In this document: piece by piece, positions 1 through 64,000 of the stretch
Numbering within the stretch: position 1 is the stretch's first letter
Layout: every line of letters begins with the position of its first letter
NCBI GenBank assembly: GCA_965644295.1
Contig: CBFFRP010000348.1
Span: 1 to 64,000, forward strand
Origin: Paraphysomonas bandaiensis
Lineage: Eukaryota > Protista > Chrysophyceae
DNA length: 64,000 bases
Direction of reading: 5' to 3'
Translations under genes and position numbers: made by a program
Notes under the pieces: generated by a model
Told to the model about the DNA's origin: nothing
Database searches by the model: none
What the model saw: only the letters and a program-made list of their open reading frames with translations

Positions 1-1257
1 TTCACTAACTCTGATGTCTCTCCATTCCCCGAATGTACCAGCCCCCTGTGTCTCCAATTGAGAACCCTTTCTAGTTAGTTGGATTGCCCCAAACTCAGGA
101 GTAAATGACTCCAGTGCAATTTTATCCTTTACTATAAACAGTCTTTTACTTGCACAACTGTCCAGATATACACGAGGTTCTTCCGACGTATCCACCGATA
201 GCAAAACCTCTTCTCCAAACATATTCGCTTCATCATCCGACGACTCTCCGTCGTTGACGTATTTCTTCCATTCTGTCTCGAATTTCCTGTTCGATTTTCG
301 AGGATTCTCATTATCCGGGTTTTTTATGTTCTTCCGTTTTTTCGACTTGCACTGTCGGGCTTTATGACTAAAATCTCCACAGATATGACAACCAGTATAA
401 TCCTTTGATCCTGGCTGCTGCACACTCTTCGAAGCCTTTTCCTTTGTCTTCCCTTTTCTTTTGAACTTGTCCATTTTTCTTTGTCGTTCCTTAGCATAAC
501 AATTCGCTGCTACATGTCCCTTCTTCCGACAAAATGAACAAACCACTGGCTCCTTCGACGCCGTAAAATTGATCTCTTCAGATTTGTCTCCCTTTAGTTT
601 CTTCAGCTGCGTCATAGCCTCGTCATACTCTTCACAAGCCTCTTTCACCGAATCAAATGTAGTTGTTGCTTTAGGCATCATCGCTACCGACATCCATAAA
701 TCATGTAATTCCTCTATCTGCAGCGCTGCTTTTATCTTTGCTAATTTACTTGCCTCTGTCTGCGGTTGTCCCAATTTTATGAGCTTCTGGATTATACCGT
801 TCAGTCGATCTACCCCAACAGACACCTTTTCCCCCGGCCTTATTTTGAACGAATGGTATTCTGCCGTAGTCTTCTCCAATACAGTCCCAATCTCGCCTCT
901 GAACCTATCAACCAGTGTCTGAAGGAGCTCACTGGATAACACCTCCTTAGCAGGATCATCAGCAGGTAAAATTGCCTTCCCCTCCAAATATTGATTGGCT
1001 ACCTCCAACACATCAGGGTCATGCTCGCAAGCCTCCCAAATAGTACTAACACAGGTATCATTACGCTCTCTCCATGACTCTAAATTCCTTCCTCCGGCTG
1101 GCGGGTCCTCCAAGCCAAGATGGTTTCGGTTTTTCTTCATTAGATGCATCTTGATTTTTCTCGCTGAATAGTCTGCTTGGTTCTTGTCAAACCGTAGCTT
1201 CTTGTCATCTTCCCCATCCCTACAACTAGCATTCGCTACCATAACAGAAGTTGACAT
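1..1257 (-). mobile_element. Ty1/copia LTR retrotransposon gag-pol, 5' part (runs off window start)
   Basis: Hand translation of the minus strand from ATG at 1257 stays open to base 1. It has two CX2CX4HX4C zinc knuckles (CSFCRKKGHVAANC, CHICGDFSHKARQC) followed by a copia-type protease motif VYLDSCAS. It is absent from the ORF track because there is no stop in the window. Confidence 0.85.
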
Positions 1258-1329
1258 TATTTGCTAAGGTTTACTATTCTCAACTGATAAGATGAAATTA
1301 TAAACATTACATGATAAAGAACCTAAGTT

Positions 1330-1534
1330 GTGTTCGATGTGTTCAACACCATTCATTTACTACTATAGTGTACAAACCACCCACTCAGTGATCGTATCCT
1401 GTATAGTCATCCACTTCTACTTCAGTTTCATACTACATAATATAATGTACTAATTACATATATATCTTTCGATCCTTGCATCTCACATAATACTGCACTC
1501 AATTGCAAGTATATAGAATCTTCAGATCTCAACA
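1330..1534 (-). mobile_element. Probable 5' LTR of the copia element
   Basis: Minus strand begins TGTTGAGA at 1534, where the sequence switches abruptly to an unrelated AT-rich ORF fragment. The inner boundary and PBS were not resolved, and the partner LTR is outside the window. Confidence 0.4.
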
Positions 1535-2367
1535 AAACATGGAGAACTTAAAGACAATCTAGATGTAATCAAATATGTGTTTAAGTATTACTATGAAATA
1601 CAAGGCGGTTCATATTACTTTTATGATGTTGACGATGATAAATTTGTTATGAAGACTAAAGAAGATTTCAAAAACGAAGTAATATTATATATAAATAATT
1701 AGATCTGATTATTACATGAGAGGACTTGTTGCATTTATCTATCTATTACTTTAGACTAGTTGTAACACAAATTATGAAATGCTCAGTTATCTCGGGACTG
1801 CTTGTGCATTGCTGCAAGCACCTTGGTGCAACCATCCCTTGTTTTACGTTTAGTCAGGTGGTCTTCCTTTGGGTAGTGTGTCTGGTGGTCCAGTTCCGTG
1901 TGCGAGTCGGGGTGTGGGGGGTGACGTGCCATTCTCCTCCCTCGTCCCCCCCCCCGTTTTATACACTTTTACATATGGGATACTATGAAATAGTGTTTGG
2001 AGGTAGTACCATAAATAATCAGGAATTAAGTTAACTGGAATTCTCTATAAGAAAGCATTTCATAAACAGATTGCCTATTGTTCGGGTTACACAACACTCG
2101 ATATAAAACTTCAACTAAGTAGTACTTAATAAAGTCTAAACTTAGTGAGTAGACTAGTAGAAGTATACCACTGTTGATCGTATATCGTATGGCATACACA
2201 TTTGATTATTACCTCTTATAATGATAGAATAAGAAGATAAGGAGATATAGTGACAAATGCGTGCACACTACTAGCTACCTAGATATTATTTTACAAATAG
2301 TTCGTATTGATTTTCCTACATTTCTAGGCAAAAATTATGCATCGATTATACACATTCTATATATATA

Positions 2368-3612
2368 TCATTTCGACAGTACCATCACTGCTTCTCTGAG
2401 CGCGTGTACTGCTCGCCGCAATTTGACTCTACTGCAGGCAATATTAACCCTAGCGAATCCCCGACCCTCATCTCCAAATGCTTCTCCTCTATTTACCACC
2501 CATTTAGCTTCATCACGAAGAAAGGACGATTGTTGTGTCGGAGTCAGATTCAGAGATCTGAAATCCATCCATACAAGAAATGTCCCTTCCGGTCGTATCA
2601 TGGCAACACCAGGCATAGATTCCAGCTCTTGTTCTAAATATTCTACATTTTTCTCAATATATTTGATGGCAGAGGCTAACCAGTCTTCCCCTGCTGCTGA
2701 ATACGCAGCTACCATCGCTGCACTGGCAAATGCATTGTTTTTATTTACATTAAGACGGCTATTTTCTGCCCTGAAAGTAGCTCTTCTGGTATCGTCTGAA
2801 ATAATAGCAAATGATTGACAACAAGATGCTATATTGAAGCTCTTGGCTGGAGATACACACGAGATGCAGTTGGCCGCATATTCGTTTCCCAGGGAGGCAA
2901 AAGGGGTGTGTTTATGTCCAAAAAGAGTGATATCTGAGTGTATCTCATCAGCAACCACGATCACACCATGTCGCAAGCATATATCCCCCACTGCAATGAG
3001 TTCTTCTCTTGTCCATACGCGACCGGTGGGATTATGAGGACTGCACAAAAATAGGATTTTAGCAGCAGGCTGTCTAGCTTTTGATTCCAAGTCGATTAAA
3101 TCCATATAATATTTGCCGTCTCTTAAAATGAGTGGGTTCAGAATAATTTCTCTTCGATTCTCTTGGAGAATGTCGTAGAAGTCGAAGAACACTGGAGGTT
3201 GTATGATCACTCCATCTCCTGGGTTAGCAAATATAGCGGCAGCGGTTGAGAGTGTATTTAATACATTAGGGGCTCGCAGTATATGTGGTTGTGAAATATG
3301 CCAGTTATAACGGCGTTGCATCCAGTTAATAACTGCAGGATACAAGTCTTTTGGCACAGCCTCATACCCAAATATGCAGTGATCAAGGCGATCCTGTAGT
3401 GCTTTGACTATCACAGGGGCAACTTTAAAATCCATATCCGCAATACTGGCAGTAAAAACTCCACAGCTGTCCTCCCCTACAATCATAGGATGTACCTTAA
3501 GTGCAGAGGACACAGTGCGGTCAACTTCCTCATCGAAACTATTCGGATGACTCAGAGATTCGTTACCCTCCAATGAGGCTGCAGCAGATATATATGCATC
3601 TGTGTGTATCAT
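2368..3612 (-). CDS. PLP-dependent C-S lyase / cystathionine beta-lyase, MalY/PatB family (intronless)
   Basis: Motifs IADMDFK, LDHCIFGY, LCSPHNPTGRVW, VADEIHSD, SPAKSFNIA (PLP Lys), EGTFLVWMDF and GFARVNIAC. Confidence 0.9.
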   Translation of the reverse strand: MIHTDAYISAAASLEGNESLSHPNSFDEEVDRTVSSALKVHPMIVGEDSCGVFTASIADMDFKVAPVIVKALQDRLDHCIFGYEAVPKDLYPAVINWMQRRYNWHISQPHILRAPNVLNTLSTAAAIFANPGDGVIIQPPVFFDFYDILQENRREIILNPLILRDGKYYMDLIDLESKARQPAAKILFLCSPHNPTGRVWTREELIAVGDICLRHGVIVVADEIHSDITLFGHKHTPFASLGNEYAANCISCVSPAKSFNIASCCQSFAIISDDTRRATFRAENSRLNVNKNNAFASAAMVAAYSAAGEDWLASAIKYIEKNVEYLEQELESMPGVAMIRPEGTFLVWMDFRSLNLTPTQQSSFLRDEAKWVVNRGEAFGDEGRGFARVNIACSRVKLRRAVHALREAVMVLSK

Positions 3613-4770
3613 TCGTAGAGTCAGTCCTCCTTATAGCGTCTTTATGTCATTTCACATCAATTCTCTGTCTCAGATCTCTAGATCACTATATTATCAGGGT
3701 ATGTGCTGCATATATATGCTTGTGTGATACCTTTATATGTATGTATGTGTAGATACTGCTGCTGTTTGCTGTATATGCATGTGATACCATACTTCGCGTA
3801 CGTGTACTGCTGTACATTGTGCATGTACAGAAAATACGGAATTTTGGTGTTGAGGTCATTCCAAATTTCATACACAAATTCCAGAGCTATAGCAAAAAAC
3901 CCATTAAAATCTAGAAACCCTGGAATATTTCCTCCATTTAGAGTTGTTGGAGGTTGACCACTGCGTAGAGGTTGGACTGTAGAGTGGTTGCATTCCAATT
4001 ATCGAGGGTAGCGATGAATGGCTTCATGGACTATAAATAACAAAGGATTGATATAGATATTATTTCTACAGGGTATACAATAACGTTACATAGTCGTCAC
4101 AAGCTTCAAATTTGTAGCCTGCACACTAAACATATCAATGCTTGTTATCTGAGTTGAATTGCAGACACACATTGGACGGATGTCAAAAATATCACCATGC
4201 ACCCTAGTGAATAGAACACCCTTTTGCATAAATAACACAGTGAGCATCTTATCATGCATTCGTCGCTCTGAACAGACACATAGGTGATATTGTAGCCCCT
4301 ATATCATAATTAACCAGCATGAAAAATCTATGGATCGTTGAAAACAGATGAAGACCCTAACTTCTGCTATTTTGTAGACATATTTCTTAATTTTTTATTG
4401 AGCATATTTTTAAGTGCCGAGACTAATTGGACAGAAACGTAAAGGGTATAAAGCATGTAGATGACCCATTAATAATTAATTTTCACTTATACATACTACA
4501 ATACGATGAGATATAATAATGTGCCTACTCCATCAAGAACCGTGAAATATAAAAGATATATATTAGATTCATTTTACAATACTATTAATAGTTTAAGCTG
4601 TTCACTGCTTTCTTTGACAGAGCAATACATATCTGACACCACACTACCACTCATATGCTCTCAGGGGGACACCATATACCGTATCCGCGTTCACACATCA
4701 AGTACCTATAGCTTCTTGTTAAGAGCAACGTAATCCACCTATGTATCAAAACGTAACAACCAGTTGTCGA

Positions 4771-7700
4771 CTAGTTGACTGCTTCTCGTCTTACCTTCGC
4801 TGCTGTACGCCTTCGCTTTGACCTGGAGCCATCTTCGTCTCCTGTGGCAGCTACTTCCACCCGTGCAGTCTCCAGGCACTCACCATTGTGCTCTTTTGTC
4901 TCTTTCTCCCCTGCTTCCTCAGCTCTGGCCATCTCTTGCATTTCTGCGACCTTTTTCTGCCACTCTGCGGCTTGCCTATCCGCCTCTGCTTGCTTCTCTT
5001 GACGCTTCCGATGCAGTAGGGCAATGCCCTGCAAAAATGCCTATCATTTTCATCGTAAATATATATAGAGCACTCACCTCTTTTTCGGCGTGCATCTCGA
5101 CTTCTGCATCAGCAGTGCTGTACTTCACCTCATTGGAAGTAGCTACTGAGCCACATAGAGCAGACACATGTGCCTTAACGCTTTTTGCAAAGGACGAGCA
5201 AAACTCGCCTCTAATTTGGTACCCTCCCTCCAGTGCAGACACGACACGACCATTACACGTAGTGTTGGCTATACGGATAAGGTTGGTGGTCACCCATTCG
5301 TAGTCCTCCTCAACCTAGAGCAGGCATTACATATACAAAGTATACCAGTGTATAGGTTATGAAATATGCACAATAAAACGAAGCACGTTCTCTGTATAAA
5401 AAATACGTACCAAAGATATATAGCCACCGTTAATAGTATCTTTTTTGTGCGCATCGAAACCAGCTGATATAAAAATACAATCTGGCTTGAACTCCATTAA
5501 TCGTGGGAATATCACGTTCCTATTATGATTTAGATAAAAACTCTTCAGAAATTATATAGTCACCTGAAGTAGTTGCGCCATTGATGCCTGTACTCCCCCT
5601 GTACGAACTCTCCACTGGGCAATTCCACCCCGACATCTAAAATGAGTGGTGGCATGCTATCTTCTACACCAGAAGGTTTATTGCCATATACCCGAGTCAT
5701 GCGTTCGTATTTGCTCTCAGATGTTGTCGGCAAAGTAGTAGGATAATCCCCACTACCCTCCGATCCACCTCCTCTGTAAGACGAGTCATCTGAGTCACTG
5801 TCATCTCCATCACCACTTCCCCCCACATCCATATCCGCCACTTCCTCGATCTCAGGCGCAGCTTCCGTTCCAGCACTACCGGTGATTCCAGTTCCTTCGA
5901 CAACCAAACTCTCCGCTCCAGCGTCAGGGGTGGTGGACGGAAAAACCGTTCGCCCTGTTCCGGGGTAGAAGGCGGTGGCAGGCATATACTGCTCCAAACC
6001 CCGTTCTCGCGGTCCGTAACCATGAACCGACACAAAAAGAACATTCTTGGCGTCATTTTCGTCAAACCAAGGCTTAAAACGAGGCGTGTGCATTTGCCCA
6101 AACATGGCAGGGGTGATAACCTCGGTAGTGTCCAGGCCTGGCTTTAGCCACCGGATAGTCTCCTCAGTACCATTTCCATGATGTACATCGAAATCTACGA
6201 TTGCAACCCGCTTAACAATGTCCCGATGCACATTCATTGCATACGCGGCCCCAATACTGATGTTGTTCAGGAGACAAAAGCCGTGGCTATCCGGTCCACC
6301 AGCTTCACCTTTCACCAGCCCAGTTGGCCCAGCATGATGTCCGGGCGGCCGCACTGCGCAAAAAGCATTGCGAACTTGTCCAGCAACAACCTGTCCTCAA
6401 AGAATACAATTACCCACAACACAGATTAAAAATATAAAATGATGTAAGAAACATAAGCCGTGCATTCACGTGGCCACCAACCATATCTACAGCCTGGCAT
6501 ACGGAGCCCGCGGCCCGCATGGCTGCATCAAAGCTCCTCTTGCTTACAGCAGTGTCACCATCCAAGTGGGCAAGGCCCCCTTCCATTTCCGCCTCCATAT
6601 CTTCCCCTCCATGAACACTCAGTGGATTCCCGAACCGTTGCGCAAGGTCTGCCAAACAAAAAGTGATTTATTATACGGTACTGTTTATGGGTTAACACCT
6701 TCACATGTTGCCTGCAAGCGACGAACATAGGGCCATTCATGCACCCGAAGCACGTCACTCATTGCTGCGGGTCGACAATCGTCAATAAACACTACGCTAC
6801 TTTCTAAATCGCGTGCCCGTAACACACCATTGGTGTCATCCAGCAACACCGCCAGTCGTTTAATATTCTCAGGAGGAGCAGATTCATCCTCTGTAGAGGA
6901 TGGGGCACATGTGTAATGCATGCGGCAGAAAGGATGAGAGATAATTGCTGTCTGAGCACAGGATGACTGCAGTCGGGGGGCAGGCTGATCAGTTCGACCA
7001 GATCTAAACTCAGCTGGGAGTGCCTGAATCATATCAAAGTGACTGTAGGCAAGCGCTGTGTCCACTGGTGTACGCTGCCATATGTCCCGCGCCTGCATCA
7101 TCGCGCCAAGTCCCTTGCCTGTCTCTAGTGCGGATGATAGTAGGGCACTCCAGACCCGGCGGGATCCAGACGCAGCAGCAACATGCAGAGGGGTGGAACG
7201 TGTTCCATTGACACTCATTAAGGATGCTCCATTTGACAACAACATATGTGCTGAAATAATGTCGGTCAATGCATATAATAAACACGCGACAAGGCGAGAG
7301 CAGTTGACTAGAGACAGACATACCGGTGTTTACAGCGTCTGTCATAGCACAGTGATGCAGCGCTCGGTTTCCTCTCCTGTCTTTGGCATCCAGAGTGTCC
7401 AACAGTTTTGTCCCTTTCTCCCCCTCACTAGAATCGTCCTCGGAGGTTATTGTCCGAATCATATTTTCTACGATTGGTCCTAAATTATATTCACATGCAA
7501 GCTGAAGTGCAGTTATTCCCTGATCATCCTGCAATAAAAGTTATAAACGATCCTAGGACGCAAAGGCCATATTGCCAGTTATTTTTGCTATCACTACCTT
7601 AGCATCGATGTCACATCCCAGTGTTAGCAGCTTCAAAGCACAGCTAATCCCAAAATCGAACCCTCCCGGTAGAATAGCAGTAGATATTGCAAGATGTAGA

Positions 7701-8004
7701 GGAGGAGTTCCATGACATTTCATATTTATATCACCACCCGACTCCACAATAAAAGTAAACGTTTCTAGATTTCTATTTAATCGAACAGTACACATGAGAC
7801 ACACACATGTATTCACATACATATATACCACCTCGCAAATATCGCACAGTGTAAAGCTGAATACTTTAATTCATTTCGTCGATTAATAATACTTGCAATA
7901 GTAGCTAATGGATGACCCTCAGGGAGAGAGCTCTTGATGGACTCTACCGCCTCTTGCATGGCAGCTAGAGACCCTGTCATTGCCACATAATGTAAATCAT
8001 CCAT
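4771..8004 (-). CDS. Ankyrin-repeat histone deacetylase (class II-like), multi-exon
   Basis: N-terminal ankyrin repeats (SALHCA, TPPLHLA, TALQLA, RALHHCA, TPLHVAA). HDAC motifs PPENIKRL, RPPGHHA, GFCLLNN, DFDVHHGNGT, ISAGFDAH and LEGGY. C-terminal charged coiled coil. Exons are separated by short GT-AG introns. Confidence 0.88.
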
Positions 8005-8582
8005 ATTAAAGAATTAAATTCTATGCAAGTTAATGTAAGATGATTGTAGAGGATGTATGATCAGAGATGGAGTCGACTGGTTGCTTAATATAAATTACTA
8101 CCAGCAATACTGTACATGTATATGTATATGTATATGTATGTATGAGAGGTCCTGCTAGCTGCATATGATAACATCATGCAATACAGCTGTATCATGGTGT
8201 ATGTTTTTTACCACTATACCAGAACCAAACTTTTCTAGCAGATTTATTGGATTTCTATACTATTTCATGGTATTTTCCAGTAATTGGGCACATTTGTGGG
8301 AGATTTCAAAAGAGTATACTCAGGTATACATTGTGTATTTGATGGGCTGAACCGAACATCTCCATCGAGGATACGATTGGCTAAAAAATTGTAAAGTCTA
8401 GAAGTGAGGAAAGTGTACTTGTGAAGTGAGTTCAGTATTATACTATCAACCTATCGGCTGTAGCTAGTAGTCCCTATAGGTATAGTGTGATCTACTGGTA
8501 ATCACTGCCTATTATTGCACTGTATTATAAGCGCCACTTATCTCTCATATCCATATATAACAACACATCCATATATATAACT

Positions 8583-9891
8583 ATGAAAGCAGCGGTATAT
8601 AATTCGGTATGTCTCTTATCGCCATGTATTGATTTTATTAATCATATCCTATCAGAGGAAGAGGAGTGGTGTAGGAATGTCAATAGTGCCAGTAACCACA
8701 CGCAGCGCTATTAACTACTCTCCCAAGAGGCCATTCCTCTCTGATCTTCTCTGTCGATCTCTATCTCTGATGGGTCATGCGGCACACATTATTCTAGGTG
8801 TTTTGCGGATATTTTTCCCTATACCGCCCGAGTATGGGGCCTGTGAGTCGAGACAGATGGTGTATTGTCGGGTGATCAATGGGGGGGTCAATCCTGTGGA
8901 TGCTAAGAGGCTGTATGGCGACAAACTTCCTCATTGGTGTTTATCACTTGTGGAGATGGTTGTGGAAGGGCGTGTATGCGGAATAGACTTTAGTGGGGAA
9001 GTTATTGATGCTCCCCCTGACAGCGGATTCAAACCGGGAGATGCTGTGTTTGGCACGATGCCCCCTTTTGTGGGGGCATACTGTGAATTCGTCTTGGCTC
9101 CAACGGACTCAATTTCTTTCAAACCCAAAAACTTGTCCCATGCAGAAGCCTCTGTATTGCCACTTGTTGGCTTGACTGCTTTGCAGGCGCTAGAGGATTG
9201 CGGAATTTGTCCAGGTGTGCATGTACTTGTTCTAGGAGCCTCAGGTGGTACGGGACATGTTGCGGTTCAAATTGCTAGAGCAAAGCGGGCCGGTTGTGTG
9301 ACTGCAGTTTGCGGGAGTCGCAATCGAGATTTTGTGCGTGAATTGGGGGCAGATGAAGTTGTGTGTTACGATGACAAGGATGTTATCAGAGCAGGTGGGG
9401 TAGTGGAGGTCCTATCAGAAATAGTTGGACGACGAGGGGAGGTGGATATTGCCTTTGATTCAGTCTCTTCCCACGACCCGAGAGACAGAAAATGCAGCTA
9501 TGAACACCAAATTAGATCACGCAAAGGGGCAGATCGGGTATTGAGCAGGCGGGGCATATATTTGATGCTAGGTGGTCTCTGGTATGACTGGTTGAAGGCA
9601 CACATTCTCAGGTAGATTAGGATATTCTCATATGATCGTCCATGTTTATCAACTTTGCGAAATAGGTTTCTAGGGTTGAATCTCTTTGGTGATGACCGTC
9701 GGTTATTTTGGGTACGGTTCCCTAATAGCTCGGAGTATCTCCGAAAGCTGTCATTCTACTCTGAATCCGACGCTCTTAAGGTAGCGGTGTCGGAGCGTTT
9801 TCCATTTACAGAACACGGTTTGCAGGACGCGTTTGAGAAGATCATGACCAGAAGAACTATAGGAAAATTAACAATAGATATTGCGGAATAA
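8583..9891 (+). CDS. MDR-superfamily NAD(P)H quinone/enone oxidoreductase (RTN4IP1/QOR-like), about 3 exons
   Basis: GVNPVDAK, GIDFSGEV, PLVGLTALQAL, VLVLGASGGTGHVAVQIA and C-terminal RTIGKL. Inferred first exon MKAAVYNS at 8583; intron at about 9612-9665. Confidence 0.85.
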
Positions 9892-11367
9892 AATGTAAAA
9901 TGTTTGATATATCTAGTGTACATATTGTGAACTTACTTATGATTAAAGAGTGAACATGTCGATTAATAAGTAAATATATAATGTTTTTAGATACATCAAT
10001 ATGTATTTATATAGTGTGACTGTTCAAGTAGTGATACCTGTGATGATGTACAGAATGGAAGAAAAAATAACTGTGGGTAAATATAGGCAAAGTTGGTGGT
10101 AAACGGCTTGTTTATATAATTATATCTACATTGTACAACCTATTCAAATTTTAACTCTGTAGCAGCAATAAAGACGGAATATATAACAGCTGAACACTCT
10201 CAAGTCCATTCAAAATCCAAAAATACTTTGATATTCTTGGTAGGTTACTTTATGGTTTTAAAATATCTATATGTGTGCTGGGTACTAGCAAATACAGTAG
10301 AAGCGACTAGTAACAGTGCTGTGATATCAAAGTGGTGTGCGATACGTAAAAACGTGCATCTTTAAGGATTCATAATTCACAACTATGATCAGTCTACTGA
10401 GTACTGCATTATTTACTACAATTATAATCTGTATTGTATATGGGAACCAAATATTTTATTCTCATATTTATAAATAACGCACCCATTTCGAGCCACAAGG
10501 GTGTCTTAGTCATCCGAAGATAACTTCACCATTTAATAACAACCCTGCAATAACGCATCAATATCGATTGATGCCATGTTCCTAAAAGCAGATCCTTTGA
10601 TCACTTGACAGTTGTCAACAGTGACCATTTGTGTGCATTGCGACAGTTTGAATGTAATCAGCATTTAAAGGCTAATTTTCCCTTCACAACAACCACAGCA
10701 GAGACCTTCACTGTCAGGTGAGTTGTCCTGCTAGTCAAAGGGATGCTTACAAAGGTCGGAATCTTTCTTAGCAACGCACAATGAATGCTCTCGATACACT
10801 ATACATATGGGGCGATAGCTATGACCTTTACCTGTATTAAAACGAGCCCCCCGTGAGAATACCCTAATATAATTGTTGCTCGATTAGGCGTAATACAACT
10901 GTAGAGTCATACTACATGTGAACTGTATTGAAGAAACAGAATGTAAGTAGCGATTAGGGTTAGCTTCTTGCAGATACTATTCTACAAAATGATCGAATAC
11001 TTCAAGTATCAGGGACGGGCTGATGGACGGCGGCGGGCCTTCTGGGACGGCTCAACAAAAAAATACGCACAATTCTAGAATTTTTGACCATCTTGTCGCC
11101 AGTATCTAATTATTGGGAAAAACAGAGTCTCCTACATACCACGATCCAGTCCTATCGTCCCCACGTCGTATACACGTCGTTCGTCCTACGTTTTTTTCAA
11201 CATGAATTGAAGCTGACCATTCATTCGTTCAATACATACATATATGGATAGATCTGTACGTATGTTTTCTATTGAATACTCATAATATCGTGCAGTGATC
11301 CACATATATATACACTCTCATAAATAGATAGTATAGATATTAAAATTTCATCTTACCAACAAGAGGT

Positions 11368-12768
11368 ATGGTCCTTTTAGGTGCTGAAGTTGATGAGAAG
11401 AACAAACGCCATTGGTTGCATGCTGTTGTCTTGCAAATAGGCATCCGTATAAGATATCTGTTTGAGAGCTGGTTCGGAATAAAGCCACTCTTTCTGGGTA
11501 TATCCGGATACAAATCCCCCTTCAGACCCAAGAACTGTCCAGAGTAAGTCTCATATGATGTATGATGATGAATATGGTCTGATTTTATTATACAGTTATG
11601 ACATTATTACGCGATTGGGGTTCACGTGGATCTGGTTATTCGCTGCGTTTACTCGTGATGGATTTTCTATTCTATACGTACTGTTCTGTAAAATCGGAGT
11701 TGTATCTTTGATGAATAAGCTCCACTCATGGTTGACAGACAGATTGATAGCTCAGTTCAAAGCAGCTGGATACACTGAGGGTCAAAATGAAGTTCCCATC
11801 CCGGAATACGACTGGCAGAATGGAACTCCAGAGGAATTTTACGACCTCTTTGTTAAGCAACCCCACCCTGTCATTCTTCGTGGGTTCATGAAAAAAACAG
11901 ATCTTCTCAAGGATCTGAACTGGGACACCATTCTCAAGAAGTATGGTGACGAAGAGGTGTATTTGACTAAGAAAGAGCTCGATGGGTACCCCGGCTTGCT
12001 TAAGGAGGTCGAGAACGATAAGATCTACTTGCATAACTCGGAGAAGTTATTCAACAAGTACCCTGAGCTGAGAAATCTATTCCAGTATAAGAGACTTGAG
12101 TCATACTTGAAGATGAAGGTTAGTAAGGTTAAAGTTAATGGAGAACACCAACTCACGAGTTCGTCTTGCAGGTTGGGTACGAGCAACTTTTTGTCGGTCG
12201 CAAGGGCACGGGATCTCCTTTCCATAACGCAGCAGTTTACAATATGTTTTACATGATCGATGGCACTAAAAGGTGGTGGTTTATCGACCCCTACGATACA
12301 TTCCTCGCCTATCCTATTGCTGTGTTGGGCCGCGCGGCTGGTGTTATTGGTTGCCTTTGGCCTATCGATTACAACAAGGAGGCCTTTCCTTTGTTCAAGT
12401 ACTGTCCTGTTTACACTGCTGAGCTTCAGCCAGGTGATGTTTTATTTAATCCCCCATGGTGGTGGCACTCGATCAAGAACACTTCTCCGGTTTCCACGGC
12501 TGTGGCTTCTAGGTGGCACACGGACGGCATTGCCGGACACAACCTGGTGGGTACAGAAGAAGATTATGAAATCTATCGATGGGGATCTTTTGCCTTCCAG
12601 GCAGGGCTTCAGTCTATTCAATTTCTTCACGGGATTCTCCAGGAGCCTTCCCCGAAGTTTGATGAGCACACGTCATTGCGCGAGAAGAACAACCGATATG
12701 TGCACAAACAGATTGCAATCAGTGAACAGGGTGGTCTCGATGTTATGGGAGTTAAGACTCTATACTAA
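11368..12768 (+). CDS. JmjC/cupin-8 Fe(II)/2-oxoglutarate-fold protein with HxA...H metal site, 3 exons
   Basis: PVILRG, LFVGRKGTGSPFHNAAVYNMFYMIDGTKRWWFIDP and LQPGDVLFNPPWWWHSIKN match the JmjC pattern. Introns at about 11544-11595 and 12119-12171. Confidence 0.85.
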
Positions 12769-13526
12769 AGACTGGACGGTAGCTACCACCATGTACTTAC
12801 CCTTGAACAGTATACTATCGAACAAATGACTTGGAAATTTTATGGATTGTATCTGTTCTGTTGAATATATCAGCACGAGTATTGATTAGTTGATGGCACC
12901 GTCGTTTGTTGCCTCACTCGCTGCACATATATGCCATAATAATTACTTTTGCTTTTCTTATATGCGTGCCATATACTGGCTTCCTGTATGATATTTGGAT
13001 TGCACACACCATTAGAGGGACACTTGATATGTAGAAGTGTTATCAGATTATCAGTGGCAGCTGTTCAAATTGAACAGATCATTATTGTCCTTTATGTACA
13101 AAAATACTTGTTTTGTAGCTGAATTTCTTAGTTAAAAGTTAGAGGTACAAGTAAATGAAAACTTGGTTAACTAGGCTAGGTTGTGGTCGCTCCATGCAGC
13201 ATACAGATGTACCCTCTGTAAACAGGGCTCCATAAAAATTATTGTTTTTTCGTTATTTTAGTGTGTGTACGTGTGTTTATGCCAGGTTATGCCCGATTGC
13301 ATTATACTGTGAGCTAGCTTAACACTTACAATATTGATAGAATTTACGCAACAATTTTCAGTCTACTGTTTATGCATATTCTATATGAACATCTAAAATT
13401 ATCCAATTTCATATTTAAATTCAACTTGCATTGCTGTTGCAATATAACGTCATATCAAGGAATCTATCTACTATTTTCATCAGCTGTACAATACATGACA
13501 GTGTTCAATACGACGACTCTATTCTA

Positions 13527-15388
13527 TCATCTGATACCCGTAACTTCGTTACGACGTATCATTAACATTTTCTAACAAAGGATTTACCCCAAAGCTCTGC
13601 TTCGGGAAGGAGTCACTCCGCTTCCGTTTCTTACAGCATAAATTAGACAGAGACAACCAGCAATTCACTCTCAATTCCTATTAAGAAAACATGTCACATA
13701 TGTATGTCGCAGAAAACAAGCATCGTACCGTGTCTAAATTCACATCTGTCAATACCATCAAACCCCATAAAATATTGTCAAAACAGTTAGAGATAGGCGA
13801 AATACCACTCACCTCGTGTCTCGGGTAGAAAATAGGTGCATAATACAGCCAGAAAATTGAGAGAAGCCAGTATTATACCTACCTCCCTGACTGAGAGTTG
13901 TGAGGTGTTGGCTACAAATGGCGAACAGAATGCCCCAATACGGGATATGCAGTACGCAATCGAGTGTCCTCTCGCCCGTAGGTGGGTTGGGAAAAATTCC
14001 GGCGTTGCAACCCACTTGGCTGTGATAGCACATTGCTCAGATAGTCTGGCTGCCACTGCAACCACGGCCAGGCCCGCAAACGGCATTTTCCACCCTAAGA
14101 GGAACATTGCACACCCAGCGAAAGCAAACATACTAGTCTGCGATGTAACACGTCCCCAACGATTAATGACAAGCGAAGTCATTCCCACACCTGCAGCCTC
14201 GGCTACTGCACTAAGAAATATAGGCAGGTAGTAGAAACTGCAAGTTCCGTCTCCATCGTCGTCATCATCATCCCCATCACTGTCTTGTTCAAATATGCGG
14301 GTTATAAATATAACAACGCTATAATAGCAGAATCCCACACAGAACCATACTGTCCACACAGTGAGGGCTAATTCCCGAAGTTCCGGCTTAAAGAATTCCA
14401 TCACACTGTGTTCTTCCTTAACCGTCGTATCTTCAACCACAGGACGTATTACGAATGGCTCAAGAGTAATGCCATTGAGCTCCGCAGAGGAACGGATAAT
14501 AGCTTCAGCTTCTTCCAGGCGTCCTTGGCTCACCAGCCATCTAGGGCTTTCTGGAAGCACAATGATAGAAGCCACCGAAGCAATTGCCACAGGCACTACA
14601 CACATACTAGTGAAAAAACAGAGACGATAACACAAAATAGCTGACCAGCCGTCACAATTGCCACTACTCGCCAACCCTGCACTGTCAAAAGCATCCACGC
14701 AATAGCCGCAACAAACATTGCCCCTTTGTATATACATTAAACTTTATCCATGCAATACGAAATAGCCCACCTATAGACCAGAAATATGAAATATATATCA
14801 AAAACTGCCCTCTCATTTCTCTTGGGACAAATTCCGCCAAAATATCAGCAGATATCGTTATTCCTCCGACTCCCACGCCAACCATGGCGCGAAATACCAA
14901 CAATGAAATATAATTCGGAGCAAACCCACTCAAAAAACCAGCAAGAGTAGTTATTGCCGCACCTGTTGACAATACATATCAACTCAAGCGCACCGCATAT
15001 ACATGAAAGCACTCTACCTAACATGAAGGCTTTCCGACGACCGTATTTATCAGCGATATTACCCCAAAACAATGACCCAACAAGAGCCCCAGCAAACACC
15101 ACACTGATTATAAGGGCGATCTCACTCTCTGTAAGGTCCCAATCAGCACCAGCACATGTGGATATAAACGATAGAAGCATGACCTCCTGTTCCCCATGAT
15201 ATGATTAGTAATGAACCCTATGAATGTATGGTTGTTACCATCCCATCACTCATATAGTTGAGCCCGCATATTATTAATAGACGATACTGGAAGTATCCTA
15301 TAGGGATAGTCTCCAGGATATCATCAAAGGGTGTTCCTGGTATGTCTTGAGGGGTATGTTTGTTGTCAGATCCATTGGTGTCTGACAT
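13527..15388 (-). CDS. MFS transporter (SVOP/organic cation-like), multi-exon
   Basis: GNIADKYGRRKAF, EFVPREMRG, LPESPRWL, INRWGR, PEFFPTHLRARG and LPETRG, with multiple hydrophobic helices. Start and stop were inferred by eye. Confidence 0.85.
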
Positions 15389-15761
15389 GGTGTTGTATGG
15401 TGATTATTTATGGAGCATAAGGCTGGTGATACTCTGTGTACATGTATATATATATGAACATCACTGCAGTGGATGCATGTACAGTACCAAATATATGTAC
15501 ACGTACTGTGTGTAGGAGACGCAACACCAAGAGAGTGTATGTCCTTCATACTCCTATGGGAACTCTATATGTAGTAGTGAAAATCCATAATTTTTTCGTT
15601 GTATCTCTCGAAATACTGGGATTTTATGTTCTAAAGTTCCTAAAAGTGGAATAATAGCTAGATCCTACTCTGTATGTACAGTATGATATAGCAGCAGTGT
15701 GTAAGTGTTTATATATATGAACTCTAGTGTTCATAGCAGTTGATAACAACCCACCCCACTC

Positions 15762-17159
15762 ATGAGTCTTCTAGTATCAAAATACATTCATCGTGGAATC
15801 TCTAGTGTACGGAGATATTCCTCAAACATCTTGATTGATTCACTGGGCGCTCATGCCTACACAGACCCCTCTTTATACGAGAAGGAGCGCAGGACTCTTC
15901 TAGGCCCCTCATGGCAACTATTCACCCATGAATCAAGACTCATAGCAGACAGTGATAAGGCACCAGCGACTTATGTAGCTGAAACTTTCTGTGGTTGGCC
16001 AGCTATTGCTGTGAGAAGCAGCAAAACAGGAGAGATCAGAGCGTATCATAACATATGTCGGCATAAGGCTGGTCCTTTAGAATGGGATAATTCAGAGGGA
16101 AAGTGTGCATTGCACGGATTAAAGTGCAAATATCATGGGTGGACTTACTCGGTCGATGGTGAGCTTAGAGGTGTACCAGGATTCGGTGAGGACGGTCGGA
16201 CGCAGCTGAACAAATCTGATTACAACCTGTGGCCCATGCGAGTGGCAGTATGGCGAGGACTAGTTTTCGTGCAAGCCTTACCATCACCAGGGGTTCCAAT
16301 GAGTGGACCAGAGGCTAATGACGCCTTTGTGAGAGAAAATGCGGGCTTTTGCAAGCACTTAGAAGAGGTTCCTCTCGAAGACTTTGAATTTAAAATTGCC
16401 AAGACCCACTCCCTCAAATGCAATTGGAAGGTATGTGTTTAGTTGTTTTTGGTCATGTCGGTAAAATTAAATTTTGCTTCGTGTTTGTAATTGGACAGGT
16501 TTATGTTGAGAACTATTTAGAGGGGTACCACATTCCGACAATCCATCCAGGTCTTAGCAAAGAGGTCGACATGCAAGGCTACCGCGTTAAAGTACACGAT
16601 GGCTTCGTGGAGCACATTGCTCCCACACTTCCTGAAGCTGGAAGCGCGTATAAGGTTGCACTTTGCGTCATATATACATCACCTACCGCTTGTTCTTTAC
16701 ATGTTGCATCGATTGTGCAATAATGGGTAAATGTATGCTGAAGTAATTACGTTAACGTATTTGAGATAGGGACTATGGGTGTGGAACAGCCCCACTCTTG
16801 CTGTGAACTGGTATGGAGCAGGCTTAAGTCTAGAGCGTATTGTTCCAATGGGTGTGGGGTCCACTGAAATACGATATATGTTTCTTTATCACAAAGTATC
16901 TGGTGCGCCGCAGAGCGAGTGGCAGCATGCATTAGACACATCCAAGGAGGTACTGAGATGAAAGTTTGTTGATATATCGTCGCCATTAAATGTACGTATA
17001 TGTATTTCATAGGTGACCGAGGAAGACATCGGTGTGTGTGAGGCGGTACAGAAAGGATTGGACAGTGGTGGATATATCAGTCCAGGAAAGCTCTCCCCAA
17101 GGCATGAGCAAGGAATTGCATATTTCCAACAAATTATTAGAGATACACACGCTAAATAA
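15762..17159 (+). CDS. Rieske non-heme iron oxygenase alpha subunit (choline monooxygenase/CntA-like), 4 exons
   Basis: Rieske ligands NICRHKA and CKYHGWTY; CNWKVYVENYLEGYHIPTIH mononuclear Fe site; EEDIGVCEAVQKGL. The N-terminus is Ser/Arg-rich, like a transit peptide. Confidence 0.88.
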
Positions 17160-17633
17160 CAGTCGACCAGAAGAAATTGTGTGAGAAGAAACATTTGCCT
17201 AAATAAAGTCTAGTGACATTACACTGGCAATTTATCGTAGTGTTACTAATTTGTGAGATCGTAGGTCCAACAGCCAACAGTCAAACCATTAATCAAATTT
17301 CCTTATCCAACATTACTACTGCTTATCTCTACGGTTCTAACATCTAACACATTTTAGCTAAACTTACCAGTATGATGTATATTTGTATAGAACTAAGAGG
17401 TAAAATTGTACACACGTATTGGTCGCATACCTCAAGTACAGTGGAGCACATGCAACCCACTTCAATTTGAAAAGTAATCGTATCGTGTTACGCTACTTCA
17501 AACTTTTGAGAAAGCAACATACCTGTATATTATTACATTGGAAATACTAAAACTTTATAGTTGTATAAGTAAAGCAATTAAATCGCCAAAAAACGAAGCC
17601 ATTAATGTGTCCAAAGTAATACCTCCCACTGTT

Positions 17634-19549
17634 CTACAGAGTTGCTACCCACTGCTTGTATTTAACACAGGCCGCTGCAAGTCCAGCATCATTGCTGTCG
17701 GCGACTACCTCATCACCGTGCACTAATATCACACGCATGTCAAGGTCCACAGAGGTACCAGGAGAGTATTTGGGGCCCTTGGCCACAGCCTCATCATACG
17801 CGATGTGTTCAGCCTCAACTACCTCTTCTACAGTCCGCTGCAATTCCTGCACCCATGAGTCTGAAGAGAGTGGAGAGCCAGTAAGTTTTTGAACAAGGTC
17901 CAGAAACTTGGCACTGTTGCCAGGCTTCCAGTAGACCTCCGCTAGGTCCCTTCCGACCCTCTCGTCATCAACTAATCCACCGTAGGTGTCCATAAAATAA
18001 CGACGAGTCTGATGTACACTCATCTCAGCCAAGACATAGCCATGATAGTATGCGGCACTCTCGTCTGCTAAAATGTGAGGGACACTGATTAGAGGGCGCC
18101 CGGACCGTCCTCCCTGGATCTCTACTTCTACGTCTGCGGCCAATTGGACGACCCGCTCAGGAGTAACATCCTCTTCCGCCAATTCGTAGAGGCGTTTTTC
18201 AAAATAAGGAACTGCTAGCATACCACGAAGCATGAATACCTAATCCCGTTCACACATAAGCAACAGAAACACAAAGCATCGCGAAAGAACAGCAGAATCG
18301 AGATACGCACCTTATAAGCGTGCGTGGCACGTATTTCCTTCTCGATAATGTCCCATGGAATTGGTTCTCCCTCCCTAGATCTTGCGTATCGTCCCATCCA
18401 TGCGGCATCCCCAACTAAAGAGTCGAGAACCATCGACTGGTTTTCAGCGTATGCAACACTTGTAGGGGCACGCTCCTGAGAAAAGAGAGGACTTCCTTGC
18501 ACTACATTCGCAAAATGTGCTGCATGACCACCCTCATGCATGAGCGTCGTCAGAGCGGTATTGCCTGATCCTACTTCTCGTGGTGAAGCAAGAGAGGTGA
18601 AATTAGCCTGAGAAGGGACCCATTCTCCAGTCTGCACTTTCCAAGCGGGCTGTGGCCAGTGGCAAAAACCATTGCTATACTTACCTGGCCTATCACACAA
18701 GTCCAATCGCATAGTTGAACCACGGTAGGAAATACCCAATGCAGCAAAGCTGCGAGCCCATATGTCAACCGCATCTTCAAACGGAAAGTATGGGTCCTTG
18801 AGTTTCGATATGTCGCCTGACATCATGTAAGACATGTTATGAGCTTCTAACGCGGAGGAGCCCTTTTCAGCAGCAAGCGTCTGCAGTGCTTGGTGCATAA
18901 TTGGACGGGTGTCTCGTTCCAGAGAGTCCAGGATCTCAAACAACGCATTCTTGTTGAATCCTTCAGCTTGAGAGACTTTCATGTCGTAAAAGCATTCATA
19001 TCCCAGGCGCCGAGCAAGTTGGTTGCGGAGAATAACAATCTCACAAAACTTTTCAGCAACAAACGGACCAATACTACGAAGACCCTCCAGACACGATGCA
19101 CGAATATTTTCATCATCACAAGTTCTCATTAGATTTCGCAATGTGACTGATGATGCCTTCACAAAGTTACCACTACTATCCGTGTATCCAAGAGTCATAT
19201 GGTTCCTAGCCTCCTCTAACTCAGTCTCTAAACGAGTGATCTTCTCCTTCAGCTCCAGTGCAGCTTTATCCTCAATAATATAACACTTCAGTGTATCTTC
19301 AAAGCACTTTAATATAGTCGCTTGAGTAGGAGTGACCTCTTGTTTCATCATATCTCTCACTTGAGATAATAGAGAGACATCACCAAGAAACTTATCTAAC
19401 TCTGTCTTTGTTTGAGCGAGTTGTTGTCCAGAGCAACCAGAGAGGTTCATCTTAGTGGCCCAGAAGTTATCTTCATATGCTCTGTGTTTGGATTCATAGG
19501 AGCGGTTGAATGATAGTATGAAGTCATCCACTGTGACTGTGGTGCTCAT
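17634..19549 (-). CDS. M3-family zinc oligopeptidase, 2 exons
   Basis: LARRLGY, RPGKYSNGFCHWP, HEGGHAAH (HExxH), AENQSM and AYYHGYVLAEM. True start is probably MSTTVTVDD at 19549; the upstream YVCM run is microsatellite. Confidence 0.88.
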
Positions 19550-19699
19550 TAGACGATTGAATCGATGAGACCGAAAGACTGTACGGAGAAGATGAAGAGA
19601 CGGAATTGTGAAGTGAAGTGGAAGATAATGAAAACAAAACCAATGGAAAAGTATGCGAAAAGAAAGATAAACATATGTGACTTCACTACACACGCACTT

Positions 19700-19877
19700 C
19701 ATACATACATACATACATACATACATACATACATACATACATACATACATACATACATACATACATACATACATACATACATACATACATACATACATAC
19801 ATACATACATACATACATACATACATACATACATACATACATACATACATACATACATACATACATACATACATACA

Positions 19878-19908
<31 letters not shown>

Positions 19909-20083
19909 GTACATACCTACCTACCTACCTACCTACCTACCTACCTACCTACATACATACATACATACATACATACATACATACATACATACATACATAC
20001 ATACATACATACATACATACATACATACATACATACATACATACATACATACATACATACATACATACATACATACATACATA
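19700..20083. repeat. (ATAC)n microsatellite with internal (CTAC)n block
   Basis: About 380 bp of tetranucleotide repeat, seen directly. Confidence 0.98.
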
Positions 20084-20238
20084 GCCACAAACTGTATTCT
20101 GCCCCGTATTTTCTGTATTGTGTAACTGATCTCTGTATACCCTCCTGCACATACATGTCTGCATATCTAGATACTCAGTGCACTTAACTGTATCAGTTAT
20201 TATCACTCAAATACTCATTACTCTCTTACATAGCAGTC

Positions 20239-23200
20239 ATGGTCAGTTCCCTCCAAGGTGTGACAATACACAGAGCAAAGGATTTAGCCAATAAAGACGT
20301 ATTCGATAAATCAGATCCTTATTGTGTGGTGAGAATCGGACAGCGCGGAGAGAGTTGGGCCTCTAAGTTCATATCCTCTCAGGGAACACAATGGCGAAGT
20401 TATTCTGTTCAAAATCAGTTAAATCCTGAATGGAATTTATCATTTAGTTGTGATAAGGATGCTGAGTGGCTTCAAGCGGGTCGGTTCATAGGTAGAGAGG
20501 TACATGTCAGGGTATATGATGATGATACACTCGGTGATGATTTTCTGGGTGAGATTATAGTACCTATACCTGATAGTGGAGAGTGTGAGAGAACCTGGGA
20601 GACACTTGCTGGGGCGAAGGATGTTCAAGGTGCTGTTGAGTATAGTTTCTTTACAGATATCACGAGCGTGTTGGGTGAAAAGGGTGACACTGTGTTGAAT
20701 GGCACCGGAACTGCTGATACATCGCCAGTAAGTTATGCCCTAAATATATTTTCTTCGTGGTTGGATGTGTTCTCAGAGGATTCTGAGGAACGCTTTCTAG
20801 ATATCGTTGGGATGGCATTGTCTTGTATGTCCGACAATGAGAAGAGCAAACAAAGCGATGGGCCGTGCATAGAGTACTATCGCTTTCTCTTCATGGAGTA
20901 TCTACAATCTGAGCCGAGCTCTTTATTTTTGCAATATTCAGGAGATGGAGGTAAGACTGCAACAGGGGTTTTTGGTGGTAATTGCACAATGATTTTGGAG
21001 CATGAGGCCGTGAAAACTGAAATGTCATCGTTTTGTCAAAGATGGATTAATGGAGAAATATTTCGAGACAATAATTTCGGTGTGTTTCTTTTTAATCACA
21101 CGGTATTTGGCGACGTTGCTAGTAAAAGCTTGACCTTGAATGTACCTCCTAAGCCACATGAACGTTTAATTAGACCTTTAATATCGTCCCGTGTCGGCAT
21201 CCGTACTCGATGGTCACCGGAGAGAATATATCAGAATGCCTGTTCTTTCTTCGATGATTTAATACAATCTGGCAAACCTTTTTTATCGCAAGCTGATTCT
21301 GCAAGGTGGAGTACTAAGTTTCTTTGGAAGGTTGTTCTCAATCGTGATATCACGGATGGGCAAGCAGTACTTTTTTCTGGGTACATGCGTAAGATCCTAA
21401 GGATATCTATTTTACCCGAGTGGTTAGTTGAACATAATTTTTTTGATAAAGCCTTAGAGGTTGAGGAGACAATTAATTTTCGTCGGGACTTCATTGCTGG
21501 TATCAAGACGGAATTGATCTCAGATCTTCCTGAAGATTTTCCAGCGAGCGACCTGAATCTTCAGGCAGCTGCATTGTTCGACATGCTGTTCTTCGCCGCA
21601 GGTACGGGTGTACCCTCAACCATTACTCGCGTCTTGGCCATGATGGATATGCCGGATTCTCCTGCCAAAGAAGTTGAGCTCAGTGTTGATAACCTATTGG
21701 GGTATATAATGGAAGTGATTCGCCTGCACCCTCTGGTGAATGGTTGCGCATACTACACAGATGAGAGTTGCACTGAAAGAGTAGTGCTGTCAACTGCGTG
21801 TGCTAACCGCGACCACACTGCCTGGGGGGAAGATGCTAACAAGTTCCGCATTCGCAGTATGGAAGACTATAGCAACAAAATGTTTAACTTCATTGAACCC
21901 GTTATTGATCCAAGCAATTCTTCTAACGACCGGAGCTGTCCAGGGAAAGACTTAGCCCTGAATATGGTTCATGGATTTATAAAAGCATTTCTTGAACGAA
22001 GGTCTAAGTTTACTTTATCTGAAGAGGAAGCGGGCAAGATTACACGAAGTAAATTCAACAGGCCGATATTTAATGTTCAATGGAAGTATAAATCGCCCAA
22101 TGTGGAGGAAGCGCCACTTACTCTAGATTCTATTCTTGAGGGTGATGCCAATGGAGCTAAGAGACTCAGTAATATTGCGCCTGCCCAGTTGACGAAATTA
22201 TTTTCTGAACTAAAAAGTGGTACGAAATTGGATCAAGTTGACGACTTCACTAAGTTCTTTTACAAATTTGGATGTAAAAAGAGGGAAATCTTTGAAAAGG
22301 GAAAAGGAGATCAAGGAAAGAAGACGATCGGGCAGATATGTTTACCGAAACCTCCACGCAAATTAGCATATTTTATGCTGCCCGGTGTCGATGGCATTGG
22401 GATCCCAAAAGATGATGAGGATTGGGAAGACAAAACTTTTTTTCAAAAAGTGTATTTGATTAGTAATGCGACCTTAGTTTTGACGTGGATGAAAATATTG
22501 AATAAGAGCGATTCTACTATTTACTTCGACAGTATCGAAGAAGGTCTGTTGATGAAGGAGCTGGTATTTCAAAATGAGGTACCTGAAAGTTACGACTTTA
22601 TTTCCAATTGGGGTACAGATGAAGAGATATCGACACACGCCTTCGCGGGTCTCGGTCAGACATACCTTCGGCGTGTTGAAGGCGCCGAAGATGAGAAGTA
22701 CGAAGTAGATTTGACTCACTTGGCACCTCTAGAAGTTCGTGATGGATTTGAAAGATATGGAGCGCGGGCGGTTTTCAAAAAAGACAGGAGTATTGATTTC
22801 ATTCATGTTTCATCACTGGGAAAGGATGTACACCCGAATGATAACGATTGGGAGTTTGCTAAGTGGACTTGGAAAGTATCTTTGTGTTTTTCTATCACAG
22901 CTGTGAATCACTTGGTTCACACCCACTGGATGATATCAAACTGTGCTCATATTGCATGTCGAACTGAACTTGGTGAAGATCATCCAGTGCGTCGAGTTAT
23001 GAAGGTGTTTTTGTTTAACACTGGTGCTATAAATAGCTCTAGTACCTTGTTGTTATATCCAGAAGATCAGTTGCTGCATCGTATGTCTGGTTTGACGCAT
23101 GCTGGAATGGTGAAAGGGTTTGATAGCGCCGTTGCGTGTTTTAAGTATGAGACTTTTCCTGATTATCTCAACTCTAAGCAGCTGGGTGAAGATCTACAGA

Positions 23201-23787
23201 CCTCTCTGCCTATATACACAGATGCATTGCCTGTGTGGGACACATTGCTAAAGTTCTTTACAAATTATGTTGCACTTTTTTATACTGATGATGCTGCTGT
23301 TCAATCCGACCTTCAGTTAGTTCAGTTCTGGGACTGTGTCGAGAACCGAGGGCGTTTCGGGTGCACACATACGTACGGGTTACCTGCTCTCACTCGCAAT
23401 AACCTCGTAAATTATCTAACTCACGTTGCTTTCACTGTGTCATGCTGGCACGAATTTGTTGGTGGAATGATTCAGTATTGTGATTCCCCTAACGCATTGG
23501 GATTTAGCATTCGTTCAGATAAGACACAAATGGATGTTCAACAATTCGTCAATGTTTTGGTTTTGATTGGGCTAACCGGGCGCGCTAACCCTCGCCTAAT
23601 GGAAAATTGGAAGCATCTGTTACCATCCCATCCTGAAGCAGCTAAGCTGCACCAGACATTAATAGAAGATCTGGAAAAGCTATCAGCTGCCGTGGACAAG
23701 CGTAACGAAGGTGCAGAAGCAACACCCCGTATGCGAGCATTCAATGCGTTCAATCCTAAGTATTTTGAAACGTCGGTTTCCATATAA
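20239..23787 (+). CDS. C2 domain + CYP74-clan-like cytochrome P450 + lipoxygenase fusion protein (1182 aa, intronless)
   Basis: C2: AKDLANKDVFDKSDPY...LNPEWN...VYDDDTLGDDFLGE. P450: I-helix FFAAGTG, E492-x-x-R (MEVIRLHP), ANRD..WG..ANKFR and heme Cys567 (DRSCPGKDLA). LOX: WEFAK, H891/H896 (HLVHTHW), HPV, H1071 and C-terminal SVSI. Confidence 0.9.
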   Translation: MVSSLQGVTIHRAKDLANKDVFDKSDPYCVVRIGQRGESWASKFISSQGTQWRSYSVQNQLNPEWNLSFSCDKDAEWLQAGRFIGREVHVRVYDDDTLGDDFLGEIIVPIPDSGECERTWETLAGAKDVQGAVEYSFFTDITSVLGEKGDTVLNGTGTADTSPVSYALNIFSSWLDVFSEDSEERFLDIVGMALSCMSDNEKSKQSDGPCIEYYRFLFMEYLQSEPSSLFLQYSGDGGKTATGVFGGNCTMILEHEAVKTEMSSFCQRWINGEIFRDNNFGVFLFNHTVFGDVASKSLTLNVPPKPHERLIRPLISSRVGIRTRWSPERIYQNACSFFDDLIQSGKPFLSQADSARWSTKFLWKVVLNRDITDGQAVLFSGYMRKILRISILPEWLVEHNFFDKALEVEETINFRRDFIAGIKTELISDLPEDFPASDLNLQAAALFDMLFFAAGTGVPSTITRVLAMMDMPDSPAKEVELSVDNLLGYIMEVIRLHPLVNGCAYYTDESCTERVVLSTACANRDHTAWGEDANKFRIRSMEDYSNKMFNFIEPVIDPSNSSNDRSCPGKDLALNMVHGFIKAFLERRSKFTLSEEEAGKITRSKFNRPIFNVQWKYKSPNVEEAPLTLDSILEGDANGAKRLSNIAPAQLTKLFSELKSGTKLDQVDDFTKFFYKFGCKKREIFEKGKGDQGKKTIGQICLPKPPRKLAYFMLPGVDGIGIPKDDEDWEDKTFFQKVYLISNATLVLTWMKILNKSDSTIYFDSIEEGLLMKELVFQNEVPESYDFISNWGTDEEISTHAFAGLGQTYLRRVEGAEDEKYEVDLTHLAPLEVRDGFERYGARAVFKKDRSIDFIHVSSLGKDVHPNDNDWEFAKWTWKVSLCFSITAVNHLVHTHWMISNCAHIACRTELGEDHPVRRVMKVFLFNTGAINSSSTLLLYPEDQLLHRMSGLTHAGMVKGFDSAVACFKYETFPDYLNSKQLGEDLQTSLPIYTDALPVWDTLLKFFTNYVALFYTDDAAVQSDLQLVQFWDCVENRGRFGCTHTYGLPALTRNNLVNYLTHVAFTVSCWHEFVGGMIQYCDSPNALGFSIRSDKTQMDVQQFVNVLVLIGLTGRANPRLMENWKHLLPSHPEAAKLHQTLIEDLEKLSAAVDKRNEGAEATPRMRAFNAFNPKYFETSVSI

Positions 23788-24262
23788 TATTACTATATAA
23801 CCAAGAGCAACTTTGTGGGGAGAGAAATTCAGTACAGTACACAGATGGTGTCTGAAGGCATCATGGTGATTTTGTGAGCGATGTTGCTATGTTTATATTT
23901 AGTACTATATACATCACAAAGAGGCTTTTGATTCAAATACAATTTGATTAACATCCTACGGCGGGCTACCCTAATTACCTGACTGAAGATTCAATTTTAT
24001 TTACTTATAGCGTGTTATGTCGTCTACATGATGTAATTTTTACTGCACTAAAATAGTGTGCAATAATGAAACCAACACATTGTTGTAAAGGAATTAAATT
24101 CAGGTTATGATGCTTATATAAGATATTTATGGATATAGGATTGGAAGGGGGGAACTCCTCGTTTTTTATAATTATAATTCTTTATTCGAAGTACATTGTG
24201 TAGTAAGATTAAAATTTATATGTAGTGCAAGGTTAGCTTCAGTGGAACATCAAATCTTATAT

Positions 24263-24351
24263 ATGATTCCGTGAACATCCCTGCGTTTGAGGCATTACTA
24301 TCTTTTCTCAAAATAGTAATGCCTCAAATGCAGGGATGTTCACGGAATCAT
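24263..24351. repeat. 39-bp inverted repeat (hairpin, one mismatch, 11-nt loop)
   Basis: atgattccgtgaacatccctgcgtttgaggcattactat (24263-24301) versus atagtaatgcctcaaatgcagggatgttcacggaatcat (24313-24351). Confidence 0.92.
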
Positions 24352-24820
24352 GTGTGGACGTGATCATGTTTGACAAGTGACTGCGAACTTGATATGCAGC
24401 TAATTCTGTGTAGCCCTCATATGTATCCAATTCACCCACTGGCATGCCATGATAATTCAGATACGTATCTCCATAACGTTCGCGGGTTGATACCATGGTA
24501 GAAGACTCATCAGTAGAAATACTTATGCTTCTGCAATGAGGACATATAAACTGATTAGCAAAAATATCCGTTGCCTCAATGTTCGTGTAACAGTCATTAC
24601 ACATTGCGTAAGAACATATATTACAAGTTTTGATAAAATCACCATCACTTATTTCATTTAAACAAAGAGGACATTCGAATGGTATTGTTTCGTTTTGTTG
24701 TGATATGTTAATAACTTCTTTGACAACACAATTATCACCAACTCCAACAGCAGATTCATTATCACCAACTTCAACAGCAGATTCATTATCAACTCCAATA
24801 GCAGAATCATTATCACCAAC
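24308..24820 (-). pseudogene. RING-type (C4C4) zinc-finger exon or fragment with short acidic repeats
   Basis: The frame extends upstream of the listed ORF: (V)GDNESAV-like repeats, then CPLC...CNIC...CNDC...CPHC. It is preceded by an acceptor-like ttctgatttatttaacag, but no 5' exon is recognisable. Confidence 0.55.
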
Positions 24821-24899
24821 TGTTAAATAAATCAGAAAATGAAATTAATTATATATTAAATAAATATTGTAAGAGGTATATTAGCTCTTGTGCTACTTC

Positions 24900-25262
24900 G
24901 TACCCTTCAAGTGATGAAATATTTGAAGAATATATTACAAGAAATAATCTAAGAGAAAGAAAGAATGAAAATATATTCGTTAATTCATATTTATGGATTA
25001 AATTTTGGAAACCTATTTATTATGTTGTTGAAAACGGAGGAAATAAAAAAAAGATGAATACAAAAAAATGGAAATACTGCATAAATGTCATTGATAAATA
25101 AATTATTTATAATATTTTATTTTATAATGTAAATATATAATGAGTAAATACAAGAACTTAATAACTCAGTTGAACATTGATGAATCACTCACTAAGAAAA
25201 AAAAAGGCAAGAAGAAATTTAACAAAGTCAAACAGTCAATTCCTTTAGTTGAAGACTTAAAT
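24900..25262 (+). mobile_element. AT-rich virus-like (Polinton/PLV-type) remnant: an ORF tail plus the start of a truncated ORF
   Basis: ORF tail ending WKYCINVIDK* at about 25098, a short AT spacer, then MSKYKNLITQLNIDESLTKKKK...FNKVKQSIPLVEDLN from 25140, cut off at about 25260. The resemblance to Polinton-like rve-integrase N-termini is from memory only. Confidence 0.4.
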
Positions 25263-25474
25263 TTGTCAGCAGATATAGATGACAGTGAGATACATCAGCA
25301 TTTAAGAATAAGGAATTAAGATGACATGCGAGTTGTGTTAAGGAGATAGTTATGCCTAACAGAGTGGTTGGTAGAGGCAAGACTTTTATGCTCATTTCAA
25401 CTACTAGGAACACTAAATATTTTTCCAATACAAAAATTTATTATAGCTACTGTACATTTTCTATAACTAGTGAA

Positions 25475-26282
25475 TGTCTGATTATTAGCAATAGGCGTGT
25501 AAGAGTCAGAACTAATATAGCAAAACAAGTTAACTAACACGTGCTTACCTCTGATATCCTACTATTTGGCGCTACGAAAGCTGCTTGTGCGTCACCGCAA
25601 GCACCAAGGTGCAACCACTTTGGCTCTCTGTCCTTAAGGTGAACAACACGGATGCTTGACTTCAGTAGCATCCCGATAACCTGGATGCCCTTGAGGTGTG
25701 CTCATTCCGGGATGCCTATTTATTCGTCAAGGCCCAAAGACGTTTACACAAAAGCTTGATGCATCATTTTTGGCTATGTGTGGGTAGAACAATATCTAAT
25801 GACTATATATATGCGGATCACGTTAATTTACTGGACAAATATCTCCGCTACTTATCCTCCAGAACACAACGAAAAGTTCGAGTCCGACTTTGTTAAGGGG
25901 GGATTTTGTTTTGGGAGATGAGTTCCGGAGAGGGAAACTAATAATTTTTTTCCACTCATAGCCGAATGTTTGTGTGGTACTAGGACACTAATATAAGTGT
26001 CACTTGTGTAGACATCGTTGGGCCTTGACGAATAAACAGGCATCCCGGAATGGGAACACCTCAAGGGCATCCAGGGTATTGAGTGCCTGACGAAGTCAAG
26101 CATCCGGGCTGACTACGTTTTCTTTGAGCGATAGAGCCAAAGTGGTTCACCTTGCTGCATGCGGTGAAGCACAAGCAGCTTTCGTAGCGTCAAATAGTAG
26201 GATATCACAGTTGAGCACTAGCTATTAAATTGCAATGCTATATTAGTTCCGATTCTTACACGCCCATTCCTAATAATAAGAC
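25475..26282. repeat. Long imperfect inverted repeat / fold-back (arms about 25475-25750 and 26002-26282)
   Basis: For example gatatcctactatttggcgctacgaaagctgcttgtgc pairs with gcacaagcagctttcgtagcgtcaaatagtaggatatc, and attccgggatgcctatttattcgtcaaggcccaa pairs with ttgggccttgacgaataaacaggcatcccggaat. The symmetry centre is about 25878. Confidence 0.92.
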
Positions 26283-27094
26283 ATTGACTACCTGGACCTA
26301 GACTAGTAGGTGTAATTTCCTAGTCGTACAAAAAGTAGTGTAAAAGCCTTATCAGGAGTTGAAAATAGTCTTTGAATAATTCATATTTTTAATTTACTAT
26401 GACTAGGTTGTCTGGGATGGCAAGGTGTTTATGGTATTCACCTCTAGTCATCAATAATGAATGCTTATATTAATCTATTTACTACTTTAACTAGGTTTTT
26501 ACACCTAAAATAGTGTTGGACTAGATAAGTCAACCAATTTGACTAGGTTAAATAATATATCTCACTGTTAGCTCGCCATAATTAATGTCCATATTTAATT
26601 CATATAAAGGCAATAAACTTGTATGCAATGATATAATTGTAACCGTTCACACTCATTCATTGTATACTTGTGTTCACTTAATGATGTAGCAAAAGTGAGG
26701 GGTTGTTGAGTTATTAAGATAAAGAAGAGAGAGAGATAGTCAAACGAAGCCGTATTGGTTAGATAGGGTTAAATGCCAGATACAAACCCTTGATAACGTA
26801 ACGAGTAGTACTAACTCGCAGGTAGCTGTCCAATATTAGTTATCACAGTTTTTCAGTCGCATTATCCTATTCATAAGGACCTTTTCGTATGCATTTCACA
26901 CAACATGATCTTAATCTACGCTGAGGAGAATATTCTTGAATGGGAGAGAAATATTGATTGGAAAAATATGATTCCAGAAGTGGACGATGACACCACTACT
27001 GAAGTGGAGGAATAAAATGAGCACTTCGTTGATGATGACTTTAATTCATTACTACAGGTTCGTTTTAGTAGTGTCATGACAATTACTATGCTAC

Positions 27095-27125
<31 letters not shown>

Positions 27126-27152
27126 CATGCAGCTATCTATCTGTCTATTTAT
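27095..27152. repeat. (ATCT)n short microsatellite
   Basis: atctatctatct run, degenerate at its 3' end. Confidence 0.85.
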
Positions 27153-28198
27153 CTATGTGTGTATGTATCATCTCATGGGGTGATGTTATTCATAGGTACT
27201 CACAGGGCTTTGCATTGCGTATATATGAGATACATACACAGCAACATGACTCATATAAATATCCAATATATATGATATTAACTGAGTCTCTGATGCTGTG
27301 CGAGTTACTGATGCTGTCTTCGGCCTATCACTAGAGGATATATACAGTATCCCTGTAGACTGTAGACCCTACATATGTAACTATACTAAGATGCTCGCTA
27401 GCAAACAGAGCCATCATTGACCTTTTTCTGATATAGGAATGATTATAAAGTAGTGATGTTACTTGTTTGGCATGATATCAATAGTTGTGTTGTTGTAATG
27501 TGCTGTGCTGTTATTGGGGTCTATATGAGGATAAAGGGACATATATACAGTTGGATTTCCTTCATTTAGGAGTGGGGTTTTACATGTTCAATAATGGCTT
27601 TTTAGTCTAAATAACCGGCATTTTGGATTTTTTGGGGGGTTTAGGGATTCAAAGTATCCCCATCATATGCACATATCCATACAGTGTTACGTTAAGCAGT
27701 GCTGCCCAATCAAAACTCGTATCTATATGATCACACGTTTCACCAACACACACTCTTGGAATTCCAACAAACTCTATGCGTAGGAATTCCTACATGTGTG
27801 TATGTATGTATCTATAGAGTGTATCGTATGCACCGGTAGCATATGTATATATATGTATACATCAATCATACGGCTATGTGTATATAGACATACATACAGT
27901 ACATCCTCACATGTATTTGTACACATATATATGCATAGAGTGGCATTATATATCATCACCACTCCTCATCACTGAGAGAAGTTACTTCTTACTTCGGGTG
28001 CTACTGTGGCAGCAGCAGCATGCTTGCCAAGTCGATAAGCCCCGGATAAGGGCATAGATATATAGTTTACAGCTGCTGTATGATGACAAGCTCCTCATGA
28101 TTCTACTCTTGTTTTAATACGATGAGAGACACAACACGCATTCCATATTAATTATATTGAGATCATTACAGTTTTTGTTACTGTATTTAATCGTGTCT

Positions 28199-29413
28199 AT
28201 GATACGAAATGAATCTTGTAGAGGAGTGATGAAGGAGGACGAATCATTCCATGAGACACTACATCATAGCAACTCTATTAGAGGGTCCATGATACGCAAC
28301 GATTCTTTTAGAGGAGCAATGATGCGTGGTGAATCTATCAGGGGGAAATTAAAACCTGGTAATTCTATTAGAGGTACGTTGACCCATGGTGATTCCTTCA
28401 GGGGAGGCATGCACCGCAGTGATTCTCTACGGGGCAGAATGAAACGTACAGATTCTTTAAAAGGTGCTATGATACACGGGGATTCTATCAAAGGGGTAGT
28501 GGTGCATGGAGATTCTGTTCGAGGGAAGCTGAAACAAGGAGAATCGTTCAGAGGAGGTTTGGAAATGGACAAGTTGTTTAAAGGCAGAGCTGTCGATAAT
28601 CCTATAGACGTCGAACGATATGAACGTGAGGTAGAAACTACCAGACGACGATCGTCTGTTGTTCGTGTATTTCCTCCTCTTCAGTCTTTCAAGTCAGATA
28701 ATGCGGAGGCAAATACATCCCATGCCTTACTCAAACCAGTGTACGGTAAATCTCAGCGACGTTTACTGCAGCGACAGCTGAGCGGTGATGACTCCGAGTC
28801 TGCACCCACCAATGTGGAATGCGTTTCTGTGCACCGCCAGCACAGTAAGGATGACATTAACTTTGCTGGACAGGCGAACTCTAATATTAATGGGCATCTA
28901 AACCCTCACAGTAATGTTAAGTTGAGTCCAATTGGAAATGATGGGTCAACCAGGTGTCAGAGTGACACCTCCACACGTCGCTCAAGCAGGCGTCGTGGAA
29001 ACAATGTGGCCAAGAAGAAAATTAAACCTATACTACATCGTATACGATCTAAAAGTGTAGGAAGCGAAGTTGAGGGGGTAGATGCGACATCGCCTTCAGA
29101 AAATACGGAAGTACATACATCGAATAGTTCAGCTCAACAGCAGAAGTCAAAAAGAACAGCTGGTGGCAATGGACATCGACATTTTAAACAAATTGCTGCT
29201 GCTACTCGTTTACATAGACATGGTCAGAAACAGGGCGTGGTAAAATTGGGCTTTGACGAAGAAATAGCTGCTGATACTGCGTCCAGTACAAGAGCGCAGA
29301 ATGTGTCAGACCAAGGACCAAAAGGAAAGGCGCCTCGAGTTTTTGTAGGTCCGTCCAAACACGCCCTCATGCCTATACGATTAGGTAGGCAATTACAAGC
29401 GAATGGGACATAG
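28199..29413 (+). CDS. Uncharacterised basic low-complexity protein with about 12 decapeptide repeats
   Basis: Open frame of about 400 codons with repeats such as MIRNDSFRGA / MMRGESIRGK / LTHGDSFRGG. The 5' end is uncertain. Confidence 0.7.
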   Translation: MIRNESCRGVMKEDESFHETLHHSNSIRGSMIRNDSFRGAMMRGESIRGKLKPGNSIRGTLTHGDSFRGGMHRSDSLRGRMKRTDSLKGAMIHGDSIKGVVVHGDSVRGKLKQGESFRGGLEMDKLFKGRAVDNPIDVERYEREVETTRRRSSVVRVFPPLQSFKSDNAEANTSHALLKPVYGKSQRRLLQRQLSGDDSESAPTNVECVSVHRQHSKDDINFAGQANSNINGHLNPHSNVKLSPIGNDGSTRCQSDTSTRRSSRRRGNNVAKKKIKPILHRIRSKSVGSEVEGVDATSPSENTEVHTSNSSAQQQKSKRTAGGNGHRHFKQIAAATRLHRHGQKQGVVKLGFDEEIAADTASSTRAQNVSDQGPKGKAPRVFVGPSKHALMPIRLGRQLQANGT

Positions 29414-30850
29414 ATTATAATCTCATTACTTTTGTGAATATAATACTGCTATAGTAGTTATTTTATGTTGTGTGTAAAGAAGTACATGTCGATTGTGTTA
29501 ACTGTATGCGTACGGACTTTATAGCAAAAGGACAGCTTTCTGCTTTTGATGTGTGAATAGTGATCTCTGATCTCACTCTGATATATAAATAAGACCCTCG
29601 TACTACATGCTATGCGACACAAGTGTTATGAAATGAGTAGTATGTTATTGCAAAGCCAATGGGATATATGATAAATTATATATTATATTAGTTTACAAGT
29701 TTGTGTTTTTTAGCAATAAGTCATGCTATTGCTACCTTTTCAAGCGCATCAAAATTTCGGCTGTCGTATAGAATATAGAGCGGAATCTAATGTAACATTG
29801 AGCTCTTTGGCCTTCGGCAACTAACATTTATAACCTATAACAGGCCTAGGGAATAGGTAACAGGGAACAATATGTATCCCCATTTGTCTCCAAAAAAGCT
29901 TTTCTTGATCTAAATTAAGTTCAACAGAGCGCTCATACTAGCACCGGGCAAATACGAACATTCAACATCAATATTCGGTTAACAGAATCTCTGTCCATCT
30001 TAATTATGATATTGGCAGTCATTTGTACGTGAATACACTATATTAAACAATTATAGAGAAACCGCAATCCTATGCCAAATCTCACCAAACACTCCAAGTT
30101 ATATTCCATCCTGCGTGTGCTGTAGAATTTCAAAATGATGTCTGTGCAAGTGACCTATATTCATAACCAGAACTTCAAAACAAGAAGCATTTTGTGCGAC
30201 TTTAACATTCATCATTACACTTGTATACAAATTTCAACTCCTCGCAGTTGCATTCTTCCTTCAGTATTCTTCTGTGGTAGAGGAGTGCATTTGTTGTAGC
30301 TATTATATATAGCAATTTGGGGGATCATTGTTTTGAGTTGATCTAGTGTAATTGATATTCCCTAAGCATACAGTATCGAACCATTGATTTGAAACAATAT
30401 GAGTTCTCATTTGTTTTCTTTTAATACTTACCAGGGAACACCTATTCCTTCCTACATCATGCTACGAATATCTATACAATCTAATAATAAGTTTTCAACA
30501 TCATGAGGATAAGCTACATTTTAAAATCGTCTTCGTTTCAATATTTTCTTACTGCCCGTTGTTAAATACTGTCAAGCTAGGGCACAATAGATTCTATATT
30601 TTACTTAGAATAGATTCTATTCTACCACCTTTCACTGTAAGACTGTAATAGCACTCGTCGTAATTAATTGTCATAACTTTTGTTATCAACTGTTTACATT
30701 TTTACATCGTATCATGGGTTTCAATGTAAACTATAAAACTGATATGATTTCAAAAATGATCACTATCTTGTCAGGTCTGCTGGTCGTTATTTATTATGTC
30801 ACTCAGCATCTGAACGGCAATGGTATAAACCTATCGCTAACCCTAAGCTG

Positions 30851-31452
30851 CGGGGATAGGGAACAATACATGGTTTCTCTATTATTGCTATATGAATTGT
30901 TGCGCCTAAGTTGAGGATCTATCAATAATATTGACACAACGCTGACTTGCAATACTATTGCAATCAACGCTACTGCTGAGTCATGAAGAAATAGTGTTTA
31001 ATTAACAATAAATACCGTATGACAATTGCACATCGATAACTGCTTGATTTATAGCAGTGGAGTTATGGGAAACCGCCTAGTAAGTTACTCTCTGCTGCTA
31101 AGATATAATAAAAGGCGATTAATATAAGGGGAACCTTGAAAAACAGGATAGTGAAGTTGATATTAAGAAGTTAGACAAGCCAATCTGTTCGAGAATTCAA
31201 TACATTTTCAAAGTGGTATCCTGTACATTCTGGATGAGGATACGAATGAATGAGAAAGTAACTTCTCCTAACCGAATAGAAGCTAGATTCCGAAGTGTAA
31301 TGTGCATTCTACTTGATAACCAATCGATGTCGTATCATTTCAGTAGAATTAGGAAGTAACCAGTAGCAGGTAGCAATTAACTATACATCCACAATAAAGA
31401 TATCTTGTTGGGTGCTTCAAATAGTATTGCAATATACTGTTCCTTGTCCCTG
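30851..31452. mobile_element. Degenerate non-autonomous hAT-family element
   Basis: Left end cggggatagggaacaata and right end gtattgcaatatactgttccttgtccctg resemble the TIRs of the hAT at 36937-38575. No TSD is preserved. Confidence 0.5.
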
Positions 31453-31868
31453 ATTTGTTGCAGCTTTCTTCCGTTCATTGATAGAGATCACCCGAATGTC
31501 CCCACACAACGGATACATTCCATCTATAGCAATCAAATAAGTGAAATGGACTCTGATGTTCTTACTTAGAGTTCAGTGGCTCCTGTATTGGTATCTCTGC
31601 ATATTGCATAGATATCTGGATATAGATACGCACATACTGTACTTCTACACAGCAGTGTACACCAGTACAGTACAGTACAGTACTTTATTAATGATAAAAT
31701 CCTCTATTTTTACCGTTGGTTGACCACAACAGGCTGAAAGTAGGATTTTCCCCAAACTTGTAGAGCGAAAAATCGGAAAAGTGGATCTTTTTACATAGTC
31801 GTAAAGTCAGGTAGGATTCATGCTTATATATATGGAACACACGGTCATAACTATCCACATGACACACA

Positions 31869-32585
31869 ATGTCTGAAAATATATTCAATCGAGTGTTTGT
31901 TACTGTGGGTACCACTGATTTTGATGCCCTCATATCTGTTATAGACTCACAGGAGTTTTTAGATTTTCTTAAGACCGTTAAGTGTGAGAGAATAGAGGTG
32001 CAGTATGGCAGAGGGAGCACAGCCCCTTCATTCCTTAATGAGAACTGCTCACGATATGGAATTGAGTTTAATAGTTTCAGATTTAAAGATTCATTAGCAG
32101 AGTGTATGGCAAGCTCATCGTTTATCATATGCCATGCAGGTATAGGACACTCATTGAGGGTATGTGGATCTGTAACAGTCTCTCTGCAGGGGCGGGGTCG
32201 ATCACTGAAGCATTATCTATGAAAAAATATGTTATGGTTAGTGTGTATGTTTACGAATATCAGTGTTGTTTCTTACGAGCCGTGTATTTGTCTCTTCTGT
32301 TATATTACAGGTGTGTGTGAACGACACGCTTATGGACAATCATCAGTTAGAACTTGCCAACGCTGTGGCCGAGAAAGGTGCGTTATCTGATGCGATATGT
32401 ATATATCAATATTTTACTGGTGGCTTTTCTTCATGTGATGCATGCTCGTAGGCTACTGTCACACGTGTTTTCCTTCCAACCTTCTTGAAACTCTAGCTAC
32501 ATCTGACTACAGAAAAATCAGACCTTACGATGACATTGACTACAAAGCTTTTCCAAAGTTTTTGGATAGTATTCTCGGTACTTGA
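31869..32585 (+). CDS. ALG13: UDP-GlcNAc transferase catalytic subunit ALG13, multi-exon
   Basis: VFVTVGTTDFDALI, VQYGRG, IICHAG|AGSITEAL and VNDTLMDNHQLELA. Confidence 0.9.
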
Positions 32586-33089
32586 TGATGTGTAGTATTT
32601 GTCTTTACTAATAAATATATGTACTTCAACTTGATGGACTAACGCATCGATACTATATGTGACCTGTACATTGTTAATTATGATACGAAAACAACAATTG
32701 ACTTTGAAGTACAATGTAGTACACAATTGATTTCGTACCACCATATCAATGGCTGAAGCAATTCTGTTTAGCCTGTTAGCCTATTAGCCTGTCATAATAC
32801 GAAACGAAATGAATGACAATTAATTCGAAGTGTAACCTTTACACTACCAGGGTAGCAATCAATTAACTAATCTGCGTGCAAATTACTGTTAGGTACCAAG
32901 TCGAGCAATCATAGGTATACACCGGCAACTATAAACTCTAATGGCATTATGCATTGAAAAATGCCCCGACAATTATAATAGCCATTAATGGCCCATTAAT
33001 ACCTAAGTAGATAATACCGCTCATATAGATAGTGTAGTGCTCCCTTAATTATTAATGTAGTGTAATTACAGACTACGAATCGTTAATAC

Positions 33090-33465
33090 TTCTCACTCTC
33101 CACTGCACATCAAAATCTTCTTGCAGGACTTCATGGAGGGCAAAAGCATCTCACAACATGTAATTGGCTCGTAGGAATAGCAACGATTCTAGACATGAGT
33201 TCATGCATCTACGCTCTGGTGTCATAATCAACTTTGCATGACTGCAGAGCTCTCAACAACAACATTAGATTGTCCTCTGCACTGTCCCAAACAACCTCTT
33301 CATAATCAGTTCCTGCACTTTTGTCGTGATTGCTGTCGGATGAAAGTAAACTGGCATTCTTAATCGTCTTTAGATCTTTCATCAAGGAATGCCAGTTTGC
33401 TCGCTCAGTGTCAGAAATAAACAAACATAAAGCCCGAACAAAAGAAGGTGACTCAGTGATCCTGC
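33090..33465 (-). CDS. 3' exon(s) of an unidentified gene, abutting the virus-like island
   Basis: Open frame RITESPSFVRALCLFISDTERANWHSLMKDLK...DYDTR with host-like composition. No start codon is found before the AT-rich island. Confidence 0.4.
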
Positions 33466-33645
33466 GAATTCACTCGGAAGAAGACTCTGTACATTGTACA
33501 CGTTATACTGCCATCAACTTTTTGACTATCATCGTTACTTTATATATGGTATAAATAGAGTTTAAAAAAACAAGGGGAGGGACAAGAGGGGCCTCTTTTT
33601 CTACCCCACTGCCCCTCAAGGGGCCTCTTCTCTTCGAGTGTTTCC

Positions 33646-33675
33646 AATTACAACTGCAAGCTTGCAGTTGTAATT
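33646..33675. repeat. Perfect 30-bp palindrome
   Basis: aattacaactgcaagcttgcagttgtaatt is its own reverse complement. Confidence 0.95.
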
Positions 33676-34001
33676 CCTTCTCTTTGCTAATTTAACTTTA
33701 TATATTTTTAATTACTTTATATATTATTAATAACTTTTAATTACTTTATATATTATTTATATTCTTAAATAAAATTAATAACTTTATATATTATTTATAA
33801 TGTTTATAATAAAAAGTAATATAGATAGTAAAGTAGATTTAATAAGTAGATTTAATAGTAGATATAGAGAGAGGGAAAAATTAAAATGAAAAATAATTTA
33901 AATTTGTAAAGGTTGTAAAACCCCGGGATTCTACCATTAAAACTACTTATTAAATCTACTTTGTTATCTATATGACTTTTTTATAATAATGTATAATGGC
34001 A

Positions 34002-34102
34002 ATGCTTAAAGCTCTGGAATGTAGTTGTAGTGATATAATGGCGAATATGCTTAAAGCTCTGGAATGTAGTTGTAGTGATATAATGGCGAATATGCTTAAA
34101 GC
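34002..34102. repeat. 45-bp tandem repeat (about 2.2 copies)
   Basis: Unit atgcttaaagctctggaatgtagttgtagtgatataatggcgaat. Confidence 0.92.
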
Positions 34103-34188
34103 AAAAACTCATAAAACCTTGAATTCTAATTTAAATATATATAAAATGGTTTAAAAAGAAATTATTATATACATATATATATATTACA

Positions 34189-34692
34189 ATGGCTGAAGAA
34201 TGGAAAGTGATTGATGGATACAACAATAACTATAGTATATCAAATAAAGGAAATGTAAAGAACAATAATACAGATAAGATATTAAAACCTAGATTAGGCA
34301 GACATGGTTATTACAGATTGAACTTACGTCTGAATAAAAAGCAAAAAACAGTTGAGATTCATCGATTAGTTGCAATGGCTTTTATACCTAATCCCGATAA
34401 CAAATCATGTGTAGATCATATAAATAATAACACATTAGACAACAATGTTAATAATTTGAGATGGGCAACCGCAAAAGAGAATCAATATAACCAAAAATTA
34501 AGCAAAGCAAACAAATGTGGAGTAAAAGGCGTATGTTATAACAAAAGAAAAAAGAAATGGGTTGCGCAAATAAAATTAGATGGCATTTCAATTCACATTG
34601 GATACTTTGATACAATAGAAGAAGCAAAACAAGCAAGAATAAAAAAAGCAAATGAAGCCTTTGGGGTTTTCATAAATACCTGTGAAAGATAA
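34189..34692 (+). CDS. NUMOD4-HNH-AP2 homing endonuclease
   Basis: NUMOD4 EEWKVIDGY..YSISNKGNVK; HNH HRLVAMAFIPNPDNKSCVDHINNNTLDNNVNNLRW; AP2 GVKGVCYNKRKKKWVAQI...IGYFDTIEEAKQAR. Confidence 0.92.
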   Translation: MAEEWKVIDGYNNNYSISNKGNVKNNNTDKILKPRLGRHGYYRLNLRLNKKQKTVEIHRLVAMAFIPNPDNKSCVDHINNNTLDNNVNNLRWATAKENQYNQKLSKANKCGVKGVCYNKRKKKWVAQIKLDGISIHIGYFDTIEEAKQARIKKANEAFGVFINTCER

Positions 34693-35026
34693 TAAGAGCC
34701 CTACATAACAATAACAATGAATATAACGAATACGATACATACAACCAAACAAAGACAATGTCTTATAATGACATCATATTTCCTTTATTTCCATGCTTGT
34801 TATATATCACAATGATATAGACACAATGACAATGAATATTATGAATGAATATATATATATGTATATATATACTCATACACAAACAACACAACAACAACAC
34901 AACAGCATCACAACAACAACACAAAAATACAGAAAATATACAGACTAAAAATATTACATTTATATATTTAAATCATGTCATCACGTATTAGGAAAGACGT
35001 TTGGAGTCGTTCCGGATGAAATAGTC

Positions 35027-35091
35027 TGTGGCGGCAGATGAAATAATCTGGTTCGATTCCCTATGCCGCCACATTGAAAAAAGGCGTTTTT
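35027..35091 (+). ncRNA. Putative Pol III / tRNA-like small structured RNA
   Basis: 10-bp stem tgtggcggca / tgccgccaca enclosing an exact B-box GGTTCGATTCC (35050-35060), with a T5 run at 35087-35091. It is too short to be a full tRNA. Confidence 0.4.
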
Positions 35092-35403
35092 CTGAAAAAA
35101 AAAATGGAATTCAAATACTGTTAATGCTAGGCTTGGACCACATTAACACGCATGAGGGTTCCAAACCATTTTTGGGGGAATTCCTTTACAACAATGGTTT
35201 GGAACTCTCATAGCAGCCATTTTGCTATAAAATAATCTTGAAAAGTCCCAATTTTGCTAAAACAAAACGACAAAATCCCAATTTTTATATAAAAACCTTG
35301 ATTTATATAAAAACCCTTAATTTTAGAAATAAAACCCCCAATTTTTTAAAAAACCCTCAATTTAATTATAGAATATAATAATGTAATGCTATATTATATA
35401 TAG

Positions 35404-36945
35404 ATGTCAATTTATACAAAGCCGAAAACAAGCAATAACGCTATTTTCAATGCAGAAAATCATAAACAGATAGAAACAGCAAGAGTAATATTAAATATGG
35501 CGGAATATGCAAGATTGGACAATGCTAAATTTACAGCGAACGTTGAAATCTTGAATGGTAATAACTTAACCATAAACAATGAACCCCAAACAGTTGCTTT
35601 CACAGATTCAAAAAACAATATGTTATTAGATATAAATACAAGATTATTAAACCTGACTGGAAATGAAATACAAACATTAGACGGTATAAATACCAATGAA
35701 ACTATACAATCACAATTAGATAATATTGTTTATAATTTGAACGGTCTTGGTGTTCTCCAAGATATAGACTTGATTAATATACCGAATTTGCAGATGGATG
35801 TAGCAAACTTACAAGCCCAAGATATAACATTACAGAACAATATTGATACTAAACATGATATAATAGATGTAAATAATAAGTTAGATTCTGGATTAGTTTA
35901 TGACTCGACAGAATTAAACACAATGGATAATATTATTTCTAGTTTGAAGACTCAAATAATAAGCAATGACGCTGATATAACAAACTTACAAAGTGATAAA
36001 CATGATTTAATAGATGTAAATAACAAGTTAGATTCTGGATTAGTTTATGACTCGACAGAATTAAACACAATGGATAATATTATTTCTAGTTTGAAGACTC
36101 AAATAATAAGCAATGACGCTGATATAACAAACTTACAAAGTGATAAACATGATTTAATAGATGTAAATAACAAGTTGGATTCTGGATTAGTTTATGACTC
36201 AACAGAACTAAACACAATGGATAATATTATTTCTAGTTTGAAGACTCAAATAATAAGCAATGACGCTGATATAACAAACTTACAAAGTGATAAACATGAT
36301 TTAATAGATGTAAATAACAAGTTGGATTCTGGATTAGTTTATGACTCAACAGAATTAAACACAATGGATAATATTATTTCTAGTTTGAAGACTCAAATAA
36401 TAAGCAATGACGCTGATATAACAAACTTACAAAGTGACAAACATGATTTAATAGATATGAATAATAAGTTAGATTCTGGATTAGTTTATGACTCCACATT
36501 TACTGATACAATTGATAACTTGCTAAGTACAATAGACGGCAATATTACAACACTTGAAAATACAAAATTGAATTTAACAGGCGGAACAATTACAGGAAAT
36601 ATAACAACTAAACAAATAAGCGAATCAATCAGCACAACATATACGTTTTCTTCAAATGTGTTGACATATAATTATAGCAATGGTTCAATTATATATTTCA
36701 ATGGGTTAACAAGTGATACAAATTTTGAACTTGATATAACGAATATTAATTCAAGTAACTTAACAAATACTTCTTTCACAGTGTCAGTTATAATAGACAC
36801 ATCAACATATAAGGCATATATAAACACTTTAAAAGTTAATGAATTACTTCGTCTGTACGCTCCCGGGGGAGTTTTAAACTCGTGTTATAACCGATCAGAT
36901 CTGATTCACGAGCCGAATAAGACCCCTGCTTCATACCAGGGATAG
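35404..36945 (+). CDS. Virion fibre-like protein with 49-aa tandem repeats; C-terminus chimeric/truncated
   Basis: Asn/Ile/Thr-rich, with coiled-coil segments, a KLNLTGGTITGNI fibre-type motif and a beta-rich distal region. Composition changes after about 36841, and the stop codon lies inside the hAT TIR. Confidence 0.6.
   Translation: MSIYTKPKTSNNAIFNAENHKQIETARVILNMAEYARLDNAKFTANVEILNGNNLTINNEPQTVAFTDSKNNMLLDINTRLLNLTGNEIQTLDGINTNETIQSQLDNIVYNLNGLGVLQDIDLINIPNLQMDVANLQAQDITLQNNIDTKHDIIDVNNKLDSGLVYDSTELNTMDNIISSLKTQIISNDADITNLQSDKHDLIDVNNKLDSGLVYDSTELNTMDNIISSLKTQIISNDADITNLQSDKHDLIDVNNKLDSGLVYDSTELNTMDNIISSLKTQIISNDADITNLQSDKHDLIDVNNKLDSGLVYDSTELNTMDNIISSLKTQIISNDADITNLQSDKHDLIDMNNKLDSGLVYDSTFTDTIDNLLSTIDGNITTLENTKLNLTGGTITGNITTKQISESISTTYTFSSNVLTYNYSNGSIIYFNGLTSDTNFELDITNINSSNLTNTSFTVSVIIDTSTYKAYINTLKVNELLRLYAPGGVLNSCYNRSDLIHEPNKTPASYQG
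35851..36497 (+). repeat. 147-bp coding tandem repeat, about 4.4 near-identical copies
   Basis: Units start at 35851, 35998, 36145, 36292 and 36439 (KHDLIDVNNKLDSGLVYDSTELNTMDNIISSLKTQIISNDADITNLQSD). Confidence 0.95.
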
Positions 36946-38575
36946 GGAACAATATATTGTATTGCAATATATTGTACAATATATTGCAATATATTGTAAA
37001 ATATATTGATTGGTGGACTGGTCAAATATTCCATCAATAGTGTTTCTGTTAATAGAGCTCACAATACTATTGCAATATATTGCAATCAATATTATGATAG
37101 TCATATAAGAGAAGATCCTCAACTGTATGGTGCAAAATATACGCCTCTGTATACAAATATCCGGAAAATAAGAAAAAAAGCCTATTTTTGATGTTATTTT
37201 CTATTTTTTATGTATCGCCAGCTCAAACAGCACTCTACACCTCTCCACATGTATGTACAGTACTTCTCTTAATATAGTATATATATCCTATAGTGACAAG
37301 AAGAGACAACTGAATGATGAGTGCATACAAGAGTAGGGACATTTACCGCTGTTTTTGGAGTCCGGTCGAAGGTGTCCCGAACAAACACGAGTGTAAAATC
37401 TGCGGACGTAAACGACAACAGAATATTCGGAATGGATACAACAATCTAAAGGATCACACTTTCTCTCATGATGTGTGGGAGGAGACATTGAAGAGGTATT
37501 TACGGGCTGTCTGCACCAATGGTCCCATGGATGCTTTTGTTCTGCAGCCTTCAGACAAGGCGAAAACAATTTATGAGTGGGTGGAGTGGATTGTCGAGGA
37601 AAATCTTCCATTAAATTTCTGTGAGAAGAAATTAACTAGAAATAAGACTTCTTTGGGTAAGATAACTACAAAAACACTGAAAAAATATATGAGACTGTTG
37701 GAACTGAAGCTACGTGATATGATTAAAGATATATTACCACCAACATTTGGTCTAGTCATGGACGGTTTATCAAGTGAATCTTTATGAATGCCGGAACATA
37801 TTTGATGGCTTATTGAGGGACTTTAGGCCAAAGTATCCACTATCTGCTTTACAGAAAAACAGTCCCATTGTTAATGATCCGAATTTCGAGAATGGAATTG
37901 CAAAACTCCAAGCAGGCGAAGAATTGGACTTGACAAGATCTGAGAAAGATGCTGTTAGAATATATCTCCGTTCAGACAGTGATTATTGCAACAATACAGA
38001 GGATGATGAAGCTGAAGTTGGCTATGCGGAAAAAATTCTTCAATCAGCTCAAAAACTTAAGAAGCGAAAAGTTGAAATATCTAAGTACAGGTGCACGAGT
38101 CATGTAGTATGTACTTCCAATACGTGTGAACGCCTGTTCAGCGCAGCAAAACTGATTATATCAGTGTTGCGCAAACGTATGCATCCTACTACACTTAATA
38201 TGCTGTTGTTTCTGAAAGCTAACCGACAGTTGTGGCCGGATGCAAGCATATTTCAATCAATATTGAATGAATATGGTGATGATGATGTCACCGATGATGG
38301 CTCAGAGGATGAGTATGAGGAAACTTTTAATTAGTTAAGAGTAGTGGGTTTGATTATCAAGTGACCTTAGACCTTATAAAATATGGCAAGTACTAAAAAT
38401 GAAAACTACGGATGTGTTTACTTACTGATTAGTCATACTAATATATTGCAATATATTGTACAATATATTGCAATATATTGCAATAGTATTGTAGGGCCGG
38501 TTTAAAAAATCCATCAATACTATTGATGGAACGCTACCTAACAATAGTATTGCAATATATTGTTCCCTATCCCTG
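36937..38575 (+). mobile_element. hAT DNA transposon, internally deleted (non-autonomous), 1639 bp
   Basis: 23-bp TIRs cagggatagggaacaatatattg / caatatattgttccctatccctg; perfect 8-bp TSD cttcatac (36929-36936 and 38576-38583); subterminal caatatattg arrays. Confidence 0.95.
37317..38334 (+). pseudogene. hAT transposase remnant: BED finger and C-terminal dimerisation domain, catalytic core deleted
   Basis: CKICG...GYNNLKDHTFSH (BED finger) up to FGLVMDG, then a frame change to TSNTCERLFSAAKLIISVLRKRMHPTTLNMLLFLKANRQLW. Confidence 0.88.
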
Positions 38576-38979
38576 CTTCATACCAACGTCATCTTGGAAA
38601 CTATGAGAACTGGAGAAATTCGAAGACTATATCAGAGAGAGAAGCTGCAACTATGTTTTCTCCATCCCTTGAACAGGGGTTTAGTAATTGTAGTTGCAAG
38701 GGTAAGTGCAACAGTAATAAATGTGTGTGCAAGAAGAATGGATTTCTCTGTAACTAGGTGCCACAAAAGCAATTTGCTTGCGTATTGTAACAAGTAGTTG
38801 GTGCCATAGTAAACTACAGACTACTACTTAACTGAGTAGAAAAACAACCTTAACAAGTAACATGAATCTTATTTGGTACTGGTTGCATGAATCTTATTAG
38901 CAACTAGTGATATATAAATCGCTATTTATTAACATCATCAGTACATCAGCTCTAAGTATTTTAGTAGCTATTTACCTTA

Positions 38980-39072
38980 ATATTGTGTCCACTGTCTGCA
39001 GATGATGATGATATACTGTTATTGTGTCCACTGTCTGCAGATGATGATGATATACTGTCTGCAGATGATATA
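38980..39072. repeat. Short tandem duplication within a patch of duplicated AT-rich blocks (about 38850-39480)
   Basis: tattgtgtccactgtctgcagatgatgatgatatactgt twice plus a partial copy; caagtaacatgaat...ctagtgatata recurs at about 38854 and 39250. Confidence 0.75.
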
Positions 39073-40324
39073 TGTAATGAATAGAGTGTAGAAAGCCTAT
39101 CACATAATAGTCATATTATTGAGTAGATCTTGATTCATATAGAGTCGATATTCATAATAATTGTACATATTCAAACATGGAATATGTACAAGCGAAAGCA
39201 TATACAATAGAGAGCTCATAGTATAAAATAACCCGATAGCTGGTTACTACAAGTAACATGAATATTATTTGCTACTAGTGATATAAACTAACATCACTAG
39301 TACATCAGTTATAACTAATGTAATCAGTTGTTATCGTACAGCCTATAAGGAGTATCCGCTGTCATCATATATGTAATGAATATAGAGTATCATCTGTACA
39401 ATAGTACTACATTAATTAAAAACATCAGTATATCAGTTATAAGTAATTTAGTCACTATTTACCTTGTTATCGTGTCCACTGTATGGGGAAGTGGACCAAC
39501 TAATGTCCCCCAGGGACACAGCACTCTGCAGTTGATGTAACGCACATACTGGAAGAATTCCTCACCACGGGTTAATGGCACCGTCGAAGATCCGATGCGA
39601 ACTTACTCACAGACATTGGTTCAAAGCTAGGAGATATTACAGACCCCAACCACCAATGGGACCTACATCAATACATCCTCAGGCGAGACAGCACGTACGC
39701 TACACAAACGCAGCGAGACCCGCAGTATTGGACCCGCAGTGGAACGAGGCTCCCACACAAACTCCATCCAATCCGCACCCATAACTCCCCTAACACTACA
39801 TCTCTTTTCCAGACCGCATACGCGAAACGGTATACGTCTGGAACAAATCCTATGCAATGGGAAGAAATCGAGTCAAAAGCAAAACCGGGAATGACCAGAC
39901 AACAGCTGCCGCATGCATAGACTGTAGAATCACCAATCAGAGAATATGACAAACCAAGTTAGTAAGACTATAGATATATACATAGCTTCTAGTCACAACC
40001 GTTCCCATGTAAAAATAAGATATTCTTATGTCTTATCCATGCTCTCATGAAGAAGGAAGTAGCACTGAAGGGGGATACAGATATCTATCTTGATACTGAA
40101 GGCTGGTAGGCTGGAATAGCATCTTGTGGGCTAATAATCAGGAGCTCTTATGATCATAGTATGAGATGCTGTCTGCTGATATCATACGCTGGGAATCCGA
40201 GTGGACTTGCTGTATACTTGACTGTATTTCCCGTATATCGTTTCCTTTCAACATCATCAAACCAGTCGATGAACTGGCACCTGCCAGTTCATCGACTGGT
40301 TTATTTTTCTCACGGGTCGTAACA

Positions 40325-40453
40325 CATACATACATACATACATACACATACATACATACATACATACATACATACATACATACATACATACATACATACA
40401 TACATACATACATACATACATACATACATACATACATACATACATACATACAT
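40325..40453. repeat. (ATAC)n microsatellite
   Basis: Seen directly. Confidence 0.97.
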
Positions 40454-40699
40454 CACTCGTACTACAGTGTATCCATATGGTATACATAAGTATACAAGTG
40501 TATCGTGCAGTATGAGTATACCATATGGGCATGCTATGGAGTATCGTGTAGAGAAGTATATACAGCTGTAGGAGTTCCTAGTTTCAGTATCATCAAATTG
40601 AAAGGGCTTCATGATTGTTGTGGAGCTACAGCATCATGCAACACCATGTCGAACAATGAGTTCTAAGCACTATCCAGTGCTTGTGACTGATATCATACA

Positions 40700-41614
40700 A
40701 TGACAGTGTTGATTGGTGCATTGAGATATAACGGCACCCCTTATAGGGTGCAGGGGGTGGCTCGCAGATATCTTTTCAGTGGAGTGTTCCATGACGGAGA
40801 CAACTTCAGTGTATTTGTTAATGAACTACAGAATTCTTTTAAGGACTATAGCGATGGAAAGTTTCGACTGATACAGGATGCCGATAGGGGTCATCTGCAA
40901 TTGCATTGGGATGTACCTACAGGATCTCCCGAACTCCCATTCTCTGTTGACTTTACCACTACTAGATTCCAACGAAGGGCTCGGAGTGCACACGGAGAGC
41001 TACTTTATAAAGCGACTGGACTCCATAAAAAGAAGTCAAAGACAGCTCAGAGTAACAACATATGGGACTTTACCGGCGGCATTGGCAGAGATGCCTACAT
41101 TCTGGCAGCTGCAGGTTGTAAAGTAACCATATTCGAGAGGAACCCTGTGCTCTTTGCTCTATTATACGACGGCATATTGCGGCTACGTAGAATGGAGGAT
41201 ATACGAGATAGAACTAGTCGAATATCCGACCGCATGTGTGTATTTCACATGGACTCGACTGGAATCGCTGCGATGCCTCATCAATCTCATGACTTCTTGA
41301 ATATTTGTGGTCCTCCTGCTGTAGTGTACTTAGATCCAATGTATTCAACTGACGCCACAGCTCGCAGGAAGTCTAAGGTGAAAAAGGAAACTCAAATTCT
41401 TCAACGCTTACAGGCCCTGCATGGTATGTCCGTGATTGACGAAGAAAAGAATAATAGCGCTTTGTTTAAAACTGCTATGCAAATAGCGTCGGATCGTGTT
41501 GTAGTGAAAAGAGAAATCAATGCGACTCAAATATGTTCTGACCCTTTACCAGACATTGTTTATAGCGGATCAACTCAGAGATTCGATGTTTATCTACGTC
41601 GTGGCAAGAGCTAA
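40700..41614 (+). CDS. rsmJ: RsmJ/YhiQ-like SAM-dependent rRNA methyltransferase
   Basis: IWDFTGGIGRDAYILAAAGCKVTIFERNP, VVYLDPMY, RVVVKR and RFDVY. There may be a short upstream exon. Confidence 0.85.
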   Translation: MTVLIGALRYNGTPYRVQGVARRYLFSGVFHDGDNFSVFVNELQNSFKDYSDGKFRLIQDADRGHLQLHWDVPTGSPELPFSVDFTTTRFQRRARSAHGELLYKATGLHKKKSKTAQSNNIWDFTGGIGRDAYILAAAGCKVTIFERNPVLFALLYDGILRLRRMEDIRDRTSRISDRMCVFHMDSTGIAAMPHQSHDFLNICGPPAVVYLDPMYSTDATARRKSKVKKETQILQRLQALHGMSVIDEEKNNSALFKTAMQIASDRVVVKREINATQICSDPLPDIVYSGSTQRFDVYLRRGKS

Positions 41615-42135
41615 CGAAAGCATATCTCATGATTTTGATTGCGTCCGTATATTTTGTAAATTTATTACTACTTAAATTGTCATTTATGTATTTCATTTAG
41701 TTCGGAATTATGGTTACCAAATAGGAAATATCTTAGATCGTACATACTTGAAGTATGATGTTATCCATTTCGTTCAAGTAATATTTTTTTTTTAACAATT
41801 GAGGAAAATCTACCACGAATTCTGTTCGCGCTTGAACTGCATTTCAAATAACTTAATACCACGTACATGAAGAGATGAACGATACACACATAGCACCCAC
41901 AAAACAGCACAAAAGTATGTGTGGTATGTATGTGGCTGTATATCCAAAACTATTCGATAATGAATACGTTTTGCCAAGAATAAGGTTGTATGTTATCCAA
42001 TCAATATGTGAATATTGAATATCAAAGGCTAATTACATATATTATACTACTCTGCTACCGTTCATTGTTCTTAAGTACCAGCATCACATACACATACTGC
42101 TCTATACATAATACATAATATATGCTACATAACTC

Positions 42136-43732
42136 CTAAAATTTCGAATCCGGAAGTATAATTTCAACTTCTTCCTTTAATTCACTCAGACATATCTGTA
42201 CAATAGCACCAAGTCAGAGGCCATTTTCATTAGAAATATTCCTTACCTCTTGTAGCTTCAGTTTCATCATATGGAGCTGGGAGCGCACTTCATTGTGGTG
42301 AGATTTGGCATCGTTGTACATTTCTATTTTCTTTTCGTACGACTCTGTTGCTTTCTTGAAATTCAGTCGTAACTTCACCAGCTCTTTGTATCTCTTGTCA
42401 AACTCAGGGGTTGTGGATCTAACTTCTACATGTAAGGGTCAAAACAGTCGCAGGAATGCATGAAATTTGTCACTATCACACCTATATCACAGACTCGTGT
42501 CCTCCAATCGTCCAAGTAAGCCGCAAACAGCTCGATGTCAAACATTTCGATTCCAACGACTACATCGTCGGGAATCTCGGCGAAAAGCTGTGCTCTTCGA
42601 CTGAAAGGAATCGACTATGAGACGACGTATTCAACTGTTAACAGATGTTAAGCACTTACTTGACAGCAGGCGGCGCATTAGCTTGGGGAGGATTCTTGAT
42701 CACTGCCTGCAACTCAAGCACCGACGATGCAAAATTCTCCATGGCAGACCTATCACCAGGCAGGCAGGTCATAACATAGTTGAGCAAGAAGGGCATTGTT
42801 ACTTGTGACAGCAGCGCGCCAGCAATTCTCCTGTGGGGCAGTCCAGAAGAGGCAACAGTGACCGGGACCAAACAGACTCTCTCCTTACTACAGCGTGTTT
42901 ACTGATTATTTTGGCAGCCTGTCTGAGAGCCTTCAGCATCTCCCCTACTTCTGCTTCTATGAACTCTGCTTCCTTTTTGCAGGTCGCTATCTGTACGAAT
43001 AACGGCGCAGACCTAGCTGAGGCGTAAGCACTCTCGGCTCCCATTACCATTTGTGTTGCAGCGTACATATCTGCCGAGTCGTTTACTGAAGGTAGCTGAG
43101 AGTACTTGTTCAACAGAGAGGCCAGCGGACCATGAACCTGCGATTTGATTTCGGACAAGTAACTACAGCTGATTAATTGTTTCGACTTCAGATATTCTAA
43201 CGCGTCCGCCTCGGCAAGAAGAGTGCTGACAACATTGCGCAGTGACAGAGTTGTCACTTCATTGTGGAGATCTGCTCGACTGAATTTCACAGTTGGCTCG
43301 AACTCTTCGGCTGGCCGCAATTTCTTCCGTATCTTTTGTATAAACTCATCTATAAACTCGCTGTGTGGAAGCATGGGGGGTGCCGTGCCAAATCTACATA
43401 ACAACTACTTATAAGTTTGAAAGAGCTATCTCTTAAACACGTACTGAGACAGGAGAGAATCGACTTGATCGACTATCTTGAGCTTCCTGTTACTCTGATT
43501 AGAGTGTCGAGGAGACCCTCCACTTCTACACACACATATCATCACATATCTCTAACGAACACACAACTCTCTTACTGTGGAAACTTATTCCCATGTGATT
43601 TAATGAAGTTAAGTATCCCGAACATGAATGAGAGGGTGTCGTTCAGCTGTCTTAACTCAAACGATAGACACTTAGCCAGCTGGAACTCGAACCACGGGAC
43701 AAATGACGACATTTCAACGGTAGTGCTTGGCA
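42136..43732 (-). CDS. Uncharacterised multi-exon helical/coiled-coil protein
   Basis: A chain of minus-strand coding segments with GT-AG boundaries (including 43572-43732 and 42799-43404), ending ELKEEVEIILPDSKF* near 42136. No family was recognised. Confidence 0.55.
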
Positions 43733-44144
43733 TGGATGCTGTGATTGCGATAATCACCGCCCTGCTCGTGAGATATCGATATGTTGAGAGGTATGTAAGT
43801 GACTGCATATTACAGCATGACACACCTAGCAGCATCATGCATACACATACATATACAGTACATACACTGTATATACTGGAGTACAGCAGTACACGTACAG
43901 CAGTTTATATATATATATGTAGACTATTGCTGTATACCGCACAAAAAACCATATAAAAAGTGGAAAAAAATCAGCTTAAAAGGACAAAAATACCTGAAAA
44001 TATCTGTGCCGGTCCTCTCAATGCATGCACAGATCGGCTCATCTCACTGGCATGCATTCATAGAGATGATAGCAGTGCATGCATAAGATGACACTGCAGT
44101 GAATGATTTTGTCATTGGTAGAACATATCTCTGTATAGATAGGG

Positions 44145-45308
44145 ATGGATACTAAGGACTTGTTCTCATGTTTATCTGAAGATAACGCCAAGTTGATTAT
44201 ACCGGATGATGTGGTCATGGACGACATTGAGGACGAGCGCACTGCTGATGGATATGCAAAGTTGCAACAGCGTGTGATAATTCGTAGAAATGGAGATATA
44301 AAGTGCGGAGTGATCAGTGCTTATAATCCGATCACTGAGGAGCACACAGTCCTTCTCGATAATGGACTCAAGGAAACGTTTATATTACGGATTGAGCAGG
44401 TGTGTATTGATTGTATGAACTCTTTATATGTGGGTTATGCTGTGCAGTATGAGGTGGTGCCAACTATCAGAGCTGCGAAGAAGCGCCCGCGGGTGTGGTA
44501 TGGTCAGGATGAACCACAAGACGACTTCTCGCTTCCAGAACACCGACTCTTTAATTCATTGGTCCTTGGCTACAATCGGGCTAGAAACAGTTCTCTCAAG
44601 CGAAAGAGTACGTCATCGCCATCGGTAGAACAAACCACAGACTACTCTATATTCGGCGGCCTTCTCTCCTGCCCCTCTTCATTACGTGACACATGTCGGG
44701 CCGCAATTATGAACATGCTGCGATTGCCACTTCCCAGGAACTATAAATACAAGCACTACTCCAATAATTACGTGATATGGGGCGGATATCACAACGAGAT
44801 ACCATACCGTATGACTTGCAAGACTATCGTTGATGTGATTGGACAGGAGGTAATGGATGGAGGGGAAGCGTTGCCGAACAGATTTATTAGGTCAGCTCTT
44901 TTTGATCTTATTGCAGAAGGTGGATTGAGAGTGGAAGATGAAAAAAGAAATGTAGTCCGTCTTAATTTGGATAGCGGGAAGGATATACCCATTAAGTACT
45001 CTATCTGCTATCCTGCCTCGACGAAGGAGGTGAAAGCACATATTGCGGCTGATGAGGACATTATAAAAGAGCTTGAGGTGCTGTACATGTCCCTTATTCC
45101 CGAAACTGGAGATAGATGCCTTATATCAATCAACAAAGAGTTTGCAGCAGCTCTGGATGAAGGGAGGTGCGGGGCTTTGGTGAGGCGGTACCCGTCGGCT
45201 CTTTTCGGAGACGTCCCACTTCAGGTAAATGTACAATACATATGGGTTTCATGGCATAACGAACTGGTAGTATTATGTGCCCCCACGTCACCGATGGAAA
45301 AAGTTTAA
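44145..45308 (+). CDS. Uncharacterised protein with possible N-terminal Tudor-like domain
   Basis: 387-aa frame. CGVISAYNPITEEHTVLLDNGLKETFIL resembles a Tudor-like barrel. Probable introns at about 44400-44447 and after 45224. Confidence 0.6.
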   Translation: MDTKDLFSCLSEDNAKLIIPDDVVMDDIEDERTADGYAKLQQRVIIRRNGDIKCGVISAYNPITEEHTVLLDNGLKETFILRIEQVCIDCMNSLYVGYAVQYEVVPTIRAAKKRPRVWYGQDEPQDDFSLPEHRLFNSLVLGYNRARNSSLKRKSTSSPSVEQTTDYSIFGGLLSCPSSLRDTCRAAIMNMLRLPLPRNYKYKHYSNNYVIWGGYHNEIPYRMTCKTIVDVIGQEVMDGGEALPNRFIRSALFDLIAEGGLRVEDEKRNVVRLNLDSGKDIPIKYSICYPASTKEVKAHIAADEDIIKELEVLYMSLIPETGDRCLISINKEFAAALDEGRCGALVRRYPSALFGDVPLQVNVQYIWVSWHNELVVLCAPTSPMEKV

Positions 45309-46444
45309 GTGGTGTGAAATGCTTGATTTGAATTTGTTTTCATATCACATGAGAGATCGACGCTTCATTGAAATACACGATATGAGAGTTACAAGGTAAG
45401 ATTTCTATTACATTTCGTATTATTGTATTGCTTACCACACACCACACACAGGAGAGATATAATTACCAGGCGTAGAAGCAAGCGTTATAGTAAGAGTAAT
45501 ACGTAGACTAAATTGTGTATTTATGGCACTCCACTTGTTTATAAGAAGAATATGTATTTATTGGCCATTTCCATACTTTCCATTTAATATATTAGGTTGT
45601 GAAATGGAGTGTAATGGCTTCTAATGCACCGTGGCATTTATCAGTCAGGTTAGTCAAATAAGCCTAGTGAATTGCGGGATGCGCCATGGGCATTGGAGAA
45701 GAATTACTATTTGCCTCTGGGTGAATGGTATTCTTCGTTTGTAGAATGATATCGATTTGAACGATGCAGAGCTGAGGAATATTCGCTATTGTGTACGATT
45801 ACGAATAATTTCATAAGGTACATTGCACGAAAATGCGTAGTGGTATAATGTATTAGCGATACTAGATAAGAAATTCGAAATTGACGTATCGTGTCTAGAG
45901 AAGATGTTTTAGATAATAGATGTTGGAAGTAAGTGTCAGCCTAAAAGTCACAAGTCACAACTCTCAATTAGAGTACGAATATATATTTATAGAGTTTCAA
46001 AGACTTTAACTTCTTATACCAAGATTTAACTGTTTTCTAACAAGATAGAAACACACTTACATGTTATGATGATTATATATAGTGAATAAACGAATAAACT
46101 GGAAATTCTGTTACAATATATTTTGCTAAATACAACATTTATCGTTTATAGTCTTTATATATTATATATTATATATTATCAGTGGGCTTACTGCTTGCAT
46201 GCAACAAGGGGTACAGGACAATATATTGGTATAACGTTGTGTCAATACCAATAGTGGAACCTTTGCTCTGATAAAGCAACACTTATTGCAGTGGTGCAAA
46301 CCCAATATATAGGGTAATCAACTTATAACTTATAATACGTAGAAACAAGCTATAACTCCCCAAGGTGTAAAGAAGCCAATATTATATTACTGATAACAAA
46401 ATCTTTATGAGAACTTACACCATATACCCAAACATAGAGCACGG

Positions 46445-47680
46445 TTAAACTTTTTCAGTATTGGGTCTTTCTTTTAGAATATCAACTATTTCAATTTCCC
46501 GATCCTTTTTCCACATATAACTGATAATTAACTCGTCAAAAGGAAGCAGCCTGATTACACCGTGCTCCGAGTCTACGATTGCCTTTTTTGTTTGGAATTT
46601 GCTCCTAACATCAGCTTCAAGTGTTTCCACTGCCCCTGCAAAACATATGTCAGGGAAAACGCATCTAGATCGATCAGTGAGTACCACTCCAAAAGCCATC
46701 AGGGTCGTTCTTATAAAGATTACAGATCTTGAAGAGGTCCTTACTACTTTCTCGCACTCCAGGTCGAATAGTAACAACATTACGAGTTGTAACTGTGTCC
46801 GCTATCCAATCAGGCACGCGACAATCTGGTAGTGTATCGTACTGCGGCACGTATGGCTGCACAGTGCTGTGAGATGAGCGTCATCATTGGCTCTCACGAC
46901 ATGAATCTCACCTTGATATCCAGTACGGGTGTGCCGTGCACCAAATCACATGCACTTAAGCGCAAGCATCTATTTTTCTTGTCTACAGCCTCGATCCGAG
47001 CTAGAGTAACCCCAAGGGGATTGGGTCTGTGAGGTGACCTGGTGGACAACACCCCCACCTTCTTTTTTAGCATCTGTACACACGTTACAGATATACATAT
47101 CGCAAATCAAAACACATACAGGAGGAGTTATTTTAGCCGTGAAAGTAAAGCGCTTACTATCTTCTACAACCCCGGCGAATGCTTTTGCTTCTTTGAGTAC
47201 GTTAGTGTTGAGATGGAATTGGAAGGTGAGCCAAACATGGCTGAAGGATTCAAGTCCATCCAGCGACTCTATAACTCAGTAAGCAAACCAAAGGTCTTTA
47301 AATGTGATATAAATTTTACCAGGAGACATGTTCGGAGTTAAGTTGATTACGGCTCTACTCGCAGGAGCCAGCTGTCCCTGTCGGGGGGTGCCGATGCACT
47401 GCTTATAGCACGACTCTATAGTGCCAATAGGCTGTACGAAAAACCCTTCAGATGTATTCAGCTGAATCTTAGCTAAGTTTCTCATTTCTTGTTCTACTCT
47501 AGCTCTTCCTCGTCTCTCGCCCCAGTAAGCGGTCTCCATACGCTTGTATCGCCTGTAGCTCCTGCACAGCTCCCATGTTGTGACTTGTATCACAGCCAGG
47601 AATATACCAGCAGAAACATCACTGATTGTATCAGACATTATCAGATTACTATAGTCTCCTGATGGCTGGTTATCTTGCAC
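46445..47680 (-). CDS. TRMO: tRNA m6t6A37 methyltransferase TrmO/TsaA (UPF0066), multi-exon
   Basis: PIGTIESCYKQCIGTPRQG, LDGLESFSHVWLTFQFHLN, GVLSTRSPHRPNPLGVT and LVHGTPVLDIK|PYVPQYD. Confidence 0.88.
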
Positions 47681-48090
47681 TGTTTAACGCCTGCTCGACA
47701 TGTCCACCGCTACACTGCACTGCTGTACATGCGCAGCATATACATACATCTACTGCTGTAGACACAGTACATGTGTGTGTGGTTGTGACGTGCCAGTATA
47801 CCGGTATACCGTATAGTATACCACTGTACGGGGATGTATGTACACCTCCTGTACACTACCTTGTATACAGGAATACGTGTAATACTGTGATGAAATACGC
47901 AGCTTCAGAGAACCCACATGAACAGGGCAGGAATACAGCGTGAGTACAGTGCGTGGCATACATATATATATACGAGTGCATGTACAGGGAGCTGCAGTGT
48001 GCTCATAGCTCAGTTCTCAGTGTATGTATAGAGGCACATAGACATACAGCAGCACCTGACACCCCCCTTGATCTATCCCCTCAAATCTCC

Positions 48091-49971
48091 TATGGATATC
48101 AGCATAGCAGATGATGAGTACGATGACATGGCCCCAGAGGAGCGCAGGCGATGGAATATCGAGAGAAATAATCAGTATCTGAGCAGCTTATTCAGCCCTG
48201 GCGAGAGAGGACTATTGAGCGTACAGGAGACATCATCACTACCTTCTTCTCGAGTCATCGATCACATACAGGTAGAAGATAAGCCCTCAGAACTGTTCAG
48301 GAAGATTTCTAGTGATGTTCCCTCTCGTCATAGTGAGCTGCTCCGTATTCTGGAGTACTTAGAGAAGGTACGTGTACAGTGTATAATGCATAGGGCAGTC
48401 ATGCTTACCACTCAATGGATACGCAGGGGTTCTTTCCTGCTCCTGCATTAACTGTGTATGGTCCTGCTGGAAGTGGAAAGACGTTTTTGTGTGATATATG
48501 TTTACAGTCGGTGTTGTCTTCGCCTGTTGTTTCAGTAAATTGCAGAGAATATTCTTCTCAGCGTAACGTATGTAGTTTCTCTGTGTATATTTTTGTGACA
48601 ATTATATACAGTTGGTGAGCGATATTTGGGAAAAGTCTATTCGAGCCATTAACTCATTTAACACACGATGCTTTGACTACACTCCGTCAGCTAGTCTGGG
48701 TAAGGAAAAAGGTGCAGCTTATTTTAGCGATATGACTGGACGTCTTCACACCATATTGGAGCTGCAGCGTTGCTTTTTTTCCAAGGTCGAAGCATGTACG
48801 AAGATTCCGGGATTAATTTTACTGTTGGACCATATTGATTGCATAGACGAGCTTGAGGCGGGACTCACGCACAGACTGCTTCGTTTGCGCGATGTAAGTT
48901 GTGCTACTGTGCCCAGTTACCTTTCATCTTATGTATCGATGTCGTAGCTATGTCACCCAATGTTAAAAGTTATTGCCACTTGCCGGAGTCCTCCTCGCCT
49001 TGGCGATATTAGCTGTCTGTTACTGCGGTTTGGTGCCTACACAGATTCCGACTTCATGCCAATCTTAACGCACCGGTTTGGAAGTGCGCACATGGCAGCA
49101 ACGGACTCTGAAAAGGAAGAGTTTACAGGACTGGTTCGCCAGTGTCTGCCTGGCACATTGTTACGTACAAGATGCGTGGAGGAAGTTTGGGCTGTGCTAT
49201 CTGCGGTATGGGAGAGGCGGAGTAGGGCGCAGACACAACCAGAAGCTGAACTGCGGACTGTTCTGTCCCAACCAGCGCCTCACATGATCGCTCCCATTGC
49301 TGGGCAGAAGAGGGATAGAAACACAGCTATTGCACGATTAGATGATGCTACATGTATGCAATATATTTTCCTTGCTTCGTGGCTGGTTAATGGTTGTCGC
49401 GCAGTATTGACCAAGGACTGGTACGTAGACATACCACATAGGAGAAAAGTTGTTTTGCTGGCGGCTTTCCTTGCCTCCCGAAACCCACAGGAAACCGACC
49501 GGACCACTTTTGGGACAGCCCTCAAGGGTCGCCGAAAGAAAGTAAGGGCCGGAGGAGGGGACGAAGGACGAGGAAGTGATATATACGAGCAAAAGCTTCT
49601 GCCTCGTACCTTCGGTTTGGAGCGCTTGCTGGCAATATATAGACAAATTTTGCCAGCAACACAACAACATGAATCAATGGGTGAAATTATTGGCACAGAA
49701 GATACGGAGGAGTGTGATATGCTAACTTATGCTACGGTACGCATGTGTATAGTAGTAGAGCTTCTGGTGATTAATTATGTTATTACATGAGCAGATTAAT
49801 TCATTAATTAGATCGAGATTTCTAGTCTCTCGAGCACCAGGTGCTGGACACAGGGCAGGCTGTGGAGATAGCAATACACCTTTGTTATTCTTGTGTACTC
49901 TACAAGCGGAGTGTGCGGAAGTGTTGGCTAGAAGTATATCGTTTCCTCTTCGAGATTACTTATGTACGTAA
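48091..49971 (+). CDS. ORC5: Origin recognition complex subunit 5, multi-exon
   Basis: Walker A VYGPAGSGKT, VNCRE and LLLDHID; ORC5 C-terminal motifs LLAAFLASRNP..TD..TF and PRTFGLERLLAIY. Confidence 0.85.
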
Positions 49972-50740
49972 ATATGTGGATTATCTAAAGTGTATATGGT
50001 CCTTGTGGCGATTTCATGTCTTGGTATACAATAAAGGTAGAGAGAGTTACATCTTCCTTGTTTTAAGTTAGCAGTGAAAATAAATAGCATGTAAATAGCG
50101 AAGCTCAAAGTCTGCAAACTTGTTTTGATGTTATTGCAACTTACATTCTGATTTGCGCATATATAAGGAAAATATATGTTATGATTATTAAGAGTAAGTA
50201 CAGTTGTAATTTTAGCAAAACAACCCACCAAAGTTTTTTGATATCCATGTAACGATTACTGATTCGCTTTCACGTCTGAATCGTCGCACTACTATGCTGA
50301 GAATTTCCGAAATAGACTTTTTGAAAGGATAGTCACAAGTCACAGTATTGGAGAAACGAGAAACAGTCTTGGAGGGACCGATGATAGACAGAATGACTGC
50401 GTTATATTGAAGGAATGATTTCACATTGCGTTTAATGAATAATAAAGTTTTCAACACTTTTCTGTATTCTGTATGTAAAGGTTGGAGTGTACAAACACCT
50501 TAAAATCCAGCTTTTAGATTGCTGGCAAATTGCAAAACTCAACAGGGAAGCATTTTGGCTATGATTATTCGTTTTACAACTTGCTTGCCTCTGACAGTTG
50601 ATGTAGTAATGAGTGTACTATTAATATACTAGATCGCTCGCTGGCTATTGACATTTACTTGATGTGATTTTATCTATACTTACTATAATTTTTCTCCAGT
50701 CGAAACTATTGACAGCTATTGCTGGTATACATTCTGAGCA

Positions 50741-52434
50741 TTATGATGTTATATCTTTTTCCCAGTCGTACTGTGGATTAAAAGGCATTTTATCTAATTC
50801 ATGAGCTGTCAGAGGGCGACGAGCTCGTCTTCTGACATTCGTGCCAACTACGCTACCATCAGGCACTGCGTCGCTGCTAGCATTGCCTTCGGAGGACAGG
50901 TTCATATCCGGGGCACTAGTTTCTAACAAGGTATGGAACTGCTCGTAAGCAGCTGTTGGATCGTCTTTATGCATCAAAAAGTATCCTTGGAGCTCCGCCA
51001 TACTGAGCTTCTGTTTTTCCTGAAGTTATGTGAGACACATGAGTCCTCAACTTAAGGTAACGTCACACCTGTGCCCTTGCAACAAACTTCTCAGTGAGTT
51101 CTGATGTCGCATCGGGGTAGAATGTAGAGAACATCTTGCGGATCTATAATTTCAAAGTGGTGAGTAGTCAACTATAGTAAAGTGAATATGAACCACCTGA
51201 TGAGGTGTGGCATCGTCGATTAGCTGCGCCACATCTACACGCCCAGGCCGGATGAGAGCCGAGTCCAGTCGATCTACATAGTTCGTGGTCATGAATATCA
51301 GCCGCTCCTCACTGGAAACCGCTCCGTCAAGAATATTTAATAGTCCGCTGAAAGTAACTTCGCTATTTCCGCCTCCGTAAGTTGCTGCCGGGCCACTGAG
51401 GCCAGTAAACCCCCCTCTCGTATCGGCGTGAGATCTTTTCGTATGTGGGAAGGCAACATCCACGTCCTCCAGAAGCACTATACACTGCAGAAATCACACA
51501 CAGAGTTAATATACTAGTTTATTATGATGACGTGCGGCACAGAGCATAGTACCTGCGGTGGAACTGAACTAAGGGCAACTGCGAGCCGGTCGTCAGTTAG
51601 GCCACGCTCGGCAAGGTTGAGCACGCATATGTTGTACCCCATCTTTCCAGCTAGAGCCATAATGAAGCTAGTCTTACCGGACCCCGGAGGACCGTAGAGT
51701 AGATATCCACGTCTATATGGTATACCACGATCCATGTACCATTGAGACGAATTCCGCCACTCGCAAACATCGCGGTAAATCTTTTCTGCTACCCCGGTGT
51801 CTAAAATAACAGAATCAAGAGACCTGCGTGGCCGTGGCTGCCCGAATGGACGCCATTCCGTTCCCCAGTTTGTGAATACAATGGTTTTACCCTCTTCCCG
51901 CCTGGTGGCCAATTCGTATGACTCTCGCAGTATTGACTCGAACACGTCAGTGTTGCGACCAAAGCCCAGAAATTGCACTTTCTCCCACGGTTTACCAGTA
52001 TTGAGATCAACCATCTGCTGCTCGCGCAACCTTTGTACACCCAAGAAGTGATTATTATAAAATAAAAAGTGAAATCCAGGTCCCGGAACGAACCCAAACA
52101 TGGTGTCTACAGTGCCACTGCTGGTTGACTTGAGAGTCGTCTCGACGCTGAGGTGCTGAGTCCTCATTCCTCGAGCTGAGAGCCAGTGCAGGACCCATGG
52201 ATACGCGCGATCCTTACTAGTGACCTCAAGAGTAATCATGAGATTCTTCCTGGCAATGTTGACCACTGCACTGGAGCCCATGCGGAGGAACTGAGCCCCT
52301 GCAGCCAATAGAGCCAGACCCATTCCCCCGCTGAACACCGCATTGTCCGGAGACATCAAACGGGATATGTCGAAGTCTTTTAGACTAGACATCGAGCCTC
52401 CAGAAGCAGCTGTGTCTATGTTAGACTTCTCCAT
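50741..52434 (-). CDS. BCS1: Mitochondrial chaperone BCS1 (AAA ATPase), multi-exon
   Basis: [81 protein letters not shown] and ALIRPGRVD. Confidence 0.95.
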
Positions 52435-52648
52435 ATCGGCTGTGTTTAAGTATGTATGAACCAGACAACATCCCAGAACAATACCTCCACCCCACACACA
52501 CTATACAGCCACTATACGCACTGCTGTATACCACAGCAGTACTGTATATGATGATATCCATGGCAAAAAAATCGCCTGTTTTCGTATACATATTGATCAT
52601 CAAAAAACAGTTTACAGCTATAAACCTGGTTTTTTCCACCGATGCATG

Positions 52649-52876
52649 CACATACATACATACATACATACATACATACATACATACATACATACATACA
52701 TACATACATACATACATACATACATACATACATACATACATACATACATACATACATACATACATACATACATACATACATACATACATACATACATACA
52801 TACATACATACATACATACATACATACATACATACATACATACATACATACATACATACATACATACATACATACA
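52649..52876. repeat. (ATAC)n microsatellite
   Basis: Seen directly. Confidence 0.98.
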
Positions 52877-52926
52877 CCAGCTGTGGAGGTATCTCTATAT
52901 TGGTTAGGAGTGGTATTGTATTGCAG

Positions 52927-54055
52927 GGAAGACAGTGGTGGCCCTATCCGGCCATATCTTCGTCCAATACTAGACCAATGGATACCCGACAACTACGTGT
53001 GCATGGCCAGCGTATGAGTGTGAGTAACTGTTCAACGGATGTGATGTGCTGTTATATGGCCCGGCTCAGTATATGTCAGAGAGCGGTGGAGTGGAGAGTC
53101 ATTATCGATGACACTAACAAGTTGTTTGATGTGATTCCTGTAGTCTCTAGCTTTGAATCTGTCAGCTATGATCCATACGATGCGATGGATAGAGTTCTCA
53201 CTGTGCCATATGAGCCTGATAACAACATACAGTTAGTGATTAGCATTCTCGATGTTCTTGTAGACTCCTTTCTATCTGCACAGGCTGATAAGGTTTCTTC
53301 GTTGTCAAAGAGCAACCGGTACATGCCATAGTTTTGATGTATATTGTGTTTTGATGTATTTTCGTATTAATCACAGGTCTGAATTCTTTTTCAGCATGCT
53401 TGAGACTATTCCGAATGTTTCTTTTTTGGTACTGAGTGGAGATTCAGAGGTTTTAGTACAGTTCCCACTGCTGGATAAGTCAAGAATGGAGTTTTCTGAC
53501 ATGGAGTACTTGGTGGATGTTACGAGCGAAGATCCAATTGAAATATTGCTATCCTCATCTAGCGTGTCTGCAGAGCAGAGTTTTGACAAGAGCCCGCATC
53601 TCATTTTCCCATCCTCCATGCCTTGCTCAAAGGACATCCAACTTCCACGGTGGACAAGAGAGACCATGTTATTTGACTACATATCCGCTGTTGAGAGCTC
53701 ACTCGGAGAGCAATGGCTAAGGCGGAAGAGGTATATCCAGGAGATGCAGAAAATTGCCGCCGTTGTGGAATTTGACCCAGTTGACTTTTCCTATATCAGC
53801 ATAGCACTCCGGCTTTCTCGTAACAAGTTGGTTGTTCTTTGCACTGTGGACTTCAAACTGCCGCCGAATTTTCCACAGTATGCAACAGAGGCACAAGTTC
53901 ATGATCTTCAACACAACTGCACTTACACTCTCCAGGAAAGCTCCGCTAAAATTTCTTCTGGAAAGCATTGTAACTGGACTCCGGAAATGTTTGCAATGGA
54001 GAATTATATTCATATATGTGATCAAATTTTTGAAATTGCTTTTCCAGAAAAGTAG
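52927..54055 (+). CDS. BABAM2: BRE/BABAM2 (BRCC45)-like protein, multi-exon; 5' end uncertain
   Basis: VEWRVI; IQLPRW...LFDYI; RRKRYI...VVEFDPVDF; FKLPPNFP; NWTPEMFA. This resembles the BRE UEV-like repeats. Confidence 0.6.
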
Positions 54056-54178
54056 CGTTTTCCTGTATAATTTGTATAAATAATTAATGTTCATGTCTTT
54101 CATCACTATTTCTTAGTTATTAGATTTTAAATGTGTAAATTCTACAAGATATTTACTTCGGTAATACGGCTACTATCT

Positions 54179-54372
54179 AATTTGAACCTAAATCGGTGGG
54201 CACTATACCAGGGTTCGGTAACAATATATTGCAATTCTATTGTTAGATAGCGCTCCATCAATACTAATGATGGAGGTTTTTGAACTTTGGAACCGGCCCA
54301 ACAATACTACATACTATTGCTATATATTGTAACAGAACCTTGGTATAGTGCACCCCAATTTAGGTTCAAATT
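54179..54372. mobile_element. hAT-derived MITE (54209-54342) inside an outer inverted repeat of about 30 bp
   Basis: cagggttcggtaacaatatattgcaattctattgttagatagcgctccatcaatactaatgatgg...aaccggccc matches the reverse complement of the right end of the 36937-38575 hAT. Outer arms are aatttgaacctaaat...cactatac / gtatagtg...atttaggttcaaatt. Confidence 0.8.
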
Positions 54373-54656
54373 GGGTAGTTGTACTATACCATATCGACAG
54401 TGAATTCGTTGCACATCCTTTTCTATTTTCTAACTATTGCCAATATTACATCACGTGGACACAAGGCAGTATACGGACAAGTATTATTGCAATAAAATTC
54501 TTAATTGTCCGATATGGTTTCACCTATCGAATTATCTTTACACAGCGTTAGAACAAAGTCAATCCTAGTCAATCAACCATTCGTGTAGCAATTCATAAAC
54601 AAATAATTATTAATAAATAATTACACACTATATGCAAACAGTTGGATTAAAGTGCA

Positions 54657-57600
54657 TCAGCTTTCATATGATGAATATGAAGCACCAAAGGTCTGATCGT
54701 AACTAGTTCCACCGTAATCACTGGCATCGTAATTGCTTACCCAGGTGCCAGACTGATCATAATACCCCGCAGTTTGATCGTAGTAACTGGAGTCGTTGGT
54801 GTAACTCGTCTGGACTAGCGAGTTCTCATATGTATTATCAAAAGTACTATCTAATGTAACACCTCCTTCAATTTCAAGCGTTTCATTTCCATGCTCCACT
54901 TGTTGCAGCTCCGGTGGAGGATCGTACGTTGCCTCAAAGGTCTTTCTATTGAAGAAGAAAGACGAACCTCCGTCCTTGACATAGGTGTCGTAGTTCGGAT
55001 CTTCATCACGGGATGTGAAATAGTGTTCCCAATCACCGTATACGGCTACTGGCTCACGAATGGGAGCAACGCGCAGCATCCAACCTTGTACATCATCTTG
55101 CTGGACTTCAGACGGCCACTTGCATGGGTAGTTCCCGTCGCCATAATCAATTCTTTTACCGTAATAATCAAAAAGTGCCCGGAACTCATGATCTTTCCTT
55201 CGTCCACCAGAGTGAATAACACCCCAACACTTGTGACAAAAAAATTCATTGCATACACCACATTCCACACCTGCCTCGAATCTCTGGCAATTATCGCATG
55301 TTGGACGCGGGATTAAGTCGAGAAGGTCTTGAGGCATTCTCCATCTAATTTCACCAGTAAGCTTGTTATAAAAGAAGCGCTTCCCAGAGTCTTCATCCAT
55401 CAACTCCTTCCATTTACCTTTCTTCTCTCGCAGCTTCTGGTCAAAGTACAGGCGACCCCTAATCCCCCTGTAAAGTGCCTGTATTTTGATTGCAGAGAAA
55501 TATTCCGTTTGTACTCGTAACCGGATGGACTCATCCCGCTGAAACATCAATTCCTTCAATAAAATACGAGCTTCCCGAGCGCGCCAATGCTTCGAAAACA
55601 CTGTCGCCGCAGCTGACCTGCGGAGAAATTCCAGTCGTCGTCGTTCTTTGATTCTTGAAACCACAAGCATGGCCTTCTTAACTCGCCATCTGTTTTGAAT
55701 TACTCTTGAACAGTGATCCTCTTGAGCTTCCTGGCGCAATAGAAGCATTTCCATGTATTCTAACCGCGCCAATTTCCCACGAATTGCCGCTTGAAGCCTT
55801 ATCGCACCTCTCACCCGGCGCTGTTTTACTGTCACTGCGGCATTGAGCACACATTTTGTCTGCACAGATCGAAACAGTCTTTGAATTTTAATCGCTGACT
55901 TCACACGAGTCTCGTGTACGGTCGCAAGATGTTCCCTAAGATAATACACCAAATTTCGAGCGACGTATCCCCTATAGCAGCGCTGAATATTGATGGCTTT
56001 TTTGCGACGAACACGAGTTTGAGCCAAGATATGCTCTCTAAGATTCCTCATTGTTTTTTTGCACTGGAACATCTTTGCCATGTTCTGAAGCACCCTTATC
56101 GCCCATCGCCGCTTGCGAATCATTTCTAAAAACGCCTTTTGCATTCGTAGAACAGTTTTCTTAGTTCTATAATTTCGGTATGCAACTTGAATAATGATAG
56201 CTTTCTTTGTACGGAACATAAACACTCTTTTCTCCCGGCGCTCTCTAACTCGTCGCTTTGCAACAGCTACTCGCATTATACTCACAATTTTAATGGCGCA
56301 CCAACTAAGCTTCTTTTGCTCCTCGCGTAGTCTGAACATTTCTTTTTTTGCGCGGAATATCCTCATCGCCTTTTGCACAAGAAGTGCAGACCTAAAAAAT
56401 TTCATCATCTCCTTTATATGCTCGACACGCCGCGTGGCTATCATCTTTCGTGTGAATGCCTGTATACAGCGCACTCCATATTGCACACGATAGTAGTCAT
56501 TCATCAATATACGATCTTTCAGTCTAGACTTTGGCCAGAATCCTGCAAAGTTAGGATTGAATATCATATCACTGTAGGGAAAGCTATCCTTGACGGCACG
56601 ACACGCCTGTCGAGTAATGCCAGTACCTTTGAAACATAAAATTTGCAGGTTCGTGCATCCCGTGGCGATCCACGCTAGAGAAGTGTCTGTTATAGTTGGA
56701 ATATCAAGCAAATAGAAAGCTCTGAGTTTAGGAACTTTATCTACTTCACAGAGTGACAAAATAGACGAATCTACAAGAGAGCGACATCCAGAAATATCTA
56801 ACTTATCCAAGTTTTCACAAGTAGCTATAGCCTTTATCGCCCCACCTCTGACATTGTCACACCGGGCAATTTCAATGGTATGCAACAGAGTACAGTTTGT
56901 CGCAAATGCTTGTATAGCCATAGTGTTGACACTGGGTCCACAGTCCGATAAATTAATCTCCTCTAAGAGCACGCATCCCTCCGCCACAGCGACAAGAGAA
57001 GCCGTTTCCACTTGATTGCAACCCACCATGGTAAGTTTCTTCAAATTCTTAAGACCTTTCGCCAAATTTTTCCTAAGTACTATATTCAGACGAAAGCAGC
57101 CTGAGACATCAAGACTCGTAAGATTGGGACACTTTTTCGACAATGCAGCTACCCCAATGGCTACTTTCCAGGGCTCATCCTCTTCATTGGACGAGGACGA
57201 AGTTTTCTTCCGTTTTCCGATGGATTTATTCGATATAGGGGTGAGTCTGGGATCAGCGAGGAGGTAGAGCCCATTACAAACGAGCTGCTTCAGTTGGGGA
57301 CACCCAGCCGATATAGAAGACACGCCTACGTCTGAGACATACTTGGCATTAGATACAATCAGTGTCTGCAAGGTGTTGCAAGCAGTTCCAATACTGCGCA
57401 GTCCAGCATCTGTGATCTGATAAAGAATGAATCAGCACAAGGTACATTACAGTACAGTGATCAACCTTTACGCAACCCCCTAAGTCCAGCACCTCCAGAG
57501 CACGGCATCCTATTGACAGCCAGTTCAAACCAACGTCAGATATATTATCGCAACCATTCACACGAAGTTCTCGTAAAGCCAAAGACCGCTCGCCTAGAGC

Positions 57601-58407
57601 TAAAAGAGAAACATCAGTTATTCTGGTAGTCATCTGCTTTCGGCTAACATCCAAGTGCTCTAAATCAAAGCAATGCTGTGAAAGAGCCAGTACACCAGTA
57701 TCTGATACATTGATAGCCTCCACAGCAATAAAAGACATCAGGTGTGGGTTACTCTGGGCTAATACTCGCACTTCTTCATCCCCGACGCACGTTAAGTGCG
57801 ATACGCGAACTTCTTCCAACTTGTGGCACCCTTCAAACAGCTTGTGGATGCCCCAGCGCTGAAGCTTGCGACACTGCGAAATGTCTACGTCCGAGAGCAG
57901 CGGGCAACACTCCGCGATAGATATAAAACCACCTCCCTCAATGTTGTGACACGCGGACATGTGAAGACATTTTAAAAGGCTACAGTGCAAACCAATCTCT
58001 CGAATACCAGCATCTCCAATAGTTACGCAGCCAGACATTTTCAATTCTGTTAGGGTGCGGCAGTTTCTCGCAATACATGCAAGGCCATAATCTGTCACAT
58101 CTTTAGCGCCACTGATGTTGAGGGAAACTATTCCAGTAGACGGACGTCTTTCCCAAAACGTATAAAACATTTCCTTTAGAGATGGTTTGGTACTATCCAA
58201 ATAGTTGTGCTCTGGATTCTTCTTTGCGAATTGTGCCATGACTTCCATCTTTTTATCAGTTAGAGCCATACTCCAGCGGCTCAAATCAATCACTTCACCA
58301 GCTAGAAGCTCATTAGGAACTTGAGTGAACTTAACAACACCAAGCTGACTTGATTTGATGGCTTTCATAACAGCCGCAGATAGTTTGGATGTGTCGTCGT
58401 TGATCAT
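54657..58407 (-). CDS. Cys-containing LRR (FBXL/AMN1-type) + IQ array + WW + B-box + WW protein, 2 exons
   Basis: Many LxxLxLSGCxxITDxG repeats; IQRCYRGYVAR-type IQ motifs; WW domain WKELMDEDSGKRFFYNKLTGEIRW; B-box CDNC...CGVCNEFFCHKCWGVIH...DH; a second WW-like domain. Intron at about 57417-57466. Confidence 0.85.
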
Positions 58408-59958
58408 GACTGTGTGTTAGTACGATACGACTGCAGGACACTAATACTTATGATTATACAGACATCTCTCGCTCACATATGAGCCCATATGTATACATAG
58501 TCTAACAGAGGGTTACTTTATACTTCATAGACTCCCATATAGAGTTTAATGACAGTGGCAGGGACACTCATACACTCTAACTGAGTGAGTGAGACATTTC
58601 GTAACAGATACATACATATACATACATATACATACATATGCTAATCCCGTATAGCGTACAGCGTATAGCCTATACACATACACAGCAACCCGTATAGCGT
58701 ATACTGTATACTGTACTGTATACCGTATAGCGTAAATACGATGCAATGGAGAAAAAAACGGTCTGTCGTAGGAGGGATCCCGTTTAACCCAACAGCCTGA
58801 CAGTGGAGCGAGGCATGCATGATATCGTCCTCATATCATCACAGCACACACTGCTATACATACATACCATCACACTCGCATTACTGTGATATAAGTGGAT
58901 GATAAGAACCATAGCTCCCATGACATGTTATGGGAAGTATAATAGATGTTTCATAGTAACTACATAATCCAGATATACAGCCAAGATGTGCATATCTAAA
59001 GTTGCCTTGTATTTCACTAAATTTTCTATACTTCAGGGTCACTGGGTTGTTTTCAATTCTTCCAAGGCAGGGTTATATGTTAGCGTATGGTACGGAGCAC
59101 TGAATAATATGCATTTTTAGTTAATTCTGGCAGCAGATAGCCTCCTGGGTTGAACATATCCTGATAGCATGATATCTGGTTTCGAGTATAACCTCAGTAT
59201 AATAGCCCCATTCTCACAGTGTGACCACAGTGTAGTGAACGCACTTGTGATATATGTAGATGGTAGATGATATTACTATATGCTTAGTAAACCTGCCCAA
59301 ATAAGAAGATTGCTGAGGTAAAAAGAAAGCGACAATACCGACGACTGGCTGAAACCGAGAGAGCAGCAACTAGAAAGAAGCCAAGAGATTTTGATGATGA
59401 CCTCTCAGTGGCCGAAAGAGATTTTGATGTTTCAAAAATTAGTGACTTGATTGAAATTTAAAAAATTAGTAAAGTAAATAATGTGCGATTTGAAGTCTGC
59501 TCTAAAGGCATGGTCCATAGATGCCTTGCAAGACTCAGTCCCCAAAATGCGCAAAACAATAAAGATCTGTACTTCGCTTATTGCTTAGTTTACTCAGTAC
59601 TAGCACAACATGAAACATGAGCATAATAGCCTTATAGCCTTTGTTGTGACAATTACCAATAAATTCTCCTGTTTAGACTATAAAAGCATAGTTCTACAAA
59701 GTACTAGTAGGACTAACGTAATAGTATGGTATCCCAATAATGTTGAAAGTAGAGAAAATCTGAAAGCAGAAAAATGAGAAAACTACATAATGTTCGTTGT
59801 GTACGAGAGAAACAGAATATTCGCCACATTGTTTGCACTATCATGTTCAATACATCATATGATAATAATTAATTTCGCAAACTATACACTACTAAATTCA
59901 GCGACAAAGCAACAAAGTAAGAATGCAGTTTTGTCCATGTACAGAACTAGTCAGAGTT

Positions 59959-61060
59959 CTATCGAACAGCTTTGAGAAAAGTCCGAAGGCCTAAAACAAA
60001 CACAGTCCCTGAGAATAGCCTCTTCAACTGGAGATCATCTATATGATCGGTAAGTTTAGCACCGATATATGAACCTGGATTAACATAGATTCAGGTTTTC
60101 AACAATGAAGTAGCAGTAAACAGACCTATTACACACCCAGCGCTGAGCGGCAACGCATAGGGAATTAGCATAGTGCCCTGTAAAAAATGCATAGTCGCAC
60201 CCGATACTGTGGTTGGTATCATTACTAAAAATATAAGACTCATCCAAAAGATAATGCAGTAAGATTGTTTTCTTACCCGCCAAGGATGTTCCGAGAGCCA
60301 TCTTGTAGTCGAAGTCCATTGCAAGTACAAGAGACGGAACTACCACAGCTCCACCGCCAACCCCGAAAAGACCAGCCAAGAAACCGGACATAACTCCGAT
60401 AGTAGATAGTTTACTTACGTACCAGGCATCAAAACTATCAGCATCAAGCTGGTGTGGGTCATGTGATGTGTCCGAAGTGACGGACGCCACAGATGGAGGT
60501 ACTTTCTTCTCATTGATAGATTTTAACGACTCTCGAGCCAAAACTGTGGGAGCAACACACATCATGAGCACACCTTGAGCACGACGAATTACTTTGTCTT
60601 TTAATGACTTTGACACTTTCGCACCCACAATTGCAAAGGCAGCAGATGTTGCGACGATGCAGAGAGAAGCCAGAATATTGATATCTCCCATCTCCACGGG
60701 GATAGTTCCAAATATTTTTTTATCAGAAGTATTCTTGATATCACTCTGATTTGCTACTGTTTTGGTCCCATATGCATAGGAAGCGCCCATGCTAGTAGCG
60801 AGAACTGCAGCCATAGACGTACCGATTGCATGATGAGCACTCAGACCAATGGGTCCACTTAATATTGGCAGCATTACGAAAGCTCCTCCGAGACCTACAA
60901 GACTTCCAAATGTTCCTGCTCCCAATCCGGTACAAAACACTGCAGCTCTCCTCGTCATGGTGATGGGTGCACTCGTAGCTGCAGTGGTGCTCAACGCAAG
61001 TGACTTATGTGCACTATATTTAATTAACTGTCTAGAATATAATACTCTCATACTCTGCAT
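59959..61060 (-). CDS. TauE/SafE (sulfite exporter) family membrane protein, 3 exons
   Basis: Duplicated motifs GSLVGLGGAFVMLP...AIGTSMA and AGLFGVGGGAVVVP...ALGTSLA. The last exon ends LGLRTFLKAVR*. Confidence 0.88.
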
Positions 61061-61612
61061 CTTGAGCTAACAGTGCAGCATTACAGCCTGTGAGGCTCTG
61101 TGTTTAAATGACAGTGCCGCTCACCTCGTAGAGGGTTCCGTATGTATATACAGCCGTCGTGGTTCAGAAATATCAGGACTAATGACAGGACTCTATTTCA
61201 GATTAATTGGATCAGATTGCAGCATACCACACTATATGGGAGGCGTATAAAGAGTATTCCAGATGTATTTTTGAAATAGAAGGAGTATACTAACCAATCA
61301 TCATGTTGTATTAGAAATGCTTTCCTTATGATTCGTGGATTCGGTCTGTGTGCTACAAAGTGAGCAATGAGGGGTGTCGAATTGTCGGCTGGGAGAGCGC
61401 GTGAGCTGACCCACATACAGTAACAGTGTACAGCACCTGTGCAGGCATATATATACAGCTCGACATCTGATTCTATTCCTGTCCTGGTATGACAGTATTG
61501 CTGTCAATCATTACCAGTTATCAGTAGAACTACTGGTTTGCAACACTAGATTTCATTCTTGTACACACTGCTGCAATCTCTGTGCAGACAGTAGAATAGA
61601 CTGTACTCTGCT

Positions 61613-64000
61613 ATGATACGGAACAGATCTATAGGCTCATTATACTCTAAACTACACATGAATCGTCCTGCGTGGACAAGAACACTTTCTTCACTTGTTC
61701 CCAACAACAGAGCGCATGACACATCTTTCCCACAAGAGGCAGAGAGTCATTTCAGATGGATAGAACAGAAGTATGCCATGGGACAGGACCAGTTGCTTCT
61801 AGGGCTTCCCACATCTTATAGACGTCGAATGGTTATGGCTTTAGCGCAAATGCGCGGTTGGGAGGTTGAATACTTGGCTATCACTAAGGATACGACCGAG
61901 TCTGACTTAAAACAGCGACGAGAGATAATTGGAGATAGTGCAGTATACTCGGACCAGGCCCCAGTGCGTGCTGCTATACATGGTCGTGTCTTAGTGCTAG
62001 ATGGCATAGAAAATGCTGAGCGCAACGTTTTACCTACTTTAAACAATCTTCTGGAGAATAGAGAGATGGCACTGGACGATGGACGCTTCCTAATGCGACG
62101 ACCAACAGATTCAGCATTCGCAGATGCCAGCTTGGGCCGGAATATTGTATTTGTGAGCGATAACTTTAGGGTAATTGCGTTAGGGCTTCCAGTACCACCA
62201 TATTCGGGTCGTGCTTTGGACCCACCTCTACGTAGTAGGTTTCAGGTAAGAATAAGGCGCAGTAATGATGCTGTCGTAATGTTTCGCAGTGCCGTTTCGT
62301 AGATGAACCCACTTCCGAAATGCTTGTGGCTGCAACTGATACCTCTGGAATTGATAGGCAGAAAATTCAGTCATTAGTTACTTTTTATGAGGTTACGATA
62401 TATTATATGTTGTAGTTTTATGACTAATTCATGTGTATGCAGACTTTGCGCAATGTCAGGTATCTTTTGTATAGCAATGTAGCGCTGATACCAGGCTCAC
62501 ATATATTCTAGAGAAGCAGCTGTGGGAGATGACGTCAGTTTGACTGGCCTGACAGGTACTACATGTATATTTGTCACGAAGTTTAGATTATATACACATG
62601 CAGTGTTTTCGCAGAATGGATTCGCCCAGGCCATCAAACTGCTGGAAAACTTTCCTGGTGAGTGCGGTGTGGTGCCCTGCAGAATATCCTAATTAGATAT
62701 GACTTGATAACAGCTATGACGCCTCTGGAGGCCGTGGAGCGGTTTGTTCCTACTGTCACATGGATGCACAAGTCTCTGCCGGAGCGGTTTCAGCATCCCC
62801 TTAAGCAAGCAGTGGAAAGTCTCGGGGGTGGGCGAAACCATCGCTCATACGAGATTGCTGAGACTAGAACGGAGCAAGGGAAGGCAGAACTTACTTTTTG
62901 CTCGATAGGGGGTGGAGTTATGGACACGCTTCGTAGTAATCCAGTCACTGTGCAAGCTGCTGCTGGTGACGAGAATGTGTCTCACACCTACTCTGATACC
63001 GCTGCTGCAGAGGAATCACTGAACAGTGCATCGGTAAAGCTACTTCCGACCCAAAAACAGATTTTAAGTGATCTCCTTTTGGACCACTCTATCGGACAGC
63101 ATATATGCCTTCTGGGTCCCAAGGTGAAACGTCTTCATTCTTTATCTCGCTTGATTAACGTACTCACAGGGTAGTGGAAAGTCTGTTATAGCACGTGAAT
63201 TCGGTAGAGCACTAGGCTACAACAGCATCCGCGTATTCCCTCTCTATCAGGAACTGACCTCTCGTGACTTACTTCAACGCCGAATAACTGACAGTGATGG
63301 TAATACGTCATGGGCTGACAGCCCTTTGGTTCGCGCTGCCAGAGAAGGGGGGCTGTGTATACTAGATGGTGTTCACACGCTCGATGTACATGCTCTGTGT
63401 TCCCTGCGACGTTTGTTGCAGGACAGCGCTGTCGATCTCCCTAATGGAGAGCGACTTGACCTTCTGTCTGCAGACGAAGCCCTCAAAGGAGTATCTGGTG
63501 CGTCTTGGTTGCCACTCGTGTGTTCACCAAGTATCACTCACTTCGTATTCTCTTGTAGGCGTGCATCCGTCATTTCGAGTGGTGGCACTGGGACTCTTTC
63601 CTCCAAAGAAGGGAGAGGGATCGCATGGTGTAAATGATAGTAGACAGAGATATATTACTTCTGATCTTGGCTTTTCGTACCATTATCTGCCGAAAGGTAG
63701 TAAAGACGATATTCTAGCTGTATTAGCGGCATCGGATACTGCAGCGAATACTGAGGGTGCTCACACGCGGCACTCAAAAATAATGCGATTGCTTACTGAT
63801 GCCCTGGCAGCACTGAATGAAATAGCCGGTATACACTATAGAATGTCTTGCTTTTCCGTTACAGTTACATGCATGTATTTAGGGGATGCACACCCAGAGC
63901 TCCAGCCATCTTTCCGACACGCTCTTAATATCAGAACAGCCCTGGGTACGCATGCTTATGACGAAACCGCGTCTGTGGAATCAATATTGCGTCATGCGCT
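61613..64000 (+). CDS. VWA8: VWA8-like multi-AAA (MoxR/dynein-related) ATPase, runs off window end
   Basis: GQDQLLLG..SYRRR, TKDTTESDLKQRREI, LVLDGIENAERNVLPTLNNLLENREM and LDPPLRSRFQ; a second AAA with LLGPK|GSGKS and ELTSRDLLQRR. Confidence 0.9.

What the first reader, a model, noticed from the sequence alone, without database searches (positions are those of the whole stretch)
11368..12768. JmjC-fold protein with the His-x-Ala halogenase signature
Seen: at the position of the JmjC H-x-D/E motif the sequence is H-N-A (cat aac gca, 12223-12231). The downstream Asn, the 2OG-binding Lys (DGTKRW) and the distal His (WWWHSIKN) are retained. Established: in Fe(II)/2OG enzymes, replacing the carboxylate with Ala or Gly opens a halide site (SyrB2 HxA; WelO5 and BesD HxG). 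Inference: a candidate eukaryotic radical halogenase. It also has an N-terminal hydrophobic segment, suggesting a membrane or lipid substrate. Chrysophytes such as Ochromonas make chlorosulfolipids, and to my knowledge the chlorinating enzymes are unidentified. That link is speculative because the host is not identified.
Basis: partly seen in the sequence, partly recalled or inferred. Interest (0 to 1): 0.8.

Follow-up and report, generated by a model that had tools for sequence, protein, structure and literature searches.

The report
Chrysophyte candidate lipid-chlorinating JmjC enzyme
An expressed gene of the colourless golden alga Paraphysomonas encodes an iron enzyme with the open metal site typical of chlorinating enzymes, and its bacterial relatives often sit in gene clusters that look built to make sulfated, chlorinated fatty alcohols, so it is a strong but untested candidate for a chlorinating enzyme of chlorosulfolipids, for which I found no gene reported.

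Summary
Observation confirmed. A three-exon gene (both introns seen spliced in four RNA assemblies) encodes a 431-aa Cupin_8/JmjC protein with H251-N-A253, N257, K266 and H332. The identical transcript protein is from Paraphysomonas (MMETSP1103). HxA is near-invariant in the family (129/131), so this is not decay. The closest solved structure, by sequence and by fold, is the bacterial Fe/2OG halogenase OocP (8A82).

Full-length bacterial homologues (40-47% identity) lie beside a sulfotransferase in 8 of 15 loci. Often the cluster also holds a fatty-acyl ligase or PKS with a terminal reductase, extra HxA cupins, and a SyrB2-type chlorinating-enzyme gene. That inventory fits a chlorosulfolipid-like pathway. 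Paraphysomonas has at least 10 HxA cupin loci, including relatives of both subfamilies that sit side by side in those clusters.

No activity is shown. Two-His hydroxylases exist. No known chlorosulfolipid producer was among the named hits. The 'membrane anchor' is weak. Halogenase about 0.7; chlorosulfolipid-type substrate about 0.45. The scan earlier flagged paralogues in this genome as OocP-like; their snippets do not mention the cluster link.

The parts
11368..11543 (+). exon 1 (codons 1-59; ATG at 11368; transcripts reach upstream to about 11295)
11544..11595 (+). intron 1, 52 nt, GT..AG
   Evidence: skipped in 4/4 RNA assemblies
11596..12118 (+). exon 2: N-terminal helices and JmjC-associated region
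11603..11764 (+). helices at residues 62-115; moderately hydrophobic and amphipathic; conserved W72, R79, G93, H102, R108; not a clear transmembrane anchor
12026..12043 (+). Y203-L-H-N206-S-E208 motif. Y203 is a probable 2OG contact (inferred by analogy to FIH). Y and N-S are shared with OocP; E208 aligns to Ala in OocP
12119..12171 (+). intron 2, 53 nt, GT..AG
   Evidence: (cut +2), P0001 and P0058 junction
12172..12768 (+). exon 3: double-stranded beta-helix core and C-terminal helices; stop TAA at 12766-12768
   Evidence: Pfam Cupin_8 E 1.6e-19
12223..12231 (+). H251-N252-A253: proximal iron His, with Ala in place of the Asp/Glu ligand
12241..12270 (+). N257 ... K266: 2OG-binding residues by alignment to FIH, JMJD5 and OocP
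12466..12468 (+). H332, distal iron His
12769..12960 (+). 3' UTR; poly(A) tail attached at 12960 in one run

Best explanation
It is an Fe(II)/2-oxoglutarate radical chlorinase of the JmjC fold (OocP-like) acting on a long alkyl chain, most likely a fatty-alcohol sulfate of chlorosulfolipid type. Proposed mechanism, inferred from established SyrB2/OocP-type chemistry: Fe is held by H251 and H332. 2OG is held through K266, N257 and Y203. Ala253 leaves room for chloride on the iron. O2 and 2OG give a chloro-ferryl species that abstracts H from one unactivated carbon, and Cl rebounds. The amphipathic N-terminal helices would cap the core and take up the lipid at a membrane surface (inferred). The other HxA paralogues would each chlorinate other positions (inferred). 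Shown here: gene, expression, fold, motif, conservation, bacterial neighbourhoods. Not shown: halide binding, chlorination, substrate.
For: HxA 129/131 in the full-length family. Among the best representative hits, 111 are HxA and 5 HxG against 4 HxD/E. Top PDB hit is halogenase OocP: profile E 2.5e-32 vs 1.4e-14 for FIH; Foldseek rank 1; Z 25.6 vs 21.5 for JMJD5, 316 residues aligned. OocP is a trans-acting Fe/aKG halogenase (PMC11260071). Bacterial clusters: PKS-sulfotransferase-P450-cupin; FAAL-ACP-reductase ... AurF-like, sulfotransferase, two HxA cupins; PKS ending in reductase-sulfotransferase, then WHQA PhyH, then cupin; FAAL-ACP-reductase-AurF fusion, sulfotransferase and three HxA cupins in L060 and L061; L106 and L107. 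The WHQA neighbours score best on TIGR01762 chlorinating enzyme, below cut-off. Sulfotransferase present in 8/15 full-length-family loci against 0/12 more distant HxA loci. The host genome holds relatives of both clustered cupin subfamilies, two FAAL-like genes and related sulfotransferases. Chrysophytes are the known producers (PMC13413282, PMC5632803).
Against: No assay. FIH D201G is a viable hydroxylase, and AspH is a natural two-His hydroxylase without halogenase activity (PMC6817910). A hydroxylase is also a natural partner of a sulfotransferase (PMC2938197). None of these bacterial clusters has a product known to me. The loci are related, so 8/15 is not 8 independent events. Named eukaryotic carriers (Paraphysomonas, Dinobryon, Chromulina, Epipyxis, Pedospumella, CCMP2298) do not include O. 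danica or P. malhamensis; most hits are unnamed. In the host the genes are not clustered. Identity to OocP is only about 20%. Distant HxA relatives sit in terpenoid and NRPS/PKS clusters.
Confidence: 0.47

Rival explanations
1. It is a true Fe/2OG halogenase, but the substrate is not a chlorosulfolipid: for example an ACP- or CoA-bound acyl chain as for OocP, a sterol or triterpenoid, or another small metabolite.
For: OocP acts on PKS intermediates with partner OocQ. Distant HxA relatives lie in a cyanobacterial terpene-cyclase/P450/Rieske cluster (motif HCA) and beside PKS genes. L063 lies near a squalene-hopene-cyclase-like gene. 7 of 15 family loci show no sulfotransferase.
Against: For this subfamily the sulfotransferase is the recurrent neighbour on several branches of the tree. 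The clusters contain reductase domains that would release a free alcohol or aldehyde.
Confidence: 0.23
2. It is a two-His 2OG oxygenase that hydroxylates or desaturates an alkyl chain, supplying the mid-chain OH that the sulfotransferase sulfates. Water, chloride or a substrate oxygen fills the open site, but no C-Cl bond forms.
For: FIH D201G is active, and AspH is a natural two-His hydroxylase. Dioxygenase-sulfotransferase pairs are commonly hydroxylate-then-sulfate systems. A few wider-family members have HxE or HxD (own-genome L003, L011).
Against: The nearest characterised relative is a halogenase. Ala is held across bacteria and chrysophytes at 35-100% identity. The clusters already carry P450, AurF-like or Rieske oxygenases that could supply OH groups, and some carry a SyrB2-type gene, so halogenation is part of at least some pathways.
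Confidence: 0.22
3. A third protein ligand replaces the carboxylate (H205, E208, or residue 252), giving a three-ligand oxygenase or a non-catalytic lipid-binding protein.
For: E208 is invariant and H205 90% conserved in the close family.
Against: E208 is Ala in OocP and varies in the wider family (54 E, 18 A, 18 S); H205 and position 252 vary freely. All 2OG and iron residues are kept.
Confidence: 0.07
4. It is a decayed JmjC copy that lost its Asp.
For: None found.
Against: Intact, spliced, polyadenylated transcript; Ala near-invariant across the family.
Confidence: 0.01

Closest known systems
OocP (PDB 8A82), Fe(II)/aKG halogenase of the oocydin trans-AT PKS
   Same: Cupin_8/JmjC fold; no acidic iron ligand; same Lys, distal His and Y-x-x-N-S motif; best sequence and fold match, with the alignment extending into the N-terminal helices.
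   Different: About 20% identity; HxA rather than HxG; Asn257 where OocP has Ser; eukaryotic, intron-containing, not beside a PKS; no OocQ-like partner tested; probably a free lipid rather than a PKS-bound substrate.
FIH / JMJD5 / JMJD7 / TYW5 JmjC hydroxylases
   Same: Double-stranded beta-helix core with H..H and the 2OG Lys (Z 18-21).
   Different: They have HxD; this has HxA, plus extra N- and C-terminal helical regions.
SyrB2 / WelO5 / BesD / plant DAH 2OG halogenases
   Same: HxA/G...H site logic (PMC12346261, PMC6817910).
   Different: Different 2OG-oxygenase subfamilies; this protein does not hit TIGR01762. DAH is the one plant case (PMC12346261).
Aranazole (arz) cluster halogenases, Fischerella
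   Same: Six Fe/2OG halogenases proposed for six chlorinated positions on a fatty-acyl chain (PMC10088813): the same one-enzyme-per-position logic proposed here.
   Different: NRPS-PKS lipopeptide, not a sulfolipid. Sequence relation to this family was not tested (no sequences by reference).
Stramenopile/choanoflagellate FIH-family expansion, some fused to sulfotransferase (Iyer et al. 2010, PMC2938197)
   Same: JmjC expansion in stramenopiles with a sulfotransferase link.
   Different: Described there as extracellular FIH1-family versions; the passages read make no HxA or halogenase claim for them, and I did not test whether it is the same family.

Membership tests
Fe(II)/2OG-dependent halogenases (OocP type) | Double-stranded beta-helix fold | tested here: met
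   Pfam Cupin_8; AF2 pLDDT 95; OocP Z 25.6
Fe(II)/2OG-dependent halogenases (OocP type) | Two His ligands with Ala/Gly at the carboxylate position, conserved in the family | tested here: met
Fe(II)/2OG-dependent halogenases (OocP type) | 2OG-binding residues retained | tested here: met
   K266 98%, N257 100%, Y203 100%; aligned to FIH and OocP
Fe(II)/2OG-dependent halogenases (OocP type) | No substitute protein ligand fills the open site in 3D | tested here: inconclusive
   Model coordinates not returned. By alignment the candidates E208, H205 and 252 are not conserved in OocP or the wider family
Fe(II)/2OG-dependent halogenases (OocP type) | Halide binding and C-Cl bond formation | not testable with these tools
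   needs an assay
Fe(II)/2OG-dependent halogenases (OocP type) | OocQ-like partner and PKS-bound substrate | not tested
   no OocQ sequence available by reference; no PKS next to the gene
FIH/JMJD5-type JmjC hydroxylases | HxD/E...H facial triad | tested here: not met
   H-N-A
SyrB2/BarB/CmaB chlorinating enzymes (TIGR01762) | Match to the family profile | tested here: not met
   no NCBIfam hit for P0058
Chlorosulfolipid biosynthetic enzyme | Present and expressed in a proven producer (O. danica, P. malhamensis) | tested here: inconclusive
   six named chrysophytes carry it, neither producer among the few named hits
Chlorosulfolipid biosynthetic enzyme | Genetic link to fatty-alcohol formation and sulfation | tested here: inconclusive
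   met in bacterial homologues; the host has the parts but unlinked

The most novel reading that the evidence does not exclude
This gene and its HxA paralogues are the chrysophyte chlorosulfolipid chlorinases, one per position. The family is shared with undescribed myxobacterial and other bacterial clusters (acyl ligase or PKS, terminal reductase, sulfotransferase, two to three halogenases, acyltransferase) that make chlorosulfolipid-type compounds. That would supply the missing genes for danicalipin/mytilipin-type lipids and name heterotrophic marine chrysophytes and bacteria as candidate producers.
Probability: 0.4. Interest if true: 0.9.

Novelty: new variant of a known kind. Interest (0 to 1): 0.74.

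Why it matters
Chlorosulfolipids have been known since the 1960s as the main polar lipid of the Ochromonas danica flagellar membrane (PMC5632803) and as suspected shellfish toxins. A 2026 survey found marine congeners with up to 11 Cl whose producers are unknown, and chrysophytes were not assessed (PMC13413282). I found no paper in the held library assigning chlorinating genes to them; the library lacks most subscription journals. Eukaryotic Fe/2OG halogenases are very rare (DAH is the single plant case, PMC12346261). This finding gives named genes, a heterologously testable bacterial cluster and a marker gene for producers. It would also add site-selective C-H chlorinases for free alkyl chains to biocatalysis.

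Tried and rejected
1. Decayed copy: rejected.
2. Transmembrane anchor: not supported; hydropathy is borderline and the helices align with OocP.
3. Local gene cluster in the window: none. Neighbours are a zinc-ADH-like gene, an MFS transporter, a Rieske oxygenase, an HDAC-ankyrin gene and a C2-lipoxygenase.
4. Gymnodinium catenatum hit P0006: it nests in the chrysophyte clade, so it is probably a contaminant and was not counted. The same holds for the Sphagnum hit P0129.
5. NCBIfam: no family for the protein. The Atlas gave only generic Cupin_8 clusters.
6. The OocP structure paper, a halogenase review and the FIH D201 paper were not held. Paper searches for a chlorosulfolipid halogenase found nothing.
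7. The Kentron homologue context was not on record.
9. The script machine was lost, so no formal test of the 8/15 vs 0/12 contrast was run; the loci are not independent anyway.
10. The tree was a quick SH-aLRT tree whose outgroup was not one clade; I draw no conclusion on the direction of gene transfer.

Full report
OBSERVATION. The span is a three-exon gene: 11368-11543, 11596-12118 and 12172-12768. Contigs from four RNA or probable-RNA runs of four studies skip exactly these 52- and 53-nt GT-AG introns, and one ends in poly(A) at 12960. The product is 431 aa. A public transcript contig differs from the genome at one base, S228P, and its ORF is identical to database protein P0058 from MMETSP1103, taxid 36769, Paraphysomonas. 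The host is therefore a colourless chrysophyte; the sequence also occurs in marine metatranscriptomes. Exon 3 hits Pfam Cupin_8 at E 1.6e-19.

METHOD NOTE. I handed no self-joined model to any search tool. A joined translation was built only inside scripts for local alignment and hydropathy. Full-length searches and the fold used database records by id (P0001, P0058 and their homologues). The big protein search was used once, because Pfam left the family open and the claim depends on the motif holding beyond the word search.

CONSERVATION. Ala253 is present in 49/49 close homologues with a residue there, while position 252 varies among H, N, D, S and C. In 133 longer homologues down to 35% identity, 129 read HxA, one HxT, one PxA and two are gapped. 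Among the best hits of the exhaustive profile search, 111 are HxA, 5 HxG, 3 HxS and 4 HxD/E. The loss of the carboxylate is an old, selected family trait. Named eukaryotic carriers are chrysophytes: Paraphysomonas, Dinobryon, Chromulina, Epipyxis, Pedospumella and Ochromonadaceae CCMP2298. They fall in one well-supported 16-row clade. Further unnamed eukaryote-like branches exist.

STRUCTURE. The AF2 model of P0058 has mean pLDDT 95. The best solved relative is 8A82, 'Fe(II)/aKG-dependent halogenase OocPQ', by phmmer, by profile (E 2.5e-32 vs 1.4e-14 for FIH), by Foldseek and by VIA-align (Z 25.6, 316 residues, rmsd 3.4, vs Z 21.5 for JMJD5). OocP has H-Q-G at the same place and is the trans-acting halogenase of the oocydin PKS (PMC11260071). 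Its hydropathy is borderline (1.68; family median 1.49) and it is interrupted by conserved R79. I read it as amphipathic helices. Coordinates were not returned, so I could not measure the metal site. By alignment, E208 is Ala in OocP and variable in the wider family, and H205 is variable.

BACTERIAL NEIGHBOURHOODS. This is the strongest new evidence on substrate. Full-length bacterial homologues at about 40-47% identity lie in these arrangements. PKS, sulfotransferase, P450, cupin. Fatty acyl-AMP ligase-ACP-reductase, then AurF-like, sulfotransferase, cupin A and cupin B fused to a WS/DGAT-like domain, in a Myxococcales genome. A PKS ending in ACP-reductase-sulfotransferase, then a PhyH protein with WHQA, cupin A and a WS/DGAT-like gene. 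A FAAL-ACP-reductase-AurF fusion with a sulfotransferase and three HxA cupins in L060 and L061. Acyltransferase, two HxA cupins, WHQA PhyH, sulfotransferase and reductase in L106. Two HxA cupins and a sulfotransferase in L107. A sulfatase-sulfotransferase fusion beside the cupin in L065. The two WHQA proteins scanned (L054, L066) score best on TIGR01762 'chlorinating enzyme', below its cut-off. A sulfotransferase is present in 8 of 15 loci of the full-length family and in 0 of 12 more distant HxA loci. These loci are related, so this is not a count of independent events, but the architectures differ and the link appears on three branches of the tree. Established chemistry reads this inventory as: acyl chain loaded or built, reductively released, sulfated, and oxidised or chlorinated at several carbons. 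That is the skeleton of a chlorosulfolipid; an acyltransferase also fits, since mytilipin B carries a C16 ester (PMC13413282). No product of these clusters is known to me.

HOST GENOME. At least 10 loci carry HxA cupins; the two closest pairs are 80-83% identical in DNA, so they are paralogues. This gene is the cupin-A relative, and four others best match cupin B, the neighbour of cupin A in the bacterial clusters. The genome also has two intron-containing FAAL-like genes (best exon segments 48-59% identical to the cluster ligase), related sulfotransferases and NAD_binding_4 reductases. None is adjacent to this gene. Sulfotransferases and reductases of these families are widespread, so they are permissive evidence only.

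MECHANISM. Most likely a two-His Fe(II)/2OG radical chlorinase on a long alkyl chain, probably an alkyl sulfate, with paralogues covering other positions. A precedent for that logic is the aranazole cluster, with six Fe/2OG halogenases for six positions (PMC10088813). Replacing the acidic ligand by Gly/Ala is the recognised halogenase switch (PMC12346261). From my own knowledge, not checked here: old feeding work in O. danica placed chlorination after sulfation, on unactivated carbons, and non-haem iron halogenases have been proposed for it. I put halogenase activity of any kind at about 0.7 and the chlorosulfolipid-type substrate at about 0.45.

RIVALS. A two-His site is not proof. FIH D201G hydroxylates, and AspH does not halogenate (PMC6817910). 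A hydroxylase feeding a sulfotransferase is a known pairing (PMC2938197). Distant HxA relatives serve terpenoid and NRPS/PKS clusters, so another substrate is possible. The proven producers O. danica and P. malhamensis were not among the few named hits, and I found no report of chlorosulfolipids in Paraphysomonas.

NOVELTY. The chemistry, if real, is of a known kind (OocP). A free-standing, expanded, chrysophyte-wide JmjC halogenase family tied through bacterial clusters to sulfolipid synthesis is not described in the papers I could search. Earlier notes of this scan reached the OocP-like reading for other loci in the same genome; I had that reading before looking, and they are not independent support. 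Verdict: real, expressed and conserved; a new variant of a known kind; interest 0.74, because it makes a long-standing biosynthetic question directly testable.

Noticed in passing
window 20239-23787 (+): 1182-aa intronless ORF with an N-terminal C2 domain and a C-terminal lipoxygenase domain; a lipid-oxidising enzyme 7.5 kb from the cupin.
   Followed up: no
window 15762-16723 (+): Rieske oxygenase resembling choline monooxygenase (Pfam Rieske).
   Followed up: no
window 5560-7831 (-): Ankyrin-like exons followed by a histone-deacetylase domain, probably one gene.
   Followed up: no
G000:C410:150366-153010 (-) and G000:C352:303972-305879 (-): Two intron-containing genes similar to bacterial fatty acyl-AMP ligases of the clusters; downstream domains could not be fetched.
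   Followed up: partly
L060, L061 (bacterial MAGs): FAAL-ACP-reductase-AurF-like fusion with a sulfotransferase and three HxA cupins: a compact cluster, not described to my knowledge, predicted to make polychlorinated alkyl sulfates.
   Followed up: partly
L112:6325-24380 (Planktothrix agardhii plasmid NZ_LR882940.1): HCA cupin inside a terpene-cyclase cluster with several P450s, three Rieske proteins and a carbamoyltransferase; possible chlorinated triterpenoid pathway.
   Followed up: no
L110, L111 (IMG/VR contigs): Two viral contigs of 90-100 kb carry an HxA cupin relative at 32% identity.
   Followed up: no
L066:247-6964: Two B12-dependent radical SAM genes, a WHQA SyrB2-type gene and an HCA cupin in one acidobacterial operon.
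   Followed up: no
G000:C450:24062 (L003) and G000:C357:111710 (L011): Relatives of the HxA family in the host with HSE and HCE motifs: possible natural hydroxylase counterparts, useful as controls.
   Followed up: no
G000:C271:6920-7672 (+): Weak match to TIGR01762 chlorinating enzyme (E 7e-5); motif not examined.
   Followed up: no
window about 19600-20200: Long ATAC/TATG tetranucleotide microsatellite producing spurious ORFs.
   Followed up: no

Follow-up and report, generated by a model that had tools for sequence, protein, structure and literature searches.

The window analyzed here is a 64,000-nt stretch of Paraphysomonas bandaiensis DNA. On its forward strand, positions 20239-23787 hold a single intron-less open reading frame, which starts with ATG and encodes a protein of 1182 amino acids. 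A C2 domain, a divergent cytochrome P450 and a lipoxygenase (LOX) follow one another in this one chain. The features of the locus, with the evidence by which each was placed, are as follows.

20239..23787, + strand: complete single-exon gene, 1182 codons and a TAA stop
20260..20604, + strand: C2 domain, aa 8-122 (Pfam PF00168, E 2e-15)
20659..20949, + strand: low-confidence linker between C2 and P450, aa 141-237 (pLDDT 31-39 in the full-length model)
20872..22098, + strand: divergent cytochrome P450 domain, aa ~212-620 (AF2 model, fold matches, family profile)
21592..21615, + strand: I-helix motif F452-A-A-G-T-G-V-P459 (column counts; HMMER alignment to A-G-G-E-S-T of CYP144)
21712..21738, + strand: K-helix E492-x-x-R495, then H-P-L-V (column counts, 50 sequences)
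21889..21954, + strand: extended Cys loop, F551 to R565-S-C567-P-G-K-D (alignments; C567 is the predicted heme thiolate)
22336..23784, + strand: LOX catalytic domain without a PLAT barrel, aa ~700-1182 (profile, Foldseek, model)
22909..22926, + strand: iron ligands H891 and H896 in H-L-V-H-T-H (invariant; aligned to H-x4-H of ALOX15B)
23449..23466, + strand: third iron ligand H1071 in H-E-F-V-G-G (invariant His; G1075, also invariant, and G1076 follow)
23782..23784, + strand: C-terminal Ile1182 of an S-V-S-I end (aligned to S-V-S-I of ALOX15B; its carboxylate is the last iron ligand)

An in-frame stop lies 17 codons upstream of the ATG, and a (CATA)n repeat occupies positions 19950-20083, 5' of the reading frame. 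The gene is expressed. Pieces more than 99% identical to it occur all along the reading frame in polyA marine metatranscriptomes, and a 3998-nt assembled contig from run X5 of another study extends from 20196 to beyond 24000, free of gaps and joints, and spans all three domains. Strain differences within the reading frame amount to six synonymous and five conservative changes; frameshifts and stops are absent. An earlier reading of this locus, made from the sequence only, had proposed a single polypeptide of C2, P450 and LOX and had suggested a search for one continuous transcript. Both points were borne out: Pfam recovers the C2 and LOX domains, the P450 is recovered by model, fold and profile, and the polyA contigs run along the frame without splice joints, with one contig spanning it. 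The genome's only LOX and its only copy of this type of P450 both reside in this gene.

The C2 domain carries aspartates at all five canonical Ca2+-loop positions (D20, D26, D94, D96 and D102), in agreement with the acidic Ca-type loops noted earlier. Its best solved relatives in the PDB are the C2 domains of synaptotagmin-1, dysferlin and piccolo, and it is modelled at a pLDDT of about 80 in the full-length model. The Pfam match and the five aspartates suggest a C2 domain of the Ca2+-dependent type, predicted to bind Ca2+ and lipid.

The LOX domain matches Pfam PF00305 above the cut-off (aa 870-1074, E 7e-13), and a LOX profile searched against the PDB recovers ALOX15B at 1.5e-33, along with 5-LOX, the coral 11R- and 8R-LOX and PA-LOX. 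Foldseek with the full model returns 15-LOX-2, 5-LOX and 8R-LOX over about 550 aligned columns (E 4e-16), and pLDDT is mostly about 85-98 from residue ~770 onward. The LOX marks listed from the sequence, namely WxxAK (here WEFAK at 871-875), H891, H896, H1071 and the terminal Ile1182, are all present; the three histidines do not vary among 22-23 homologues and coincide with the iron ligands when aligned to ALOX15B. The usual fourth ligand, an Asn, His or Ser four residues past the third His, is replaced by the invariant Gly G1075, and HMMER alignments to solved LOXs end at this site. The residue that follows is Gly in our protein and S, Q, H, A or N in its relatives. Because the usual fourth iron ligand is missing, LOX activity is not guaranteed. 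The same pattern, H-x4-H and then H-e-x-v-g-X, is found in diatom LOX groups IV and V (Giordano et al. 2024, PMC10968607 Table S2), where X is Q, S, H, A or N rather than G. In that study both groups are handled simply as lipoxygenases, and the words P450 and cytochrome do not occur in it; most of the entries are fragments of 300-770 amino acids, a longer one being the 1378-aa protein of Attheya septentrionalis.

The middle region escapes standard annotation. Pfam and NCBIfam models return nothing for it, and the Pfam p450 model PF00067 gives no match even at E<=10. When applied to 50 members of the family, PF00067 missed 47 and placed the other three below its cut-off (best E 0.017); a PF00067 scan of the organism's own genome found other P450s, this gene not being among them. 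A phmmer search of the PDB with the middle region gave marginal matches to P450 BM3 (E 0.4), and significance was reached only with a family profile, which recovered 211 distinct sequences at E<1; the best 60 are all P450s, the top one at 4e-7. The AF2 model of the domain has a pLDDT of 90 and a pTM of 0.90. A VIA-align search with this model found 96 chains at Z>=8, the best 50 of them all P450s (Z 25-29 over 340-368 residues) and the closest being CYP1232A24 (Z 29.1, rmsd 3.4, 348 residues aligned), while Foldseek returned at least 500 matches at E<=1e-3, the best 50 again all P450s. Small P450s of bacterial type lead the fold matches, and ESM Atlas searches likewise led to bacterial P450. 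A profile of the C-terminal third, from the K to the L helix, best matches the fatty-acid P450s CYP102 and the CYP152 peroxygenases (CYP152 E 1.5e-3). Domain by domain, the expected C2 and LOX were thus found by Pfam and the P450 by modelling (pLDDT 90, Z 29 over about 350 residues), though not by the Pfam p450 model. By model and profile, residues ~212-620 are clearly a P450 unseen by that model, and they are predicted to bind heme.

The predicted heme site is strongly conserved. E492, R495 and C567 do not vary among 50 family members, the ERR triad is completed by a nearly invariant meander Arg (R539, in F-x-x-R), P568 after the Cys is nearly invariant, and the Arg and Gly of R565-x-C567-P-G, like the propionate-binding H307 and R312, are invariant or nearly so in the same 50 members. 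These heme and propionate residues are kept across clusters that are just 20-30% identical. After ExxR the family has F-P-P-V (P498 in 44, P499 in 32 and V500 in 48 of 50 members), and our protein has H-P-L-V; a PPV motif is common in other P450s too. In the I helix the family consensus is F-A-G-G-L/Q-S-V-P, from whose G-G-L/Q-S the A-A-G-T-G of our protein departs; the acid and the Thr of the A/G-G-x-D/E-T motif are both replaced family-wide, by L/Q/T and V. Aligned to BM3 by HMMER, with R565 on the BM3 Arg and C567 on its heme Cys, the Cys loop of our protein has five extra residues; an aromatic residue lies 16 (F551 in our protein) or 17 (relatives) residues before the Cys. The sequence-only reading had identified ExxR at 492-495, Cys567, an I helix devoid of the acid-Thr pair and a lengthened Cys loop; each of these stands, and the first three extend to the family.

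That reading had further taken the loop as a 9-residue insertion diagnostic of the CYP74 clan, an assignment that our results do not support as stated. The distance from a W/F-A-D/E-x-A motif to the Cys ranges from about 8 to 25 residues across the family; the loop is indeed lengthened, but this range speaks against a fixed 9-residue insertion. A conserved I-helix Asn is a hallmark of CYP74 (PMC8124189), and within aa 440-470 neither our protein nor its family conserves an Asn or an equivalent polar residue. CYP74 structures are absent from the best 60 whole-domain and the best 60 K-to-L-helix profile matches in the PDB, as well as from the best 50 Foldseek and the best 50 VIA-align fold matches; a profile of the Cys loop only matched no PDB chain at E<=10. 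By sequence and model, then, the P450 domain is not demonstrably of the CYP74 clan. With that clan (plant AOS, HPL, DES and EAS; CYP5164 of Ectocarpus; CYP440 and CYP443 of metazoa) it shares the P450 fold, Cys ligand and ERR triad, a P-P-V type motif after ExxR, a longer Cys loop, the lack of an O2-activating Thr and a lipoxygenase as the expected supplier of substrate. Unlike the clan, the family lacks the I-helix Asn, varies in loop length, is missed by Pfam p450 and is physically fused to LOX.

The P450 family comprises 267 clusters at 50% identity (E<=1e-3). The three-domain order is shared by homologues that align over 98-99% of our protein at E-values of 1e-104 to 1e-151, far beyond chance, and a LOX lies directly downstream of the P450 in 31 fetched proteins. 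Fused forms are found among transcripts from a diplonemid and from the MMETSP and EukProt sets, where a search for the architecture in protist transcriptomes had been proposed, and in a pelagophyte genome protein; a dinoflagellate has the P450 domain of the family. A tree of the P450 has 121 rows, of which 30 carry a fused LOX; none of the major clades recovered lacks such a row, and at least one entry scored as stand-alone is just part of a fused protein (P0024 is P0172). The closest stand-alone relative, P0010, sits on a 2-kb contig. Among 44 scanned members, LOX is fused in 17 and a reductase or ferredoxin domain in none, and the reading as a reductase-fused P450 was rejected. Since many members are without LOX or have other partners, the P450 may not work exclusively on hydroperoxides.

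Our literature search found no paper describing a C2-P450-LOX architecture, as the earlier reading had supposed; the layout, apparently undescribed, recurs across marine protists. Two known fusion systems resemble it. The coral and cyanobacterial catalase-related AOS-LOX proteins (Plexaura homomalla AOS-8R-LOX, PDB 3DY5; Capnella HPL-LOX) likewise place a hemoprotein N-terminal to a LOX in one chain, and their LOX domain is one of the best matches to ours in both sequence and fold. Their heme domain, which converts hydroperoxides as our P450 may do, has a small catalase fold with a Tyr ligand; ours has a P450 fold with a Cys ligand. They also have a Ca2+-dependent membrane-binding beta-sandwich, a property predicted for our protein, but in AOS-LOX the LOX itself provides it as its PLAT barrel; our protein has a separate N-terminal C2 domain instead and no PLAT. 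Fungal DOX-P450 proteins (Ppo, linoleate diol synthase, DOX-AOS, DOX-EAS; PMC13049297) similarly combine a fatty-acid dioxygenase with a P450, which in them is a self-sufficient hydroperoxide isomerase. Their dioxygenase is a cyclooxygenase-like heme enzyme N-terminal to the P450, in contrast to the C-terminal non-heme-iron LOX of our protein, which has a C2 domain in addition.

Three folds, conserved heme and iron ligands, a conserved domain order, expression and the position of this LOX as the only one in the genome are the observations to be explained. We consider it probable (roughly 0.6), from sequence features and models, that the protein is a self-contained two-step oxylipin synthase, in which a Ca2+-recruited LOX supplies a reductase-independent, hydroperoxide-converting P450. 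When wounding, signalling or the like raises Ca2+, the protein's C2 domain at the N terminus would bring it to the membrane, a role that the PLAT barrel has in animal and coral lipoxygenases. The C-terminal LOX would then add O2 to a polyunsaturated fatty acid (PUFA) to give a hydroperoxide, and the central heme-thiolate P450 would cleave the O-O bond of this hydroperoxide, using neither O2 nor NADPH. The rearranged product may be an epoxy alcohol, an aldehyde plus an oxo-acid, an allene oxide or a related compound. This would be the chemistry of CYP74, of CYP8A/CYP5A and of the fungal DOX-fused P450s. The family-wide loss of the acid-Thr pair, the lack of a reductase, the invariant heme set and the recurrent fusion to LOX support this reading; counting against it are the absence of the I-helix Asn, the CYP74 residue for O-O homolysis, and the departure of our protein's I helix from its family consensus. 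The full-length model leaves the arrangement of the domains unfixed (pTM 0.54, linkers at pLDDT <50); it thus lends no structural support to channelling, and we claim no substrate channel.

Several other explanations were weighed. The P450 could act as a peroxygenase or peroxidase, with the LOX hydroperoxide (or H2O2) oxidizing a second lipid or being merely reduced instead of isomerized. CYP152 is indeed among the best K-to-L-helix matches and also among the fold matches (OleT-like 8w1j, CYP152N1), and it too lacks the acid-Thr pair. In CYP152 an Arg-Pro pair of the I helix binds the substrate carboxylate; the family consensus F-A-G-G-L/Q-S-V-P has no counterpart of this pair, and the similarity to CYP152 scores no better than that to BM3, so we judge this function unlikely. 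We think it rather unlikely also that the domain is a conventional monooxygenase, a fatty-acid hydroxylase or epoxygenase that would receive electrons from a stand-alone reductase and use O2 to modify either the PUFA or what the LOX makes of it. Ordinary monooxygenases (CYP144, CYP153A, BM3, CYP175A1) do head the fold and profile matches, and the genome has other P450s, hence presumably a reductase. Against this stand the I-helix replacement, throughout the family, of the acid and Thr for O2 activation and the fusion of 17 of the 44 scanned members to LOX versus none to a reductase or ferredoxin.

The extreme divergence of the middle domain, reflected in the failure of PF00067, and the aberrant I helix of our protein would also suit a non-catalytic module, either a heme sensor that gates the LOX by binding NO, O2 or a lipid, or a heme-free scaffold. 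Strict conservation of the Cys ligand, ExxR, the ERR Arg and the propionate-binding Arg and His across such distant clusters, together with a P450 core modelled at high confidence, argues against such a role and makes it improbable. That the long reading frame is an assembly or annotation artefact joining separate genes can hardly be credited, and we reject it: the frame is intact, the same order occurs in more than 30 independent proteins, transcriptome frames included, and a single contig from another study's run spans all three domains.

Read as a two-step oxylipin synthase, the protein bears on a gap in phytoplankton biochemistry. Diatoms and other phytoplankton release LOX-derived aldehydes, epoxy alcohols and oxo-acids, which affect grazers, bloom dynamics and cell-to-cell signalling. 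One paper argues that in diatoms the hydroperoxide step is not the work of a CYP74-like P450 but of some other enzyme, and states that hemoprotein-LOX fusions have not been reported from diatoms (PMC10864609). We tentatively suggest, as a possibility rather than a probability, that the present P450 family is the missing second enzyme of the LOX pathway in diatoms and other marine protists, a hydroperoxide lyase or epoxy-alcohol synthase of CYP74-independent origin that is wired to Ca2+ through C2. If so, this family would lie behind wound-activated polyunsaturated aldehydes and hepoxilin-like oxylipins, and one protein would turn membrane PUFA into defence or signal molecules. The C2-P450-LOX protein is a strong, expressible candidate for the hydroperoxide-converting step of phytoplankton. 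It adds a third type of dioxygenase-hemoprotein fusion to catalase-LOX and DOX-P450, and it brings to light a P450 family overlooked by current annotation, with at least 267 sequence clusters.

The 1182-aa protein is encoded by the longest open reading frame (ORF) of its region (window 20239-23787, forward strand, 1182 codons), which opens with an ATG at the same point as in its homologues and has an in-frame stop 17 codons upstream. One 3998-nt contig from a public run of another study, labelled merely as probable RNA, covers positions 20196 to beyond 24000, and thus the whole ORF, with no gap or joint; it begins 43 nt 5' of the ATG and ends about 400 nt 3' of the stop (in the record's numbering), and such ends are more in keeping with an mRNA than with a genomic contig. 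Pieces more than 99% identical to the gene, running from 20272 to the 3' end and including the P450 and lipoxygenase (LOX) parts without joints, were found in two polyA marine metatranscriptome runs. The 11 strain differences within the gene comprise six synonymous and five conservative changes; none shifts the frame or introduces a stop. Because the contigs and polyA pieces are free of joints and the strain differences leave the frame intact, we conclude that the gene has no introns, is intact and is expressed in the sea. The single uninterrupted ORF of the sequence-only reading therefore stands; a continuous transcript is favoured by the gapless contig and the polyA pieces, but the support consists of contigs throughout and is not proof of a single transcript.

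Domains of the 1182-aa protein recognised by Pfam:
aa 8-122, C2 domain, E 2e-15
aa 870-1074, lipoxygenase domain, E 7e-13

The C2 domain has synaptotagmin-1, dysferlin and piccolo as its nearest solved relatives and keeps all five loop aspartates (D20, D26, D94, D96 and D102), so that the acidic, Ca-type loops proposed for it are borne out as a prediction from sequence. The LOX assignment was likewise confirmed: WEFAK, H891, H896, H1071 and the terminal Ile are present, the three His are invariant among LOX homologues, and W871 and K875 show little or no variation. In a PDB search, the profile built from 22 of the family's LOX domains matched ALOX15B (1.5e-33) and also 5-LOX, coral 11R- and 8R-LOX, Pseudomonas LOX and Cyanothece LOX; the full-length model shares about 550 aligned columns with these enzymes. 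The PLAT barrel is absent from this lipoxygenase. From the third His, H1071, the sequence runs H-E-F-V-G-G, and G1075 is invariant, so the usual Asn/His/Ser fourth iron ligand is missing.

In the LOX alignment (A5; window 23449-23466), the residue immediately after the third iron-ligand His is an invariant Glu, E1072, and the normal place of the fourth ligand is taken by an invariant Gly; this subgroup may coordinate its iron in another way than solved lipoxygenases do. The motif H-e-x-v-g-X (X = Q, S, H, A, N), by which diatom LOX groups IV and V are defined (Table S2 of PMC10968607), is shared by this LOX family. One entry of that table, from Attheya septentrionalis, is 1378 aa long, and the N-terminal parts of the group IV/V sequences may contain an overlooked P450 domain.

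The region between the two recognised domains (aa 140-640) was not recognised by Pfam, NCBIfam or a plain PDB search. An exhaustive HMMER search with it returned 267 cluster representatives at E<=1e-3, 123 of them at E<=1e-10, and ESM Atlas searches also returned bacterial P450 clusters. E492, R495 (the ExxR residues), C567 and R312 are invariant in a 50-sequence alignment of the family (A3), and H307, A453-G-G, V500, D525, F536, R539, Y544 and P568 are nearly so. The A3 profile matched 211 distinct PDB sequences at E<1, the best 60 of which are all P450s; the top match is CYP144 (4e-7), where the family's A-G-G-L-S-V sits on A-G-G-E-S-T. An AlphaFold model from A3 (pLDDT 90, pTM 0.90) superposes on P450 structures with Z 25-29 over 340-368 residues (rmsd 3.3-4.3); there were 96 chains at Z>=8, and at least 500 Foldseek matches, with P450s only among the matches listed in both cases. 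The P450 of the sequence-only reading is thus upheld: the middle domain is a genuine but very divergent P450, because conserved residues, profile matches, model and fold matches all point to it. PF00067 touches three of the 50 family members, all under the cut-off, and its 24 matches in a scan of the genome do not include this gene. In the full-length model (pTM 0.54) the domains are confident, and the linkers (aa 141-237 and several segments between aa 595 and 760) are of low confidence; therefore, we make no claim of a fixed channel joining the two active sites.

The P450 had been placed in the CYP74 clan, whose marks are an I-helix groove with a catalytic Asn, the ERR triad, a PPV motif, a nine-residue heme-loop insertion and the Cys ligand (PMC8124189). 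The ERR triad, the Cys and the P-P-V motif (H-P-L-V in the 1182-aa protein) are present in the family, but no conserved Asn was found in its I-helix. CYP74 structures are missing from the 60 best PDB matches of both the whole-domain and the K-to-L-helix profiles, the latter led by CYP102 and by the CYP152 fatty-acid peroxygenases, and from the 50 best fold matches of either aligner. At the site of the proposed insertion the heme loop is long, exceeding that of BM3 by five residues, with F551 16 residues ahead of Cys567, but the distance between the conserved W/F-A-D/E-x-A motif and the Cys ranges from about 8 to 25 residues among family members, and a loop-only profile gave zero PDB matches. 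CYP74 membership is thus unsupported, and one defining mark of the clan, the I-helix Asn, is absent; the protein may still work like a CYP74.

The full C2-P450-LOX layout recurs in eight environmental proteins (27-32% identity, 79-99% coverage). A P450-like domain followed by LOX was found in 31 fetched proteins, 13 with C2 in front, and ten further fetched proteins have a C2-P450 layout; additional family members occur among MMETSP and EukProt transcripts.

Named family members:
Chrysophaeum taylorii KAJ8603295.1 (pelagophyte), P450-LOX, annotated just as "Lipoxygenase domain-containing protein"
Rhynchopus euleeides (diplonemid), P450-LOX
Prorocentrum and Polarella (dinoflagellates), P450 domain with a fibronectin type II domain

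Every major clade recovered in a tree of 121 P450 domains contains LOX-fused rows, which indicates from domain sequences that the P450-LOX link is old and widespread; at least one row listed as P450 alone, P0024, matches part of the fused protein P0172 exactly and is thus just a fragment of it.

In the 62.6-Mb genome, this P450 type and lipoxygenases are each represented once, both times by this gene. The neighbouring genes (M3 peptidase, MFS transporter, aminotransferase, LRR/IQ protein) have no relation to lipids. A (CATA)71 microsatellite (window 19800-20083, 97% matches) takes up most of the gap to the divergent M3-peptidase gene, whose listed ORF (18215-19906, reverse strand) overlaps the repeat by about 35 codons; the true start of the peptidase is thus probably a later ATG. 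Several silicon-transporter (PF03842) genes of two-repeat structure lie at 104740-105963 of the same contig, outside the window, and on six other contigs; they favour a silicifying alga, most probably a diatom, as the source.

Full-text literature searches brought up catalase-LOX and DOX-P450 fusions alone, in agreement with the proposed novelty. For diatoms, PMC10864609 argues that the hydroperoxide-converting step is carried out not by a CYP74-like P450 but by another enzyme, and states that reports of a hemoprotein-LOX fusion are lacking there; a diatom LOX survey never mentions P450 (PMC10968607). The C2-P450-LOX architecture is thus undescribed within the literature searched, and unannotated examples exist in public databases.

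In a second P450-family alignment of 44 members (A2; P0102, P0181, P0042 and others), each of the following alternative fusion partners occurred a single time: AMP-binding, PP-binding, ketosynthase, alpha/beta-hydrolase, PLAT, ricin-B lectin, amine-oxidase-type and fibronectin type II domains. P0102 (2229 aa) carries its P450-like domain at the extreme C-terminus. The first five of these partners point to lipid substrates for the P450 family, and the fusions with other modules may represent additional tailoring enzymes for lipids or polyketides that have yet to be described. Joining a dioxygenase to a hemoprotein that converts hydroperoxides is a known theme; the C2-P450-LOX architecture gives it a new form, built with a P450 family that annotation has missed.
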